Part shown: piece after piece, positions 1 to 64,000 of the stretch | Numbering within the stretch: position 1 is the stretch's first letter | How the letters are laid out: each line of letters starts with the position of its first letter | Assembly: GCA_018303825.1 (NCBI GenBank) | Contig: JAGVXK010000007.1 | Coordinates: 10,094 to 74,093, forward strand | Length of the DNA stretch: 64,000 nt | Reading direction: 5' to 3' | DNA from: Candidatus Pacearchaeota archaeon | GTDB taxonomy: Archaea > Nanobdellota > Nanobdellia > Pacearchaeales > GW2011-AR1 | Program-made: the position numbers and the translations under genes | The notes under the pieces: model-generated | Database searches by the model: none | Told to the model about the DNA's origin: nothing | Seen by the model: the letters and a program-made list of their open reading frames with translations, nothing else

Positions 1-70
1 AATTGCTTTTGCTTCAAGGAATTTGTTTTTGTTTTCCGTTATGAAGTATATTTCTTTCATCAGAATCAAC

Positions 71-625
71 TTATTTCTTGCTTTCTTTTATAGCTGCACG
101 AACATTCTTGTTTAATTGCCTCATTGACTCGTCTAACTGGTCCTTGTTCTTTGTTCCTGTGCAGACAAGCTTTCCATTGCTGAATAATAAGAAGGTGGCT
201 GTTGGCTCAACAAGCTTGTATACTAATCCAGGGAACTGCTCGGGCTCATATTCTGTGTTTTCTAATGTCAAAGCCAAGATGTTTAGATTAAGACTTAAGT
301 CAATGCTACCAGAAGCGACTATATTCTGGACAGTTATTTTTGGTTTTTGTGTAATTCTTACTCCGATTTTAGCTATCTGTCTTATAACTGCATTGATTAC
401 TTCCTTGACTTGTGCAACTGACTTTGTGCCTGTGCATACAAGATTTCCAGAAGAAAAGACGAGAACTGCTGACTTGGGTTTTTTTACTCTTAAAACAAGA
501 CCCGGAAATTGCTCTGGATTGTATTCGGTATTACTCTGTGTTCTTGCTAATTTTGTCAATGGGACTGGTTTTCCGAGAGAAGTTGTAGCGACAATGTTTT
601 GCACTTTAAGGTCTGTTTTAGTCAT
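71..625 (-). CDS. tbp: TATA-box binding protein
   Basis: Two direct TBP repeats (VQNIVAT..EYNPEQFPGLVLR..LVFSSGNLVCTG and VQNIVAS..EYEPEQFPGLVYK..LLFSNGKLVCTG). Confidence 0.98.
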   Translation of the reverse strand: MTKTDLKVQNIVATTSLGKPVPLTKLARTQSNTEYNPEQFPGLVLRVKKPKSAVLVFSSGNLVCTGTKSVAQVKEVINAVIRQIAKIGVRITQKPKITVQNIVASGSIDLSLNLNILALTLENTEYEPEQFPGLVYKLVEPTATFLLFSNGKLVCTGTKNKDQLDESMRQLNKNVRAAIKESKK

Positions 626-726
626 TTTAGATGTATTTGGGGTTTATAAGGTTTAAAAAGAAAAACGCTTTATAAACCTTTTTAAAGTAAAAGTTCATAC
701 TTATAAGTAGGAAAACGTTTATATAA

Positions 727-739
727 TTAGTATGACTAA
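727..739. promoter_or_regulatory. Putative autoregulatory operator of the antitoxin-PIN operon
   Basis: Inverted repeat TTAGT-ATG-ACTAA between TATA box TTTATATA (718-725) and the ATG at 747; a 12-bp palindrome TACTTATAAGTA also lies at 698-709. Confidence 0.4.
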
Positions 740-746
740 ATAAGTT

Positions 747-992
747 ATGAGATTTGTAAGAGAAATAGGAGAGAAAGGGCAGGTAGTCATACCTAGAGAT
801 ATCAGAGATTTACTTGGAGTTAGACCAAAACAAAAAATTGTCTTTGAAGTAGAAAACGAGGAAGTCAAGATAAAACAGGAAGAGGATGCTGAAAAGTTTC
901 TGAAGGAATTTTTTAGTCTGCCAAAATTAAAAAAACCACTTACTTTGAAAGATCTCAAGAAAATAGAGGATGAAAGTTATGATTTACCTTGA
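747..992 (+). CDS. AbrB/MazE/SpoVT-family antitoxin (VapB-like)
   Basis: N-terminal EIGEKGQVVIPRDIRDLLG swapped-hairpin motif; overlaps downstream PIN gene. Confidence 0.92.
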   Translation: MRFVREIGEKGQVVIPRDIRDLLGVRPKQKIVFEVENEEVKIKQEEDAEKFLKEFFSLPKLKKPLTLKDLKKIEDESYDLP

Positions 993-1377
993 TTCAAATG
1001 TTTTTATTTACGCCGCTTTGAATATGAAGCCAGTAGCTGATAAATGTATAAAAATAATGAATGATATTGCTAATAAAAAAATAGAGGTATGCACTTCTAT
1101 TTTAACGTGGGATGAATTTTTTTATTCAATAAAAAGAAGCCTAGGGACGGATTACGCAGTATTGGAAAGTGAGAGATTATTAAGATTCTTAAACTTGACC
1201 TTTCTTGATGCAAATGTCAATACTATTTTACTTGCCCAAAGGCTCAGTACAAGGTATAATATTGGTCCAAGAGATGCTATCCATGCAGCAACTGCAATTG
1301 CAAATAAATGTGGCTCAATAATATCAGATGATTCTGATTTTGACAAAGTTAAAGAGTTGAAAAGGATTAAGCCTTGA
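979..1377 (+). CDS. vapC: PIN-domain ribonuclease toxin (VapC); start probably ATG 979 (MIYLDSNVF)
   Basis: YLDSNVF, E, DAIHAATA and SDDSDF acidic PIN quartet; coupled to antitoxin. Confidence 0.92.
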   Translation: MIYLDSNVFIYAALNMKPVADKCIKIMNDIANKKIEVCTSILTWDEFFYSIKRSLGTDYAVLESERLLRFLNLTFLDANVNTILLAQRLSTRYNIGPRDAIHAATAIANKCGSIISDDSDFDKVKELKRIKP

Positions 1378-1410
1378 TTAAAATTTCTTCATTTTTTATC
1401 GAAGAAGAAT

Positions 1411-1812
1411 TTACATTCCGACAGGGGATCTTGCAAATAGGTGGTTTTGGTTCTTAGAAACACGTTCATTGAATTTCTTTTCCCAGTCTTTTCCAAGGGT
1501 TCTCAATACATGCGGTATGTTTGCTTTTCTAACTTTTTCGAGTCCAATATGCATTCCTGGACTGAATCCAATATCAGTGTAAAAGGCGCGCAATTCAGCC
1601 GCTTCTGCCCAGGCAAATCCTGCTTCCATCCCCCATTTTCTTTCTTCAGGATTGTTGACATCAAGAACTCCTCTTTGAGTGTATATAGCGTGAGATGCAA
1701 TTGGCGCTTCTCCTCTTTGCAAACTGTCATATAAACAAGCTCTTAGGTATTTTATATTTCTTTCATATTTACCATCAAGGGCAAAAGGAGATTCTACATA
1801 GACTCTTTTTAT
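1411..1812 (-). CDS. Phage-type nucleoside 2-deoxyribosyltransferase-like (DUF4406/DUF7768-like) protein; apparent start codon ATA
   Basis: The ORF-track frame (1411-1722) stays open upstream and reads ATA-K-RVYVESPFALDGKYERNIKYLRACLYDSLQRGEAPIASHAIYTQ. This matches my recollection of the ESP(Y/F)...RGEAPIASH..YTQ family. No ATG/GTG/TTG lies upstream of 1722 in frame. Confidence 0.65.
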   Translation of the reverse strand: MKRVYVESPFALDGKYERNIKYLRACLYDSLQRGEAPIASHAIYTQRGVLDVNNPEERKWGMEAGFAWAEAAELRAFYTDIGFSPGMHIGLEKVRKANIPHVLRTLGKDWEKKFNERVSKNQNHLFARSPVGM

Positions 1813-1858
1813 TTTTTCCCTGGAAGAAGAGTGTTTTAAATGATTGTTGTAACGAAAT

Positions 1859-1882
1859 ATAGATAATAGGATAGATAATAGG
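1859..1882. repeat. 12-bp perfect tandem duplication ATAGATAATAGG x2
   Basis: Read directly at 1859-1870 and 1871-1882, just downstream of the lig stop codon. Confidence 0.85.
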
Positions 1883-1895
1883 GAATTACTTTTAT

Positions 1896-3599
1896 TTATC
1901 TCCTGCCTTTCTTAACCTCTCTTTTAATTTCATCTAAGGTGGCAATATCGTTAATGTCTCTGTCTGGGCGAAGACGCAGAATTCTTGGGAAACGCAAGGC
2001 AAAACCGCTTGTGTAGGATGGAGATTCCTGGATGTTTTGATAGCCTATAGAGACAACCATTTCAGGTTTTACTTGAACATGCTTGCCTTCTTCGCTCATG
2101 ATTAGTTTTTTTAGTTCTTTTGTTAATTCTACGAAAGATAAGCCTTCCTCTGGCTTTTCCTTTAAACCAGTTGAGGCTTTTCCTATTTCCAATAATTTTC
2201 CTTCTTTTGTTTTGCATGAAAGGTCAAAGCTTGTGAGCCAGCCTGCTCTTTTTCCTGTGCCATATTCTGCTCCCGTAATTACAAGATCGAATTCTTCAGG
2301 GTTTGGTTTTATTTTAACAGCATAACCTATTCTTGCCCCAGGCTTGTAAATAGCTTCTAGGTTTTTAGCCATTAGGCCTTCTTGCCCGTCTTCTAATGCT
2401 TTTTCATAGAAAGATTCTGCTTTTTCATCACTATCTGTTATAATCTGCTCAGCTAGTCTGATTTGGAATGCAGAGGGTTTGATTATTTTTTCAATTATTT
2501 TTCTTCTTTCCTTAAATGGAGAATCTATTAGGCTTTCCCCGTTATAATAGATTACATCAAATACATTAAGTTCAATTGGAAGTTCTTTTTCTAATTTATC
2601 AATATCATATTTTCTCTTTATTCTTTGAGAAATATCTTGAAATGGTCTATATTTTTTTGTTTTTGGGTCGTAGCCTACTGCTTCGCAGTCTATAATGAAT
2701 GTTTTGGCATTTACATGTTCTTTTACATATTTCACAGCATCTTGAAATTGTTTTGTTACGTTATCGAGCCTTCTTGTAAAAATAGATATTTTCTCATCAT
2801 CTGATTTATTTATCATCATCCTGAACCCATCATACTTATATTCAAATGCCGCCGGTTTTCCGACTATTTCAAAGGCATCCTTGATATCTTTTGCTTTTGG
2901 ATAAAGCATTACTTTTACAGGTTTTCCAGGGGAAAGAGAAACAGAGGAAAGTGCTTTTTCACCTTTCAAAGCCAGGGAAAATACTTCTGCAAAGTCTGTT
3001 GCTTTATCATATGCGTTTTGAATTAAATTTGCCTTTTGTCTTTTTTCTTCAATGTCTTTTGGGGAGAAGCATGATTCAGCTATTGAATCTCTAAGTATGC
3101 CTGAGCCAAGACCTATTTTTAAATCATTTAGCAATGTGCGAATAATGTATTTTGCTTCAATTGGAGAACTAGCATGAAGGAGTTCTATAATTATATTCAT
3201 TTTCTTTTCAACTGTTCCTTTTCCTTCTAATTCGGGTAGCTTTCTTAGACTTTCAAGAACTTTTTGAGTTGTCAATTTGCTTGAAAATAAAGATGATTGT
3301 TTCTTTTTTGCTAGAAGAAGCTCGGCTACTTTTCCTAAATCGCCTAATTTTCTGAATTCGCTGACCACAACAGATTCTTTGATTCCAGTTGCTTTTGCTA
3401 TCGCTTTTATAGCCAATTGTTCAGATATGCCTGATTCACGTTCATCATAATCAGGGAAGAATCTTCCTTGAAGAAGATAGATTATTTCTGGCTCATTTTT
3501 AATCTTTTTTAGGAAATTTGCGATTAATGTTTTTTTTTCTAGTCCTTTTGTTGTCTTTGATAGAGATTCATAGACTTCTGCTAGTTTTGAGTATTGCAT
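1896..3599 (-). CDS. lig: ATP-dependent DNA ligase
   Basis: KxDG motif EYKYDGFR, EGLMAK, C-terminal OB with ALRFPRILRLRPD. Confidence 0.97.
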   Translation of the reverse strand: MQYSKLAEVYESLSKTTKGLEKKTLIANFLKKIKNEPEIIYLLQGRFFPDYDERESGISEQLAIKAIAKATGIKESVVVSEFRKLGDLGKVAELLLAKKKQSSLFSSKLTTQKVLESLRKLPELEGKGTVEKKMNIIIELLHASSPIEAKYIIRTLLNDLKIGLGSGILRDSIAESCFSPKDIEEKRQKANLIQNAYDKATDFAEVFSLALKGEKALSSVSLSPGKPVKVMLYPKAKDIKDAFEIVGKPAAFEYKYDGFRMMINKSDDEKISIFTRRLDNVTKQFQDAVKYVKEHVNAKTFIIDCEAVGYDPKTKKYRPFQDISQRIKRKYDIDKLEKELPIELNVFDVIYYNGESLIDSPFKERRKIIEKIIKPSAFQIRLAEQIITDSDEKAESFYEKALEDGQEGLMAKNLEAIYKPGARIGYAVKIKPNPEEFDLVITGAEYGTGKRAGWLTSFDLSCKTKEGKLLEIGKASTGLKEKPEEGLSFVELTKELKKLIMSEEGKHVQVKPEMVVSIGYQNIQESPSYTSGFALRFPRILRLRPDRDINDIATLDEIKREVKKGRR

Positions 3600-3619
3600 G
3601 ATATAAAAGAGGAAAAGGG

Positions 3620-3883
3620 TTATTTAACCTTTTTCAAATAAAGCCTGAGATTGTCAAATGCCTTTGCTTCTAGAGTTTGGAGAGCAGTATTGGAAATTCC
3701 CATTATTTTAGCTACTTCTTGTCGTGTTCTGATTGTTTTTCCACCTGCGTTGAACAGGTAATAAATAGTTAGGTCCATCCTGGGATCGGTTGGTTTTCCG
3801 AATATGGCTTCTGGACGTATTCCTGATAACATTGCTTGATAGAATTCTCTAACCAATTGAACTTTAGCTGTCTTGTAAATCAT
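3620..3883 (-). CDS. Small HTH protein resembling sigma-70 region 4
   Basis: RTRQEVAKIMGISNTALQTLEAKAFDNLR pattern; TATA-like element ~21 nt upstream of the ATG. Confidence 0.6.
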   Translation of the reverse strand: MIYKTAKVQLVREFYQAMLSGIRPEAIFGKPTDPRMDLTIYYLFNAGGKTIRTRQEVAKIMGISNTALQTLEAKAFDNLRLYLKKVK

Positions 3884-3932
3884 TTCTTTTATGAATAAGC
3901 TTGTTTTTTAAGTCTTTCTAATCTGTTTTTTA

Positions 3933-4616
3933 TTAAATCCAACCTTTTTTCCTCAAACCACTTTCGGTTATTTCAAAGTCCAATCGCTTCTGAGGAAGGG
4001 ACCTGTGTTTTATCAAAGTAGCTGACCTTTTTCCATTATTGTTCTCAAGAAGGATATGGCACTTCCCCCAATATCTTAGAATGTCTCCGCCTACCATTTT
4101 AGATTCTTCTTCCCATTTATAGACTTGATTTGTGACAAGAACAGGAAGGTCTCTTTTTCTTGCTATTTCTGCCAAAGTTCTCATTTGTTTTACAAGTTCT
4201 GAATTTATAGATTGAATGTTTTGGTTATTTTCTTTGGCACTCGCTAGTTCTAATCTGTATAATATAGTCATACCATCTACTATTATCAAAGATACCTCAT
4301 CTTTCAATGATTTTAGGAGCTCTTCGAATGCCTTTTTTTGTTCATTGAAGTTAGTAGGTTTTAGAAGGAGGATATTTTTTAAAACTTCTTTATAACTTTC
4401 CAGAGAAATTTGTTTTATTCTTTCGCTTGAGAATCCTCCCTCAGTATCTATGTATATCACTTTGTTTCCTTTTTTTGCCTGGCTTACAGTAGCAAGGAGG
4501 CAGAAGTTGGTCTTTCCAGTTCCAGAATCTCCGTAAATTACTGTTATTATGTCAGTTTCATATCCGCCAAAAAGCCATTTGTTTAAATCATAGTTTCCAG
4601 CTGATATCTTTGTCAT
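3933..4616 (-). CDS. radB: DNA repair and recombination protein RadB
   Basis: Walker A GDSGTGKT, IYIDTEGGFS, IIVDG, VLVTNQVY, GGDILRYW; no N-terminal HhH domain. Confidence 0.93.
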   Translation of the reverse strand: MTKISAGNYDLNKWLFGGYETDIITVIYGDSGTGKTNFCLLATVSQAKKGNKVIYIDTEGGFSSERIKQISLESYKEVLKNILLLKPTNFNEQKKAFEELLKSLKDEVSLIIVDGMTILYRLELASAKENNQNIQSINSELVKQMRTLAEIARKRDLPVLVTNQVYKWEEESKMVGGDILRYWGKCHILLENNNGKRSATLIKHRSLPQKRLDFEITESGLRKKGWI

Positions 4617-4667
4617 TTAAATAAACAAGTTAAATCATATATAAAGATAGTTATGATAGTAAGAATA

Positions 4668-4850
4668 TTATTTTCTTCTTAGTTTGCTTTTTTCAGGAGT
4701 ATCGTGATATTGCTTATGCAACAGTGAATGAATAAATATTACTAGGGCGGTCAGGAGAATCATCCATTTTGAAAAACTTGCCTGCCAAAACGCAAATATA
4801 ATTATTACTGCAGAAAGCAATGCATTTGTTAAACCACAGTTACACCTCAT
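4668..4850 (-). CDS. Small membrane protein (two hydrophobic helices)
   Basis: 60 aa with two hydrophobic stretches and a basic tail; GAGG upstream of ATG. Confidence 0.6.
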   Translation of the reverse strand: MRCNCGLTNALLSAVIIIFAFWQASFSKWMILLTALVIFIHSLLHKQYHDTPEKSKLRRK

Positions 4851-4988
4851 TTTTATCCCTCACCTGAAATAGATATTGCAAATCAACTTAATAAACTTTG
4901 CGGATTTTTGCCGAGCGCGACATAATTAGCTATTACACTGGCAATTAAGCGGGACATGTCAATTTGATTGAGATTAATTTTAAAAGAA

Positions 4989-5240
4989 TTATTTCTTTTT
5001 TGCAATGGAGGCTATTTTGTCCAAGTCTTTCTTTATAGTCGATACTGCGTCAGAAACTGATTTTTTAACATTTGAGGATTGTATTTTCATGATTAAGGGC
5101 TTGAATGGGTGCTCCCTTCTCCAAACTGCAAGGTCTATTTCCTGCTCATTCAAATAGATTCTTAGAATCTCAGCAATGGTGAGATTATCTATTTTCAACT
5201 CAACATCATTCTTCTCTGTTTTAATGATTTCCAAGTTCAT
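4989..5240 (-). CDS. rpoL: DNA-directed RNA polymerase subunit L (Rpo11)
   Basis: NLTIAEILRIYL..VWRREHPF RBP11-like signature, 83 aa. Confidence 0.85.
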   Translation of the reverse strand: MNLEIIKTEKNDVELKIDNLTIAEILRIYLNEQEIDLAVWRREHPFKPLIMKIQSSNVKKSVSDAVSTIKKDLDKIASIAKKK

Positions 5241-5293
5241 ATTAAGAGGGATTTTAGAAGATTTATAAACTTAACTACTGGACCAAATTAAGA

Positions 5294-5854
5294 TTAATCT
5301 ATGATTTCTATGTCTGAACCTGAAGTGGAAATGTTCTGGTTTTTAGCCTTTTGTTCGTCCTGTTCTCTTTTCTGCTCTCGAGGTTCTGTTTCTGAATGGA
5401 GAGCTTTTGAGCGGAAGGAGTCTTGGTAGTTAATATTGCCCTTTCTTAAGTTGATTCCATAGAATTTTTCCAATTTGTTTATCAGAACAAAGTCCCTTGA
5501 GGGGAGAACACCATTTTCAATAATTTTGATGTCTGCTTCAGATACATTCAGCGACTGAGCCAGTTGTTTTCTTGTGATGTTTTTTGACTTCCTTTTTTCC
5601 AATAAAGTCCAGTGAAAGTTGTCTATGAGTTCTGAGAGAATAGGGTCTTTCGTATACCTTAATGGCTTTCTAAAATCGTCAAAAAGAGCTCTTTTCTCGT
5701 CCCTTTCCCTCTTTTTCCAGCCGGGAAGTGATTGAGAAGGTTCTGGGGTTGCAGGCTCAACTTTTTTCAGAATGAATAAATTTTCTTTTTTTGCATATTC
5801 TTCAGAAACGCGGACAATCTTTCCCTCTTCAATTGCATCAACATAATTCATCAA
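5294..5854 (-). CDS. XRE/Cro HTH protein, MBF1-like
   Basis: EKRKSKNITRKQLAQSLNVSEADIKIIENG..P..LINKLEKFYGINL matches the MBF1/HTH_3 core. Confidence 0.75.
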   Translation of the reverse strand: MMNYVDAIEEGKIVRVSEEYAKKENLFILKKVEPATPEPSQSLPGWKKRERDEKRALFDDFRKPLRYTKDPILSELIDNFHWTLLEKRKSKNITRKQLAQSLNVSEADIKIIENGVLPSRDFVLINKLEKFYGINLRKGNINYQDSFRSKALHSETEPREQKREQDEQKAKNQNISTSGSDIEIID

Positions 5855-5875
5855 GATGAGTGTTTATAGGGGTTT

Positions 5876-6544
5876 TTATTTATTATTGCTTTGGAAAACT
5901 ATGTTTTCAAGCCCATTAAATGTGGGCAAGCTTCTTATTACCATACTTTCATCAATTATTATTACTGGAGAATTTGTCACATTATATTCTTCTTTTATTA
6001 AGTTTATTGATTCTATGTTTAGATTTGCCGCAATAGGAATTAGAAGTGTCTCCTGCGGATACTTGTATTTGAAGTCTAAAAGGAGATTGCTCATTGCTAT
6101 TTGCTCCGCCTTTTTGCTTATATCTCTTGTATCATAATCATATAAATAAACTATAGTGTGAAAATCGCTATGGCATTTGCTTCTTATCTTCATACTATTG
6201 GTCCATAACAAAATTCTCAATAAATCATATCTTTTGTGGAAAATTGTCAATGTGTCTTTCATCTTGCTCGCAGAATCGTATTTTTCCAGCCTTAAGGCCT
6301 CTTCATATATTTTGTCTGCAAAGTTGAATGTGCTGTTTTTTGCCAAATTGCACGAAATATTGAATTCCTGGATTGCATTTTCTTTTAATTGTTCATCCAA
6401 AAGGTTTATTTCTGAATCTAGGAGAACATTTTGTATATTGTCTGCTCTCGCGTTTTCAACAAAAATTCCCACGAGAAGCCCAATTAAAAAGACCGCTAGT
6501 GTGAAAAAGAAGGCCATCCAAAATGCATGCTTTGTATTTACCAT
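5876..6544 (-). CDS. Membrane-anchored hypothetical protein with possible C-terminal thioredoxin-like fold
   Basis: N-terminal TM helix, coiled coil, C-terminal YNVTNSPVIIID motif; overlaps the end of the GT2 gene. Confidence 0.6.
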   Translation of the reverse strand: MVNTKHAFWMAFFFTLAVFLIGLLVGIFVENARADNIQNVLLDSEINLLDEQLKENAIQEFNISCNLAKNSTFNFADKIYEEALRLEKYDSASKMKDTLTIFHKRYDLLRILLWTNSMKIRSKCHSDFHTIVYLYDYDTRDISKKAEQIAMSNLLLDFKYKYPQETLLIPIAANLNIESINLIKEEYNVTNSPVIIIDESMVIRSLPTFNGLENIVFQSNNK

Positions 6545-7770
6545 TTGTATATTCCCCTAATCATTTTTGACTTTGAATCTATCATTATTAATGGATAGAT
6601 AAATGAATATATGAATAAAAACATTATGATATTTAAAACATTCCTCTTTTTTGGTTCTAGATATCTCATTATTCCAAGTGAGAAGAAAGTCATCCATAAA
6701 CCTAGAATAAATAATGCTATTCCAAAATAGCTCATTATGGATGGAGCCACTGCCAAATCTCTTAATGTCAGAAGAGAAGCGCTTGCGAATAAGGAATATT
6801 TAGTTACCAAATAATATATTGAAATATTCTTTATTATCATGAAAATGAACAGGAATATGCCCAGTATGCTCAGAATTAATGATATGGCAAAATAAGGAAT
6901 AATGAAATTTCCCAGCATTCCCTTCTTGAATATCAATGATTTGTATTTTAGCAGGGTTTGTGTCCCCCCTATATTCCATCTGTTTCTCTGATTCCACCAG
7001 TCCTTGAATTTATATGGCGTTTCAGTATGTGCCTTTGCCGCCAGAGACATTCTGGCTTTATATCCTTTTGACAAAAGACGCCAGACCATTTCTATATCTT
7101 GTGTCAGATTTGATGGGTCGAATAAGCCTGCTTTTATTACTGCTTCTTTTCTATACATCGCAAATGCCCCCGGGGTTACATAAACTGAATCTACCAAATC
7201 CAGGATTTTTCTGAATAAGGAAGTTATGTCATATTCTATGGCCTGCATTTTCTGAATCCAGGAATTTTGGTGTCTTGTTAAAATAGAGCCAGTTACTGCC
7301 GCTACTTTTTCATCTTCCTGAAGAAGGCCAAGCATTTTTTTTATTGAGCCAGGATCAGGGTATGTTTCTGCGTCAAGGGTTATTGCATATTTGCTTTTTG
7401 CGCTTTTAATCCCTATGTTTGTAGGAATGGCTGCCCCTCCAGAATTCTTTTTTGAGGTGATAAGCATTATATTTTTAAATTTTGCAATATATTTTTTTAT
7501 TATTTCTATGGAATTATCTTTAGAGCAGTCATCTACTATTATTATCTCGATTAATGATTGGGGATAATCCAGCTTTTGCAAGCATTCCAGGGTTTTTCCT
7601 ATATGCTCTGCTTCATTATAGCAGGGAATGACTATGCTTACTGGTTCTAATTTGCATTTTGGATGTTCAAATATCTTTTTTCTATTTAGGATATAGACAA
7701 AAAAGAATAAAGAAAGCATGTAAAGTCCTGCAAATGTATAAATCAGGAAAACTATATCTATTAAATCCAT
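6538..7770 (-). CDS. Glycosyltransferase family 2 (processive, membrane-embedded)
   Basis: VSIVIPCYNE, IIVDDCSKD, LDAET (DxD-like), TQD (TED-like) and QRNRW (QxxRW) motifs, C-terminal TM helices. Confidence 0.93.
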   Translation of the reverse strand: MDLIDIVFLIYTFAGLYMLSLFFFVYILNRKKIFEHPKCKLEPVSIVIPCYNEAEHIGKTLECLQKLDYPQSLIEIIIVDDCSKDNSIEIIKKYIAKFKNIMLITSKKNSGGAAIPTNIGIKSAKSKYAITLDAETYPDPGSIKKMLGLLQEDEKVAAVTGSILTRHQNSWIQKMQAIEYDITSLFRKILDLVDSVYVTPGAFAMYRKEAVIKAGLFDPSNLTQDIEMVWRLLSKGYKARMSLAAKAHTETPYKFKDWWNQRNRWNIGGTQTLLKYKSLIFKKGMLGNFIIPYFAISLILSILGIFLFIFMIIKNISIYYLVTKYSLFASASLLTLRDLAVAPSIMSYFGIALFILGLWMTFFSLGIMRYLEPKKRNVLNIIMFLFIYSFIYPLIMIDSKSKMIRGIYKW

Positions 7771-7772
7771 TT

Positions 7773-8444
7773 TTATGTAGTAGATTTATTTTCTACTTCT
7801 TTGTTTTCTATATTTTTCTTTTCGTTAATTTCTTGCTTGCTGGTATTTTCTTCATTGGCAGTTTCTTCTTTTTTATTGCTTTCTTCCTGCTTGCCTGCTG
7901 TTTGTTGGTTGCTTGTTGCTTCAGGGGTTTGCTTTGCTTCTATGGTTTTATTGCCGACATTGAAATAATCATAGAAACTTTCATGCAATGTCAGTTCTGC
8001 TGTATGGCCCAGCTTTCTTTTTGATATTAAGCCAAGTTCAACAAATTTTTTTATATGGTCATAGGCTTTATTCCCTCGGATTTTTACAAGTATAGATTGC
8101 TTCATCGGCTGTTTATATGCGATAATGGCCAGGGTTTCCTGCTCTGCTTTTGAAAACTCGCTTGAACCTGTGGCAAGTTTATTTACAAGATAGGTATAAT
8201 CTGGGGAGACGTCCATTTTCCAAAGATTATCTTTATTTATCAATGAGAGACCTGTTTCTCTGTATTTATCTGATAGGTCTTCTAGGACTTTTTTTAACAA
8301 AATGGGATTGACATCAGTAAGGGAGACGAGCTCTTGCAAGGAAAGGAATCTTCCAGCTATGAACAGCGCTGCCTCTATTTTCTTGGCGCTTTCTGCCTCG
8401 GCGATGTCATCGAGGTCGTCTATACCTTCCCTACTAATCTCCAT
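7773..8444 (-). CDS. scpB: SMC-Scp complex subunit ScpB
   Basis: IEAALFIAG, ETLAIIAYKQP tandem winged-helix signature; acidic low-complexity tail. Confidence 0.93.
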   Translation of the reverse strand: MEISREGIDDLDDIAEAESAKKIEAALFIAGRFLSLQELVSLTDVNPILLKKVLEDLSDKYRETGLSLINKDNLWKMDVSPDYTYLVNKLATGSSEFSKAEQETLAIIAYKQPMKQSILVKIRGNKAYDHIKKFVELGLISKRKLGHTAELTLHESFYDYFNVGNKTIEAKQTPEATSNQQTAGKQEESNKKEETANEENTSKQEINEKKNIENKEVENKSTT

Positions 8445-8598
8445 ATTAGGGGGATATCGTGTGGGAATTTAAAGGTTATTATACTATCTTAACTAAGAGA
8501 TTTCTGGAATTGCTTACAGCAAACAAACACATGATTATTTGTTTCTACATGTTATTTATCATACAAATCATTTTAAATATAGGAAAATTGCTAAAAAA

Positions 8599-8997
8599 AT
8601 GGCAGACAAATTAATTAAAAGAAAGCTGAAATTTGGCAAAGAATACAAGATCGTTAGTTTGGGATTGAGATATGATAGAATATATTTGGCCAGAGTGGAA
8701 GGCGCTGAAGGAGAATATCATTGTTTTGCTGGAATTACCGATAGAGAGCATAAGTTACCGCGTATTCATAATTCAAAGATAGTTCCTGATGAATATGAAA
8801 GATTTCCAGATAGAGTTATGATAGAAGCCATAAAGGAGGGAGATTTTATGATCAAAGGTTTAGAAATAGTTGTTAAATCTAAAGCAAGGACCATATTAGT
8901 TGGGTTTGAACATCTTAGTTGTGGCGTTACCTCGCCTATGGGCGCTAATGCTGAGATGTGTCTAAGACTGATGAAAATCTTAAAGAAAGACAAATAG
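8599..8997 (+). CDS. Orphan hypothetical protein (start likely ATG 8599, MADKL)
   Basis: TATA box TTTAAATA at 8572-8579 lies 20 nt before ATG 8599; no family recognised. Confidence 0.6.
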   Translation: MADKLIKRKLKFGKEYKIVSLGLRYDRIYLARVEGAEGEYHCFAGITDREHKLPRIHNSKIVPDEYERFPDRVMIEAIKEGDFMIKGLEIVVKSKARTILVGFEHLSCGVTSPMGANAEMCLRLMKILKKDK

Positions 8998-9071
8998 TTT
9001 CTTGGCTTATTTGAGAAAAGTTATCAAGTATTACATAAAACTTTATATATGTCAAATTTATTCTAAAATTT

Positions 9072-9383
9072 ATGGTAAATTATACGGCGGAAGATGGATT
9101 AAATGTATTAAACTATCTTGGAATTACGAGGATTACAGATAAGGAAAAAGCAGTTTTTAGGGAGAAGTGGAATAATTTATATCAAAGTAAGAAGCAGGAT
9201 ATAATAGGAACAGTCTGGACTTTGTATGCAGAAGTTTTGCCGTTTATATGCGGGGAGGGTGACAGAGGTTCATTTGTAGTTGCTCAAATGAGGGATTCTG
9301 ATTTTGGCAGAAGATTGGAAACTACTGGGCTTGACAGGAAATTAGGGGAAGGAATTTTACTTGAACAAATTCTGAAAGAATGA
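9072..9383 (+). CDS. Orphan hypothetical protein
   Basis: 103-aa ORF, TATA box TTTATATA at 9042-9049, leaderless spacing. Confidence 0.65.
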   Translation: MVNYTAEDGLNVLNYLGITRITDKEKAVFREKWNNLYQSKKQDIIGTVWTLYAEVLPFICGEGDRGSFVVAQMRDSDFGRRLETTGLDRKLGEGILLEQILKE

Positions 9384-9400
9384 CCACATAAATTTTATAA

Positions 9401-9421
9401 GATTGTTTAGGGCAAACAATC
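9401..9421. terminator. Hairpin between convergent genes
   Basis: Perfect 8-bp stem GATTGTTT-AGGGC-AAACAATC. Confidence 0.5.
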
Positions 9422-9426
9422 ACCGG

Positions 9427-10083
9427 TTATTTGAGAAGGGTTATCAGAAGGCCTTCGATGACTGCTGCGATTATTAATAAGGGAATTATGATTAGGAAGA
9501 AAACGAGCAGGGACTTATAAGCTCTTTCTATTAATGTCTGCATCCTGTTTTTTTTGAAGATAAATGCACCGAGCCTTATTCCGAGACCGAGGGAGATAAA
9601 AATGGCTGGGAGCTCAAATATTCCGTGGGGGAAAAGCCTCCAGATTTCGGAAAATCCAGCAATAGATGAGACCTTGCTTATTACATATCCAATAATAACA
9701 CCATTTGACATTATGCTTATCAGTGGGAATATGCCTAGGATTATCCCAAGAAATAGGCTCACGAATGCCATATTTAAGTTGTTTTGAAAGATAAATGAAA
9801 TTAAATCCATTCCCTGAAGGTTTTTTGTATTTTGCACAATTTCTGCCAGCAATTTATCCAAGTATGAGAAGTCTTTTGCGTTGAAAAATCCTATTAGGGC
9901 AAAGAAAACGAATGTAATTATCGTGAAATAAATATAATTCCTACTGTCCTTGATGTATTGCCAGCCTGTTGCCAACGGCCCCTTTAAGCTTGGAATTAGG
10001 TATTTTCTGGCTTGCTTATTCTGCTTCTCTGTTTTCTTGCCTGCTTTTTTTCTCTTTTGTTTTCCTGTTCTTTGTTTTTTCAT
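9427..10083 (-). CDS. Stage II sporulation protein M family membrane protein
   Basis: IFQNN..., NG..IG, PHGIFELPA and AAVIEG motifs. Confidence 0.9.
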   Translation of the reverse strand: MKKQRTGKQKRKKAGKKTEKQNKQARKYLIPSLKGPLATGWQYIKDSRNYIYFTIITFVFFALIGFFNAKDFSYLDKLLAEIVQNTKNLQGMDLISFIFQNNLNMAFVSLFLGIILGIFPLISIMSNGVIIGYVISKVSSIAGFSEIWRLFPHGIFELPAIFISLGLGIRLGAFIFKKNRMQTLIERAYKSLLVFFLIIIPLLIIAAVIEGLLITLLK

Positions 10084-10123
10084 TTTTATATTTATTTTTT
10101 AGGTTTGTTTGCTGTTTATTGCT

Positions 10124-10813
10124 TTACCTGAACATTCTTTGAAGCATATAAACCTTCTTTTGGTATTTGTTTCTTAGATAAAAGCCATAGATTAATCCAG
10201 AAAGGAGCCCTCCGAAGTGCGCCACATTACCAACTGGAAGATTAAATCCTATGCTTAGAGCCCAAAGTATAACCAAAAGGGCGGGAACTATTATGTATGC
10301 TGGAAAAGACCAGAATGGAAGGAAGATTATTGAAAATTTTAATCTTGGAAGCAGAACGACAAATAATCCGGCAATGCCAAATATTGCCCCAGAAGCGCCA
10401 ATCATATAAACTGCGGGAGAGCCAAGTATTCTTTCTCCGAAACCATAACCAAAAAAATATGAAAGCAGGACAGAGAGAATTCCAGCTACTAGTCCGGCAG
10501 TAATGTAAAACCAACCGAATCTTTTTCTTCCTATTATTCTTTCACATAATTTGCCAAATGAGAAGAGGGCGAACATATTAACAAACAAATGCAGCGGACT
10601 AAGATGAGAGAACATATGCAATATAATGGTCCAAATATATTTGCCTTGCATTATTAAATCAGGATTTAAGGCAAAATAGTTAATGTAGTCTTCGTTTATA
10701 TTTAGAAGGATAAAAAGAATAATCCACACTATTATATTTGTTATAATTATCCAGGCAGTTATGGATATTGCTGACAAAAATTCTGGCGAGTTTTTATTAT
10801 GAGTATTGTTCAT
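10124..10813 (-). CDS. Rhomboid family intramembrane serine protease
   Basis: HMFSH..HLFVNM, catalytic GASGAIFG and AHFGG. Confidence 0.95.
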   Translation of the reverse strand: MNNTHNKNSPEFLSAISITAWIIITNIIVWIILFILLNINEDYINYFALNPDLIMQGKYIWTIILHMFSHLSPLHLFVNMFALFSFGKLCERIIGRKRFGWFYITAGLVAGILSVLLSYFFGYGFGERILGSPAVYMIGASGAIFGIAGLFVVLLPRLKFSIIFLPFWSFPAYIIVPALLVILWALSIGFNLPVGNVAHFGGLLSGLIYGFYLRNKYQKKVYMLQRMFR

Positions 10814-10968
10814 GTCTTTTTCAGGGAGATATGGTTTTTAAATTGTGGGAAAAAAGGTAATTACTTAGCTTTTTAAGGTTCTGACGATAAAAAAGAACTG
10901 ATTTTTTGCTAATTTTTGGCTTTATAGACGATAACCACTTCATAAAGCTAAGTAGACACGAAAAATGC

Positions 10969-11733
10969 TTATTTTCTTTTCTTTTTTATTTTTTTATTTT
11001 TCTTCCTTTTTGCTTTTCTTTCTGCTTTCTTCTTTCTCTTTGCCCTTTCTTCTTTCTTTGCCAGTCTTACTTTTTCTTTTTTTCTTGCCTTTCTTTCTTT
11101 TTCCTTTTTCTTTACTTCTGCTCTCAATCTTCTCTTCTTTGTCTTTTCTTCTTGTCCCGTAACTACTCCTATTTCCAGGTTTATTTCATCGAGAACTTTT
11201 TGCAGCCTGGCAATTTTCTTTTCTAGTTCTTGAATTTCCTGGACGTGGCTTTTCAATTCAAGAATTTCTCCGCATTCTGGGCAGGCGTATTGGGCTAACA
11301 GAGCTTCTTCAGTAGTATATTCTGAATGACAATTAGGACAGATAAAGAATTGGTGTGTTTTTTTGATATGTATGTCTTTTTTTATATTTTCTATTTCCAG
11401 ATTAAGCTTGTCTCTGAATTTTTGCAGACTTTTTCCGAAATTAAGAGTCCAGAAATATGTATACCATCCACCCTTTTTTCTGTCTTTTTTTCTTATGAAT
11501 GAAACAAGACCTTCATCCGCCAGCTTATATAAAACGTTTCTTGTTTGATTTATGGTCAATTTGAGTTTTTTTGCTATTATGAATTCATTTATATTTTTCT
11601 TATCATATAATAGGTCCACTATTTTAGCAGCATTAGTGCCAGCAATGGATGAAACTATTTCCTTAAAAACAGTGATTTGCATATAACTTTCTAAAAGAGT
11701 TTTATTAAAAACCTTTCTACTGCTTGTCGTCAT
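10969..11733 (-). CDS. tfe: Transcription factor E (TFE/TFIIE-alpha) with long Lys/Arg-rich tail
   Basis: Winged helix INEFIIAKKL..INQTRNVLYKL..GWYTYFW, Zn ribbon CPNC..CPECG. Confidence 0.88.
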   Translation of the reverse strand: MTTSSRKVFNKTLLESYMQITVFKEIVSSIAGTNAAKIVDLLYDKKNINEFIIAKKLKLTINQTRNVLYKLADEGLVSFIRKKDRKKGGWYTYFWTLNFGKSLQKFRDKLNLEIENIKKDIHIKKTHQFFICPNCHSEYTTEEALLAQYACPECGEILELKSHVQEIQELEKKIARLQKVLDEINLEIGVVTGQEEKTKKRRLRAEVKKKEKERKARKKEKVRLAKKEERAKRKKKAERKAKRKKNKKIKKKRK

Positions 11734-11766
11734 TAGATAGTTAATCTAAAGTTATATAAATTAAAA

Positions 11767-12531
11767 TTGGAAATTAAGGATATGTTCTTTAAAAAGAAAG
11801 AGGATAAAAGCAAGCTGCCCGATTTACCGCCTTTGCCTATGCGGAATATGAATTTGCAGCCAAGGGATTCTCAAAGTTTTGAGAGACTGCCTTCTTTTGG
11901 TTCAGCAGATAAAGAATTAAGAAAGGAGATTTCCGAAGGTGAACAGGATTCTATTGATTCTGAGGAGAGGCATTCTTTGCCTAGTTTCCCTGATTCTCCC
12001 ATGGAGAGAGGATTTTCACAATCAGCCATAAAAGAAGCAGTCAGTGATGAACCAGAGGATTTGCCAAAATTATCCGAATCATTCGAATCTGATGAGAGTG
12101 TTGGAAGCCCAATGCCGAAAAAAATTAAGGTTGTTGAAGCCGATCAGTCAGGGTTTAAGAAGGTTGAGTCAAGCAATTGGTATTCTGCAACAGGAATAGA
12201 TGAGCCGAGTGAAGAAAAATCAATAACGAATGCGAGGCCTGTTAAGATTAAAGAGATTGGAGAAGTTAAGAGCAGTATGAATGAGATTTCTGTTGGTAAA
12301 AATGTGGCTAAGAACCAGGATATTTTTGTCAGAATTGATAAATATAGAAGCGCTAGAAAATCTTTGGATGAAATTGACTTTAGGCTGAATGAAATAGATT
12401 CCTTGCTGAAAAAAATCAGGGAGACAAAGTTGAGGGAAGAGCAAGAAATGAATGCATGGGATCGGGAATTGAATACAATTAGGGAAAAACTAAAAGATGT
12501 AACAGGAAATATATTTGAGAAGGCAGACTAA
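11767..12531 (+). CDS. Hypothetical protein, low-complexity middle and C-terminal coiled coil
   Basis: 254-aa ORF; KLPDLPPLP and LPSFP motifs, C-terminal IFVRIDKY..W..EL..IREKL. Confidence 0.75.
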   Translation: MEIKDMFFKKKEDKSKLPDLPPLPMRNMNLQPRDSQSFERLPSFGSADKELRKEISEGEQDSIDSEERHSLPSFPDSPMERGFSQSAIKEAVSDEPEDLPKLSESFESDESVGSPMPKKIKVVEADQSGFKKVESSNWYSATGIDEPSEEKSITNARPVKIKEIGEVKSSMNEISVGKNVAKNQDIFVRIDKYRSARKSLDEIDFRLNEIDSLLKKIRETKLREEQEMNAWDRELNTIREKLKDVTGNIFEKAD

Positions 12532-12534
12532 AAA

Positions 12535-12870
12535 ATGAAATCCGAATATGTAAAACTTTCAAGTGATGAGAAGTTTTTTGGTACTAAGAATCTGCTTCAA
12601 TCTCAGGAGAGTATGATAAATTTATTAAAACACTTTGATAAATACGGGGAATTAAGGAAAGATGAGATGAATTTAAGAGTTTCTTTGAAAAGTAAGATTG
12701 GGGAAGCTATGAACATTGTTGACAATTTGATAAGAAGCCTTCCAAAAGCGAGGATGGAAGACAATGAACCTGATGAATTCGAGATTCTTGACAGGGAAAA
12801 GAGAGAAAAGAAAGAAACCCATGAAAGGGAATTGGAAGATATCCGGCAGAAACTTGCATCGTTAGGATAA
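12535..12870 (+). CDS. Hypothetical coiled-coil protein
   Basis: 111-aa ORF in operon arrangement with the upstream gene. Confidence 0.7.
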   Translation: MKSEYVKLSSDEKFFGTKNLLQSQESMINLLKHFDKYGELRKDEMNLRVSLKSKIGEAMNIVDNLIRSLPKARMEDNEPDEFEILDREKREKKETHERELEDIRQKLASLG

Positions 12871-12909
12871 ATTCAATAATTTTAAATATGAACATATTTC
12901 TAAGCATAT

Positions 12910-14703
12910 ATGAAAGGGATAAAAACAAGGCAAGAACTTATTAAGGAATATGTAGAGTTTTTTAAGGGCAAAGGGCATAAGCATATTCCTTCATCTTCGT
13001 TGATTCCTGAGAATGATTCAACAGTATTATTCACAACAGCAGGAATGCATCCACTTATTCCTTTTCTTTTAGGGGAAAAGCATCCGCTTGGAAAGAGAAT
13101 AGTTAATGTGCAGAAATGCATAAGGACAAACGATATAGATGAAGTTGGCGATGAGGTACATCACACTTTCTTTGAAATGTTAGGTAATTGGTCTATGGGA
13201 GATTATTGGAAATCAGAGGCTATAAAATGTACTTTTGAATTTCATACAAAAGTATTGGGAATTCCAGTTGAGAAATATGCAGTAACTATATTTAAGGGAA
13301 ATGAAAATGCCCTCAAGGATGCCGAAGCAGAGAAAGCCTGGCTTTCTCTTGGAATTCCAAAAGAAAGAATTGCATTTCTCGGAAAGGAAGATAATTGGTG
13401 GGGGCCGGCTGGAGAAACTGGACCTTGCGGACCTTGCACAGAGCAATTTTATTGGAAAGGCAAAAAGGCAGCTCCAAAGAAGTTTAATCCAGAGGATAAG
13501 AATTGGGTGGAAATAGGAAATGATGTGTTGATGGAATATGAGAAAACAAAGGAAGGGAAATATATTCCATTGAAGCAAAAGAATATTGATTTCGGAGGAG
13601 GTGTTGAAAGAACCTTTGCCGTCCTGAATGGATTTGATGATAATTATCTTTCTTCAATATTCCAGCCGATTATAAAAGAGATTGAATTAATTTCAGGGAA
13701 GAGATATGGAAAAAATAAAGGGGAAACAAGGGCAATAAGGATTATTGCAGACCATATAAGAGCAGCGACTTTTATTTTAGGGGATGAAAAGGCAGTAAAG
13801 CCAAGCAACATTGGGCAAGGATATGTTTTGAGAAGAATTATTAGAAGAGCGATTAGGTATGGAAAATTAATTGGTATTAAAGATAATTTCACTTCAAAGG
13901 TTGCAAAATCAGTCATTTTGGTTTATCCAGATTATCAAGAATTGCATGTAAATAAGAAATTTATTGAGGAACAATTGGACGAAGAAGAAAACAGGTTTAA
14001 TCAGACGTTGGAAAAAGGAATAAGGAAGTTTAATGGACTAGCTTCCAGGAGAGAAAAGATTCTTACTGGGAAAGAAGCATTCCTGCTTTTCCAGAGTTTT
14101 GGTTTTCCTATTGAGTTTACAGAGGAATTGGCGGAAGAGAAAGGAATTAAAGTTGATTTGGAGGAATATAATGCTGAATTTAAGAGACATCAGGACTTAT
14201 CAAGGACAGCAAGTGCAGGGACTTTTAAATCAGGACTTGCAGATGATAGCGAGCAAACAAGAAAATTACATACTGCAACACATTTATTGAACGAAGTCCT
14301 TAGAAGAGTGCTTGGAAATGAAGTTAAACAAAAAGGGAGCAATATTAATCCAGAAAGGCTTAGGTTTGACTTTAATTTTTCAAGGAAGTTAACAAATGAG
14401 GAAATAAAGAAAGTTGAAGAATTGGTTAATATGAAGATAAAAGAAAAACTGGATGTTTTAAGAGATGAAATACCTGTCAAGGATGCCATATCCGGTGGCG
14501 CACAGGCAGAGTTCGGAGCTAAATATCCTGAACTTGTCAGTGTTTATACTGTAATAGATAAAAAAGAGAAGAAAGGATGGTTCTCAAAAGAAATTTGCAC
14601 AGGCCCACACGTTTCAAATACTGGCGAGATTGGAAAGTTCAAGATTATTAAAGAGGAATCTGTGGCTGCGGGAGTCAGAAGGATAAAGGCTGTTGTGGAA
14701 TAA
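12910..14703 (+). CDS. alaS: Alanine--tRNA ligase lacking the C-Ala domain
   Basis: FTTAGMHP, QKCIRT.D, HHTFFEMLGNWS, DFGGGVER; editing motifs HTATH and CTGPH; ends at GVRRIKAV. Confidence 0.96.
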   Translation: MKGIKTRQELIKEYVEFFKGKGHKHIPSSSLIPENDSTVLFTTAGMHPLIPFLLGEKHPLGKRIVNVQKCIRTNDIDEVGDEVHHTFFEMLGNWSMGDYWKSEAIKCTFEFHTKVLGIPVEKYAVTIFKGNENALKDAEAEKAWLSLGIPKERIAFLGKEDNWWGPAGETGPCGPCTEQFYWKGKKAAPKKFNPEDKNWVEIGNDVLMEYEKTKEGKYIPLKQKNIDFGGGVERTFAVLNGFDDNYLSSIFQPIIKEIELISGKRYGKNKGETRAIRIIADHIRAATFILGDEKAVKPSNIGQGYVLRRIIRRAIRYGKLIGIKDNFTSKVAKSVILVYPDYQELHVNKKFIEEQLDEEENRFNQTLEKGIRKFNGLASRREKILTGKEAFLLFQSFGFPIEFTEELAEEKGIKVDLEEYNAEFKRHQDLSRTASAGTFKSGLADDSEQTRKLHTATHLLNEVLRRVLGNEVKQKGSNINPERLRFDFNFSRKLTNEEIKKVEELVNMKIKEKLDVLRDEIPVKDAISGGAQAEFGAKYPELVSVYTVIDKKEKKGWFSKEICTGPHVSNTGEIGKFKIIKEESVAAGVRRIKAVVE

Positions 14704-14704
14704 A

Positions 14705-15214
14705 ATGACTAAGATATTAATTGCTTCAAAATATGAAAAAGTGGAAGGTTCTTTGATTTTTTTGGCTGGGTCGATACAAGGTGCGAAAAATTGGCAGGAA
14801 GAGGCAATTAAAATAATAAGCGAATTGAAAAATCTGAAGATAAATGTTGCTTCTCCGAGAAGAAATGTTTCTGTTGAAGGAGATTTTACAGATGAAATGT
14901 ATAATGAACAAGTTGATTGGGAAACTTTTCATTTGCGAAGGGCTGCGAAAAAAGGAGTTATAATGTTTTGGCTCGCCAAGGAATCCGAGCATTTTCATAA
15001 TAGAGCTTATGCACAGACTTCAAGATTTGAGCTTGCAGAGTGGAAAGTCAGGCATGCAAAAGAGAACGTTAAATTAGTCATTGGAATAGAAAAAGGATTT
15101 ACCGGCGCAAGATACATTCGGAGAAGATTTTCACAGGATTGTCCAGATGTTCCAATCCTTGATAGCTTAACCGAGACATGCAAAAAAGCAGTTGAATTAG
15201 CTTTGGAAAGTTAG
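14705..15214 (+). CDS. Nucleoside 2-deoxyribosyltransferase-like domain protein (start likely ATG 14705)
   Basis: IFLAGSIQGAKNWQ..ASPRR..QVDWE..L.RA..IMFW..T.RFELAEW pattern. Confidence 0.8.
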   Translation: MTKILIASKYEKVEGSLIFLAGSIQGAKNWQEEAIKIISELKNLKINVASPRRNVSVEGDFTDEMYNEQVDWETFHLRRAAKKGVIMFWLAKESEHFHNRAYAQTSRFELAEWKVRHAKENVKLVIGIEKGFTGARYIRRRFSQDCPDVPILDSLTETCKKAVELALES

Positions 15215-15304
15215 GTGTTATGACTAATAGAATAATTATGTAATTACTTCTATTTAATACTAAATCATAAAAATCTTTATAAACTAGGCATTTCTAAGGA
15301 GAAT

Positions 15305-15502
15305 ATGAATAAATGGGTTGAATTATTGCTTGGACTGGTATTGGTAATAGTTGCAATTATAGTCGCATTTTATTCGAGAGGTTGGGGTCTTTGGAACTTC
15401 TGGTCACCCGCTTGGGTCTTTATCAAGGGCGCTGTATTTTGGCTAGTTGTAATGCTTGGCGTTCTTTTTATTCTTCTTGGCATAAGTGATTTGAAAGGTT
15501 AA
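15305..15502 (+). CDS. Small two-TM membrane protein
   Basis: 65 aa, two hydrophobic helices, ends LGISDLKG. Confidence 0.7.
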   Translation: MNKWVELLLGLVLVIVAIIVAFYSRGWGLWNFWSPAWVFIKGAVFWLVVMLGVLFILLGISDLKG

Positions 15503-15639
15503 AATTGTTTTTTAATTATTATGCTGTTATTTAATTGCATTATCTTTTGATTTAGTTATTTAAGTTCAATCTTAATGGAAGTCAAAACAGGGTTTATATA
15601 CATCTTTTTCTTGTGTTTCCTGTGAACGAAAATGACAGA

Positions 15640-15661
15640 TAGGCTTTAGGAAAGTCAAGGT
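15640..15661 (+). promoter_or_regulatory. Shortened copy of the TAGGCTTT-N3-AAAGCCTA-GGAARGTAAGGT leader element (site A)
   Basis: TAGGCTTTAGGAAAGTCAAGGT, downstream of TATA box TTTATATA and 6 nt before ATG 15668. Confidence 0.55.
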
Positions 15662-15667
15662 TCATAA

Positions 15668-16297
15668 ATGAGAATGACAGAAAAATACATCAACATTGAT
15701 TTGAATGATCCTAGAAGCGGAAAGATAGCAGAGGTAATCAGCAATAAGACGAGCAAGAGAATACTTGGATTGATAGCGGAAAGAGAGATGAGTGCTACAG
15801 AGATAGCTAATGAATTGGGATTGCCTTTAAACACGGCAACATATAATATAGAGAAGTTGGTTGATTCAGGGTTGATTGAGAAAGTAAAGGGATTTTTATG
15901 GAGCACAAGGGGGAAGAAGATTGAAAAATATAAAATAGCAAACAAGAAAATAGTTATTTCTCCAAGAACCATGATGAAGGGGATTATTCCTGCAATATTG
16001 GGTGTTGGAGTCATCTCTTTTATATTGAAGTTACTTTCTGATAATCAATCTAATACTAGTAATTATGTTCAGACAGCAGCAATGGATAAAGCAGTTTCAG
16101 GCGCCAGCGGGGTAGTCAGTGAGGCAGCTAGTGAGCTTATTACCAGGCCAGAGCCAGCATCAACGGGAGTTGTGAGTAATATATGCAGTTCTTTTAATTC
16201 TCTGTCTGGAGAGGTATGGGCTTGGTTCCTTCTTGGAGCGCTGGTTGCAATTTTAATCTATTTAATATTCAACAGTATTGAAAGGAGGTATAAATGA
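15668..16297 (+). CDS. ArsR-type winged-helix regulator with two TM segments
   Basis: SNKTSKRILGLI..SATEIANELGLPLNTATYNIEKLVDSGLIE followed by two hydrophobic helices. Confidence 0.88.
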   Translation: MRMTEKYINIDLNDPRSGKIAEVISNKTSKRILGLIAEREMSATEIANELGLPLNTATYNIEKLVDSGLIEKVKGFLWSTRGKKIEKYKIANKKIVISPRTMMKGIIPAILGVGVISFILKLLSDNQSNTSNYVQTAAMDKAVSGASGVVSEAASELITRPEPASTGVVSNICSSFNSLSGEVWAWFLLGALVAILIYLIFNSIERRYK

Positions 16298-17016
16298 ACA
16301 ATAAAATTTTAATCGGGGTTGTAGTAATAGCAATACTACTTGTTGCGGGATATCTTGTATTTAATGCAGGTCCTGTTGTATCTGCTCAAGGAACTTCAAA
16401 AATAAGTGTCCAGCCAGATTTAGTATCTGTTAATATAGATGTTACAACTAAAAATATAACTGCAACAGATGCGCAGGAAGCTAACAAAAGAATTAGCGAT
16501 GCATTGCTTTTTGAGCTTGTAAAATTAGGTTTTACAACAAGGGAATTACAATTTGTTAATTATAATGTTTATGAAGATGTAGATTGGAGGACCAATACTA
16601 AGAAAGGCTATGTTGTGTCACAGCAGCTAGTTGTAAAGACTGATAAGACGGCAAAGGTGCCTGGAATAGTTGATGCAGCCATAAATGCCGGCGCTCTTGT
16701 AAGTTATATCAATTTTGAGTTAAGTGAAGAGAAACAGAGAGAGTACAAGGCACAGGCTTTGGAGGCTGCAAGCAGGGATGCAAAAGATAAGGTACAAGCA
16801 ATTGCTTCTGGACAGGGAAAGAGGGTTGGAAGATTAGTTTCATTGATTAATCAGGAGTTTTATTATCCTGGGCTAATGTATGCTTATCAGAAAGCCGGGG
16901 AAGTTGCAATGGATGTGGCAAACAGCGAAGCAAGAACCGCTGCTTTAAACTTGAATCCTCAAAATTTGGATGTGACTGCTTCAATTGCTGCCCAGTACAA
17001 GCTCAGTTTCTTTTAA
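16294..17016 (+). CDS. SIMPL (DUF541) domain exported protein
   Basis: N-terminal signal/TM, VQPD, GAL..YINFELS, AL..A..DA..K...IA motifs. Confidence 0.88.
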   Translation: MNNKILIGVVVIAILLVAGYLVFNAGPVVSAQGTSKISVQPDLVSVNIDVTTKNITATDAQEANKRISDALLFELVKLGFTTRELQFVNYNVYEDVDWRTNTKKGYVVSQQLVVKTDKTAKVPGIVDAAINAGALVSYINFELSEEKQREYKAQALEAASRDAKDKVQAIASGQGKRVGRLVSLINQEFYYPGLMYAYQKAGEVAMDVANSEARTAALNLNPQNLDVTASIAAQYKLSFF

Positions 17017-17139
17017 TTTTGCTTTTTTCATTATTTTTTTCTTTTTTTATCATTTTTGTAGTTAATCTTGTATAATAATTGTTATTTTGGTTTTAACACA
17101 ACGTTTAAATATCTATTTTATCTAGTTCTATTGCTTAGT

Positions 17140-17187
17140 ATTGATGAGGATTATTGATGCAAGGCATTGATGCAAGGCATTGATGCA
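17140..17187. repeat. 13-bp periodic array (ATTGATGCAAGGC unit; four ATTGATG cores)
   Basis: Cores at 17140, 17153, 17166, 17179; the unit contains the dyad GCAT-TG-ATGC; lies just downstream of TATA box TTTAAATA (17104-17111). Confidence 0.9.
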
Positions 17188-17224
17188 CAATAAGGAATGA
17201 AGAGAGCAGAATGAAAGATAAAAG

Positions 17225-17255
17225 TAGGCTTTATGAAAGCCTAGGAAGGTAAGGT
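17225..17255 (+). promoter_or_regulatory. Palindromic leader element (site B)
   Basis: TAGGCTTT-ATG-AAAGCCTA-GGAAGGTAAGGT, 9 nt before ATG 17265. Confidence 0.7.
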
Positions 17256-17264
17256 TATAAAAAT

Positions 17265-17465
17265 ATGAGAGATAAAAAAGAGAGGGTGTTGGATTTATTG
17301 AGAAAAGACCCTGATGGATTGACTATAATGGAGATTTCTCAAAAAATTGGAGTATCCAGAAATACTGCTGCGGTGGTTCTTGCTGAATTAAGGGGGGCGC
17401 AATTGATAAGAGTCAGGGAGATAGGGAAGGCCAAATTGCATTATTTAAATGGAGATAAAAAATGA
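17265..17465 (+). CDS. Small winged-helix DNA-binding protein
   Basis: GLTIMEISQKIGVSRNTAAVVLAEL.GA..I..R.IGKAKLHY; overlaps the start of the giant gene. Confidence 0.85.
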   Translation: MRDKKERVLDLLRKDPDGLTIMEISQKIGVSRNTAAVVLAELRGAQLIRVREIGKAKLHYLNGDKK

Positions 17466-20400
17466 TTTATAATTTATCAAATGGTAAAAATGCAAGAATT
17501 AATTATGTAAATAGATTTTTAATTATAACGATTTTTGTGCTCTCAACTTTACTTGTTATCCAGTCATTTATGACGAGTGCTTCAACTCCCGGGAATATTG
17601 ATTCATGCCAAACATTGGATACTTCAGGGGCCTATACATTAACGAGAAACATCAATTCTACCGCAACCTGTTTCAATGTTACTGCAAATAATATTGTTGT
17701 TGATTGCGGAGGTTTTAACATAACTGGAATGAACAGTGGTTTTGCTTTTAATACATCAAATGCTACCAGACAAGCCTATACTAATTTGACTATTCAAAAT
17801 TGCACGATTAGTAATTATACCACGAGCATTTATATGGTGGGAGGTGCAGGGACTGCAACACCTGTTCGAGGAGGCAATGGGGGAAATGTCACAGTTATCA
17901 ATTCAAATCTCAGCGGGAACATAGTGACTAATGGTGGAGACGTTGGAGCTTGCGCAACCATTGGCAGCTGTTCTGGTGGAAATGGCGGAAATATCACTCT
18001 TATAGGATCTAATGCAAGTATGCTGAATTCAACAGGGGGAAGTAATGCGGTTTTTGGCAATAGTAATGCTAAAGGCGGCGCAATCGCGATAACTAGTTCA
18101 AATGTTGGAGGGATATATTCTCGCGGAGGGTATGCAGTAGTTGGACCAAGCGGGAATGCAGGAAATGTGACTGCAATAAACTCTGTAATTAATGGAGATA
18201 TATATGCGGATGGCGGAGCGCAGGAACAGCAGGGGATAGATCCAGGCGCAAGTGGAAATGTTAATTTAACATCATCCAGCGCTAGAGATATTGTTAATTA
18301 TGGATCAAGACTACTGCTTCTAATCTCCAGCGGAGGAAGTACTACTATGGGTGGGGCAAATGTTTATCTTACTAATTCAAATGTAACTTCTATTAACAAC
18401 AGTGGAACAGATGCACCTATTCTTCCCAGTAATGCGGGGACTATCGTATTAATTAATTCGAATGTAACCGAAATAACTTCAAAGGGAGGAGACAATAGCC
18501 AATCATCTTGGGGGCAATGTTTAACCGCAGGTAATGGAGGAACAATTACCTCGACAAATTCAACTGTTGCAAGAATAAATGCTCGTGGAGGAAATAAATT
18601 CGGCTGTGCTACGAATTTAGATTCTGGAGATGCTGCTGGAACTGGAGGGAATGTTCATCTGATTAATGCTACCTTGAATATCAGTAATATGGTTTTCAAT
18701 TTGGTAGGGGGCCAGGGTGGAGGTGCTTCTCCTATTAATGGAACTGCTGGATTGTTAATATTAAATTACACAAATCTTTTTGTTGATAATAATGCTAGTT
18801 ATGGCACCGTTATAAAATTAAAAATAACAAATTCTAGTGCAGGAATGATTGATTGGAGCGCAAATAATTTCACATCAACCAATCTAAAAAATATCTCTCT
18901 TGACATAAGAATATCTAATAACTTTGTTTATTTGAATTCAACAAGACAAAGTATGCTTAATATTACGGCTAATGTGAGTTTGTTCAATAGCCCCGGCGCG
19001 GGAAGACTTAATCTAAGAATAAACAGAGATGGAATCCAATGCAATGAAACAACTGTTCCTCCTTGCTCAAATTATACACTATTAAATGCAAGCACAGTCA
19101 TATTTAATGTTGCCAGCTGGACTAACTATACTATTGACGGAGTTAGCAGGATAATGCCTGAGTTCACCGGTTTAACTCCTGTTAATTATGCCAATCTTAG
19201 CCAGAATTGGCTGTTTGTTAACGTGACTTTATTGTATATTATAAACCAAACTAATGTAACATTCTTTTTGTATAATTCTTCCGAAGTTAATGTTACAAAT
19301 TTCTCAACAATAGTTAATACTATAAATTGGACGAATCTAAAGGATGGAAATTATAGTTACAATGTCAGTATATGCGATTTTAGCGCGGGGTGCAATTCTA
19401 CTGTTACAAGAGTTGTTACTTTGGATACTGCTTTGCCAAATGGAACTCTTTTAAGCCCTGTTAATGGGACTGCTTCAAATAATACTATCCAAAACTTTAC
19501 TTTGAATGCAACAGATAATCTTGGAATTAAAAATGTAACTTTGAATATTGTCAACGCTTCTAATATCGCACAGATAATCAACCAAACAACAACAAATATT
19601 GTCTCCGGAACTGTTAATACTGTTGTTGGAACTGTCGTAACATTGATTGATGGAATGTATAAGTGGTTTTATGATGTATTCGATTGGGCAGGAAATAAGT
19701 TTGCTACTAATAACAGGACAATTACGATTGACAGGGTTAATACAATTGTAGTTAATGTTACTTTCTCTATTAATACAACCGACAGCATAGATCCTGATAA
19801 AAATCTTACATTTAATGTCAGTGTTGACGACTTGCTTTCCGGCGTCAATACTGTTATTTTGCAGGTAAATAATGGGACTACTTGGACAAATTATACAATG
19901 GGATTAATTGATTCAACAAGAAAGATATACAGTGCGAATATAACACTTGTGCATAATCAGGAAAATTATACATATAATGTTTTGGCTAATGATACTGCTG
20001 GAAATGTAAATCAAACAATAAACCAGACTCTTGAAAGTAAGTGGGATTGCACTTGGGAAGTTGCTCCATTGGGTTTGGGTTCTGTTGGAGGATTCTTTAG
20101 GGAGAAAGAACTTGGAAATATAAGTTTGATTAATACAGGAGATGCACATTACCCTACAGATAATTGCTCAATAGTATTTGCCAGAAATTATACTGGTGGT
20201 CCCTGGCAGAAAACAACCGGTTTAAATTTAAGTGATATTTACACCAGCATTCTTGAAGAAAACTTTCCTAATAGTGTAAAAGGATTAAAGTATTATGATA
20301 ACGGAACGGAAATTACTAAAATAAGAGTTAATGCCAGCGAGAATAGGACTCTTACAGTTAATGGAATGTTTCCAAGTTATACTTCTGTTCTTACAGAGCA

Positions 20401-21379
20401 TATTTTCTTTCCAATTTACGCTTCTATTAATGACAGCATAGGAAATGACCAAAATGTTACTATAACTTCTATAATGGTTGTGACCCCTGGGGCTTATCTT
20501 CAAACAGCGATAGAAGCTCCAACAAGCAATCAGATTGTTTATCTTACTCCTGGAACCTTGAATCTAAGCGCTTATGTTAAAGACGTTGTTGCAACAGCAG
20601 ATAATGTCAACAATACGGCATATAATGTTTCATTTAATTGGACATTGCCGGATGTTTTAAGGGGAAAAGTAATTTCCGGCAACCTGACTAATAATTACAC
20701 TAATTTTACAGATACAACAAAGTATTACAATAATCTTACAGTTGAATTTACTTCTGCAAATCTTGTAGATTTGACCCAGGGAGTTCTAACATTAAATGTT
20801 TATGCATATGGTTATGAGAATTCGACTCAGAGTTTGCAATTGATTTCTCATTTCAATAGCACCACAGTATTATCAGATAGTGTAAATATTTCGTTGCAAT
20901 GCTATAATATCAGCGATAGTGTTGCCGTGACAAGTTGTGGAAGTTTTGACCCTGATAATCCTGCTTCAACGACAACAGTTACAACAAGCTCTGCAAGCTC
21001 TGGTGGTGGTGGTGGCGGAGGTGCAATAGAAAGCAGGGCAGACTATACTTTTATAAGAGGAAAGACATCTGAAATAGCAATTCTATTCAAGAACAGGAAT
21101 CCAAACCAGACGATGACTAATCTTAAGTTCAGCGTTAGCGGAAACATTGCAAAATACATGGAAGTTCAGCCTTCTAATCTGGCAAGTCTTGGTCCAGGAC
21201 AGGAAACAGCAATAAAATTAATTGTTACAAGCCCGACTTATATTAAATTAGGAAGGCAGGAAATTATCTTGGTTATCTCCGGGCAATATCCTGGAACAGG
21301 ATATAACGAAAACAAAAAGATAGTATTGCAGGTAGTTGAAATAAGCGAAGATGACGCTAATAAGCTTGTTGAGAAATAA
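17462..21379 (+). CDS. Giant exported surface glycoprotein (beta-helix-like N-terminus, Gly-rich repeats, Ig-like domains)
   Basis: Signal/TM near N-terminus; C..L.TSG.YTLT.NI...TCF..A.NI.VDC.G pattern; GGNGG repeats; very many N-x-S/T sequons; Ser/Thr plus Gly7 linker near the end. Confidence 0.88.
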   Translation: MIYNLSNGKNARINYVNRFLIITIFVLSTLLVIQSFMTSASTPGNIDSCQTLDTSGAYTLTRNINSTATCFNVTANNIVVDCGGFNITGMNSGFAFNTSNATRQAYTNLTIQNCTISNYTTSIYMVGGAGTATPVRGGNGGNVTVINSNLSGNIVTNGGDVGACATIGSCSGGNGGNITLIGSNASMLNSTGGSNAVFGNSNAKGGAIAITSSNVGGIYSRGGYAVVGPSGNAGNVTAINSVINGDIYADGGAQEQQGIDPGASGNVNLTSSSARDIVNYGSRLLLLISSGGSTTMGGANVYLTNSNVTSINNSGTDAPILPSNAGTIVLINSNVTEITSKGGDNSQSSWGQCLTAGNGGTITSTNSTVARINARGGNKFGCATNLDSGDAAGTGGNVHLINATLNISNMVFNLVGGQGGGASPINGTAGLLILNYTNLFVDNNASYGTVIKLKITNSSAGMIDWSANNFTSTNLKNISLDIRISNNFVYLNSTRQSMLNITANVSLFNSPGAGRLNLRINRDGIQCNETTVPPCSNYTLLNASTVIFNVASWTNYTIDGVSRIMPEFTGLTPVNYANLSQNWLFVNVTLLYIINQTNVTFFLYNSSEVNVTNFSTIVNTINWTNLKDGNYSYNVSICDFSAGCNSTVTRVVTLDTALPNGTLLSPVNGTASNNTIQNFTLNATDNLGIKNVTLNIVNASNIAQIINQTTTNIVSGTVNTVVGTVVTLIDGMYKWFYDVFDWAGNKFATNNRTITIDRVNTIVVNVTFSINTTDSIDPDKNLTFNVSVDDLLSGVNTVILQVNNGTTWTNYTMGLIDSTRKIYSANITLVHNQENYTYNVLANDTAGNVNQTINQTLESKWDCTWEVAPLGLGSVGGFFREKELGNISLINTGDAHYPTDNCSIVFARNYTGGPWQKTTGLNLSDIYTSILEENFPNSVKGLKYYDNGTEITKIRVNASENRTLTVNGMFPSYTSVLTEHIFFPIYASINDSIGNDQNVTITSIMVVTPGAYLQTAIEAPTSNQIVYLTPGTLNLSAYVKDVVATADNVNNTAYNVSFNWTLPDVLRGKVISGNLTNNYTNFTDTTKYYNNLTVEFTSANLVDLTQGVLTLNVYAYGYENSTQSLQLISHFNSTTVLSDSVNISLQCYNISDSVAVTSCGSFDPDNPASTTTVTTSSASSGGGGGGGAIESRADYTFIRGKTSEIAILFKNRNPNQTMTNLKFSVSGNIAKYMEVQPSNLASLGPGQETAIKLIVTSPTYIKLGRQEIILVISGQYPGTGYNENKKIVLQVVEISEDDANKLVEK

Positions 21380-21390
21380 ATGGAGTTAAT

Positions 21391-22242
21391 TTGACAAGTA
21401 GTTATCTAAATAGGTTATTGAGTGATTCAGAGAAAGCATTAGCTAATAAAAAATATGAAATAATTGTTGATAATGATAAGATAATTGAAGAACAGGTTGG
21501 AAAGGCTCTTGATGTTTATAAAGTTATAAATGAATTGGTTGATTTATTTAAAGATGCAAATGTTAAAGGGATTAATACTGATGGCAGTAGCCGACTTGTC
21601 AAGTTGGCAGAACTAAGTTTAAGCAGAGGAGATTATCTAGAAGCATATGCGAGAGCAAAAGAAGCACAGGTTACATATGCTCTCGAGGTCAAGGGAGAAA
21701 TTGGGAAATTAAGTTATTATTTTCGAAATAATCCTAAAGAAATTTCTCTTGCAATCTTATTTTTGGCAATATTTAGTTTTGCTAGCTATAGAGTTGGAAG
21801 ATTGCAGTTAATTAGGCGCAGGATAAACATGCTTAGAGAAGAAGAGATCATAATCAATCAGCTTATAAGACTTGCTCAGGAAGAGACATTTATCAAAAAG
21901 AGGATGGACATGGAGGAGTATAACCAAACAGTGTTGCATTATCAGGATAGGCTCGCCCAGGTTGTCGAGTTATTGATAGATTTGACTAACGAAGAGATTT
22001 ATGCTTTGACTTTTGTACCAAGGAAGAGAAGGCTTATCGACGAAAGAAAGCATCTAATTGAATCGATAAAGCAATTGCAGATTGATTACCTAAAGAAAGG
22101 AATTGTCGAAACTCACGTGTTCGAATTAAAGATGAGAAGTTATGAAAAGAGAATTGGGGAAATAGATTCTCAAATAGCAGAGGAAGAGGCAAAGAAGGCC
22201 TTGAAAAATATAAGTATCTTTGATGCATTAAGAAGCAAATAA
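21391..22242 (+). CDS. Coiled-coil protein with one TM helix; probably the frameshifted C-terminus of the giant surface protein
   Basis: TTG start; frame open back to 21373 (EINGVNLTSSYL) and overlaps the end of the upstream ORF; TM ISLAILFLAIFSFASY. Confidence 0.75.
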   Translation: MTSSYLNRLLSDSEKALANKKYEIIVDNDKIIEEQVGKALDVYKVINELVDLFKDANVKGINTDGSSRLVKLAELSLSRGDYLEAYARAKEAQVTYALEVKGEIGKLSYYFRNNPKEISLAILFLAIFSFASYRVGRLQLIRRRINMLREEEIIINQLIRLAQEETFIKKRMDMEEYNQTVLHYQDRLAQVVELLIDLTNEEIYALTFVPRKRRLIDERKHLIESIKQLQIDYLKKGIVETHVFELKMRSYEKRIGEIDSQIAEEEAKKALKNISIFDALRSK

Positions 22243-22317
22243 AAAATGAATGGGAAGCAATTTTGGCATGTATAATAAATTAACAAGCTTTTTATAGCCT
22301 CTTCTTGTTTTTCTTTC

Positions 22318-23358
22318 ATGTTAAATGATAGGCAAATGAGCGAAATAAAGGAACATTTGGAAAAGGCCCAGAATCCTTTATTTTATTATGATAATGATGC
22401 AGACGGGCTTTGCAGTTTCCTGCTTTTGCGAAGATTTCTTAATAGGGGAAAAGGGGTGGCAATAAGAAGTTATCCTGATTTGAATAAAGAATATGTAAGA
22501 AAGGCTCGTGAATTGAATGCTGATTATGTTTTTATTCTTGATAAGCCCGTAGTTTCAGGGGAATTTATTTCTGAGATAACTAATATGGGGATTCCAATGG
22601 TTTGGATAGATCATCATGATATGGAAAATGGAATCAAGAGGAGGGATAATATCTATATATACAATACTGCTGAAGACAATGGTTATGAGCCTGTTAGTTA
22701 CATATCCTATAAATTGACTCGGAAAAAAGAAGATTTATGGATTGCTTTAATGGGCTGCATATCAGATCATTATCTTCCTGATTTTGCTGATGATTTTGCA
22801 AAAGAATATCCCGAGCTTTGGAATAGAAATGTAAAAAAACCTTTTGATGCTTATTTTAAAACAGAAATAGGAAAAATTGCGCTTGCACTTAATTTTGGAC
22901 TGATGGATTCTACTACAAATATAGTCAAACTGCAGAATTATTTGATAAATTGCAAGGGACCGGGAGAAGTTTTAGAAGAAAGGAGAGAAAATAAAGCATT
23001 TAGGGAAAAATGTGACGAAATAAAGAAAAAATATGACTCTTTAGTTGAAAAAGCAAAGGAAAATATTGAAAAAAGAATGATTTTCTTCGAATATGGGGGA
23101 GATTTAAGTATCAGCTCTGAAATTGCCAATGAATTGTATTATGATTATTCTGAAAAATACATTATAGTTGCGTTTAAGAAAGGAGTTGTCTGCAATCTTT
23201 CTTTAAGAGGAAAGAATGTTAAAACTATTCTGGAGAAAGTATTAAAAAGCCTTGAAAACGCGACTGGTGGCGGGCATAGTGATGCTGTCGGCGCAAGAAT
23301 AAGGCTCGCAGATTTGGGAAAATTCAAGGAATTAATTAGCGGGGAAATAGAAAAATAA
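22318..23358 (+). CDS. DHH-family phosphoesterase
   Basis: YDNDADG, FILD, WIDHH and C-terminal SLRG..GGGHSDAVG (DHHA1). Confidence 0.92.
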   Translation: MLNDRQMSEIKEHLEKAQNPLFYYDNDADGLCSFLLLRRFLNRGKGVAIRSYPDLNKEYVRKARELNADYVFILDKPVVSGEFISEITNMGIPMVWIDHHDMENGIKRRDNIYIYNTAEDNGYEPVSYISYKLTRKKEDLWIALMGCISDHYLPDFADDFAKEYPELWNRNVKKPFDAYFKTEIGKIALALNFGLMDSTTNIVKLQNYLINCKGPGEVLEERRENKAFREKCDEIKKKYDSLVEKAKENIEKRMIFFEYGGDLSISSEIANELYYDYSEKYIIVAFKKGVVCNLSLRGKNVKTILEKVLKSLENATGGGHSDAVGARIRLADLGKFKELISGEIEK

Positions 23359-23368
23359 GGCTTAATAA

Positions 23369-23399
23369 TAGGCTTTAGAAAAGCCTAGGAAAGTAAGGT
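23369..23399 (+). promoter_or_regulatory. Palindromic leader element (site C)
   Basis: TAGGCTTT-AGA-AAAGCCTA-GGAAAGTAAGGT, 28/31 identical to site B, upstream of the acylphosphatase-uppS gene. Confidence 0.7.
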
Positions 23400-23483
23400 C
23401 GCTAAAGCGAAAAGAAAAAGACCTTAATGAAGTTAAGGTTCACTATGGTGAAAAGAAAAATCATAGGAGGCATAGGAAATAAG

Positions 23484-24521
23484 ATGACAAAAATAGAAGA
23501 ATTAGAAGTTGAATTGAAAGGAAGAGTCCAGGGAGTGAATTTTAGATGGATGACTAAAAGATTTGCAGACAAATTAGGATTGAAAGGATATGTAATGAAT
23601 AAGGAAGATGGAAGTGTTTTTTTAACAGTGCAGGGAAAGAGAGAAGATATCAATAAAATTATTTTATGGGTGCAGAAAAATCCGGGGTTTTCCAAAGTAT
23701 GGGGGTTGAGCTATAATTGGAAGAAACCAACAATAGATTATAATGAATTCACCATAGTAAAGGACAAGAGTTTTGTTGTTGATAAAGCTAAAAGTATGGT
23801 TAATCTGGGAAGATTTTTTGCTGGAAAATATATAGAGAAAATCCCAATTCATGTCGCAATAATTCCAGATGGGAACAGAAGATGGGCCAAGGAAAAAGGA
23901 CTTTTTTCCAGTTTAGGGCATTACAAAGCAGGAAATTATGATAATTTAGAATTATTATTTAAGGAAGCAAAAGATATGGGAGTAATGTATATGTCGCTTT
24001 GGGGATTTTCAACAGAGAATTGGAAGAGGGATAAGAAAGAGATAAGTGCTATTTTCAATTTGATATTGAAGGGGGTTGATAAGTTTAGAAGAGATGGGGA
24101 GAAAAATAAGATTAGGTTTAGGCATATTGGAAGAAAAGACAGAATTCCGGAAAGGCTTAGGATTGAACTTGCCAAATTAGAGAAGGAAACTGCAAAGTAT
24201 GACAAATTTAATGTACAACTGTGCTTAGATTATGGCGGACGAGATGAGATAATTAGGGCTGTGAATAAGATGATAAGAAGCGGTGTTAAAAAAATTGACG
24301 AAAAAATTTTCGCGGATTATCTGGATACAAAAGGAATTCCAGACCCTGATTTAGTTATAAGAACCTCTAGGGAATACAGAACATCAGGATTAATGCCATA
24401 CCAAGCCAGATATGCAGAGCTTTATTTTTCTAATGTTTATTTTCCTGACTTTGATGCGAAAGAGTTAAGAAAAGCAATAAATGAGTATTCCAAAAGACAG
24501 AGAAGATTTGGGGGAAGTTAA
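23484..24521 (+). CDS. uppS: Acylphosphatase - cis-prenyltransferase (UppS) fusion (start 23484 likely; 23427 or 23445 possible)
   Basis: N-terminal GRVQGVNFR..GYVMN..DGSV (AcyP with catalytic Arg and Asn); then HVAIIPDGNRRWA, FSTENWKR, PDLVIRTS. Confidence 0.92.
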   Translation: MTKIEELEVELKGRVQGVNFRWMTKRFADKLGLKGYVMNKEDGSVFLTVQGKREDINKIILWVQKNPGFSKVWGLSYNWKKPTIDYNEFTIVKDKSFVVDKAKSMVNLGRFFAGKYIEKIPIHVAIIPDGNRRWAKEKGLFSSLGHYKAGNYDNLELLFKEAKDMGVMYMSLWGFSTENWKRDKKEISAIFNLILKGVDKFRRDGEKNKIRFRHIGRKDRIPERLRIELAKLEKETAKYDKFNVQLCLDYGGRDEIIRAVNKMIRSGVKKIDEKIFADYLDTKGIPDPDLVIRTSREYRTSGLMPYQARYAELYFSNVYFPDFDAKELRKAINEYSKRQRRFGGS

Positions 24522-25508
24522 ATGGAAAAAAATGAAAAAATTGCAAGAGATAATTTACTTAGAGGTTCAGAGGAAATAAAAGGAACAAAGATAAAGGGAT
24601 ATAATTTTGACAAGGGGGTAAACTGGGAGGAAATAGTTAAAAGTTTTAAAAATTTTGGATTCCAGGCAAGCCAATTTTCAAAGGCAATTGAAATTACTAA
24701 CAAAATGATAAATGAAAAAGCATTCATTTTTCTTGGATATACTTCAAATATGGTAAGTTCGGGGAACAGAGAAATTATAAGATATCTTACTGAGAAAAAG
24801 AAAGTGAATGTTCTTGTAACGACTGCTGGGGGGGTAGAAGAAGATATCATAAAATGCCTCAGAGATTTTGTTCTCGGGGATTTCAGAGCAAATGGCAAGG
24901 AATTAAGGGAAAAAGGAATAAACAGGATAGGAAATATCTTTGTCTCTAATAATAGATATATAGAATTTGAAGAATTTACACAAAAGATTCTGGAAGAGTT
25001 TTATCAGGAGCAGAAAAAAACTGGCAAAATCATAACATCCAGTGAATTAATCTGGAAACTCGGTGAAAAGATAAACAATAAGGAAAGCATTTATTATTGG
25101 GCTTGGAAAAACAAGATAAAGGTTTATTGTCCGGCTATACAAGACGGGGCATTAGGAGATAACATATACTTTTTCTCGTTCAAACATCCAGATTTCAAGA
25201 TTGATATTGTTAAGGATGTGGTTGAATTTAATAATATCACAATTGGCTTAAAAAAGAGCGGGGTTATAATTCTTGGTTCTGGAATAGTGAAGCATTCCAT
25301 TTTGAATGCGAATATGCTAAGGAATGGGACAGATTATGCTGTTTATATTAACACTGCAGAGGAATTTGATGGTTCTGATTCAGGGGCTTTGCCTGATGAG
25401 GCTGTTTCATGGGGCAAAATAGAGAAAAATGCGGAAAGCGTGAAAGTATTCGGGGACGCGACAATACTATTTCCTATTTTAGTTGCAGAGAGTTTTGCCG
25501 GGAACTAA
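24522..25508 (+). CDS. dys: Deoxyhypusine synthase
   Basis: GYTSNMVSSG, TTAGGVEED, DGALGD, DGSDSGALPDEAVSWGK. Confidence 0.96.
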   Translation: MEKNEKIARDNLLRGSEEIKGTKIKGYNFDKGVNWEEIVKSFKNFGFQASQFSKAIEITNKMINEKAFIFLGYTSNMVSSGNREIIRYLTEKKKVNVLVTTAGGVEEDIIKCLRDFVLGDFRANGKELREKGINRIGNIFVSNNRYIEFEEFTQKILEEFYQEQKKTGKIITSSELIWKLGEKINNKESIYYWAWKNKIKVYCPAIQDGALGDNIYFFSFKHPDFKIDIVKDVVEFNNITIGLKKSGVIILGSGIVKHSILNANMLRNGTDYAVYINTAEEFDGSDSGALPDEAVSWGKIEKNAESVKVFGDATILFPILVAESFAGN

Positions 25509-25628
25509 TGGGAAGTTTTCACTCCCGTAGCTAATTTAAATATGTTTCTATAAAAATAGAAAGATTTATAAATAACTCCTCTCTAATACAGAAAGAGGAC
25601 AGATGAGAAATTAAGAGAAATTGACAAG

Positions 25629-26222
25629 ATGAAACAAACAGAATTAGTTTACAGAGAGATATTGCATAGAGCAATTGAAAGAAAGGAATTTAGTTTGACA
25701 CAATCAGAGATATCAAAGAAATTAGGCATCTCATTAAGTATTATAAATTTGGCTGTTAAAAAATTGGAATCGATTGGAGCAATAAGAATAATGCAAAGAA
25801 GTTTTAGGATTATTGATGTAAAAAAAGCAATATATTATTGGGCATCTGCAAGAAATTTTGAAAAAGACATTATATTTAGGGCAAGAATAGAAATTCCAGT
25901 AAGAGAGATAGAGAAAAACATGCCTAATATCATATTTACGGGATATTCTGCATACAAGTTGTTATTTAATGATGTTCCAGCAGATTATTCAGAGATTTAT
26001 GTTTATGCTGATGAGCAGGAATTGGAAGTAATCAAAAAAAGATTTAAAGAGTTTGAAGAAGAAAGCAAGAATTCTAATTTAATAGTGTTAAAAAAAGACA
26101 AGTTAATGGAAAGCTACGCTAGAATAACCATTGCGCAGATTTTTGTTGATTTATGGAATATGAAAGAATGGTATGCTAAGGAATTTATTAATTCCTTTGA
26201 AAAAAAATTAAAATTGGTTTGA
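25629..26222 (+). CDS. Winged-helix protein with AbiEi-like C-terminus (type IV TA antitoxin-like)
   Basis: TQSEISKKLGISLSIINLAVKKL HTH; FTGYSAY and AQIFVDLWN motifs; directly upstream of a nucleotidyltransferase. Confidence 0.7.
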   Translation: MKQTELVYREILHRAIERKEFSLTQSEISKKLGISLSIINLAVKKLESIGAIRIMQRSFRIIDVKKAIYYWASARNFEKDIIFRARIEIPVREIEKNMPNIIFTGYSAYKLLFNDVPADYSEIYVYADEQELEVIKKRFKEFEEESKNSNLIVLKKDKLMESYARITIAQIFVDLWNMKEWYAKEFINSFEKKLKLV

Positions 26223-26226
26223 TAAA

Positions 26227-26841
26227 ATGGAATACTGGAACTCAATACTTACTGAAAAAAGCTGGAATTTATTGCAGGAGATTAGGAAGAAATATAATTT
26301 TGTTTTAATAGGCGGGTGGGCAACTTATTTGTGGGTGGGGATGCAGAAATCAAAAGACATCGATATTGTTGTCGATATAAATGAACTGCAAAAATTAAAG
26401 CAGGAAAATCTTGTTAAAAATGACAATCTTAAGAAGTATGAGATAAAAAAAGAGGAAATCGATATTGATGTTTATGCTTTTCACTATTCTAAATTGACAA
26501 TTCCAACAGAAGACATAAGGATTTATTCAACGAAAATAGAAGGTTTTGATGTTGTTATCCCAGAGGTCTTGCTAATTTTAAAGCAAGGAGCCGAATTAAA
26601 TAGGAGAAATTCAATAAAGGGGGAAAAAGATAGAATAGATATTGTCTCTTTGTTATTTTTTAGCAAAATTGATTTTAATAAATATTTTTCAATATTGAAA
26701 AAATATAAACTCGAAGATTATTTGAATGAATTGATAAAACTGCTAAAGGAGTTTAAGGATTATAACTCTTTGAATTTGAATCCAAGAGAATTTAAGTTGA
26801 AAAGGCAGGAAATTATGAATAAGTTGAAAATAGTTAAGTAA
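26227..26841 (+). CDS. Nucleotidyltransferase (AbiEii-like, type IV TA toxin-like)
   Basis: FVLIGGWATY..SKDIDIV, IDIDVY, LLILK..A..KD.ID motifs. Confidence 0.75.
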   Translation: MEYWNSILTEKSWNLLQEIRKKYNFVLIGGWATYLWVGMQKSKDIDIVVDINELQKLKQENLVKNDNLKKYEIKKEEIDIDVYAFHYSKLTIPTEDIRIYSTKIEGFDVVIPEVLLILKQGAELNRRNSIKGEKDRIDIVSLLFFSKIDFNKYFSILKKYKLEDYLNELIKLLKEFKDYNSLNLNPREFKLKRQEIMNKLKIVK

Positions 26842-26943
26842 TTTTGCTATGTTTTAATATGCAATTATTTTATTCTCTATTTTAGTTGCGGGGAGTTTAC
26901 AAACAAGAATAATATTTATATACCCTTTATTGCTAATAGGAAT

Positions 26944-27789
26944 ATGAAAATAGAGGTTAATGTTGAGAAGAGGTATTTCTTTGGTATTTTGGCTGTTGTC
27001 TTGTTAATTGGTGTGGGTGTACTTGTTTATGCTATTGGCGCTGTTCCTAACCCGGTAGGTCATGCTTTAAGTCAAGTTCAAGGGTATTTCACAGGAGACG
27101 CTAGCTTGGAGGCCAGTTTGGGAAGATTCTGTCAGAGCGATGGGACAAATTGTGCAAATACCGGAGCGATCGGAGCTCTGTCAAGTCCAGCAATCAGCGA
27201 TGACTTTGTTTCCGGATTAAATCTACCTTGGGCTACAGATACTACAACAACATCCATCGCTTCTACAACAAACCATCCGGGGATAATTACTGTTGATAAA
27301 AACGGGGGTTATTTTGCTCTCCAAAATGCTATCAATGCAAGTCAGGATTTTGATGTAATTTTTGTAGTAAGGTCAAATTCCAATAAAGCAATAAGCGAAT
27401 ATCCTGGATTTACTGTTGGTTTATTTTCAGATACCGGAAGGTCAAATGCTCAGTCAACTGCTCCAGATAAAGTGGTTTTTGAGACTTCTCCTGCTAGCGG
27501 TCCAGTTGTTCCTGGAAAGATTTTCACAGAATTAAAGGTCAATGGGGTACTTGTAAATGCTAATTTTGTTGATGCTCCAACTGATATTAAACAGAGATGG
27601 ATAGTATTCAGGATAAAGAAAACGGGGACTTCATTTGCATTTTACATAGATGATATGAATAACCCTGTTTCTACATTAACTTCTGCTACTCTTCCTTCCA
27701 GATCAATGTATTTAGGATTTAATATATATAACCAAGATTTTGATGTTGACTTGGTAAGCTTCAGCTCCTCATCTTTGAGCAGGTCCTAA
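26944..27789 (+). CDS. Membrane-anchored exported protein, beta-rich (possibly ConA/lectin-like) C-terminus
   Basis: N-terminal TM followed by PNP.GH and CQSDGTNC; C-terminal W..FRIKK.G.S.AFYID pattern. Confidence 0.7.
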   Translation: MKIEVNVEKRYFFGILAVVLLIGVGVLVYAIGAVPNPVGHALSQVQGYFTGDASLEASLGRFCQSDGTNCANTGAIGALSSPAISDDFVSGLNLPWATDTTTTSIASTTNHPGIITVDKNGGYFALQNAINASQDFDVIFVVRSNSNKAISEYPGFTVGLFSDTGRSNAQSTAPDKVVFETSPASGPVVPGKIFTELKVNGVLVNANFVDAPTDIKQRWIVFRIKKTGTSFAFYIDDMNNPVSTLTSATLPSRSMYLGFNIYNQDFDVDLVSFSSSSLSRS

Positions 27790-27911
27790 ATCGCTTGTAT
27801 TTTGCAGACAATCTTATAATTTCTGCTAAAAAATAGTGGCTGGTTGGAATATCATTTTCATCTTATTTGACAATTCGGTAAGTTTTTTAACTCATTTATT
27901 TTTAAATTGAG

Positions 27912-29282
27912 ATGAAACAGTCTTATGAATTGAAAGGGATGATAGGATTGGAAATACATACTTATCTTATTACAAAAGAGAAATTATTTTGCAGATGTAT
28001 AGCTTCAAGGGAAAAGGGTCTGAAGGCGAATGTTAATGTGTGCGCAATATGCACAGGTCAGCCAGGAGCGAAGCCAATGCTGCCAAATGAGACAGCAATT
28101 GAAAAGGCAGTTCAAATAGGCTTGATGCTAAATTGCAAGATAAATCATGAACTTAAGTGGCAGAGAAAACATTATAACTGGCCAGACTTGCCAAAAGGTT
28201 ATCAAAATACTCTTTCCGGGAAGTATGCCCTTCCTATTGGGGAAAAGGGAAAATTTCTTGGAATTAATATATGGAACATGCATTTAGAAGAAGACCCTGC
28301 TTCATGGAATCCTGAAACGGGGGAAGTTGACTATAACAGAAGCGGATTGCCTCTTGTCGAGATAATTACTGCTCCAGATTTCAAAACTGCGAAAGAAGTT
28401 ATGAACTGGTTGATGAAACTAATCCGTAATTTAAGCTATCTTAAGGCAGTTGATAGTAATGCGGGGATTAAAGTGGACGTTAATGTGAACATTCCTGGAA
28501 AAACTGAAAGAGTGGAAATAAAGAATATCAGTTCTATTGAAAACATTGGGAAAGCTATTGAATATGAGCTTGAAAGACAATTAAAAGAGGGAAATAAAAG
28601 CAAGGAGACAAGAAGATATGATGAAATGGGGAATAAAACTACTTTGATGAGGAGCAAAGAAGACCAGGAAGATTATAGGTTCATTTCAGATCCAGATTTG
28701 AAGGATATTGTTATAGATGAGAAATTTATTGGTTCTGTCAGGGAGAATATTCCGGAAAGTCCTGAGGAAAAATTTGAAAAATTTGTCAAAAAATATAAAA
28801 TAGATAACGAAAATGCTGAAATTCTTGCAAAGAATATAGATATTGCGGAATTTTATGAGAAAGTTGCAGGAAAAATTGACGCGAAGTTTGCGCTGCCATG
28901 GATAACAGTTCAATTATTTAGATTATTGAATGATAATAAAACAAAAATTGATAAAATAGACATAAAGGTAGAGCATTTTGTTTCTTTGCTGAATCTTGTG
29001 AAAGGCGGAAAAATAACCGAGCTTAAAGGAAAGGAGATATTGAAGAAATTTTATCCAAAAAGTTTTGACCCTACAAAAAATATAGAGGAAAAGATAACTG
29101 ATAAAAATCAAATAGAAAAGATAGCCAGCAAGATTATTGGTGATAATGAAAAGGCAGTTCAAGATTATAAAAAGGGAGATAAAAAGGCGTTTGAGTTTCT
29201 TATTGGGAAAATAATGAAAGAGACGAAGAAGAGGGCAGATTTCAAGATAGCAAGAGAAGTTTTAGGGAAGCTGTTAAAGTAA
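27912..29282 (+). CDS. gatB: Asp/Glu-tRNA amidotransferase subunit B
   Basis: GLEIH..LFC, RKHYNWPDLPKGYQ, HLEED, DYNRSG.PL.EI.T.PD, DYRFISDPDL, YqeY tail. Confidence 0.95.
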   Translation: MKQSYELKGMIGLEIHTYLITKEKLFCRCIASREKGLKANVNVCAICTGQPGAKPMLPNETAIEKAVQIGLMLNCKINHELKWQRKHYNWPDLPKGYQNTLSGKYALPIGEKGKFLGINIWNMHLEEDPASWNPETGEVDYNRSGLPLVEIITAPDFKTAKEVMNWLMKLIRNLSYLKAVDSNAGIKVDVNVNIPGKTERVEIKNISSIENIGKAIEYELERQLKEGNKSKETRRYDEMGNKTTLMRSKEDQEDYRFISDPDLKDIVIDEKFIGSVRENIPESPEEKFEKFVKKYKIDNENAEILAKNIDIAEFYEKVAGKIDAKFALPWITVQLFRLLNDNKTKIDKIDIKVEHFVSLLNLVKGGKITELKGKEILKKFYPKSFDPTKNIEEKITDKNQIEKIASKIIGDNEKAVQDYKKGDKKAFEFLIGKIMKETKKRADFKIAREVLGKLLK

Positions 29283-29375
29283 AAAAATTGTTTGGTTCAC
29301 TGTCTTGAATAAGTTTTTATAGCTATTTCAATTGATATAACCATCAAAAGAGGAAAGTAATAACTGCTGAAAAAG

Positions 29376-30224
29376 ATGATAATATTGCCTATAATTGGGG
29401 CTTTTATGGAAGCGGTCGGCACTATACTTGAGAAAAAAGTACTGAAAAAAAGAAGCCTGAATTGCAGAAATTATACAGTATTCAGTTTTTTGGCTATAAT
29501 TATTGTTATGCTCCCTTTTCTGTATTTCATCTGGCATATAAAATCAGAAGCTTTGTTATTAAAGAATATTTTGAGGTTTGCCTTTGTCATTATTGTGGCA
29601 ATCGTGGCTAATTTGCTCATTTTCTATTCATTAAAAAGAAAAAATATAACTGAATTTGAACCAGCATGGATAATGCAGCCTTTGTTTACGGTGCTTTTGG
29701 CTTTTATTTTTTATCAGAGCGAGAGAAATTGGATGATAGTTGGTCTTGCATTAGTTGCTAGCTTGACTCTTGTTCTTGCACATATAAGAAAACACCATCT
29801 TGTTTTTGACAAATATATCATTGCTGCTGTCTTGGGAAGTTTTGCTTTTTCTATTGAGTTAGTTGCTTCAAAACCAATACTGGATTATTACAACCCATTT
29901 GCATTTTATTTCATAAGATGCTTTTTTATATTAATCATAACTTATTTAATTTATAAGCCAAAGCTAAAAGATGCGGATGGGAGAAGTTGGATGTATATAT
30001 TTCTTATAGGTGCAATGTGGGTGCTGTACAGGGCCATTATATATTATGGATATGAAAAAGTCGGAATTGTGTTTACAACAACATTGTTCATATTGTCTCC
30101 TGTTTTGATGTTTGTTTTTGCTATCTTATTCTTAAAGGAAAAACCCACTCTTAGGCAGATAATTTCTACGATAATCATACTTGTATGTGTTGTTTTGGCT
30201 ATTCTTTTTGGAAAAACTTATTAA
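29376..30224 (+). CDS. EamA/DMT family transporter
   Basis: About 10 TM helices in two repeats, LKEKPT near the C-terminus. Confidence 0.85.
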   Translation: MIILPIIGAFMEAVGTILEKKVLKKRSLNCRNYTVFSFLAIIIVMLPFLYFIWHIKSEALLLKNILRFAFVIIVAIVANLLIFYSLKRKNITEFEPAWIMQPLFTVLLAFIFYQSERNWMIVGLALVASLTLVLAHIRKHHLVFDKYIIAAVLGSFAFSIELVASKPILDYYNPFAFYFIRCFFILIITYLIYKPKLKDADGRSWMYIFLIGAMWVLYRAIIYYGYEKVGIVFTTTLFILSPVLMFVFAILFLKEKPTLRQIISTIIILVCVVLAILFGKTY

Positions 30225-30276
30225 TTTAAATTGAAATCAATAACTTTATTAGGGCTTTTGCATATTGTTAATAACT

Positions 30277-30348
30277 AGGCTCATAGTTCAGTGGATAGAA
30301 CGCAACGCTTCGGACGTTGAAACGAGGGTTCAATTCCTTCTGAGCCTA
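30277..30348 (+). tRNA. tRNA-Arg (UCG), intronless, no encoded CCA
   Basis: Cloverleaf AGGCTCA/TGAGCCT, GTTC/GAAC, CAACG-CTTCGGA-CGTTG, GAGGG-TTCAATT-CCTTC; A20 Arg identity base. Confidence 0.95.
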
Positions 30349-30408
30349 TTATGCTTTTTTGATTACTCCGATAACAAGGTTTAATAAGAGTTATTTTATG
30401 CAGGAATT

Positions 30409-30795
30409 ATGGAGAACAGAGTTTTGCGATTTTTGAAGGAATATAAAGAAGCAGAAGCAGATATGAAATTAAATGGGGGCATCGAGGAGGTTATTTATCC
30501 TAATCCCATTGATATTTTGGCTGGAAAGCTTTCTTATGCAGTGTATGACTTTTTAACACAAAGAACAGAAGAGGCAATTATCACACGAGATTTTAGGGAT
30601 TATGATTCTATGGTTTTGAAATACTGGGGAATATTAGACAGATTAGAGCTTGTAGGGATGGAGATGAATTCTATGATTGAAAAGAGGGAAACAAGAAAGC
30701 TTATCGAGGAAATGATCAATGGAGAGCACGAAGAGTTGATTGAAGAACTTGATAGTTTTATCAGGCCATTCTACAGAAACGACTTTTCTGATTAA
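30409..30795 (+). CDS. Orphan hypothetical protein directly downstream of the tRNA
   Basis: 128-aa ORF; TATA-like TTTAATAA at 30380-30387, 22 nt before the ATG. Confidence 0.65.
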   Translation: MENRVLRFLKEYKEAEADMKLNGGIEEVIYPNPIDILAGKLSYAVYDFLTQRTEEAIITRDFRDYDSMVLKYWGILDRLELVGMEMNSMIEKRETRKLIEEMINGEHEELIEELDSFIRPFYRNDFSD

Positions 30796-31025
30796 GGATT
30801 TATTGGATTTTAGTACTTCCATAACTGGCAAATCAAACCAACAATTTTTCAAAAGAAGCCGGGGTTTCTATTAGTTTGCAAAATAATTATTTATCAATAT
30901 GAATTTTAAAGAAGATTTATATTGATTTTAACTAATTTTTACTCGCAATCATTCAGCCCGCTTCCTACTTGCGGAAATACTGATTTATGGTTAAGTTTTA
31001 AAACTATAATCTTCATTGATTCTTT

Positions 31026-32294
31026 ATGGTTGAATTGAATTTTAATCCAGGAGATTATGTAAAAATTAGATTAGCTTTAAAGGAGATAGAAGGAAGAGTT
31101 ATTGAAAGCGAAGACAAAAACATAATTCTGTTAAAATTGGCTTCCGGCTACAATATTGGTATTCCTAAGGAGAATATTCTGGCAGGAAGAGTTTTGAAAA
31201 AGTACAAGGAAGAGGAAGTTGATAGAAAGATAGTTCAGAATAATAAACTGCCTTCAATAGGGTTAATAATCACTGGGGGGACTATTGCAAGCAAGGCTTC
31301 ACAGTCAACTGGCGGGGTAAGGCCAATAACCAATGTTAATGAGTTTCTTGAGTTTTATCCGGAGCTGTTAAACATGGTAAATATAAAGAAGATAGAAGTG
31401 CCATTTAAGATATTTTCAGAAAATATGAGCAGCGGGCACTGGATTAAGCTTGCTGAATGCATAAAACCAATGCTTGAAGATAATGACATAAAGGGAGTTA
31501 TTGTTTCTCACGGGACAGATACATTGCATTATACCGCCGTGGCCTTATCTTTTTTCATCCAGAATTTGAACAAACCTATTGTTTTGACTTATTCGCAAAG
31601 AAGTATTGACAGGGCAAGCAGTGATGCTAATCTAAATCTTCAGTGCGCGGCAAGAATGGCGTTAAGTGATTGTGCTGAAGTCATGTTGGTCGGACATGCC
31701 AACACGGAAGACGAATATTGCCATGCCTTTCTCGGAACTAAGGTAAGAAAACTTCATAGTTCAAGAAGAGATGCCTTTCAATCTGTAAATGCAAAGCCAC
31801 TAGCGAAAGTATTTCCGGACAAGGTTGAATTTCTTGAAAAATATAGGAAAAGGGGGAATTCAAAACCAGAGGTTGATGTTTTGTTCAGCGACAAGGTTGC
31901 ATTGATAAAGTTTTATCCAGGTCAGGACCCAAGTATTTTGGATTTTTATGCATTGAAGTATAAAGGAATCGTTTTGGAGGGAACTGGATTGGGGCATGTT
32001 TCAGGAAGTGATTCCTTGCATTCATGGATACCAACATTGAAAAGGCACATTAAGAGTGGGCTTGTTGTCTGTATGACAACACAAACATTATTCGGCAGAG
32101 TTGACCCTTATGTTTATTCTACTGCAAGAGAGTTGCTTGATGCAGGGGTTATTTACTTGGAAGACATGCTTCCAGAGACTGCTTTCGTCAAATTAGGGTT
32201 TGTCCTTGGGCATTATGGGTGGAAAGTTCATGTGAAAGAAAAAATGCTTGAAAATATGGCTGGAGAAATCGGAGGAAGATTAAATTATATTTAA
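31026..32294 (+). CDS. gatD: Glu-tRNA(Gln) amidotransferase subunit D
   Basis: N-terminal domain LKLASGYNIG, asparaginase TGGTIASK and HGTDT, ETAFVKL. Confidence 0.96.
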   Translation: MVELNFNPGDYVKIRLALKEIEGRVIESEDKNIILLKLASGYNIGIPKENILAGRVLKKYKEEEVDRKIVQNNKLPSIGLIITGGTIASKASQSTGGVRPITNVNEFLEFYPELLNMVNIKKIEVPFKIFSENMSSGHWIKLAECIKPMLEDNDIKGVIVSHGTDTLHYTAVALSFFIQNLNKPIVLTYSQRSIDRASSDANLNLQCAARMALSDCAEVMLVGHANTEDEYCHAFLGTKVRKLHSSRRDAFQSVNAKPLAKVFPDKVEFLEKYRKRGNSKPEVDVLFSDKVALIKFYPGQDPSILDFYALKYKGIVLEGTGLGHVSGSDSLHSWIPTLKRHIKSGLVVCMTTQTLFGRVDPYVYSTARELLDAGVIYLEDMLPETAFVKLGFVLGHYGWKVHVKEKMLENMAGEIGGRLNYI

Positions 32295-32295
32295 A

Positions 32296-33825
32296 ATGGC
32301 AAAGAAAGAACAAGAGAAAATTGAGACGGGAAGTGAAGAAGATAAAGTTAATGATAAGGAAGAAGCGAATGAAGAGAGTGACTTGGATTATGAAAAAATT
32401 GGATTAAAATCAGGGCTGGAAATACATCAGCAGATTGATTCTGGAAAGCTATTCTGCAGATGTCCAGGGTATTTAAGAACTGACAAGCCGGATTTTGAGA
32501 TAAAAAGAAAATTGCATAAGGTTGCCGGGGAAACAGGGAAAGTTGACATTGCTGTTGAACATGAATCTTCCTTAGATAGGGAGTTTGTTTATCAATGCTA
32601 TAATGATAATGCATGCTTAGTCGATATTGATGAGGAGCCGCCAAGGATGATGAATGAATTGGCTTTGGACGAAGCAATCAAGATGGCATTATTGATGAAT
32701 TGCGAGATTTATCCTATTGCACAGGTAATGAGAAAGACCGTAATTGATGGTTCAAATACCAGTGGATTTCAGAGAACAGTATTATTCGCGCATGATGGCT
32801 GGATTGAAACAAGTTTTGGAAAAATTCCTATTGCAACAATGGCTTTAGAAGAAGATGCAGGAAGGATAATTGAGGAAAGCGATAAAAAGGCTGTTTTCAG
32901 GCTTGACAGACTTGGAATTCCCTTGATTGAGATAATAACAGAACCTGCAATGAATAAGCCTGAGCAGGTAAAGGAAGCTGCGTTGAAAATAGGGGAGATA
33001 ATCAGAGCATGCAAGGTCAAAAGAGGTATAGGAACAATAAGGCAGGATGTTAATATTTCAATAAAAGGGCATGGCAGGGTTGAAATAAAAGGTTTTCAAG
33101 ATCCAAGAATGATGATTCTTACAGTTAATAAGGAAATAGAAAGACAGTTCGACGAAATAGGAAAAGGAAAAACAAAGGGAGAGGTAAGAAGAGCACTTCC
33201 TGATGGAAAGACAGAATTTGAGAGGCCAATGTCAGGGGAGGCGAGAATGTATCCTGAAACAGACCTCCCATTGTTGAGAATTGGAAGGAATAAGATAAAT
33301 GAGCTAAAGAAAAATCTTCCTAAATTAAGAACTGAAATAAGAGATGAGTTGAAGAAAAAAGGATTAAATGAGGAAATGATAAACCTTGTTCTTGATAATA
33401 ATGCAGTTGATGAATTGGAAACCTTGCTTAAAATATATGGAAAAGAGGCAAACTTAATTGCGAGAATGATTATTTTGTTCCCAAGAGAATTTGCCTCAAA
33501 AATGAAGAAGAGCTATGAAGAAATAAAAGATATTTTAACAGAAAGAAATTTGGAAATTATATTAGAAAACTTAAAACAGGGCAAGATAAATGAGAGAGAT
33601 ATTAAAGGAATTATGCTGAAAGTTGCTGCGGGGAAAGATATTAATGATGCTGTGAAGGTAGAGAGGGTTGATGATAATCTTCTTGAACAGGAAATAAATA
33701 AGATTGTGAAGGAAAAGCCCGGGCTTGGAGCTGGAGGGTATATGGGATTAATCATCCAAAAATTAGGGAATAATGTTGATAAGAAAAGAGCTATGGAAAT
33801 TCTGCGGAGACTGACGAAGAAATAA
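32296..33825 (+). CDS. gatE: Glu-tRNA(Gln) amidotransferase subunit E, lacking the AspRS-like insertion
   Basis: GLEIHQQ, RKTVIDGSNTSGFQRT, RGIGTIRQDVNISI, RMYPETD. Confidence 0.95.
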   Translation: MAKKEQEKIETGSEEDKVNDKEEANEESDLDYEKIGLKSGLEIHQQIDSGKLFCRCPGYLRTDKPDFEIKRKLHKVAGETGKVDIAVEHESSLDREFVYQCYNDNACLVDIDEEPPRMMNELALDEAIKMALLMNCEIYPIAQVMRKTVIDGSNTSGFQRTVLFAHDGWIETSFGKIPIATMALEEDAGRIIEESDKKAVFRLDRLGIPLIEIITEPAMNKPEQVKEAALKIGEIIRACKVKRGIGTIRQDVNISIKGHGRVEIKGFQDPRMMILTVNKEIERQFDEIGKGKTKGEVRRALPDGKTEFERPMSGEARMYPETDLPLLRIGRNKINELKKNLPKLRTEIRDELKKKGLNEEMINLVLDNNAVDELETLLKIYGKEANLIARMIILFPREFASKMKKSYEEIKDILTERNLEIILENLKQGKINERDIKGIMLKVAAGKDINDAVKVERVDDNLLEQEINKIVKEKPGLGAGGYMGLIIQKLGNNVDKKRAMEILRRLTKK

Positions 33826-33968
33826 AAAGAATTAGTGTTTGATGTTAAGATATGAATTATTCTTCTATGTTAATTTAGATTTGGATGTCAAAAGTGGGGC
33901 TTAAAGCTGTCGGTTTACAAAGATTTATTATATGGGTTTGAAGACTGCTTGCTGTGCTTGAAAGATAA

Positions 33969-35204
33969 TTATTTCAACCAATGTTTCTTTAGCTTCTGAA
34001 ATTTGCCTGCTTTTATGCTTTTTCTGATTTGTTCAAGGAGATTCAGCATGAAATGGAGATTGTGGATTGTTGCTAATTTTGCATAGTCATTATTGTTGTT
34101 TTTTTCTTTTGCCAATCTATATAGGTCTGCTCTTGTATAATGCTTGCATGTTGAGCATCTGCAATTCTTGTCGATTTTAGTTTTGTCATTCTTGTATCTT
34201 CCTTTTACTATTTTTATGGTAAATTTATTTTCTTTATTTCCTCCAGATTCCAGGCTTATGTATAATTGCTTGTGCCTTGCTATTCTTGTCGGATGAACGC
34301 AGTCAAAGGTGTCAATGCCACGGGAAACACACTCGAATAGGTCATCTATCCAGCCTATGCCGAGCATATGAACTGGTCTATCGTCCAAATACTGAGAAAT
34401 CCAGTCAATGATTTGATGCATTGCTCTTTTTGAATCTCCATATGATTCTCCAAAACTTCCGCCTATTGCAATTCCATCAAAAGGCAGGGAAGAGATGAAT
34501 TTAGCGCTCTTTATTCTTAAATTCTTAAATTGTCCTCCCTGAATTATACCATATAATGCTTGTTTTGGATTGTGGTATTTTAATGAAAGAACTGCCCATT
34601 TATTTGTTCTTGTCAAGGCAGTTTTTTGGTATGAAAAGGATTTGTTTGCAGGAGTACATTCGTCAAAAGCCATGATTACATCACTTCCAAGGTTTGATTG
34701 AATCTTCATTGATTCTTTCGGACCTATAAAGTGCAGGGAATTATCATAGACTGACTTGAATTGGATTCCTTTATCAGTTATTTTAACGAAAGAAGGTTTT
34801 TTTTCATTTTTTAATATCATTTTCTCTCTTTCTTGATTTTTTCCGAGTTTCGTATAACCTGTTCTTTTTGCTTCTCCCAATGAAAGTGTTTGGAATCCCC
34901 CAGAATCTGTGAAAATAATTCCTTTAAAGTCCATGAACTTATTTAGTCCTCCAGAGTTTTTTATTAGTTTATCTCCTGGTTTAAGGTGAAGATGATATGT
35001 GTTTGCCAAAATACACTTTATGTTTAGGTTTTTTATGTCTTTCTTGTTTAGGGCTATAATTCTTGCTTTTGTTGCAACTGGAATAAGATAAGGGGTTTCA
35101 ATCTTTCCGCTTTTTGTTTTTAGTATTCCTGTCCTTGCCCTGCTTCTTTTGTCTCTGGCAGTTATCTTAAACGACAGTGGAGATTCTTTCTTTTTAGTTA
35201 TCAT
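33969..35204 (-). CDS. tgt: Bacterial-type tRNA-guanine(34) transglycosylase
   Basis: ANTYHL..PG, TDSGGFQ, MAFDEC, GIIQGG, HMLGIG, GIDTFDCV.PTR.ARH, Zn site CRCSTC...H. Confidence 0.93.
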   Translation of the reverse strand: MITKKKESPLSFKITARDKRSRARTGILKTKSGKIETPYLIPVATKARIIALNKKDIKNLNIKCILANTYHLHLKPGDKLIKNSGGLNKFMDFKGIIFTDSGGFQTLSLGEAKRTGYTKLGKNQEREKMILKNEKKPSFVKITDKGIQFKSVYDNSLHFIGPKESMKIQSNLGSDVIMAFDECTPANKSFSYQKTALTRTNKWAVLSLKYHNPKQALYGIIQGGQFKNLRIKSAKFISSLPFDGIAIGGSFGESYGDSKRAMHQIIDWISQYLDDRPVHMLGIGWIDDLFECVSRGIDTFDCVHPTRIARHKQLYISLESGGNKENKFTIKIVKGRYKNDKTKIDKNCRCSTCKHYTRADLYRLAKEKNNNNDYAKLATIHNLHFMLNLLEQIRKSIKAGKFQKLKKHWLK

Positions 35205-35245
35205 ATATAATCTGAAATAAGAGAATTTAAAAATCTCTCTTTTCT

Positions 35246-36568
35246 ATGAAGAATATGGATTTAGAGAAGCTGAATAAGGAAAGAATCTATATTTCTAGTT
35301 TAACAGAGAAAGATGATGGAAAGAAAGTTCTTGTTGCTGGTTGGGTTTATGATTCAAGAGATTTAGGAAAAGTTAGGTTTATTGTTCTAAGGGACATAAG
35401 CGGAGAGATACAGGTTACAGGAATCAAATCTTCTGCAAAAGAAGATGTTTTTAATATGATGAAATCTCTTACAAGAGAGAGTGTTATTGTTGTTTCTGGA
35501 ATGGTAAAGAAAAGCGATAAGGCCCCTAGAAAGAGGGAAATTATTCCCGAAAGCATTGAATTGCTGGCAGAGGCAGAGCAGCCAATCCCTATCGATGTAT
35601 CTGATTTTTCAAAGACAGAGCTGCCAAAAAGATTGGATTATAGGTTTTTGGACTTGCATAGAAGAAAAACACAGGCAATTTTTAAAATTCAAAGCACGTT
35701 AATGCAAGCATACAGAGAGTTTATGATTAAAGAAGGAGCGGTTGAAGCTGCTTTCCCTTCTATTATCAGTAGCAGCAGTGAAGGGGGAACAGAATTATTT
35801 GAGGCAAAATATTTTGAAAGAAAGGCTTATTTAAGTCAGAGCTGTCAATTGTATAAACAGATGCTTGCTTGTTCTATGGAAAAAGTGTTTACCATATTCA
35901 CTGTTTGGAGAGCTGAAAAACATAATACCATTAGGCATCTTAATGAGTCAAGGCAATTAGATTATGAGCAGGCTTTCGCCAATGAGTTTGTAGTTATGGA
36001 TGTTCTTGGAAGGGCTGTGCAATATATAGTAAAGAAAGTCATGGAAATTAATAAAGCAGAACTGGATATGCTTGGATTAAAGTTAAAAGTTCCAGGAACA
36101 AAGTATATGACTTTTGCTGAAGCTGTAGAAGTAATGAAGAAAGAGAAAATTCATGTTGGAAAAGATGATTTATCAGGTGAAGCAGAGAAGAAACTTGGGG
36201 AATTGTATCCAGATACTGTTGTTTTTGTTCATGATTGGCCATTATCTGGCAGGCCTTTTTACATAATGCCTAAAAAAGGAAAGAAAGGAGAGGAATTAAG
36301 CTGCGGTTTTGATGCGATTTATCAGGGAATGGAAATATCTTCGGGCGGGCAGAGAGTTCATCTTCCGGAACTGCTTATAGAAAGATTAAAAATAAAAGGA
36401 TTGAATCCAAAAGACTTCAAAGCTTATATAGACTCGTTTAGATATGGGAGTCCGCCGCACTCGGGTTGGGGCGTCGGGCTGGAAAGGCTGACTATGCTAA
36501 TTTTAGGACTGGATAATATAAGAGAGGCAGTTCTATTTCCAAGAGATAGGGATAGATTGACTCCTTAA
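35246..36568 (+). CDS. aspS: Aspartate--tRNA(Asp/Asn) ligase, archaeal non-discriminating type
   Basis: OB domain AGWV..RDLG..RFIVLRD, short L1 loop KAP, RLDYRFLDL, WRAE, GGQRVH, PPHSGWGVGLERL. Confidence 0.95.
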   Translation: MKNMDLEKLNKERIYISSLTEKDDGKKVLVAGWVYDSRDLGKVRFIVLRDISGEIQVTGIKSSAKEDVFNMMKSLTRESVIVVSGMVKKSDKAPRKREIIPESIELLAEAEQPIPIDVSDFSKTELPKRLDYRFLDLHRRKTQAIFKIQSTLMQAYREFMIKEGAVEAAFPSIISSSSEGGTELFEAKYFERKAYLSQSCQLYKQMLACSMEKVFTIFTVWRAEKHNTIRHLNESRQLDYEQAFANEFVVMDVLGRAVQYIVKKVMEINKAELDMLGLKLKVPGTKYMTFAEAVEVMKKEKIHVGKDDLSGEAEKKLGELYPDTVVFVHDWPLSGRPFYIMPKKGKKGEELSCGFDAIYQGMEISSGGQRVHLPELLIERLKIKGLNPKDFKAYIDSFRYGSPPHSGWGVGLERLTMLILGLDNIREAVLFPRDRDRLTP

Positions 36569-36721
36569 ACTATTAACTAGAGGTTGAATTTGGGCAATTT
36601 GCATTTATTAACACCCCTTCATTTCTTATGGAATACTTTGGTATCTTTTAGTATATTTCAAATACTGAAAATTTATCAAAAATAAGTAATAAAATGTTAC
36701 CATTATACTGGAGTAGATTTT

Positions 36722-37483
36722 GGTATACTTTAGAAACATTTAAATACTTATCATACTATGTGCTTCCTAGCCGACAACGCATCTTGCTACGCTGCCGACA
36801 GGAATGAAAATGGCAACGGCTATGCTAGAAGAAAAGGTTGAACAGATTGAAAGGAGTTCTCAAGAGGGTTTCCCGGATTCTAGAGATCCCGATTATCGGG
36901 TTCTTTTGAAATTAAGGCAATTAAATGAGAGGGCTTATGATGCAGAAGTGCCTAAATTGGAGGAAATTCCTTTGCTTTCTAACCCTGAAAAACATCTAAA
37001 AGAAGACCACCTTAAACTATTGAGGGCGGAAGGTAGAACTGAAGAGGATATAAGGATAATTGCTATTGTTGAGGTTATGAGTCCATTATTAACGCGAACT
37101 ATTGATAAATGTTATGGTCCAAAACGTGAATTTTTGAAGGATTACAATACTAAACAGTTAAATTGGATAGGTTCCGCAATATATTTAGAATCTGAGAGAG
37201 CAGGCAAGTCTGTTGATATACCTGTAGTGATGGATAAATATCTTCGTAGGGGAACACCCATAAAGTTTAGAGCATATTATTGTTTGAAGAATCCTGAGAA
37301 AGTTGAAAGGATACCTAATCCAGATTCTGGGATAGTTCATCCTAAAGCTCATCGTATGATTGAACTTGTTAGACCAGTGATTTTTGCTCCAGCATACTGA
37401 TTTTTCTGTTATAACTTGGTATATTCTAAGTTTCTTAAAGTATACTTTTGTATAAAAACATTTAAATAATAGGTATACTTTAG
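36722..37483. promoter_or_regulatory. Repeated GTATACTTT operator-like boxes at two adjacent promoters
   Basis: GGTATACTTTAG at 36722-36733 and 37472-37483; palindrome AAAGTATACTTT at 37437-37448; each flanks ACATTTAAATA. Confidence 0.55.
36804..37400 (+). CDS. Orphan hypothetical protein
   Basis: 198-aa ORF with own TATA box (36739-36746); no family recognised. Confidence 0.7.
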   Translation: MKMATAMLEEKVEQIERSSQEGFPDSRDPDYRVLLKLRQLNERAYDAEVPKLEEIPLLSNPEKHLKEDHLKLLRAEGRTEEDIRIIAIVEVMSPLLTRTIDKCYGPKREFLKDYNTKQLNWIGSAIYLESERAGKSVDIPVVMDKYLRRGTPIKFRAYYCLKNPEKVERIPNPDSGIVHPKAHRMIELVRPVIFAPAY

Positions 37484-37547
37484 TATTCTACTAAAAAAGA
37501 AGAAAAAAGAAGGATAAATAATAATGAGACATGTTTTAACATCATGC

Positions 37548-37588
37548 TTTTTCGGCGGGATGCCAGAAATGGAACGTCCCCGGGAAAA
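37548..37588 (+). ncRNA. Candidate structured RNA hairpin with GAAA tetraloop (overlaps a 30-codon ORF 37524-37616)
   Basis: TTTTCGG-CG-GGATG-CCA-GAAA-TGG-AA-CGTCC-CCGGGAA; GC-rich island ~60 nt after the predicted TSS. Confidence 0.35.
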
Positions 37589-37717
37589 AAAGGGATTTTG
37601 GGCTTCTAGTGGTTAATAATTAGAATAATTTCGGACTATTAGAAGCTCTTTTTATTTTATGTCTTTTCTGCTTTATAGGACAATTAATTTTAAATACTTT
37701 AATTAATAACTTAACTG

Positions 37718-38038
37718 ATGGGTTTGTTTCCGGGCAGAGTCAATCATTACACTTCAATTGATGAGCAAAATAAAAGAGAACAGGCAGCAAGATTATTTTT
37801 TTCTTCAGGCGATATGTATCAAGAACAGGCAAAGGCAGCTCTGAAGTTAAAGGCTAAAGATGCAAGGGTTTATCTTACTCACGTTGAACAGGCGGAAAAG
37901 CTGCTTGCCAATGGAAAATTTAATAATTTTGTGGATTCCTGCTCTTTATATGATGATAATACTGTGAACCATAAGGCTATGCTGGGCATCTGGTTTGACA
38001 GGCGTGCCATGCAGAATCAAAGAACTGCAGTTAGATAA
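37718..38038 (+). CDS. Orphan hypothetical protein
   Basis: 106 aa; TATA box TTTAAATA at 37689-37696, 22 nt before the ATG. Confidence 0.65.
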   Translation: MGLFPGRVNHYTSIDEQNKREQAARLFFSSGDMYQEQAKAALKLKAKDARVYLTHVEQAEKLLANGKFNNFVDSCSLYDDNTVNHKAMLGIWFDRRAMQNQRTAVR

Positions 38039-38068
38039 ATTTTTATATTGATTTTTTCTTTCAATGTA

Positions 38069-38932
38069 ATGAAGATTCTTGTTATTGGAGACTTTCATGG
38101 GAAACTACATAAGAAGATTAAGAAACTAATCAAGAAGGAAAAGCCAGAGGTGATATTATCAATAGGAGATTACCTGCCCTTTCATTATAGAAAGTTGTGG
38201 TTTAAGCATTCTTTTGGAACAGATATAGAACTTTGGCAGGTTATTGGAAAAAAGAGATATAAGAAGATTATTTTAAGGGATTTGGATGAAGGGGAGAAAG
38301 TGCTGAAGGAACTAAACAAGTTCAACATCCCGGTTTTCACTGTTCTTGGAAATGTAGATTATCCAGATTCTAGTGATGTAATGGATGAAGAACTGCCTAA
38401 GAATTTTTGGAAATGGGAATATTCGAGGAAGGCCCAGTTCGCCAACAGATTGAGGAAGTACAAGAACATAAGAAGAATTGACTACACTTTTGCTAAATTC
38501 AGGGATTTTGTCTTTATTGGAGCAAGAGGGCATAGTTTTCCAGGAAGACCAGGAAGCAAAGCATTCAAAAAGCACAAGAAGATACTGGAAAAATTGTTCA
38601 AAAAGTTCAAAAAGGAAAACAAAAGTAAGAAAGTTATATTTATCTCACATAATGTACCTTTCAGAACAAAATTGGACATTATTACTGACAGGAAAGCAAA
38701 CAAATTAGTAAGAAGCAAACATGCAGGCTCTAAACTTATAAGGAAAATCATTGATAAGTATCATCCTATCTTGCATTTAGCAGGGCATGTCCATGAGGGA
38801 AGGGGTTTTCAGAAATTAGGAAGAACATTATGCATAAATTGCGGTGATGCCTGCAAGGGACAGTATGCTTTAATTGATATTAAAGAAGGGGACAGTGGAA
38901 AGATGCACGTTAGATTGAAGATGGGGAAATAA
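38069..38932 (+). CDS. Calcineurin-like metallophosphoesterase (start likely ATG 38069)
   Basis: GDFHG, SIGD, LGNVD, ISHNVP, GHVHE motifs. Confidence 0.92.
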   Translation: MKILVIGDFHGKLHKKIKKLIKKEKPEVILSIGDYLPFHYRKLWFKHSFGTDIELWQVIGKKRYKKIILRDLDEGEKVLKELNKFNIPVFTVLGNVDYPDSSDVMDEELPKNFWKWEYSRKAQFANRLRKYKNIRRIDYTFAKFRDFVFIGARGHSFPGRPGSKAFKKHKKILEKLFKKFKKENKSKKVIFISHNVPFRTKLDIITDRKANKLVRSKHAGSKLIRKIIDKYHPILHLAGHVHEGRGFQKLGRTLCINCGDACKGQYALIDIKEGDSGKMHVRLKMGK

Positions 38933-38956
38933 GTTTAAATAATTGTTTTAACCTGT

Positions 38957-39808
38957 TTGAGTATGAAAAAGGAGAGTTTTGGGATAGTTCAAATAGTACT
39001 TGCTGAATTTTTTATTGCTGTTGTGTATATTATGGCAAGGGTCGGAAGAGATTTTGGGAATTATAACCTTGCTTTTTTCAGAATATTTTTAGCCGCATTT
39101 TTTGTTGGTTTGTTGTTTTTTGTTTCAAGGAAGTATCATCTTGCGCCGTTGAGATATCAGATAGGCAAGCTGATTTTCTTTGGTGCAATTCATGGTTTCA
39201 TAATCATTGCAGCATTCATTTCTTTGAATACTATCTCAATTGCTTCTTCTGTTTTGTTGCAATCAACAATAGCATTGTTTACTGCCATTTTTTCAATTTT
39301 TTTGCTTAAGGAAAGGCTGACAATTAGGGTTTTAATCGCAATAGTTATTTCTTTTGTTGGAATGTTCTTTTTATTCACTCCCCAAACTTTTTTTCTCAGA
39401 GAAAATATGATAGGTGGTGCTACCGGATTATTTGTTGGTGTTTTTGGCGGTTTGGTTTATGCAATGTCCAAGACTTTTAAGAAATACGACAAAATATCTT
39501 TAACATTCTGGCAAAATTTAATTGCATTACCCTTTATCTTACCTTTATTGTTTTTAGAGCCGATAGTATTTAGCCTGAATAATTCAGTTTTGGTAGTTTT
39601 TATGGGGGTTTTTGCAGCATTATCTTTTATATTTTTATATAAAGGATTGGGCAAGGTAAAGGGAACTAAAGCATCTGTTTTGACTTTATTATATGCAGTA
39701 TTCTCAATATTGATTGCTGCCGTTTTATTTAAGGAATTGCCAATGTTGAAAGAAGTTATCGGAGGAGTTTTGATTCTTTTTGCAGCATATCTTTCAACTT
39801 CTCAATAA
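38957..39808 (+). CDS. EamA/DMT family transporter
   Basis: 10 TM helices, LAFFRI, LKERLT, LFKE.P. Confidence 0.9.
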   Translation: MSMKKESFGIVQIVLAEFFIAVVYIMARVGRDFGNYNLAFFRIFLAAFFVGLLFFVSRKYHLAPLRYQIGKLIFFGAIHGFIIIAAFISLNTISIASSVLLQSTIALFTAIFSIFLLKERLTIRVLIAIVISFVGMFFLFTPQTFFLRENMIGGATGLFVGVFGGLVYAMSKTFKKYDKISLTFWQNLIALPFILPLLFLEPIVFSLNNSVLVVFMGVFAALSFIFLYKGLGKVKGTKASVLTLLYAVFSILIAAVLFKELPMLKEVIGGVLILFAAYLSTSQ

Positions 39809-39829
39809 CTTTATAAATATCATAGGATA

Positions 39830-40075
39830 ATGCTTGTTATGGATGAAAAGGAAAGGGAGAAGATAAGGCTTGAGGCAAAGGAAATTCTTGAGAAATTTGC
39901 AAAGACCCTTGAAAATGTCAAATTAAAGGAAAAAAAGGCAAAGAAAGAAGTTGGAGGATTTAGAGAAGAAGGGCAAGGAGAACATGGAGATAAAGATTTC
40001 AGAAAGAGGATGTTTGCAAATGCTCCTAATAAGAATGAAGACAATATAATTGCGGAGAAAAAGAGCTGGAATTAA
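39830..40075 (+). CDS. gatC: Asp/Glu-tRNA amidotransferase subunit C
   Basis: 81 aa, GFREEG..MFANAPNK..I GatC-like C-terminus; gatA and gatB nearby. Confidence 0.75.
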   Translation: MLVMDEKEREKIRLEAKEILEKFAKTLENVKLKEKKAKKEVGGFREEGQGEHGDKDFRKRMFANAPNKNEDNIIAEKKSWN

Positions 40076-40392
40076 GCTTCAATTTTAGCTAGTTTATGAT
40101 TATCCAATGCTCTTGCAATTAATACACTTTCTAATTCCAATAGTTTTGCCACTATCGGATTTTTTGCATTTAATGTGTAGAGCTTTGTATTTCCGAACTT
40201 TCTTGTTACAACAGCAATTCCTTGTTTTTCTATTTGTTCCCAATGGTTGAATAATGATGCTCTTGAAATTCCTGCTCCTTCAATTATCTCTTTTTTGCTC
40301 ATATCAAGTCCTTTATTTTCTATCAGAAAATCTACAATTTTGAAGATAGGATTTTCTCCTAAAAATTTTGTTATTAATGATTTTTCTTGCAT
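40072..40392 (-). CDS. Winged-helix DNA-binding protein
   Basis: KIVDFLIE..DMSKKEIIEGAGISRASL..TRKFGNTKLYTLN. Confidence 0.82.
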   Translation of the reverse strand: MQEKSLITKFLGENPIFKIVDFLIENKGLDMSKKEIIEGAGISRASLFNHWEQIEKQGIAVVTRKFGNTKLYTLNAKNPIVAKLLELESVLIARALDNHKLAKIEA

Positions 40393-40472
40393 AAATAGTA
40401 TTAAATAGAAAAGTATATAAACTTAACTGTTTAAAGTATATCTAAATAGACTTGTTAAATAGTCATGAATGT

Positions 40473-40742
40473 AAAATGTGGAGTGATGAAGAAATAAAAG
40501 GGAAAATTCTGCACAAGCTGACTCGTTTGGGGAAATTTAGCCATAGCCACACATCTTTTGATAATCTACAGAAAGGATTCCCAATGGAAATCAGAGGAAG
40601 GGTTAAAGAGATGGCAAAAGAATTGAAGAAAGGGGGAATTTTATTCAGCAAGCCAACAAGTTATGGAGAAGAGGTTTCAATTAATCCAGAGCGAAAAGAT
40701 AAAATTATGTTTTATATTAATAAGTTTTTGAGCATGGAATAA
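40473..40742 (+). CDS. Small hypothetical protein (possible winged helix), divergent from the HTH gene; start likely ATG 40473 or 40476 region
   Basis: KILHKL..HSHT...L.KGFP..KEL.K.GIL..KPTSYG.EVSINP; exact start uncertain (ORF track gives TTG 40452). Confidence 0.6.
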   Translation, partial: KMWSDEEIKGKILHKLTRLGKFSHSHTSFDNLQKGFPMEIRGRVKEMAKELKKGGILFSKPTSYGEEVSINPERKDKIMFYINKFLSME

Positions 40743-40959
40743 ATGAAGTAGATTAGTTAGTATCTCCGAATGAGATTTAGTCACTAATTAATGGAAAGAT
40801 ATATTTGACAAAAAATTCATATATTCTAACGATTTTTATTATCATTATTATCTTAGCAAGAACCTTTTAACTTCTATTTATTTCCCGTTAATCATAATTT
40901 CCGGTCTATCGGAGATTCAATATCAAAACGCTTATAAACTGAGATTATTTTTTGGTTTT

Positions 40960-41490
40960 ATGATAAAGTCAAAGAAAAAAGAAGTCAAGAAAGTAAAAAA
41001 AGCGAAGAAGGCAGAGACAAAAGAAGAGAAAGACGAGCATGCTGGAGGGATTAGTTTAGATGATGCCTTTGCTGATTCCGATGATGTTGAATATGGGAAG
41101 TCGAAGTCAAGAAAGGAGAAGCAAAAGAAGGCAAGCGATGAAGAGATAGAGGAGGAATTGGAAGAAGCTGAAAAGGAGATAGAGGAAATTGCTAGGGCGG
41201 AAAGCGGAAACGCTGTCCAAAAGGAGATTAGCATAAAGGCAAGCAAGCCAATTGCAAAAGTAAAGAAAGGTGACAAAATAAGGGTTGATGGGAAAGAATA
41301 TGAGGTTGACCAGCATTATGTTCTTATAGATCATGGGATGACAAAAGAGATGGCGATTGAATTATTTGACAAGAACGATAAAGACTATCAATTGAGATAT
41401 TTTTCTGATCAGGTTGAAACGACAATGGAATTCTATGAATTGCAGGAAATTCTCTTTGTAAAAAAGGTAGTGGGCAAGGTTGAGTGGTAA
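40960..41490 (+). CDS. Hypothetical protein with charged low-complexity N-terminus and beta-rich C-terminal domain
   Basis: 176-aa ORF; KVKKGDKIRVDGKEYEVD..LIDHG..EMAIEL. Confidence 0.75.
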   Translation: MIKSKKKEVKKVKKAKKAETKEEKDEHAGGISLDDAFADSDDVEYGKSKSRKEKQKKASDEEIEEELEEAEKEIEEIARAESGNAVQKEISIKASKPIAKVKKGDKIRVDGKEYEVDQHYVLIDHGMTKEMAIELFDKNDKDYQLRYFSDQVETTMEFYELQEILFVKKVVGKVEW

Positions 41491-41677
41491 GAACCAAAGT
41501 TCTTACAATTTCCTATACAAATCCTGTAAAAGTAAAAAAGAAAAGCAAGGTCTTACAATCTATAAGGATAAAACTCTAAATAGGGAAGAACTAATATTCT
41601 CTTTGGAAGAGAAGAATTTAAAGATAATTATGGGTGGTCCATATAATGGTGTAAAGATTTAAAATCTTATTCTTATA

Positions 41678-41866
41678 ATGTATTTTGTGAAAGCGGTTGC
41701 TAAATGCCCGATATGTAAAAGAGAGCTGACAACTGATTGCAAAGGTTGTATTGACTTAAATGAAGCACCCCATATGTGCAATGGAAGGGCTAGAACTGTA
41801 AAGGTGCAATGGTATATAATTGATTCAAGAGAAAAAGGAGATAAGTGGGGAAGTTATGAATATTAA
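41678..41866 (+). CDS. Small Cys-rich putative zinc-binding protein
   Basis: CPIC..CKGC..H.C in 62 aa; TATA-like element upstream. Confidence 0.6.
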   Translation: MYFVKAVAKCPICKRELTTDCKGCIDLNEAPHMCNGRARTVKVQWYIIDSREKGDKWGSYEY

Positions 41867-41920
41867 ATTCTGGACAGAATAGATAGTCCATAAAATACAG
41901 AATAGATAGGTTTATAAATA

Positions 41921-41967
41921 TGTATAAATAATTATACAGATGTATAAAATAAAGGATAATTGTATAA
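41921..41967. promoter_or_regulatory. Putative operator array of the MNT-HEPN operon
   Basis: TGTATAA at 41921, 41941 and 41961 (20-bp period); the first forms the palindrome TGTATAA-ATAA-TTATACA. Confidence 0.55.
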
Positions 41968-41971
41968 TAAA

Positions 41972-42508
41972 ATGAACAGTTTAAACTTTGAAGATGGTAA
42001 AGCTGGAAGAGTTTTGAAATTGATTTTCGAAAAGCCGACTTATAAGTTTCATATAAGAGAGATGGCCAGATTAACAAAATTAAATCCGAATACCGTAATA
42101 GACACAATAAAAAAGCTGTCTAAGGAGGGATTAATAAAAACTAAAAAGAAAAAACACATTGTCGAGCTATTTGCTAATGTGGAAGGCAAAGAGTTTAGCC
42201 AGAAGAAAAGAATTTTTAATGTAAACGAGATTTATAACTCTGGAATTGTTGACTTCATTATTGAAAAATTAAAGCCCGAGCTCATCTCAGTTATTGGGAG
42301 TTATTCTAGGGGAGAGGATATTGAGAGAAGCGATATAGACATAGTAGTTGTGTCAAAAGAAAGGAATAGGGCAGATTTAACTAACTTTGAGAAATTGTTA
42401 GATAGGAAGATTCATCTTTTAGTCATAGATTATGAAAAGATATCTAATGAGTTCTACACAAATCTTATTAATGGCATTGTTTTGTATGGCTTTGTGAGGA
42501 AAAGATGA
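41972..42508 (+). CDS. HTH-fused minimal nucleotidyltransferase (MNT antitoxin-like); start likely ATG 41972
   Basis: FHIREMARLTKLNPNTV HTH; GSYSRGED...SDIDIVVV (GSx10DxD). Confidence 0.9.
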   Translation: MNSLNFEDGKAGRVLKLIFEKPTYKFHIREMARLTKLNPNTVIDTIKKLSKEGLIKTKKKKHIVELFANVEGKEFSQKKRIFNVNEIYNSGIVDFIIEKLKPELISVIGSYSRGEDIERSDIDIVVVSKERNRADLTNFEKLLDRKIHLLVIDYEKISNEFYTNLINGIVLYGFVRKR

Positions 42509-42930
42509 AAGATTTTGAGTATTTTGTTAAAATTGGTGACGTAAAGAAAAGCTCTGTCAACAAGGATTTGGCTGTTTTCTTAATTAAAGATATGCAGTCC
42601 AGGATAAGAGATGCCTTTAAAATGTCCTCCAACGAATTTCCGAAAATCGTTTTTGAGAATATTTATGATGCCCTGAGAGATTTCTGTGATGCTTTGTTAG
42701 CATTAGAAGGCTATAAATCTTATTCGCACGAGGCCTCTATTTCTTATTTGATTAAAAAAGGATTTGATATTTCTTTCGTTATGCAATTAGATAACTTTAG
42801 ATATAAACGAAATGGTTCAAAGTATTATGGCGAGGTTATTAACCATGCAGAGGCAGAAGAAATAAGGTCTTTTTATCAAACAAATAAAGGGAGAATATAT
42901 AAATTATTAGAAGAGGAGGGTTTAATATGA
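42505..42930 (+). CDS. HEPN-domain protein (toxin-like)
   Basis: Helical domain YDALR..ALL..EGYKSYSHEA..FRYKRNGSKYYG; coupled to MNT. Confidence 0.8.
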   Translation: MKDFEYFVKIGDVKKSSVNKDLAVFLIKDMQSRIRDAFKMSSNEFPKIVFENIYDALRDFCDALLALEGYKSYSHEASISYLIKKGFDISFVMQLDNFRYKRNGSKYYGEVINHAEAEEIRSFYQTNKGRIYKLLEEEGLI

Positions 42931-44258
42931 GCGGATTAGCAGAGAAGAAAACAAAAGAATATCTTGATAAAATAAACAAAGTCAACAAGGAATTGAATAT
43001 TTTCTTGCATATAAATGAAAACGCTCTTCTTGAAGCGAGGAAGGTAGATGAAAAAGTTGCAAGAACAGGAAAGAAAGGTAGATTATATGGAAAAGTAATT
43101 GCAGTTAAATCAGCTATTAATGTTCTCGGACTGATAGCAAATTGTGCTTCTCTTGTTTTGGAAAATTATGTCTCTACGTTTGATGCAACTGTTATTAAAA
43201 AGATAAAAGAAGGGGATGGAGTTATAATTGGAATGACTAACTGTGATGAGTTTTGTGCTGGAGGAAGCGGGGAAAATTCTGTTTTTGGTTGTGCTGTTAA
43301 TCCTTCCTGTCCTGGAAGAATTCCGGGAGGGAGCAGTTCAGGAAGTGCTGCTGCAGTGGCAGCAGGATTGTGTGATATGGCTCTTGGTTCGGATACTGGA
43401 GGAAGCATTAGAAATCCAAGTTCTAATTGCGGAGTTGTAGGAGTAAAGCCAAGTTATGGTCTGGTTTCAAGATATGGATTGATTGACTTGTCTATGAGTT
43501 TAGACCAGATAGGTCCAATTGCTGGAAATGTGGAAGATGCTGCTTTGCTTTTAGATGTAATAAAAGGAAAGGATGAAAGAGATACAAAGACTTTTGCAGG
43601 AAAGGAAATAAGGTTGGAAAATCTAAAAGACAAGAAAGTCAAGATAGGGGTTTTGAAGATAAAAGGCGTTGATAAGAGAATTCAAACTCTGATAGACAAA
43701 AAGGTTGCAGAGGTTGTTAAAAGATACAAGTGGAAAATGGAAGAGGTTTCAATAAAACACATTGACCTTGCTGTGCAAACATATTATCCTCTTGTTTATG
43801 TGGAATTCTTTTCTGCAACAAGAAGATTTGATGGAAGAAGGTATGGATATAAGATAGAGGAAAAATGCGGAGAGGAAGTTTTAAGAAGAATTCTTGGGGG
43901 AAGTGAGATAACAAAGGCGGAATTTGAAGGGAGATATTATAACAAGGCTTTGGAAGTCAAGGAAATAATAAAAGAAGAGCTTGAAAAAGCATTCGAAGAG
44001 TATGATTGTATCATAAGTCCGGTTGTTCCAAGCTTGCCTTGGAAAGTCGGCGAGGGAGATAAGATGAAACCTGAGGAAATGTATGCCTTTGATGCCTTAA
44101 CAATCCCTGCTAATCTTGCTGAAATATGCGCTATTTCAATTCCAGCTGGAAAGGTAAAAGAAGAAAAAGAAGGAATTCCTATAGGGCTGCAGATAATGGC
44201 AGGAAAGAATGAAGAAAGCATGATGCTTAGTATTGCGAGAGAAATTGAGAAAATTTAA
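42927..44258 (+). CDS. gatA: Asp/Glu-tRNA amidotransferase subunit A
   Basis: Amidase signature GGSSSGSAAAVAAG, GSDTGGSIR.P, SRYGL, RFDG.RYG. Confidence 0.96.
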   Translation: MSGLAEKKTKEYLDKINKVNKELNIFLHINENALLEARKVDEKVARTGKKGRLYGKVIAVKSAINVLGLIANCASLVLENYVSTFDATVIKKIKEGDGVIIGMTNCDEFCAGGSGENSVFGCAVNPSCPGRIPGGSSSGSAAAVAAGLCDMALGSDTGGSIRNPSSNCGVVGVKPSYGLVSRYGLIDLSMSLDQIGPIAGNVEDAALLLDVIKGKDERDTKTFAGKEIRLENLKDKKVKIGVLKIKGVDKRIQTLIDKKVAEVVKRYKWKMEEVSIKHIDLAVQTYYPLVYVEFFSATRRFDGRRYGYKIEEKCGEEVLRRILGGSEITKAEFEGRYYNKALEVKEIIKEELEKAFEEYDCIISPVVPSLPWKVGEGDKMKPEEMYAFDALTIPANLAEICAISIPAGKVKEEKEGIPIGLQIMAGKNEESMMLSIAREIEKI

Positions 44259-44287
44259 TGTTAATATAATTAATAGGGAGATTGATA

Positions 44288-44538
44288 ATGGATAATAGGA
44301 AAGATAAAATAATTGACGAAGATACTAATGGGCAATCAATTTGGAGCAAAGGAGATTATAAAAACCCTTAAATGTAAATTCTCGGGATTTTCAGGAAAGA
44401 ATAAAATATTTCGAAGAAAAAAATGATGATAAAAAAGAATTTAATTGCAAGAAATGCAATAAATCCATAGGAAAGCATAACTTATATTGGTATGATGGGA
44501 TGTGCAATGATTGTTTTTTTGATACTTACAATATGTAA
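44288..44538 (+). pseudogene. Frameshifted ~83-aa zinc-finger protein (one A missing from the run at 44360-44364)
   Basis: GGGAG then ATG 44288 MDNRK..KGDYK; the adjacent frame continues KPLNVNSRDFQERIKYFEE..CKKC..GKHN.YW.DGMCNDCF..stop 44536-44538. Confidence 0.7.
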
Positions 44539-44549
44539 AAATTATTTAA

Positions 44550-44759
44550 TTATTTCTTTTCTTCTTGCTTTAAGTCTAATTTGACTCCAAGTTCTTCAAG
44601 GGCTTTTACATGTGCTGCTATCAATGATTCTGTAACTGTAACTATTCTGATAAGCTCATTTCTTTCCGCTGTAAGCGTGTTAATAGCACCTTTATGATAT
44701 CCTATCTGCTCTTCTCTTGACATGTTTGTTTGATTTGCTTGTTCTTTTTTGGCCGCCAT
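44550..44759 (-). CDS. Small conserved-looking coiled-coil protein
   Basis: EQIGYHKGAINTL..ERNEL..H.KALEELG; GGAG upstream of ATG. Confidence 0.75.
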   Translation of the reverse strand: MAAKKEQANQTNMSREEQIGYHKGAINTLTAERNELIRIVTVTESLIAAHVKALEELGVKLDLKQEEKK

Positions 44760-45098
44760 ATCTCCTACTGGAAGTTGAGGTATTTAAATTTATATGAATT
44801 TATCGATACTTATTAATTATCAGTAATGATAAATTTACTATTCTCTATTTGATGTATTTTTTAGGTTCTGTTAAATTAAAAGGTGATAAAACCCAAAATA
44901 CCGACTACAAACTATGAAAGTTCGCTTAAATTAATATCATAAAGTACCGATGATAAAATTGGTCATCACTCGTTGGCTTAACAAAACCATTTTTTATCTT
45001 CATTCAACACCGTATTAATTAGAGTATAAGAGAGCTATCATCATTAAGTTTATAACTTCTCTTTGTTTTTCATAAAAAAGAAAAGGTGCATAAATGAA

Positions 45099-45782
45099 AT
45101 GGAAATAGGAAACATAAAAATTGACTTTTTAGGACATTCTGGATTTTTAGTTACAATAGTTAATGGAGTAAATAAAAAGATATTTATTGATCCTTACAAT
45201 TTAAGCGAGAATGCTGTGAAAGAAAAAGCAGATATCATACTTATTACACATAGTCATTATGATCATTGCTCTATAAAGGATATTGAAAGGATTAAGAAGG
45301 AAAAAACGAAAATAATCTGCCCTGCAGATGTGCAAAGCAAGATAACCAGAATAGAAAATGTGGATATGCAGGTGATGGAGCAAGGGGGTGAGATAGAGTT
45401 TGGGAACATTAGAATACAAGCGATGCCTGCTTATAATATAAATAAAGATTTTCATACTAAAAAAGACCACTTTCTTGGTTATTTAATAAAGATTAGTGAA
45501 ATAATCCTTTATCATAGCGGAGATAGTGATAAAATTCCAGAAATGGAAAAATTAACAGGATATAGCAAACAGGGAAATAAATTGATTGTAATGCTTCCTG
45601 TTTCGGGGATATATGTCATGGATGCAAACGAGGCTGCTGAAACTGCTAAAATGATTGGCGCAGATACTGCAATACCTATGCACTATGGCGCAGGTGTAGC
45701 CGGAACAATAGAAGATGCGAAGAAATTTGTTGAAGTCTGCCAGCAGTTAGGGATTAAGGCAGTAATTTTGGAGAAAATCTAG
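45099..45782 (+). CDS. MBL-fold metallo-hydrolase (UlaG-like); start likely ATG 45099
   Basis: FLGHSGF, IDPY, THSHYDH, YHSGD, IPMHYG; AGGTG upstream of the start. Confidence 0.92.
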   Translation: MEIGNIKIDFLGHSGFLVTIVNGVNKKIFIDPYNLSENAVKEKADIILITHSHYDHCSIKDIERIKKEKTKIICPADVQSKITRIENVDMQVMEQGGEIEFGNIRIQAMPAYNINKDFHTKKDHFLGYLIKISEIILYHSGDSDKIPEMEKLTGYSKQGNKLIVMLPVSGIYVMDANEAAETAKMIGADTAIPMHYGAGVAGTIEDAKKFVEVCQQLGIKAVILEKI

Positions 45783-45783
45783 A

Positions 45784-46842
45784 ATGATTAAAGAAAAAGG
45801 GGTGAAGCTAGTCAAGCCAAAATGGAAAGCGGGAAAAGAAAGAGCATTTATGAAATTTATCTCAAACATTGGAACGGCGAGGAGTATTCTATTAAGTCAT
45901 GTCCAGGATCTTGATGGAGTTGTCTCGGCGAAAGCTGTAATGGAAGGGATTCATCCAAATACATTAAAATTTGTCGATTATGTTGATTTAGATATGCAAT
46001 TTATAGAGAAATTGAGAAAAGAAAAATATGGGAAAATAATTCTTAGTGATTTGTATATAAAAAACAGGGAATTAATAAGGGAAATGGAAAAGTTTGCAGA
46101 TATTTTGATAATAGACCATCATCCTGTGCAGGATGATTACAATTCAAAGAGAACAGTTTTTATGAATGCTGATGGATACAGCGCTGCTTATCTTTGCTAT
46201 TACTTATTCTCAAAAATACGTGATTTGAAACAACTAGAGTGGCTTGTTTTATCTGCTAGTATAAGCGATTTTTGCTATACAAAGGGAAAAAAATGGATTT
46301 CTTCTACATATACTAAATATGGGGATAATTTTCAATTAGATAGGGGGTTTGCTAGGCAGCAAGGTATTATCTGGGACCTTGTGATGGATTTAAGCCTGGC
46401 TATTTCCTATTTCAAGCCAAAAACAGAAAGAGTCTATTCTTCTATAGGGAGAAACTTCGGAGACATAGGCGATTTAAAGAAGTTCTCAGATGCTGTAAGA
46501 AATGAGATAAATGTGACTATGCAAAAGTTTGAGAGAGAGAAAATACCTTTTAAAGAAGGTTATTTCTTTTATTTTGAATGCATTTTTCCAATAAGATCAT
46601 ATTTGAGCACAGAAATATCGTTAAAGATGAAGGATAAACTGATAATAATTGCGGAGAAAAAAGGCGATTATGTCACTTTAAGTGCAAGAAGGCAAGATGG
46701 GAAGGTTAATCTAAATAATCTTATTCCTAAGCTGATTAAAGGTTTTGAAAACTCCGGAGCGGGGGGCCATAAAGCTTCTGTTGGAGGTAATTTTCCTGCT
46801 AAATATCTTGATGAATTTAGAAAAAGGCTGAAAAATCTTTAA
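45784..46842 (+). CDS. DHH-family phosphoesterase
   Basis: HVQDLDG, LSD, IIDHH, SARR..GAGGHKASVG. Confidence 0.9.
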   Translation: MIKEKGVKLVKPKWKAGKERAFMKFISNIGTARSILLSHVQDLDGVVSAKAVMEGIHPNTLKFVDYVDLDMQFIEKLRKEKYGKIILSDLYIKNRELIREMEKFADILIIDHHPVQDDYNSKRTVFMNADGYSAAYLCYYLFSKIRDLKQLEWLVLSASISDFCYTKGKKWISSTYTKYGDNFQLDRGFARQQGIIWDLVMDLSLAISYFKPKTERVYSSIGRNFGDIGDLKKFSDAVRNEINVTMQKFEREKIPFKEGYFFYFECIFPIRSYLSTEISLKMKDKLIIIAEKKGDYVTLSARRQDGKVNLNNLIPKLIKGFENSGAGGHKASVGGNFPAKYLDEFRKRLKNL

Positions 46843-47050
46843 TTGAAAGCTAAAATATACTTTGTAATATATATGATATGAAAGATATTTCTTAATAGAT
46901 ATATTGTAGTATATAGGTTTGAGCATTTTGGGCTATATTCAGGGGCATAAATAAATATTTAAACTGGTTTCGACAATGAATTCTAAGCAAATTCCGTTTT
47001 GGATATGCAATTAAATGTAAAAATTGAAAGGAGGTTAAAAAAAGAGAAAT

Positions 47051-48130
47051 ATGGTATTAGATTTTGCAAAAGAAGCCATTCAGAACGCTTCTACACATTC
47101 TATAAACTTTGATGAATTAAGAGCCGGAAAGGCTAACATTAAAGTTATTGGATGCGGTGGAGCTGGATGTAATACAATAACTTGGCTTTTCAACAAAGGG
47201 ATTAATGGAGCAACCATCTATGGAATGAACACGGACGCCCTACACTTGAGTATTACCAAAGCCGATGAGAAAATTCTAATCGGTAAGGAGCTTACGAGAG
47301 GTTTGGGATGCGGAGGATTTCCACAGAAGGGGAGAGAAGCAGCTAAAGAATCACTTTCAGAGTTGAAGAAAGCAGTTACAGGGGCAGACATGGTTTTCAT
47401 ATTAGCAGGAGAGGGCGGAGGAACAGGAACAGGTTCAGCGCCTGTTGTCGGGCAACTAGCTAAGGAATCGGGAGCTGTTGTTATAGCAGTAGTCACGATG
47501 CCTTTCGAATGCGAGAGAGCAAGACATGACAAAGCAGAATTCGGATTGCAGGAATTAACAGAAGTTGTTGATACAGCAATCATAATTGATAACAACAGAC
47601 TTGTAGATATTGCTGGAAACTTGCCTATGGAGCAGGCATTTGCAGTAGCAAATGAGCTTGTATCTACAATGATTAAGGGTATTGTTGAGACAATCACCCT
47701 TCCCAGTTTGATTAACTTAGACTATGCTGATGTCAGCGCTATTATGAAGAACGGAGAAGTTGCAGTTATAGGTGTTGGAGAATCTGACACAGCTGCAAGA
47801 GTTGAAGAGGCTGTAAAGCAGGCTTTAACTCATCCATTACTAGACGTAGACTACAGAGGAGCAACTGGAGCACTGATTCACATTACATGCGGACCAGACT
47901 TTAAATTAGAGGAATTCTCTGGAGTAGGAGAGCTAGTTACAGAAAATATCAGCCAGGAGGCGCAGGTTATTATTGGGGCCAGAATTAACAAAGACTTTCA
48001 AAATAAAGTCAGAGTTATTACTATCATGACAGGTGTTAAATCGCCTTATGTTATGGGCAGAAGGCAGCAATATACACAAGCAGCACCTACATCTGAGATG
48101 TCTGAATTAGGCATAGAAGTCTTCCGTTAG
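47051..48130 (+). CDS. ftsZ: Cell division protein FtsZ
   Basis: VIGCGGAGCN, GGGTGTG tubulin signature, NLDYAD, ITIMTG; GGAGG upstream. Confidence 0.98.
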   Translation: MVLDFAKEAIQNASTHSINFDELRAGKANIKVIGCGGAGCNTITWLFNKGINGATIYGMNTDALHLSITKADEKILIGKELTRGLGCGGFPQKGREAAKESLSELKKAVTGADMVFILAGEGGGTGTGSAPVVGQLAKESGAVVIAVVTMPFECERARHDKAEFGLQELTEVVDTAIIIDNNRLVDIAGNLPMEQAFAVANELVSTMIKGIVETITLPSLINLDYADVSAIMKNGEVAVIGVGESDTAARVEEAVKQALTHPLLDVDYRGATGALIHITCGPDFKLEEFSGVGELVTENISQEAQVIIGARINKDFQNKVRVITIMTGVKSPYVMGRRQQYTQAAPTSEMSELGIEVFR

Positions 48131-48143
48131 AACCAAGGTTCTA
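48130..48143. terminator. Short hairpin between convergent genes
   Basis: AGAACC-AA-GGTTCT right after the ftsZ stop. Confidence 0.35.
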
Positions 48144-48181
48144 AGATTCCTATGCTAAGATAACGATTAGGAGAAGAAAAT

Positions 48182-48610
48182 TTATTTTTTCTTTTTATCT
48201 TCTTCCTTTTTTATTTTTTCTCGATACATTATCCACTGCGGTTTTCCAGGAAGTTTATTTTGAAAGCCCAATTTTATTGGTAACTTTGGAAAATTTATCC
48301 ACGAGTTCATCCAGCCGCGATTAGTTTTGATGAGATAGTGGCCTGCAGGGTATTTCTTATCTCTTTTTATGAAAATAATCGTTCCGTTATTCTTTATTTT
48401 ATTTTTATTTTCTTTTCTTACTTTGCTGTAAAGGTAATTGAGTCCCCTTTTTTTCAAAACTTTAGTTAAATCTCTGCAATAATATCCTTTTGTTGAGGCG
48501 TTTTTTTCATTTCTAAATAGCTTTTTTGTTTTTTTGTATGATTTATTTATTATACATGCAGTGCAAGCTATACCACAGCCCATTGAATCTTCTTGCGCAA
48601 TTGATCTCAT
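48182..48610 (-). CDS. Peptidase C39-like cysteine protease domain protein
   Basis: QEDSMGCGIAC (Q..C) and GHYL catalytic dyad pattern. Confidence 0.72.
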   Translation of the reverse strand: MRSIAQEDSMGCGIACTACIINKSYKKTKKLFRNEKNASTKGYYCRDLTKVLKKRGLNYLYSKVRKENKNKIKNNGTIIFIKRDKKYPAGHYLIKTNRGWMNSWINFPKLPIKLGFQNKLPGKPQWIMYREKIKKEEDKKKK

Positions 48611-48618
48611 TTTAGAAA

Positions 48619-49203
48619 TCAGTAAGCATCCCTATGTGCTACGTTTGGATCTTCGAAGGCGCTTGGCCGCCTGAAGCCTTCCCATTTTTCCCAGAAGATT
48701 GACCTTTCAAGAGAAAGCTTCTTTTGCTTTCCTGTTCTGCCTTTGACAGGCTTTTCATATCCTATTGGGATTATTGCCTCTACTTGGATGTGTTCAGGAA
48801 TACCAAGTATTTGTCTTATTAATTCATCTTTGTATTCGCCCACCCAGCAGGAATCTAATCCAAGGTCTGTTAACTTTAGAATTAAAGTCATTATTGTTGC
48901 TCCTGCTTGCTGTCTTGAATATACTCTTCCTCTTTCTCCATATTGTTTTTCTAAATGGGTGTCATCAGAGCAGACAACGACAAGAATTCCAGATTCAGAT
49001 ATCCAATGCTGGCTTGAAAGTTTTGCTATTTTTTCTATTGTTTCTGGGTATTCAACAATGAGAAATTTTAGATGATTCATATTTCCCGCAAATGGACCCT
49101 GGTTTGCAGCATCTATGGCAAGCATTACGTCTTTCCACGATGCTCGTTTGTCTTTAAATGATCTTGCACAATGTCTTTTGTTGATTATCTTGTCAAAATC
49201 CAT
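48619..49203 (-). CDS. Nitroreductase family protein
   Basis: RHCARSF, GPFAGN, LTDLGLDSCWVG, IIPIGY. Confidence 0.92.
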   Translation of the reverse strand: MDFDKIINKRHCARSFKDKRASWKDVMLAIDAANQGPFAGNMNHLKFLIVEYPETIEKIAKLSSQHWISESGILVVVCSDDTHLEKQYGERGRVYSRQQAGATIMTLILKLTDLGLDSCWVGEYKDELIRQILGIPEHIQVEAIIPIGYEKPVKGRTGKQKKLSLERSIFWEKWEGFRRPSAFEDPNVAHRDAY

Positions 49204-49223
49204 GTTTTACATAAGATTATAGG

Positions 49224-50318
49224 TTATTTAAGTCTTATTTCTCCGCCGCCAAGACAAACATCTTTATTGTAAAGAACAAGGTGCTGACCTTCTGCTATGC
49301 CTGAAACGGGCTTTGATAATGTGAAGATATAATTATTTTTTACTTTTTTTAATTTTCCAGGTAATAAATTTCCGAGGTGTCTTATTCTTGCTTTTAATTG
49401 ACTTGGAATTATTTGAGTATTGTTAATTAAATGAATATTTTTAATTATTATTTGTGATTTTTTTAACAACTCGTGGTCTTCCGGAACAATTATAAGTGTG
49501 TTGGGCTTTTGCTTCTCAGCAATATACCATTTTTTATTGTCTTCTTTTGGCCTTTGAAAATTAATTCCTATGCTTTTGTGTGCTCTCTGCCCAATAGTGT
49601 AATAGAAAATACCATCATGTCTTCCTATTACATGGTTGTTTGGGTTTTTAACTATTCCTGCTTTACGTTTTATTCTTTTTTCAAGGAAAGATTTCATGTT
49701 TTGTTCTCCAATAAAGCATATCCCAGAAGTGCCGTGCTTGTTCCAATTTGGAAATTTCAGTTTTTTTGCGAGATTTCTGACTTCATTCTTTTTTAGGTTG
49801 CCAATTGGGAATAAAGTGTGTTTTAAAATATCTTCGGATAGTTCATACAGAAAGTAGCTTTGGTCTTTTGTTTTATCTTTTCCAGAAAGTAATTGATAAC
49901 CTGACTTGATTTTTTTTATTCGAGCATAATGGCCTGTTGCAATAAAATCTATCTTTCTTTTCTTTGCTTCTTTTAATAACCAAGGGAATTTAATTATTTT
50001 ATTACATGAAATATCAGGGTTTGGTGTTCTTCCTGATTTGTATTCATTAAACATTAGTTTAACTACTTGGTTTTTATATTGTTTTTCTAAATCAAGAGTT
50101 ATAAAAGGAATTTCTAATTCTGTGGCTATTCTAATTGCCATTTGTCTTTCTTTTCTCCATACGCATTGGTTTGTTAATGGGTCTTTTGTGTCTGAGAAGC
50201 ATTTTAGAAAACAGCCCATTACATCATATCTTTGTTTTTTTAATAAATAAGCAGCTATAGATGAATCTACTCCACCAGACATGCCAAGCAAGACTTTTGG
50301 TTTTAGTTGTTTATTCAT
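49224..50318 (-). CDS. mnmA: Bacterial-type tRNA 2-thiouridine(34) synthase
   Basis: GMSGGVDSS PP-loop, PNPDISCNK.IKF, ATGHYARI, KDQSYFL, GICFIG, YTIGQR, GQHLVLY. Confidence 0.95.
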   Translation of the reverse strand: MNKQLKPKVLLGMSGGVDSSIAAYLLKKQRYDVMGCFLKCFSDTKDPLTNQCVWRKERQMAIRIATELEIPFITLDLEKQYKNQVVKLMFNEYKSGRTPNPDISCNKIIKFPWLLKEAKKRKIDFIATGHYARIKKIKSGYQLLSGKDKTKDQSYFLYELSEDILKHTLFPIGNLKKNEVRNLAKKLKFPNWNKHGTSGICFIGEQNMKSFLEKRIKRKAGIVKNPNNHVIGRHDGIFYYTIGQRAHKSIGINFQRPKEDNKKWYIAEKQKPNTLIIVPEDHELLKKSQIIIKNIHLINNTQIIPSQLKARIRHLGNLLPGKLKKVKNNYIFTLSKPVSGIAEGQHLVLYNKDVCLGGGEIRLK

Positions 50319-50352
50319 AATACTTTTGTGATTCTTCTATTTAAAAAGAGAA

Positions 50353-50497
50353 CGTCCCCTGGAAGATTCGAACTTCCGACCCTCTGATTTCTCTAAAGGC
50401 CTACCATCAGTAAGTCCAACTTCTAACAGTCAGATGCTCTACCGGTTGCTCCCTTCCTAACATTTTATTGTCGTGGAAAAGTCTGAGCTAAGGGGAC
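50353..50497 (-). tRNA. tRNA-Asn (GUU) with two introns (15/16: 50446-50482; 37/38: 50389-50423)
   Basis: Removing 37 nt and 35 nt gives a canonical 73-nt cloverleaf GTCCCCT-TA-GCTC-AGCCGGTA-GAGC-A-TCTGA-CTGTTAA-TCAGA-GGGTC-GGAAG-TTCGAAT-CTTCC-AGGGGAC-G. Confidence 0.9.
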
Positions 50498-50584
50498 AAA
50501 TTCATCTAATCCTAAGACTAAATGATTATTAAGAATCTGATAGTAGTTATTTAAAGCTTTTGGGATTACCATATATTGTCGCAA

Positions 50585-51109
50585 TTACTTTCCTTTCTTG
50601 TCTTTCTTTAGGCCGAGGTCATCTGGGAATTTCTTCTTTTCAGCGTTCATCCTTTCAAGGAAGTTATATACATTTGACTGCTTTGAGCCACGTATTAGGT
50701 TTGTCAGGGCAGTTATTACCTCTTGCATCAAATCTGCGGGAGCAATTATGCCTATATCATTTCCTCTTATTGCTAAATGTGAGAGGGTAATGTTTTCTAT
50801 TGCTCTTTTTGTTTTTCCCTCTGTGCCTATCAATCTTGCTCTAACATCCTCAAGCTTTTTTCTATGTGTGAATTTCTTTATATTAATATGTTGGAATAGA
50901 ATATCCTGGTCTTTCAACATTAGGGCTTTTTTTGCTGAAAAACCAAAATTAATTGCTTCAAGAACTATCATTGCTTCATATTCATCTACCGCTTCTCCAG
51001 AAATGTCCGCTTTTTTGCCGGTTATAGTTATTGAGACATTTAGCTTGTCTTCCAGTTCTTTCTTGTTTTTCTTTAATTCTTTTGTGCTGTTAAAAATTAG
51101 TGTTTCCAT
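50585..51109 (-). CDS. KH-domain ribosome biogenesis protein (Dim2/Pno1/Krr1 family)
   Basis: EAINFGFS, RARLIGTEGKTKRAIENIT, LIRGSKQSNVY. Confidence 0.9.
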   Translation of the reverse strand: METLIFNSTKELKKNKKELEDKLNVSITITGKKADISGEAVDEYEAMIVLEAINFGFSAKKALMLKDQDILFQHINIKKFTHRKKLEDVRARLIGTEGKTKRAIENITLSHLAIRGNDIGIIAPADLMQEVITALTNLIRGSKQSNVYNFLERMNAEKKKFPDDLGLKKDKKGK

Positions 51110-51163
51110 CTTAGGGCAACTGCGTTTCCTTCAAGTTCAACCTTCCCGGGATTATTTTAGTTA

Positions 51164-51463
51164 TCATAATAATTTTAGGGCAAAGGGTATTCCAGATATT
51201 TCAGATACTCCCTCTTTTGCGATTATCCCCTCTTCTAAGGCTATTTTTACTGATTCTTTGCCGACAATATTGAATGTGGCATCTTCCACAATTTCTACTT
51301 TGATTAGTTTTCTTAATTGAACTCCATTTATTTCAATATTTTTGTAGAAATTCTCCCTTAAATCAAGCTGCCTTTTTTCATCCTCGAATTTTTTTCCAAT
51401 TAATTCTGAGTCGCAAATTGCCACGACTTTTCTGTAGCTTTTGTGTATCTTTGTGCAAAACAT
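51164..51463 (-). CDS. DUF424 family protein
   Basis: VVAICDSELIGK..FY..ATFNIVG..V.IA.E.G. Confidence 0.88.
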   Translation of the reverse strand: MFCTKIHKSYRKVVAICDSELIGKKFEDEKRQLDLRENFYKNIEINGVQLRKLIKVEIVEDATFNIVGKESVKIALEEGIIAKEGVSEISGIPFALKLL

Positions 51464-51573
51464 ATTTTTATTTGATTAAATAGGGTTATAAAATTATCTA
51501 TTGAGTATAGTGTATTTTAATTGGTTTTGAACGGATAGAAATTAATTTAAATGATATCTGCTAAGAATTTTTC

Positions 51574-52683
51574 ATGTTTCAGGATGTTTTTATTATTGGG
51601 ACTACAGGAAAAGTAGGAAGAACCTTAGTCAGGCAAATGTTTGCAAATAATGATGTGGATTCAGAAAAGCATGAAAATCCAACCAGAATCATTGGTTTAG
51701 CTTCTAGTTCAGAATTTGTTCATGATTTCCAAGGAATAGGTTCTAGAACAGCCAAGGGATTTACGAATGGTTCTATGGGTGGAAGAAAGTATTATGGATT
51801 AATGGAAATTTTTGAACTCATGCAGGAGAAATATCTTCCAAGCAGACAAAATAATCTTGTTTTTGTTGATGCTACAACTGGGGGAAAGGAATTGCTTGAA
51901 CTGCATGATGAAATAATTAGTGAAAGTGATTATGGAATTGTTACAGCTAATAAGAATCCATTGGTATTGTCGGACTTTAAAACCTTTAATTTATTAACTA
52001 AGAATGTTTTCAGATATGGTTATAGGTGTTCAGTTATGGCTGGCGCTGATGCTGTTGATTTTTTGAGAGATGCTCGGGATTTGGGTGATTCTCTGCTCGG
52101 TTTAGAAGCCTGCCTTTCGGGAACTCTTGGATTTATCACAACTGAATTGCACAAAAGAAAGAATTTTTCAGATATTTTAAATGATGCTTATCATAGAGGA
52201 TATACGGAACCTAATCCTGCTGATGATTTGAGCGGGATTGATGTTGGAAAGAAGATAACAATTTTGGCAAGAACATCTGGATTTGATGTTAATTTGGAGG
52301 ATGTTGAAGTTGAATCCTTTGTTCCTATGAAATATCTTCTTGAAAAAGATCCTGAAGTTCTTATAAAAAAAATGCAAAGTTTTGACAGTTTTTTCAGGGA
52401 GAAAGTTGCTATTGCAGAAGGAAAAGGCAATGTATTAAGATATCTTGCAAGAATTGACATAAATGGAGATAAAGTTAAATTAAGAATTGGTTTGGTAGAT
52501 GTGCCAAGGGATAGCGAGTTTGGGATTTTATCTGGCAGGATAAATAAAGTAAAGATAAATACGGATACTTATAATGAGAATGATCCTTATATTGTTTCGG
52601 CTCCCGGAGCAGGATTGAATGTTACTGCTAGAAATATAAGAAGAGATTTGCTCTGGCAATTGGAGAATAGGATTGCCATTTAA
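51574..52683 (+). CDS. Stand-alone homoserine dehydrogenase (ThrA-type HSD domain)
   Basis: Rossmann GTTGKVG, FVDAT, VTANK.P, SVMAG, LSGTL, GYTEPNPADDLSG.DVGKK..ILAR, GAG..VTA. Confidence 0.85.
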   Translation: MFQDVFIIGTTGKVGRTLVRQMFANNDVDSEKHENPTRIIGLASSSEFVHDFQGIGSRTAKGFTNGSMGGRKYYGLMEIFELMQEKYLPSRQNNLVFVDATTGGKELLELHDEIISESDYGIVTANKNPLVLSDFKTFNLLTKNVFRYGYRCSVMAGADAVDFLRDARDLGDSLLGLEACLSGTLGFITTELHKRKNFSDILNDAYHRGYTEPNPADDLSGIDVGKKITILARTSGFDVNLEDVEVESFVPMKYLLEKDPEVLIKKMQSFDSFFREKVAIAEGKGNVLRYLARIDINGDKVKLRIGLVDVPRDSEFGILSGRINKVKINTDTYNENDPYIVSAPGAGLNVTARNIRRDLLWQLENRIAI

Positions 52684-52690
52684 TTTTTGT

Positions 52691-53101
52691 TTAAATCAAG
52701 CTCTTGACAGGGGATTTGGCTCCGCAGGCAAGGCAGTGCTTGAATTTTATTCCTTTTTCACTTACTATTTCAGTGTCTGGTTTCTTGCATTCATTGCATA
52801 AGACAAATTCTTTTGAGTATAGCTGCATTTTTTCATTTACTTTAATAGATGGAACTTTTGTATTTAATACCAAACGGTCATTTTCGAGTTTTCCAGAAGT
52901 TGCAAGTTCTCTTTGAAGGAATTTTCCTATATGTTCAACAGGCCTTCTGACATAACCTGCTATTTGGGAGATGTTGGTTATAATTGTATTTTTTCCCTCT
53001 ACCATTCCCTGAACTGGTGGGATTTCAAACCTATCGCTTCCTGTCTGGACTACCTTTACTTTCTTGTATGCTTCATTTAACAGGGATTCATAATCTTCCA
53101 T
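52691..53101 (-). CDS. eif2b: Translation initiation factor 2 subunit beta
   Basis: RFEIP..G..TII.N..ELAT.G; Zn ribbon CNECKKPDT..CLACGA. Confidence 0.93.
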   Translation of the reverse strand: MEDYESLLNEAYKKVKVVQTGSDRFEIPPVQGMVEGKNTIITNISQIAGYVRRPVEHIGKFLQRELATSGKLENDRLVLNTKVPSIKVNEKMQLYSKEFVLCNECKKPDTEIVSEKGIKFKHCLACGAKSPVKSLI

Positions 53102-53151
53102 AACTAGATTGAATTAATAGGGTTTATAAAGTTTGATTTCTTCCGTGAAGA

Positions 53152-53736
53152 ATGGTGGCAAAAGAGAAATTGAGGGGGAGAAGGCTTGCCTTGACTATAC
53201 TTTTGGGAATTTTTGTTGCTATAATGCTTACTATTTTTGTTAATTTGGTTGTAAGTTATTTCTATGAAGGACCTCAGTATGATAAATATTGTGCTGGTTC
53301 AATGAGGGAGCCATATCCTATAAAGTATGGCTACGATGTTGGAATCTGCCAGAATTGCACCTATTCACAGGTATTGCAAGAGCAGGTTGATTCGTGCCAG
53401 AAGGATGGGGGAAATGCAGTCTATAATTATGATTCTAGAGGCTGTACTGTAAGTTTGAAGAGCTGTGATATGTGCAATAAGGAATTCAATGACGCACAGA
53501 ATGCATACAATAGGAGGACTTTCTTTATTTATGCAATAGTCGGATTTATCTTGATAGTATTTGGATTGTTTGCTTCAAGTTTGTTGTTGCAGATAGTTTC
53601 CCTGCCTTCTGGGGCTTTCCTAGTCATTGAAGCAGCAACAAAGAATTTTGATGATAAGCTGTTTGTTATAATCACTTTCGGACTGCTTATTATTGCGGCT
53701 CTCTATTTGGCGATAAAGAAATTGAAGTTGAATTAA
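53152..53736 (+). CDS. Membrane protein with Cys-rich extracellular loop
   Basis: N-terminal TM, loop with six Cys, three C-terminal TM helices. Confidence 0.78.
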   Translation: MVAKEKLRGRRLALTILLGIFVAIMLTIFVNLVVSYFYEGPQYDKYCAGSMREPYPIKYGYDVGICQNCTYSQVLQEQVDSCQKDGGNAVYNYDSRGCTVSLKSCDMCNKEFNDAQNAYNRRTFFIYAIVGFILIVFGLFASSLLLQIVSLPSGAFLVIEAATKNFDDKLFVIITFGLLIIAALYLAIKKLKLN

Positions 53737-54038
53737 TCAGTTTCATCCAATATAATCTTCTTTTCGAATGAACCTCTCTCGTTTGCCTTGCTTTGTCTAA
53801 TTTCTTCCAAATCTGCCTTAGAAAGATTATTTGATTTTGCTATGGAATGAATAACTTCAAGAATATCTGCCAGTTCTTCAGAATTTTCTGATTTTAAATA
53901 TTCATTTACTTCTTCTAATAGTTTTTCATTCAGCTTTGATTTATATTCATGTGGAGAAGCGATATGTGTTTTTGGAACCTTTCCCTTATTATTTATTATA
54001 TCTGGAATTTTATCTCTTACTAACTTGTTATATTTCAT
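53733..54038 (-). CDS. MazG-like nucleoside triphosphate pyrophosphohydrolase
   Basis: MKYNKLVRDKIP..KL.EE..EY..EELADILEV..K..ERG.F.K. Confidence 0.9.
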   Translation of the reverse strand: MKYNKLVRDKIPDIINNKGKVPKTHIASPHEYKSKLNEKLLEEVNEYLKSENSEELADILEVIHSIAKSNNLSKADLEEIRQSKANERGSFEKKIILDETD

Positions 54039-54044
54039 TCTATT

Positions 54045-54683
54045 TTATCCGAGCCATCGAAGCCTTGATGGTCTTGGTTCGTATATGAGCCCGTCTTCAA
54101 GAAGTTTCTTTATTTCCTTATTGATTATTTCCGGAGGTTCTTTTAGTTCTAAGATTATCTTTTCTACATCAATTCCGGAATCTTTCTCTGCTTCCTTTAT
54201 CATATTGGTAAGTTTGTCTTTTAATTCTGTTAGCTTGGTTTTATCCAGGGATTTTGGCATATCTGCCTCTAATTCCAGCTTTCTTACGAGGAGGAATGAC
54301 GGTTCCTTTTTCTTTATTATTTCAGGAGTTATGTAAATTTCATTATTCCACATCCTTACCATGCCTATCACAAGGATAGTATCTCCCTGATTTAAATCAA
54401 GGAACTTATGGATATCATCTCCAAAGGATTTGACTTTTATATTTCCTGTTGCATCATCCAACGTTATTGTTGCATACTTTTTTTCATCAGAATCCTGCAC
54501 ATATTTGTCTATTATATTTGCTATTACATTGACTCTTGCTATTTGTTTTTCTTCTATTTCCAGGAATCTTAGCCTGTCTGCATCGACAATCGGTTTTCCA
54601 GAAAGGATTGAACCAATTCTTAGCTTAAATGCCACATTTCTTTTGAATTGCTGTTCTGCCATTTTCTTTTTTATCTTTGTCAA
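54045..54683 (-). CDS. RPA32/Rfa2-like OB-fold ssDNA-binding protein with C-terminal winged helix
   Basis: RVNVIA..LDDATG.I.V..GMVR..YI.PEI; C-terminal L.EDG.IYEPRP..R. Confidence 0.82.
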   Translation of the reverse strand: MTKIKKKMAEQQFKRNVAFKLRIGSILSGKPIVDADRLRFLEIEEKQIARVNVIANIIDKYVQDSDEKKYATITLDDATGNIKVKSFGDDIHKFLDLNQGDTILVIGMVRMWNNEIYITPEIIKKKEPSFLLVRKLELEADMPKSLDKTKLTELKDKLTNMIKEAEKDSGIDVEKIILELKEPPEIINKEIKKLLEDGLIYEPRPSRLRWLG

Positions 54684-54745
54684 CTATTAAGCCAATTATT
54701 ATATTATAAATCTTTATATTCTGTGAATATAGTGTTGCGATTGAT

Positions 54746-54795
54746 ATTCATTCCTCGTATTGCTATTTACATTCATTCCTCGTATTGCTATTTAC
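54746..54795. repeat. 25-bp perfect tandem duplication spanning the mcm stop
   Basis: ATTCATTCCTCGTATTGCTATTTAC at 54746-54770 and 54771-54795. Confidence 0.9.
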
Positions 54796-57700
54796 ATTCT
54801 TTGAATAAAGCCTTTTTTGGGTCTGAATATGAAACCAGATTTTTCCAGTTGAGATATGGAATCATCTAATTCTACAGAAGTTATGTTATCTCCAATGGCT
54901 TTTGTTATTTCTTCCATAGGGATTAACCTTCCTAGTCTTGATTCCAATTTGGCAATTGTCTCTCTTACAAGGAGAATTTTACTTCTCTTTGAGGAGGTAA
55001 TTCCGGTTGTCATTCTATCTATGTCAAAGGATTTTGCTTCTTCATCATAGCCAACTTGCGACAGTGAGTGCTTTAGCAATCCGATGGCTACCTTTGCGTC
55101 TTCCTTTTTTACTTCATCACTTAGACGCATTTTTGCGTGTGCTTCTGCTAGCCTGATAAGGCCTTCTAATTGTCTTGCTGTAATAGGAATTGGTTTAATT
55201 TCAGAATCTGACTTTATTGATTGATTTCTCATTCTTATGTAAAATTCTTTTATTTCTTCAACTGCTTCATCTGTTAGTTTTGGCTTAATTTTTTGTTTTG
55301 CATAGGCAATATATTTTCTCATTAATTTTTGTTCTATGACATCCCTTATTACTTCTTGTTTATGCTCCTCAAGGACATGAGAGGCGATTGCTTCATCTTG
55401 CACTTTATTTGGCAAGTCTCTTATAACAAATATTACATCAAATCTGGATAATAATGCTGGAGAAATGTCTATTTGCTGTGGAATTGGAGTGTATGGGTCA
55501 AATCTTCCCATTTTTGGGTTTCCTGCTGCAAGAACAGTTGTTTCTGCTTTCAATGAGGCATGGATATTTGCTTTGGAGATGGTAACTGAGTTGTGCAAAA
55601 CCATATTATTAGATATAAAGCTGTGTGTTGGTTCAATTGTTATGTCATAAACCCATTTTATTCCGGGACTGGGTATAATTTCTACTTTTTTAATTTTTGA
55701 CCAACGTATTTTTCCAAAAGCTAACTTTTTCAGTTTTCTTAATATTGGGATAACTGAGAGCATTTCATTTATTTCTTCAGATAATATTTCATTATATTTC
55801 TTGTAGACTATGTTTTTCTTTTCATTTTGCAAAAGCATATAATCAGTTATACCTAATTTTTTCGAGACTGATAACGCTGAGAGTTCAATTGATTTTCTTA
55901 TTTTGCTTAGTTCATAGGCATTGTCTGTTTTTCTTATTGTTTCTTTTGCTATTTGAAGTTTATCTGCTTTTTTCTCGCAAATGTTTATCATCTTTTGTAA
56001 AAATAATCTATGTTTTTCGCAATTCATGCAAATTTGATTTTCTAAATATTTTTTCTGATTTATCTCTAATTTTTTAAAGACAAAATTTATTGATTGTGTG
56101 GCATTTGGAATTATATCTGTAATAGACCGATAGGATTTAGATTTTGAAAGGTATTCTTTTAATCTATTTTGTTTTTTCTCAGACAGAAAGCCTATAAAAT
56201 CATAAAATTTCAACAAGTTTTCATAGGATGTTATGTCTAATCTGAATACCTTTTTATCTTTGTAAATTGATGAAGTTATCCCAAATCTTAGTAATAATTC
56301 GCTTACCTGTTCTGCAAGATAGATATTTTCTGTAACCAGTCCTATTCTGCATCCGCCGCGTTTTAGATTGACTATAGTTCCATCACCATCGAATAAGGCT
56401 CGTATAAGAAGAGAAATGTCTTCTTTTTTGCATTTCATGATAATTTCTGGAATTTTTTTGAATGCTCCCTTTTTCATTAGATTTGTGTCTAATAAATTGA
56501 AAAAATCCACAACTTTTTTAGAGATAACTCTTACAGACATTCTATTCTCTCTTTTTGTTATTCCTGGTGCGAGATCGAAAATATTTTTAATTGTATCTTT
56601 GTAGTTCTCAATAAGTTTTGAGTCGGTATTGCAAAATTGAATTCCGTTCTTTTTCTTTCTATTTAATTCATATGAACCATCCGTAATGTGATACCCTAAA
56701 AGTTTGCAAAGCATTGGACCATTTTTGTATGGGAAAACTTCAAATTTTTGTTCCTCTCCGTCAATGGGCAGTTCTCCAGGTATTGGAAAGAATTCACCAG
56801 CTTTCATTTTTATTGCCGGTATTGTTGTGATTGAGCCATTTCTTGTGATCCAGCAAGGGTGTTCGGGTGTTACAGTTACATTTCGTCCATTGTTTAATGT
56901 TATTTTTACAAATTTGTTTGGTGCGAGATGTCTACTAACTTTTGATATTTTTGATGGATAAATTGTCTCGAAATCGGTAGTCAATATGCTTTTTTTGTTT
57001 TCAATTGGAAGTATTTCACAATTGATTCCTTGTTTTACTCTGCTCTCATTTTTTGATATCAATGAATCAACGAAATTTCCTATTTTTTCTTTGGAGCCAT
57101 CTGCAAAGCTTATCTCTAAGTCGGGCAAATAACATTGCTGCTCCATTGCTTCGTGCATGGCGCTTCTATCATGCTCTTCCATTTTTTCAATCTCATCAAT
57201 GCAGACAACTCCCTTGTTTGATAGTACCATAGCTCCCGCTTCCAATGACCACCCACGCAAAAATTCATCTCTCACTACAGCAGCAGTAAGTCCGGCTGCG
57301 CTGGCAGATTTTCCAGACACGTATCTTCCTTTTGGAGCTATTGATGAGGCAAACTTAAGAATAACAGATTTTGCTACTCCGGGATCACCAACAAGAAGGA
57401 TGTGGATATCCCCCCTTGTATGCCCGCTATCTGATTTTATTTTTCTTACGCCTCCGAACATTTGCAATAAAATTGATTCTTTTATTCTTTCATAGCCATA
57501 TACACTTGGGGAGATGCTTTGAGAGAGTCTTTTGTATATATTTGGATCTGCTGCCAACTCAAGGATTTGTTTTATATCTTCTTCGTCAGTTTCTAAATCT
57601 TCAAATGACTCTTCCATTGGCTGAATGTTGTTTGCTTCTATTGCAATATCATATCTTGTTGAAATTCCTGTCGGCAATGGCAGAGGAACTTCCTTGAGAA

Positions 57701-58361
57701 CTCCACAAATTCTAATTTTGCTTCCAGGGGTTGTTCTTTCTTCCATCTTTGGGTCAACCAAATCTTCTTGAAGGAAAACATTAATTCTCCTTGGTTGTTC
57801 TCCTCCTTCTAAAGTATCTGGGGCTTCCTCTATTACAAGTCTTTGGGCATCAACCATTTCTTTTGATATGACTTTGAATGACGATTTCCAGCCACAAGTG
57901 CATCTTGTTGGCTCATGGAATTTTTTGTCTATTTGCAGAACTGAAAGGATTGCGCCGCAATTTGGGCATTCGAATTTTGCATTTACTACCTGTGGACGAA
58001 CATCGCTGGCTTGTCTAATAATGCCTTCAATCCAAAGCATTTTATCAAGGTGTTTTGCTCTTATTTCTCTTATTTTTATGTGGACGTCTTTTGGCAGCTC
58101 GGATAATCTGACTCTTGGTCCTTTAACACTTAAACCTGATTCTTCCAAGGCTATCTCTAAAATAGCTAAAGTGTCTTGCGGGCTATCTAGAATGTTTTCA
58201 GATAAAGTTGGGGAGAATTCGGCAAGTAGCGGGAAAGAGAGTTTTATAACCCTATCCCCCCCTCTTGTTGATTGCCCTATCTCTTTTTTGTATGCGTCAA
58301 AGAAATTTTTTGCTTCTAAAATTAATTCATCATGCTTCTTTTTTTTCGTCACCTGCTCCAT
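54792..58361 (-). CDS. mcm: MCM replicative helicase precursor (about 674 aa after intein removal)
   Basis: Zn finger CPNC..CTC, Walker A GDPGVAKS, SAAGLTAAV, Walker B CIDE, SRFD arginine finger, TARQLE. Confidence 0.97.
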   Translation of the reverse strand: MEQVTKKKKHDELILEAKNFFDAYKKEIGQSTRGGDRVIKLSFPLLAEFSPTLSENILDSPQDTLAILEIALEESGLSVKGPRVRLSELPKDVHIKIREIRAKHLDKMLWIEGIIRQASDVRPQVVNAKFECPNCGAILSVLQIDKKFHEPTRCTCGWKSSFKVISKEMVDAQRLVIEEAPDTLEGGEQPRRINVFLQEDLVDPKMEERTTPGSKIRICGVLKEVPLPLPTGISTRYDIAIEANNIQPMEESFEDLETDEEDIKQILELAADPNIYKRLSQSISPSVYGYERIKESILLQMFGGVRKIKSDSGHTRGDIHILLVGDPGVAKSVILKFASSIAPKGRYVSGKSASAAGLTAAVVRDEFLRGWSLEAGAMVLSNKGVVCIDEIEKMEEHDRSAMHEAMEQQCYLPDLEISFADGSKEKIGNFVDSLISKNESRVKQGINCEILPIENKKSILTTDFETIYPSKISKVSRHLAPNKFVKITLNNGRNVTVTPEHPCWITRNGSITTIPAIKMKAGEFFPIPGELPIDGEEQKFEVFPYKNGPMLCKLLGYHITDGSYELNRKKKNGIQFCNTDSKLIENYKDTIKNIFDLAPGITKRENRMSVRVISKKVVDFFNLLDTNLMKKGAFKKIPEIIMKCKKEDISLLIRALFDGDGTIVNLKRGGCRIGLVTENIYLAEQVSELLLRFGITSSIYKDKKVFRLDITSYENLLKFYDFIGFLSEKKQNRLKEYLSKSKSYRSITDIIPNATQSINFVFKKLEINQKKYLENQICMNCEKHRLFLQKMINICEKKADKLQIAKETIRKTDNAYELSKIRKSIELSALSVSKKLGITDYMLLQNEKKNIVYKKYNEILSEEINEMLSVIPILRKLKKLAFGKIRWSKIKKVEIIPSPGIKWVYDITIEPTHSFISNNMVLHNSVTISKANIHASLKAETTVLAAGNPKMGRFDPYTPIPQQIDISPALLSRFDVIFVIRDLPNKVQDEAIASHVLEEHKQEVIRDVIEQKLMRKYIAYAKQKIKPKLTDEAVEEIKEFYIRMRNQSIKSDSEIKPIPITARQLEGLIRLAEAHAKMRLSDEVKKEDAKVAIGLLKHSLSQVGYDEEAKSFDIDRMTTGITSSKRSKILLVRETIAKLESRLGRLIPMEEITKAIGDNITSVELDDSISQLEKSGFIFRPKKGFIQRM
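55590..57134 (-). mobile_element. Intein (515 aa) with LAGLIDADG homing endonuclease at the MCM EQQ/SVTISKA site
   Basis: Starts CYLPD, block B TPEHP, blocks LLGYHITDGS and LIRALFDGDGT, ends VYDITI..VLHN followed by Ser +1. Confidence 0.95.
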
Positions 58362-58546
58362 GTTTTACCTTGTTTATGTGCGTTTAAATTGTTTATTATA
58401 CCCAGATATATCTAATTAGATTGAATACAGGGGATTTGTAATTATTAGAAACAAGGGCGGCTTTTATAACTATGGCACTATAAGATAATAATAACACAAA
58501 ACAATTCGATATAAATGTTTAAATAAGCCACATTTAGTGCAGAATT

Positions 58547-58735
58547 ATGGTTGAAGATAAGAAATATGAAGTTGGATGCTATGAGCAATCATTTTTGGGA
58601 CAGCTATGGAGATGGAGTGATGAAACAGGATACAGTCCAATAATGCTTGGACTGCTTATGCAGAGAGAACTTGATAAGATAATTAGAAATGAAGATATTT
58701 TTAAAGAGAGAGTAAGAAGAGCCATTGAAGGCTGA
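58547..58735 (+). CDS. Small orphan protein
   Basis: 62 aa; TATA box TTTAAATA at 58518-58525, 22 nt before the ATG. Confidence 0.55.
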   Translation: MVEDKKYEVGCYEQSFLGQLWRWSDETGYSPIMLGLLMQRELDKIIRNEDIFKERVRRAIEG

Positions 58736-58785
58736 TCGCAGAATTATTACCAAATCTTTAAATATTGATTATAACTTATCTTGGC

Positions 58786-58980
58786 ATGCCCATTGCATTA
58801 GCAGAATATACGGATGAAGAACTGATTAAGTTAGGCATCGATCCCGCATTAAGGAAAAATACTATTAGCGTTCCAAAATGGGATGAAATTAGGCTAACCC
58901 AAAGGGAACAGTATCTTCTTGGAAGATTATTTGATCCTCTCTTCACAGATCCAAGATATTTTCCTTTAATGACTGGTTGA
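58786..58980 (+). CDS. Small orphan protein (start likely ATG 58786)
   Basis: 64 aa; TATA box TTTAAATA at 58757-58764, 22 nt before the ATG. Confidence 0.5.
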   Translation: MPIALAEYTDEELIKLGIDPALRKNTISVPKWDEIRLTQREQYLLGRLFDPLFTDPRYFPLMTG

Positions 58981-60081
58981 TTATTCCAACTGATATCTGA
59001 GAATGCCGCCAATGCCCTTCGTTAAATTAAAGAACTGCTCTCCATCTTGATTGTCCATAGAAATTATAATCATTTCTGTGCCTGAAGCAATTGCAAGAGG
59101 CTCTAATTCTTCCACCTGTTCTTTTGGAACCTTCATTGAAACTAAAAGAAGTTCAACTGCTCCTCTTTTCAAGGCATGTTTTGTTTTTTCATATCCATAT
59201 ACTGTTTTTTCTTTATTTTTGCCAAGCATTTCAAAGAATCTTGTCAAGAGATTTTTCTCCAGGACCATTTCCTGCTGGGAGATTTCTTTTTCAGACGATT
59301 CAACAAGGATTTCCAAACCATGTTCATCTGTTTCGCCTATGTCTTTTATAGCTATGATGAGATTCTTCAATTTTGTGACAAGCTCTCCTTCTTTGAGAAA
59401 ATCTTCTTTTGTCGGAATTGGACCTCCTATCAAGATGCCTTTTAGTTTGGGCATATCAAAAAAGAGTTCTTTCATATTTTCAGCTATTCTTTTGTAGAAA
59501 TCTTTTGCCATTCCATCTCTTATTCGCTCGAATCTAGCGGCTGATTGACCACCAGTCTTGTATTTTCCGGGAACATTTGATGTTAAATGCCTAAGGACTT
59601 TGATTTGTTTTCCTTCTAAAACACCCATTGTTGCTTCTTTTCTGTCCATGACTACAAGACCATAGACTTCATCAACATCAAGCATTTCCTGCAGTGGCTC
59701 AACGACAAAGACCTGGTCGCATCTATATGTTCTCACTCTTAGGGGCTTAGGAGGCTCAATTGCCCATAGTTTAATGTCTTGATTTCCTTCTTTTTCAGAT
59801 ACGTTTCCCGCAAATAGGGCAAGGCCATTCTTTGGGGTTTGCTTGTAATTCTTTAATTCTCTTATAATCGATTCGATAGAATCTATGACTGCTGTTCTTG
59901 TCTGTTTTGACTTAATGTTCTCGGCAGTTGACCTTTCCGCTTCCAATTGCCTTATAACTGGAAAGATGTTTGTATCAGAAGGAATCATGACTGTAACAAG
60001 TTCTGTGTGCCTTCCACGTATACTTCTAAGTAGCTGAACCAGGTCAGTAAGTTCTTTTCTTTGTTTTGTATTTATTGTCAT
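58981..60081 (-). CDS. prf1: Peptide chain release factor aRF1
   Basis: GRHTELVT, NIKS, YRCD, GGQS motifs. Confidence 0.97.
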   Translation of the reverse strand: MTINTKQRKELTDLVQLLRSIRGRHTELVTVMIPSDTNIFPVIRQLEAERSTAENIKSKQTRTAVIDSIESIIRELKNYKQTPKNGLALFAGNVSEKEGNQDIKLWAIEPPKPLRVRTYRCDQVFVVEPLQEMLDVDEVYGLVVMDRKEATMGVLEGKQIKVLRHLTSNVPGKYKTGGQSAARFERIRDGMAKDFYKRIAENMKELFFDMPKLKGILIGGPIPTKEDFLKEGELVTKLKNLIIAIKDIGETDEHGLEILVESSEKEISQQEMVLEKNLLTRFFEMLGKNKEKTVYGYEKTKHALKRGAVELLLVSMKVPKEQVEELEPLAIASGTEMIIISMDNQDGEQFFNLTKGIGGILRYQLE

Positions 60082-60146
60082 GGTGTTATTTTATCGTTCA
60101 ATTAATATAAAAGTGGATAAAGGATAGTTATTAAATCTTTTTTATC

Positions 60147-62504
60147 CTAAAGGAATTCAACTTTGAACGGGCCTTCTTTAATTTCCCTTGATGTTAAAAC
60201 TGCCTTTAAATCTCCCATAACATCACCCAAAAGTTTCTTGTCTTCCTTGGAAATTGTAAGGTTTATCTCAGCTTTCATAGATTTTTTGGCTTCTGATTTG
60301 GCTTGCCTGGCTTTTGTTATTATGTCCAAAAGCTTGTTCCATGTATCATCATCTGCCTTAGAGGATTTTACCTTTATTTTTTCTGGCCAGGATTCTATAT
60401 GGATAGATTTTTTATTTTCATATTTCTTGAAATGCTCCTGATAGAGTTCCTCCGTTATATACGGTGTAAATGGAGCCATTAATTTTAGAATAATAAGCAA
60501 AGATTGGTATAAAGTATAAAATGCAGATGCTTTCTCATTTTCCTTGCCATTATATACTCTGTTTTTAACAATTTCTAGGTAATTATCACATAATGTGCTC
60601 CAGAAAAATAAGTCTGCTTCAAGTTTCGCTCTTGAATAATTATATTCCTCAAATGCTTTCGTAGAAGAATTTATCAATTTGTTTAATTGAATTAAGAATA
60701 GTCTGTCTGTTTCATGTAATTTTGGCATTTTCCTTTGATATTGCAAGTTTATAAATACGAAATTAGTTGCATTGAGTATTTTTGTGACAAACTTCTTTCC
60801 AGTCACAACGTCTTTTTCCTGATAATTGATGTCTTCTCCTAATTTAGAAGATGCTGCCCAATATCTAATGGCATCTGAGCCATATTTTTCCATTACATCT
60901 TGCGGTCTTATGATATTTCCTTTTGATTTTGACATTTTTTGACCTTCAAGAGTCACAAATCCTGAGATGATTGTTTCTTTCCAAGGATTCTTATTGAAAT
61001 GAAGTCTTGATTTAATCATTGTATTAAACAACCAGAATGTTATGATATCATGCGCTTGTGGCCTTAAATCCATAGGGAGTAACTTTTTCTGCGTTTTTTT
61101 ATCCATTAGCCATGTTGATAACTGTGGAGTCATGGAAGAGGTAAACCAGGTATTAAGGACATCCATTTCGGGAGTGACTTCTTTTGAGCCACATTTTTTA
61201 CAGGCAGACTTTGGCTTGTCCTTTTCAGGGTCTACCGGTAATTGCGATTCTTCGGCAAGAATTGGTTCTTCGCATTTTTTACAATACCACAAAGGGAAAG
61301 GAACTCCAAAATATCTTTGATTGGAGATAAGCCAGTCCCATTGCAATCCATTAACCCAGTTGTCATATCTATGTTTCATGAATTCAGGATACCATTTGAG
61401 CTCGGAGCCCCATTTTAACATACCTCCTTTTAAATCCAAATAACGCACAAACCATTGTTTGCTTTTTATGAATTCTATTTCAGTGCCGCATCTCTCATGT
61501 ACATTAACAAAATGTTTTATTGGTTCCTGTTTTGTCAGCAATCCTTCTTCCTTAAGATCTTGGATGATTGCCTTTCTTGCTCCTTTAATAGGCATCCCTT
61601 GGTATTTGCCAGAAATATTTGTCATTTTGCCGTCATCAGATATTGCCATCTTGATTGGAAGATTATGCGCTTTCTGCCATTCCATGTCAGTTTGGTCTCC
61701 GAAAGTGCAGCACATAACAATTCCTGTTCCTTTTTCAGGGTCTGCTCTTATATCTTCCATTATAGGTACTCCGAAATTGAATAATGGGACTTTTGCCATT
61801 TTTCCCTTATATTTTTCGTATCTTTTGTCTCCAGGATGGTAGAAAATAGATACACAAGCTGGAAGCAATTCTGGGCGAGTTGTAGCTATTGTTAGCTTCT
61901 CTTTTCCAACGGTAAATATTATATTATTAAATGTTGATTCTATTTCTTTGTCCTGCACTTCAACTTGTGCAACACCTGTTCTACACTCCGGACAGAACAT
62001 AGAAGGGGCGTCTTTTCTGTATACTCTTCCTTTTTTGTATAAATCAAGAAAAGACCATTGGGAGATTTTTCTTGAATTATTGTCGATTGTTGAGTATAGA
62101 ATATTAAAGTCGCACGAAATTCCAATGTTTTTCCAGTCCTGAATGAACTTTGGCAGTTCTTCTTTTAGAAATGACATACACAATTTTATAAATTCTGTTC
62201 TTTGCATCTCTTTGGCTTTGACACCCTTCTTTTTTTCTACGAGCCTTTCTGTTGGAAGTCCGTTATCGTCTGTTCCAAAGGGGTAGAATATATTGAACCC
62301 CGACATTCTTTTGTATCTTGCAATGAAGTCTTGCTGGGAATAAGAACAGGCATGTCCTATGTGCATCTCTCCCGAGACAGTTGGGGGCGGGGTATCAATT
62401 GAGTAAATCTTTTTCTTTGATTTTGTATCAAATTTATAAATGCCTTCTCTTTCCCAATACTTCTTCCATTTTTCCTCTATCTCTTTTGTGTTAATCTCAG
62501 CCAT
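60147..62504 (-). CDS. valS: Valine--tRNA ligase (archaeal type); start likely ATG 62504
   Basis: IDTPPPTVSG.MHIGH, GTG.VM.CTFGD.TD, WDW.ISNQR.FG, KMSKS. Confidence 0.96.
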   Translation of the reverse strand: MAEINTKEIEEKWKKYWEREGIYKFDTKSKKKIYSIDTPPPTVSGEMHIGHACSYSQQDFIARYKRMSGFNIFYPFGTDDNGLPTERLVEKKKGVKAKEMQRTEFIKLCMSFLKEELPKFIQDWKNIGISCDFNILYSTIDNNSRKISQWSFLDLYKKGRVYRKDAPSMFCPECRTGVAQVEVQDKEIESTFNNIIFTVGKEKLTIATTRPELLPACVSIFYHPGDKRYEKYKGKMAKVPLFNFGVPIMEDIRADPEKGTGIVMCCTFGDQTDMEWQKAHNLPIKMAISDDGKMTNISGKYQGMPIKGARKAIIQDLKEEGLLTKQEPIKHFVNVHERCGTEIEFIKSKQWFVRYLDLKGGMLKWGSELKWYPEFMKHRYDNWVNGLQWDWLISNQRYFGVPFPLWYCKKCEEPILAEESQLPVDPEKDKPKSACKKCGSKEVTPEMDVLNTWFTSSMTPQLSTWLMDKKTQKKLLPMDLRPQAHDIITFWLFNTMIKSRLHFNKNPWKETIISGFVTLEGQKMSKSKGNIIRPQDVMEKYGSDAIRYWAASSKLGEDINYQEKDVVTGKKFVTKILNATNFVFINLQYQRKMPKLHETDRLFLIQLNKLINSSTKAFEEYNYSRAKLEADLFFWSTLCDNYLEIVKNRVYNGKENEKASAFYTLYQSLLIILKLMAPFTPYITEELYQEHFKKYENKKSIHIESWPEKIKVKSSKADDDTWNKLLDIITKARQAKSEAKKSMKAEINLTISKEDKKLLGDVMGDLKAVLTSREIKEGPFKVEFL

Positions 62505-62554
62505 GAATCTTATTGGATGCAAGGGATTTTAAAGTTTAGGGTTTTGGTCTTCTG

Positions 62555-63007
62555 ATGAGTAAAATAAGAACATTAACTCCTCCAGATATGATTTTGATTT
62601 TCGTTCTTCTTCAATTGGTATTGCACTTTCTTTATCCAATCGGACAAATTATCTCTTATCCGCTTACTTTATTTGGCATATTGTTTATAATTATCGGAAT
62701 CATACCTAATCTTGTTGGCTATTTTGTTCTCAAAAAAGAGAAAACATCTGTTAAAATTTATGAAATTCCTAATAAACTTATAACCTCTGGTTTTTTTGGA
62801 ATAAGCAGAAATCCTATTTATTTAGGGATGACTCTGATATTGTTTGGTGTGGCAATTTTGCTTGGTTCGGTTGTAACTTTTATTTTTCCAATAATTTTCA
62901 TTATCTTAACTGATATTTTTGTAGTTAGAAAAGAAGAGGAAGTTTTGAGGAAAAGATTTGGCATAGCATATGTAGAATATTGTAAGAAGGTAAGAAGGTG
63001 GGTATGA
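62555..63007 (+). CDS. Isoprenylcysteine carboxyl methyltransferase/PEMT family membrane protein
   Basis: LITSG.F..SRNPIYLG, EE..L..FG..Y.EYCKKVRRW. Confidence 0.9.
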   Translation: MSKIRTLTPPDMILIFVLLQLVLHFLYPIGQIISYPLTLFGILFIIIGIIPNLVGYFVLKKEKTSVKIYEIPNKLITSGFFGISRNPIYLGMTLILFGVAILLGSVVTFIFPIIFIILTDIFVVRKEEEVLRKRFGIAYVEYCKKVRRWV

Positions 63008-63615
63008 ATTCAAAAAGAGCAGTGAGGCAATTAATGTCTATAAAGAAAATGGCAAAAGAATTAAGGCTTGCTGCAGATGGCTGGGATTCAGATTGGAAAA
63101 CTCTCATTGCCACTCTGATGAGCGCGCGAACGACAGATAAAATAACAATTCCTATAGCAGAGAAGTTGTTTAAGAAATATAATAATATAAAGAAGTTGTC
63201 TAAAGCAAAGGTAAAAGATATTGGAGGAATAATAAAAGGAGTTAATTTTTATAAAACAAAGGCAAGAAATATATCTAATTTGAGCAAGATTCTTATTAAA
63301 GATTATAGCGGAAAAGTGCCGCATGATTTTGAGAAGTTGATTGAATTGCCAGGGGTGGGAAGAAAAACTGCCAATGTTTTTCTTGCTGAGCAAGGTCATG
63401 GAACAATAGGGGTAGACACTCACTGCCTTTGGATATCGCAACAGATGGGTTGGACTAAACATGAAAAACAACATGAAGTTGAACAGGATTTAATGAAGTT
63501 GTTTCCAAAGAGATTGTGGGGGGAGATTAATTGGATTCTTGTAAGATTTGGGCAGACATATCCTTCAAGAAGCAAAAAGAGAGAAATATTGAAAGAAATA
63601 AAGAGAATAAAATAA
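63004..63615 (+). CDS. nth: Endonuclease III-like HhH-GPD glycosylase without the 4Fe-4S motif
   Basis: LIATLMSARTTD, HhH LPGVGRKTANV (catalytic Lys), VDTH (catalytic Asp); no C-terminal Cys cluster. Confidence 0.88.
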   Translation: MNSKRAVRQLMSIKKMAKELRLAADGWDSDWKTLIATLMSARTTDKITIPIAEKLFKKYNNIKKLSKAKVKDIGGIIKGVNFYKTKARNISNLSKILIKDYSGKVPHDFEKLIELPGVGRKTANVFLAEQGHGTIGVDTHCLWISQQMGWTKHEKQHEVEQDLMKLFPKRLWGEINWILVRFGQTYPSRSKKREILKEIKRIK

Positions 63616-63659
63616 CTTTATATCGATAGGTTTTTATAGTATTTTTCGGTTGAATAAAC

Positions 63660-63839
63660 ATGGCAGATAACAAAATAACAATGCCTGGTGGAATGGGTGG
63701 TTTGGTTAGATATGATTCGGAGTATAAGTCAAGGTTTATGCTTTCTCCTGGGCGGGTGGTTGCCTTTTTAATTGGAATTATTGTTCTTGTTCTCGCACTA
63801 AAGGCATTTATGCCCGTTGCAGTTGCTCCTGCGGGTTGA
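63660..63839 (+). CDS. secG: Preprotein translocase subunit Sec61-beta (59 aa; not in the ORF track)
   Basis: MADNKIQMPGGMGGLVRYDSE..LSP..V..I.IIVLVLAL: GLVRY motif plus one TM helix. Confidence 0.9.
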   Translation: MADNKITMPGGMGGLVRYDSEYKSRFMLSPGRVVAFLIGIIVLVLALKAFMPVAVAPAG

Positions 63840-63867
63840 GTTTTTATTCTTCCTAGTATCCCAAGGT

Positions 63868-63889
63868 CTTGCTTTTTGGATAAAGCAAG
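63868..63889. terminator. Hairpin downstream of sec61-beta
   Basis: CTTGCTTT-TTGGAT-AAAGCAAG 8-bp stem. Confidence 0.45.
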
Positions 63890-63914
63890 GCAGGAAATAA
63901 ATATTAAATGTTAG

Positions 63915-63952
63915 CAAGAAATCCGTTAAGCTTTAGCTAACGGATGAATTGC
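63915..63952. mobile_element. Probable IS200/IS605-family subterminal hairpin (element end)
   Basis: CAAGAA-ATCCGTT-A-AGC-TTTA-GCT-AACGGAT-GAATTGC: bulged stem with CTTTAG loop region flanked by AGAA and GAATTG; no transposase in the window. Confidence 0.55.
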
Positions 63953-64000
63953 GTACTTATTTATTCTAAAAAATATTACTTTCAGGGAGAGTTTGTTGCA

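Follow-up and report, generated by a model that had tools for sequence, protein, structure and literature searches.

The DNA analysed here (the window) is a stretch of 64,000 nt from the genome of a Candidatus Pacearchaeota archaeon, whose assembly comprises 806 kb in 23 contigs, has a G+C content of 34.5% and is 86% complete. A preliminary description, made from the letters of the window, had placed a tRNA-Asn(GUU) gene with two introns at positions 50497-50353, one of the introns lying in the D-loop. The minus strand, read with these coordinates, gave a 145-nt gene of three exons and two introns, and all the coordinates and sequence details held. The gene and its parts are as follows (a slash within a bulge marks the junction here and below).

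50353-50497, minus strand: tRNA-Asn(GUU) gene, 145 nt, giving a perfect 73-nt cloverleaf after in silico splicing
50483-50497, minus strand: exon 1, 15 nt, tRNA positions 1-15 (acceptor 5′ strand, U8 A9, D-stem 5′ strand GCUC, A14 G15)
50446-50482, minus strand: intron 1, 37 nt, in the D-loop between positions 15 and 16, HBh′ motif
50485-50488, minus strand: exon strand of the central bulge-helix-bulge (BHB) helix H of intron 1, GCUC, tRNA positions 10-13, 4/4 pairs with GAGC
50448-50451, minus strand: intron strand of the same helix, GAGC, intron nt 32-35, followed by the bulge AA/C
50452-50481, minus strand: inner helix h′ and apical part of intron 1, with 50476-50481 paired with 50452-50457
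50424-50445, minus strand: exon 2, 22 nt, tRNA positions 16-37, anticodon GUU at 50425-50427
50389-50423, minus strand: intron 2, 35 nt, at the canonical position 37/38
50426-50429 with 50391-50394, minus strand: central helix of intron 2, CUGU with AGAG, one G-G mismatch
50353-50388, minus strand: exon 3, 36 nt, tRNA positions 38-73 (anticodon stem 3′ strand, variable loop, T-arm, acceptor 3′ strand, G73)

When both introns were removed in silico, ARAGORN identified the 73-nt product as a tRNA-Asn(gtt) in which every stem is fully paired (acceptor 7/7, D 4/4, anticodon 5/5, T 5/5). The ARAGORN drawing of the spliced tRNA also has G18 G19, the T-loop TTCGAAT, a G as the discriminator and the class I tertiary nucleotides (U8, A14, U54 U55 C56 and G15-C48). 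A search of the 806-kb, 86%-complete genome revealed no further tRNA-Asn, and the two-intron gene is the sole copy seen; because 14% of the genome is not represented, a second tRNA-Asn could sit in the unassembled part.

The D-loop intron is built around the 4-bp helix formed by exon GCUC and intronic GAGC. This helix is flanked by two 3-nt bulges on opposite strands, A14 G15/A and AA/C16, and inside the first bulge intron nt 2-7 pair with nt 26-31 (CTTTTC/GGAAGG) in an inner stem of 6 bp, two of which are G-U. Reading of the sequence showed that no pairing is possible beyond the second bulge. Since the outer helix h is absent, intron 1 belongs to the relaxed HBh′ class and not to the strict hBHBh′ class: the 4-bp central helix and the two opposite 3-nt bulges of a BHB are there, and the full strict motif is not. 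The description of this motif from the letters of the window (GAGC/GCTC, AG/A and AA/C bulges, an inner stem and no outer helix) proved accurate on re-reading, and the inner stem covaries among relatives, as detailed below. In the minimum free energy (MFE) fold of the 145-nt precursor, the acceptor stem, the T-arm and a hairpin made of GCUC/GAGC and the inner stem were formed (z = −3.0); RNAfold drew the 5′ bulge as 4 nt, not 3 nt. The apical UAAAA of the D-loop intron is conserved.

In the canonical intron, C32-U35 (CUGU) face intron nt 30-33 (AGAG) with 3/4 pairs and an internal G-G mismatch, which agrees with the relaxed central helix that had been proposed for it; the bulges are U36 A37/G and AA/A38. 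The anticodon stem serves as the outer helix, the inner helix adjacent to the bulge has only 3 bp, and an inner hairpin follows. This motif is also relaxed and not strict hBHBh′, as h is present, h′ is 3 bp long and H contains one mismatch. The BHB of the canonical intron has little thermodynamic stability: the MFE fold does not contain it, and the anticodon-arm segment has a z of 0.06. Among relatives, the canonical intron is sporadic, ranging from 0 to 77 nt. Of the central helices in 29 relatives, 19 are fully paired (4/4) and 7, the present gene included, have 3/4 pairs.

The preliminary description had warned that standard scans could miss the gene, and this was borne out. On native DNA, ARAGORN at default settings made no gene call and Rfam gave no match at the gathering threshold; the Rfam tRNA model produced only a partial match of 18.2 bits covering positions 9-63, and ARAGORN with introns allowed made a nonsensical tRNA-Ser(act) call. 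Removal of intron 2 alone left ARAGORN with nothing, and removal of intron 1 alone led it to report tRNA-Ser(aga) with the second intron misplaced. Taken at face value, the latter output would make the gene a tRNA-Ser(AGA) with an anticodon-loop intron at 33/34, a reading to which we attach practically no probability: the variable loop is 5 nt and lacks a long arm, as in class I tRNAs, tRNA-Ser genes with long arms (GGA, CGA, GCU and UGA) are found elsewhere in the genome, a 33/34 placement does not fit the 3-4-3 BHB whereas 37/38 does, and relatives without the canonical intron carry CTGTTAA in the loop. As a tRNA-Asn(GUU) gene, the locus is matched by these relatives, which read CTGTTA-A directly, that is, the predicted 37/38 junction.

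Conservation of the gene was examined by BLAST, with the 145 nt as query and 60 related genomes as targets. The two-intron gene was found at full length in other genera with 70-80% identity (G025, G019 and G029), and further relatives matched with the first intron only. In an alignment made by eye of these relatives, which had not been selected by pattern, the start (AC) and the end (GGAGCAA) of the D-loop intron are invariant; the canonical intron is missing from three of the aligned relatives that have the D-loop intron.

When 185,579 species, each represented by one genome, were scanned with a pattern, 53 loci were obtained, nearly all labelled Woesearchaeota, Pacearchaeota or Nanoarchaeota. 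Forty-nine of the 53 unique sequences are tRNA-Asn(GTT) with intact exons, having 7/7 acceptor and 5/5 T pairs; the remainder are a tRNA-Thr(CGT), a tRNA-Arg(TCG) and, at two loci (L023 and L051), an unparsed tRNA. The scan pattern fixed the bulges and pair 1 of the inner stem and left pairs 2-6 free, so the bulges and pair 1, being imposed by selection, do not count as independent evidence in this set. Pairs 2-6 of h′, numbered from the junctions, were formed in 52, 50, 49, 51 and 39 of the 53 sequences, values that none of 2000 shuffles reached. The types UA, UG, CG, GC and AU occur at pairs 2-5, up to six types are used at a single position among pairs 2-6, and compensatory changes are present.

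The position of the D-loop junction could be read from genomes that have no intron there. A search with exon 2 followed by parsing recovered a recognisable tRNA-Asn in about 52 of 61 genomes (the present genome, G000, and the 60 relatives); the D-loop intron is present in 10 of these (G000 and nine relatives) and absent from about 41. The roughly 41 intronless orthologues read GCTCAG-YN-GGTAGAGC, every one having G15, Y16 and a D-loop of 8 nt as here, and this is exactly the mature D-loop junction that had been predicted from the window. Overall, the pattern lies far beyond chance. Because all the intronless orthologues carry G15 and Y16, the junction is fixed at 15/16, which matches the 3-4-3 rule. 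A junction displaced by 1-2 nt (for example to 14/15 or 16/17) would be conceivable if the relaxed motif were read otherwise than by the 3-4-3 rule, given that the missing outer helix leaves the second bulge defined on one side only and that RNAfold prefers a 4-nt 5′ bulge. We consider such a shift very unlikely, since moving the junction by +1 gives A16 and by −1 gives A15, against the uniform G15, Y16 and 8-nt D-loop of the orthologues, and G15 can form a Levitt pair with C48. A gene for an arCOG04150 KH protein lies upstream in relatives of both groups, and this synteny identifies the loci as orthologous and the difference between them as presence or absence of the intron.

The same comparisons bear on whether the insert is an intron at all. 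Annotators of tRNA genes show inserts of this kind as enlarged D-loops (bioRxiv 10.64898/2026.10.13.758758), and the genome is incomplete; one could thus envisage that the 37 nt are kept as an expanded D-arm, or that the gene is decaying into a pseudogene while the unassembled 14% supplies tRNA-Asn. Against these versions stand the exons, which show no damage at any of the 49 tRNA-Asn loci (acceptor 7/7 and T 5/5 pairs throughout), and the genome counts, as a single tRNA-Asn-type match (ending in CTGTTA) was found in nearly all of the 61 genomes, every intron-bearing genome included. The BHB geometry is moreover preserved, with compensatory changes in the inner stem only, and the elbow formed by G18/G19 and the T-loop would be lost if a hairpin of 37 nt took the place of the D-stem partner. 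Both versions therefore strike us as highly improbable. We conclude, with considerable confidence, that a small-genome DPANN archaeon of the Pacearchaeota/Woesearchaeota type has here its functional and apparently only tRNA-Asn(GUU) gene, and that both introns are most probably excised by EndA and the exons joined by RtcB.

Upstream of the gene lie two further elements.

50502-50525, minus strand: 10-bp leader hairpin, 4 nt upstream of G1 (z = −4.4; none of 200 shuffles folds as well)
50548-50556, minus strand: TATA-like box CTTTAAATA of the tRNA-Asn leader module, positioned by reading, with a presumed transcription start

The leader hairpin occurs in 23 of the 53 loci with the D-loop intron and in none of the approximately 41 intronless relatives. 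In the alignment, 81% of cells are paired as compared with 30-48% in slid controls, where the 10-bp helix was supplied by hand and RNAalifold alone gave only 4 pairs. The TATA-like box lies about 25 nt further from the tRNA than at the other tRNA genes of the genome. Several roles for these sequences were considered and discarded. Removal of the leader by EndA was rejected, as a BHB would need −6 to −3 paired with C72, G73 and the trailer, a pairing that is absent, and RNase P RNA is present. Pairing of the leader with exon 2 was likewise rejected, the 5-nt complementarity being confined to the present genome and not kept in relatives. A C/D-box or K-turn reading of the leader or of intron 2 was dropped because no consistent boxes were seen.

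The genome contains about 42 tRNA genes, nine of which have introns, and tRNA-Asn alone has a non-canonical one. Two ARAGORN calls, when re-read, turned out to be tRNA-Trp(CCA) and tRNA-Ser(UGA) with canonical introns. A T-arm/acceptor scan of the genome, together with Rfam at E values up to 10, uncovered neither a further tRNA with a non-canonical intron nor a tRNA-Glu.

We examined the splicing machinery encoded by the genome. There is one EndA gene (C2:2098-2613 of G000), located about 7.5 kb before the window and encoding 170 aa. Its product matches PF02778 at residues 3-65 (37-39 bits) and PF01974 at residues 77-162 (90 bits), and scores 95.6 bits against TIGR00324 (cut-off 59.6); the Tyr/His/Lys triad aligns with the triad positions of 1a79 and 3iey_A. 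The protein is a single α-type polypeptide with an N-terminal domain and a catalytic C-terminal domain, which is the α4-type architecture. The best relatives of solved structure are the catalytic subunit of N. equitans EndA (3iey_A, E 2.8e-31), the M. kandleri enzyme and the α4 enzyme of M. jannaschii. When aligned with M. jannaschii 1a79 (residues 9-170), the protein shows a single one-residue gap and no insertion, and it lacks 6 residues of the NEQ-specific loop of NEQ205, which is located between the triad residues Tyr and His. Structure-sequence alignments detected no CSL/L1, ASL/L2 or NEQ-type/L3 loop insertion in the 170-aa EndA, the loops being defined as in PMC3488258 and PMC5829648. 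The C-terminal EVSWQKP aligns with EVSWKKP of NEQ205, and the Trp position is Y in M. jannaschii; SW.KP is conserved in the clade, and by its alignment position this Trp may correspond to the one near the C-terminus of the catalytic subunit that is described as a second RNA-recognition residue of broad-specificity EndAs (PMC3488258). The stretch between Tyr and His is rich in K/R across the clade.

A second EndA subunit was not found in the 86%-complete genome by phmmer, a clade profile, PF02778 or the NCBIfam β model NF007085; owing to this degree of completeness, the absence of a β partner is not proven. Of 61 relatives, 59 have exactly one PF01974 EndA match; the frames measure 163-228 aa except for one 83-aa frame at a truncated match. 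RtcB is encoded at C3:2618-3868 (538 bits), and an archaeal RNase P RNA was detected (135 bits). With EndA, RtcB and RNase P RNA all encoded, the splicing pathway is complete.

These components suggest the following course of maturation. Transcription would produce a precursor of about 145 nt plus the leader, in which each intron could offer a bulge-helix-bulge motif. In the D-arm, intronic GAGC would pair with exon GCUC to give the 4-bp central helix, with the bulge A14 G15/A leading into the inner stem-loop and the bulge AA/C16 closing the motif. In the anticodon arm, the anticodon stem would act as the outer helix, C32-U35 would pair with intron nt 30-33, and the 3-nt bulges would hold the 37/38 junctions. 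EndA would cut two nucleotides into each bulge and RtcB would join the three exons, after which the exon GAGC (22-25) could take over the D-stem; RNase P would remove the leader. We infer the actual excision, the order of the cuts and the performance of both jobs by a single α-type EndA, presumably a homotetramer.

It had been proposed from the window that both introns imply a broad-specificity endonuclease. The motifs make this a reasonable expectation; the enzyme encoded is a single α-type EndA, for which neither a β partner nor a loop insertion was found. CSL, ASL or NEQ-type insertions are experimentally tied to the cleavage of relaxed motifs (PMC3488258, PMC5829648). Judged by its sequence, the sole EndA fits neither of the architectures experimentally shown to be broad, (αβ)2 or ε2. 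The presence of an HBh′ substrate in the same genome would argue against a strict hBHBh′ specificity of the α-type EndA. We know of no one who has shown broad specificity of DPANN single-subunit EndAs. Kaneta et al. (2018) suspected such specificity and associated the α4-type EndAs of Pacearchaeota and Woesearchaeota with a larger number of disrupted tRNA genes (PMC5829648). For this question, the gene described here is a concrete natural substrate, a D-loop HBh′ intron.

Tentatively, and with rather limited confidence, we propose that a plain α4-like EndA, having no β partner and no loop of CSL, ASL or NEQ length, might remove a D-loop HBh′ intron across a large clade of Pacearchaeota and Woesearchaeota. 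On this proposal the intron would be old and vertically kept, and the co-occurrence of the leader hairpin (about half of the loci) together with the conserved apical UAAAA might hint at a role in tRNA-Asn maturation. If the proposal is true, the textbook link between EndA architecture or specific loops and the cleavage of relaxed motifs would break. The findings themselves leave the known picture of archaeal tRNA splicing unchanged.

The architecture of the gene is already known in kind, as a D-loop HBh′ intron combined with a canonical one occurs in M. kandleri and tRNAs with multiple introns occur in Thermoproteales and ARMAN-2. What is added here is the conservation of the D-loop intron throughout a clade at an orthologous locus, and the mismatch between a relaxed motif and a plain single-subunit EndA. 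Among the closest known cases is the pre-tRNA-Glu(UUC) of M. kandleri, which also has two introns in one tRNA, a D-loop HBh′ intron and a canonical 37/38 intron; its mature form is spliced in vivo and removal probably begins with the canonical intron (Kaneta et al. 2018, PMC5829648). The M. kandleri D-loop site lies at about 20/21 of tRNA-Glu (fragment from A21), in contrast to 15/16 of tRNA-Asn, and the organism is a hyperthermophilic euryarchaeon with an (αβ)2 heterotetrameric EndA, whereas a DPANN archaeon with one α-type EndA gene is concerned here.

In Thermoproteales and other Crenarchaeota, similar non-canonical BHB introns are found, up to three per gene, which are often of the HBh′ or hBH type and are missed by standard finders (Sugahara et al. 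2007, 2008; Marck and Grosjean 2003; cited in PMC4090602). The crenarchaeal EndA is (αβ)2 with a Crenarchaea-specific loop, and the non-canonical introns are viewed there as recent gains by transposition. Unlike those of Crenarchaeota, the present intron occupies a single site in a single tRNA, and many genera carry it at an orthologous locus. Being present in 10 and absent from about 41 of the related genera with a readable tRNA-Asn, it provides a clean natural system for the study of BHB intron gain and loss. ARMAN-2 resembles the present case in being a DPANN archaeon having non-canonical and multiple tRNA introns with relaxed BHB motifs (Fujishima et al. 2011, PMC3239211; Hirata et al. 2012, PMC3488258). 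Its EndA is a three-unit ε2 enzyme with an ASL loop and its introns lie at 53/54 and 59/60 (PMC3239211, PMC3488258), in contrast to the 170-aa single unit described here and to a genome in which, unlike that of ARMAN-2, a non-canonical intron interrupts only one tRNA gene out of about 42. In Asgard archaea, intervening sequences of the D-arm are likewise missed by tRNAscan-SE, often have relaxed motifs and were found through compact orthologues, by the reasoning also applied here; these archaea belong to another phylum, have a much higher intron density and possess an (αβ)2 EndA with an L1 loop (bioRxiv 10.64898/2026.10.13.758758).

The statement in the preliminary description that multiple and non-canonical introns are known mainly from Thermoproteales and ARMAN-type archaea was incomplete, in that disrupted tRNAs and an α4-type EndA had already been noted in Pacearchaeota and Woesearchaeota, the same lineage and EndA type as here (Kaneta et al. 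2018, PMC5829648, Figure 7 text). The accessible text of that paper describes no specific tRNA-Asn 15/16 intron. The paper reports an "L3" loop in DPANN EndAs, whereas the present EndA shows no added residues between Tyr and His when compared with M. jannaschii, and it attributes incomplete tRNA sets to unidentified disrupted genes. ARAGORN and the Rfam tRNA model are blind to the sole tRNA-Asn of the present genome and to that of at least 53 related species genomes; as the gene is invisible to these finders, metagenome-assembled genomes of this kind would score as missing an essential tRNA. The intron models of tRNAscan-SE 2.0 were trained on Crenarchaeota/Euryarchaeota and Thaumarchaeota.

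G15, which immediately precedes the D-loop junction, is where archaea with an ArcTGT carry archaeosine, and it had been pointed out as the archaeosine site for this gene. The only TGT-family gene (window positions 33969-35204, minus strand) scores 402 bits, over the cut-off of the bacterial queuosine enzyme acting on G34, and 128 against TgtA, for which the cut-off is 350. TgtA (ArcTGT) did not exceed its cut-off in any of the 61 genomes (the present one and 60 relatives). The archaeosine remark is thus unsupported for this lineage. Given the assignment of the TGT-family gene to the bacterial G34 type, a candidate modification of tRNA-Asn(GUU) would be Q34 instead.

A conserved module precedes the tRNA-Asn gene in the window, and the same module was also found upstream of tRNA-Asn at some of the loci L005-L071 of the pattern scan for D-loop introns:

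50502-50556, minus strand: conserved upstream module of tRNA-Asn

Its parts are a BRE/TATA-like element (CCCAAAAG-CTTTAAATA), a spacer that is conserved as well, a hairpin of 10 bp (z = -4.4) and, immediately 5' of G1, the sequence AUUU. It was detected at 23 of the 53 loci with a D-loop intron, and in none of the approximately 41 tRNA-Asn genes without this intron among the 60 relatives. Because the stem contains G-U pairs, we favour the interpretation that the hairpin is an RNA structure formed on the tRNA strand. Compared with its counterparts at other tRNA genes, the BRE/TATA-like element lies about 25 nt farther upstream. Most tRNA genes of this genome are preceded by TATA-like boxes (CTTTAAAA, TTTATAA) at a fixed spacing, approximately -35 to -27 relative to the 5' end of the mature tRNA, which suggests that the leaders of most of its tRNAs are very short or absent. 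RNase P RNA is nonetheless encoded in the genome (contig C11, 29639-29964).

The tRNA-Asn gene is flanked by two protein-coding genes, and the arrangement with the adjoining KH gene is kept order-wide:

50585-51109, minus strand: arCOG04150, universal archaeal KH-domain protein
49224-50318, minus strand: MnmA, bacterial-type (tRNA 2-thiouridine-34 synthase)

The only tRNA-guanine transglycosylase of the genome is also encoded in the window:

33969-35204, minus strand: tRNA-guanine transglycosylase, bacterial Q34 type (TIGR00430, 402 bits, above cut-off)

The host of this bacterial-type queuosine enzyme is a DPANN archaeon. The archaeosine enzyme TgtA scored above cut-off in none of the 61 genomes searched (this genome and its 60 relatives).

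Outside the window, ARAGORN, run with introns allowed, mislabelled two tRNA genes of the same genome:

C22, 76982-77065: tRNA-Trp(CCA), 13-nt canonical intron with a perfect CUCC/GGAG helix
C20, 24736-24838: tRNA-Ser(UGA), 20-nt canonical intron

No tRNA-Glu gene was detected in this assembly.

Within tRNA-Asn, the apical TAAAA of intron 1 (50446-50482, minus strand) was conserved in 23 of 49 sequences, as against about 3 expected from shuffles, and the inner hairpin of intron 2 (50389-50423, minus strand) is conserved with GGTAGG at its end in 13 of 29; kinship of the sequences may account for both. Introns at position 15/16 with the same geometry as intron 1 (AC...GGAGCAA) occur in tRNA-Thr(CGU), tRNA-Arg(UCG) and another tRNA (loci L026, L048, L023 and L051); the sequences of their inner stems are unrelated, and the MAGs that carry them bear the label Aenigmatarchaeota or Woesearchaeota. 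The archaeal two-intron tRNA-Asn described here was also seen on short contigs of MAGs labelled Omnitrophota (L045, JAMWDA010000214.1) and Chthoniobacterales (L047, DATEBV010000104.1), where the contigs have probably been misbinned.
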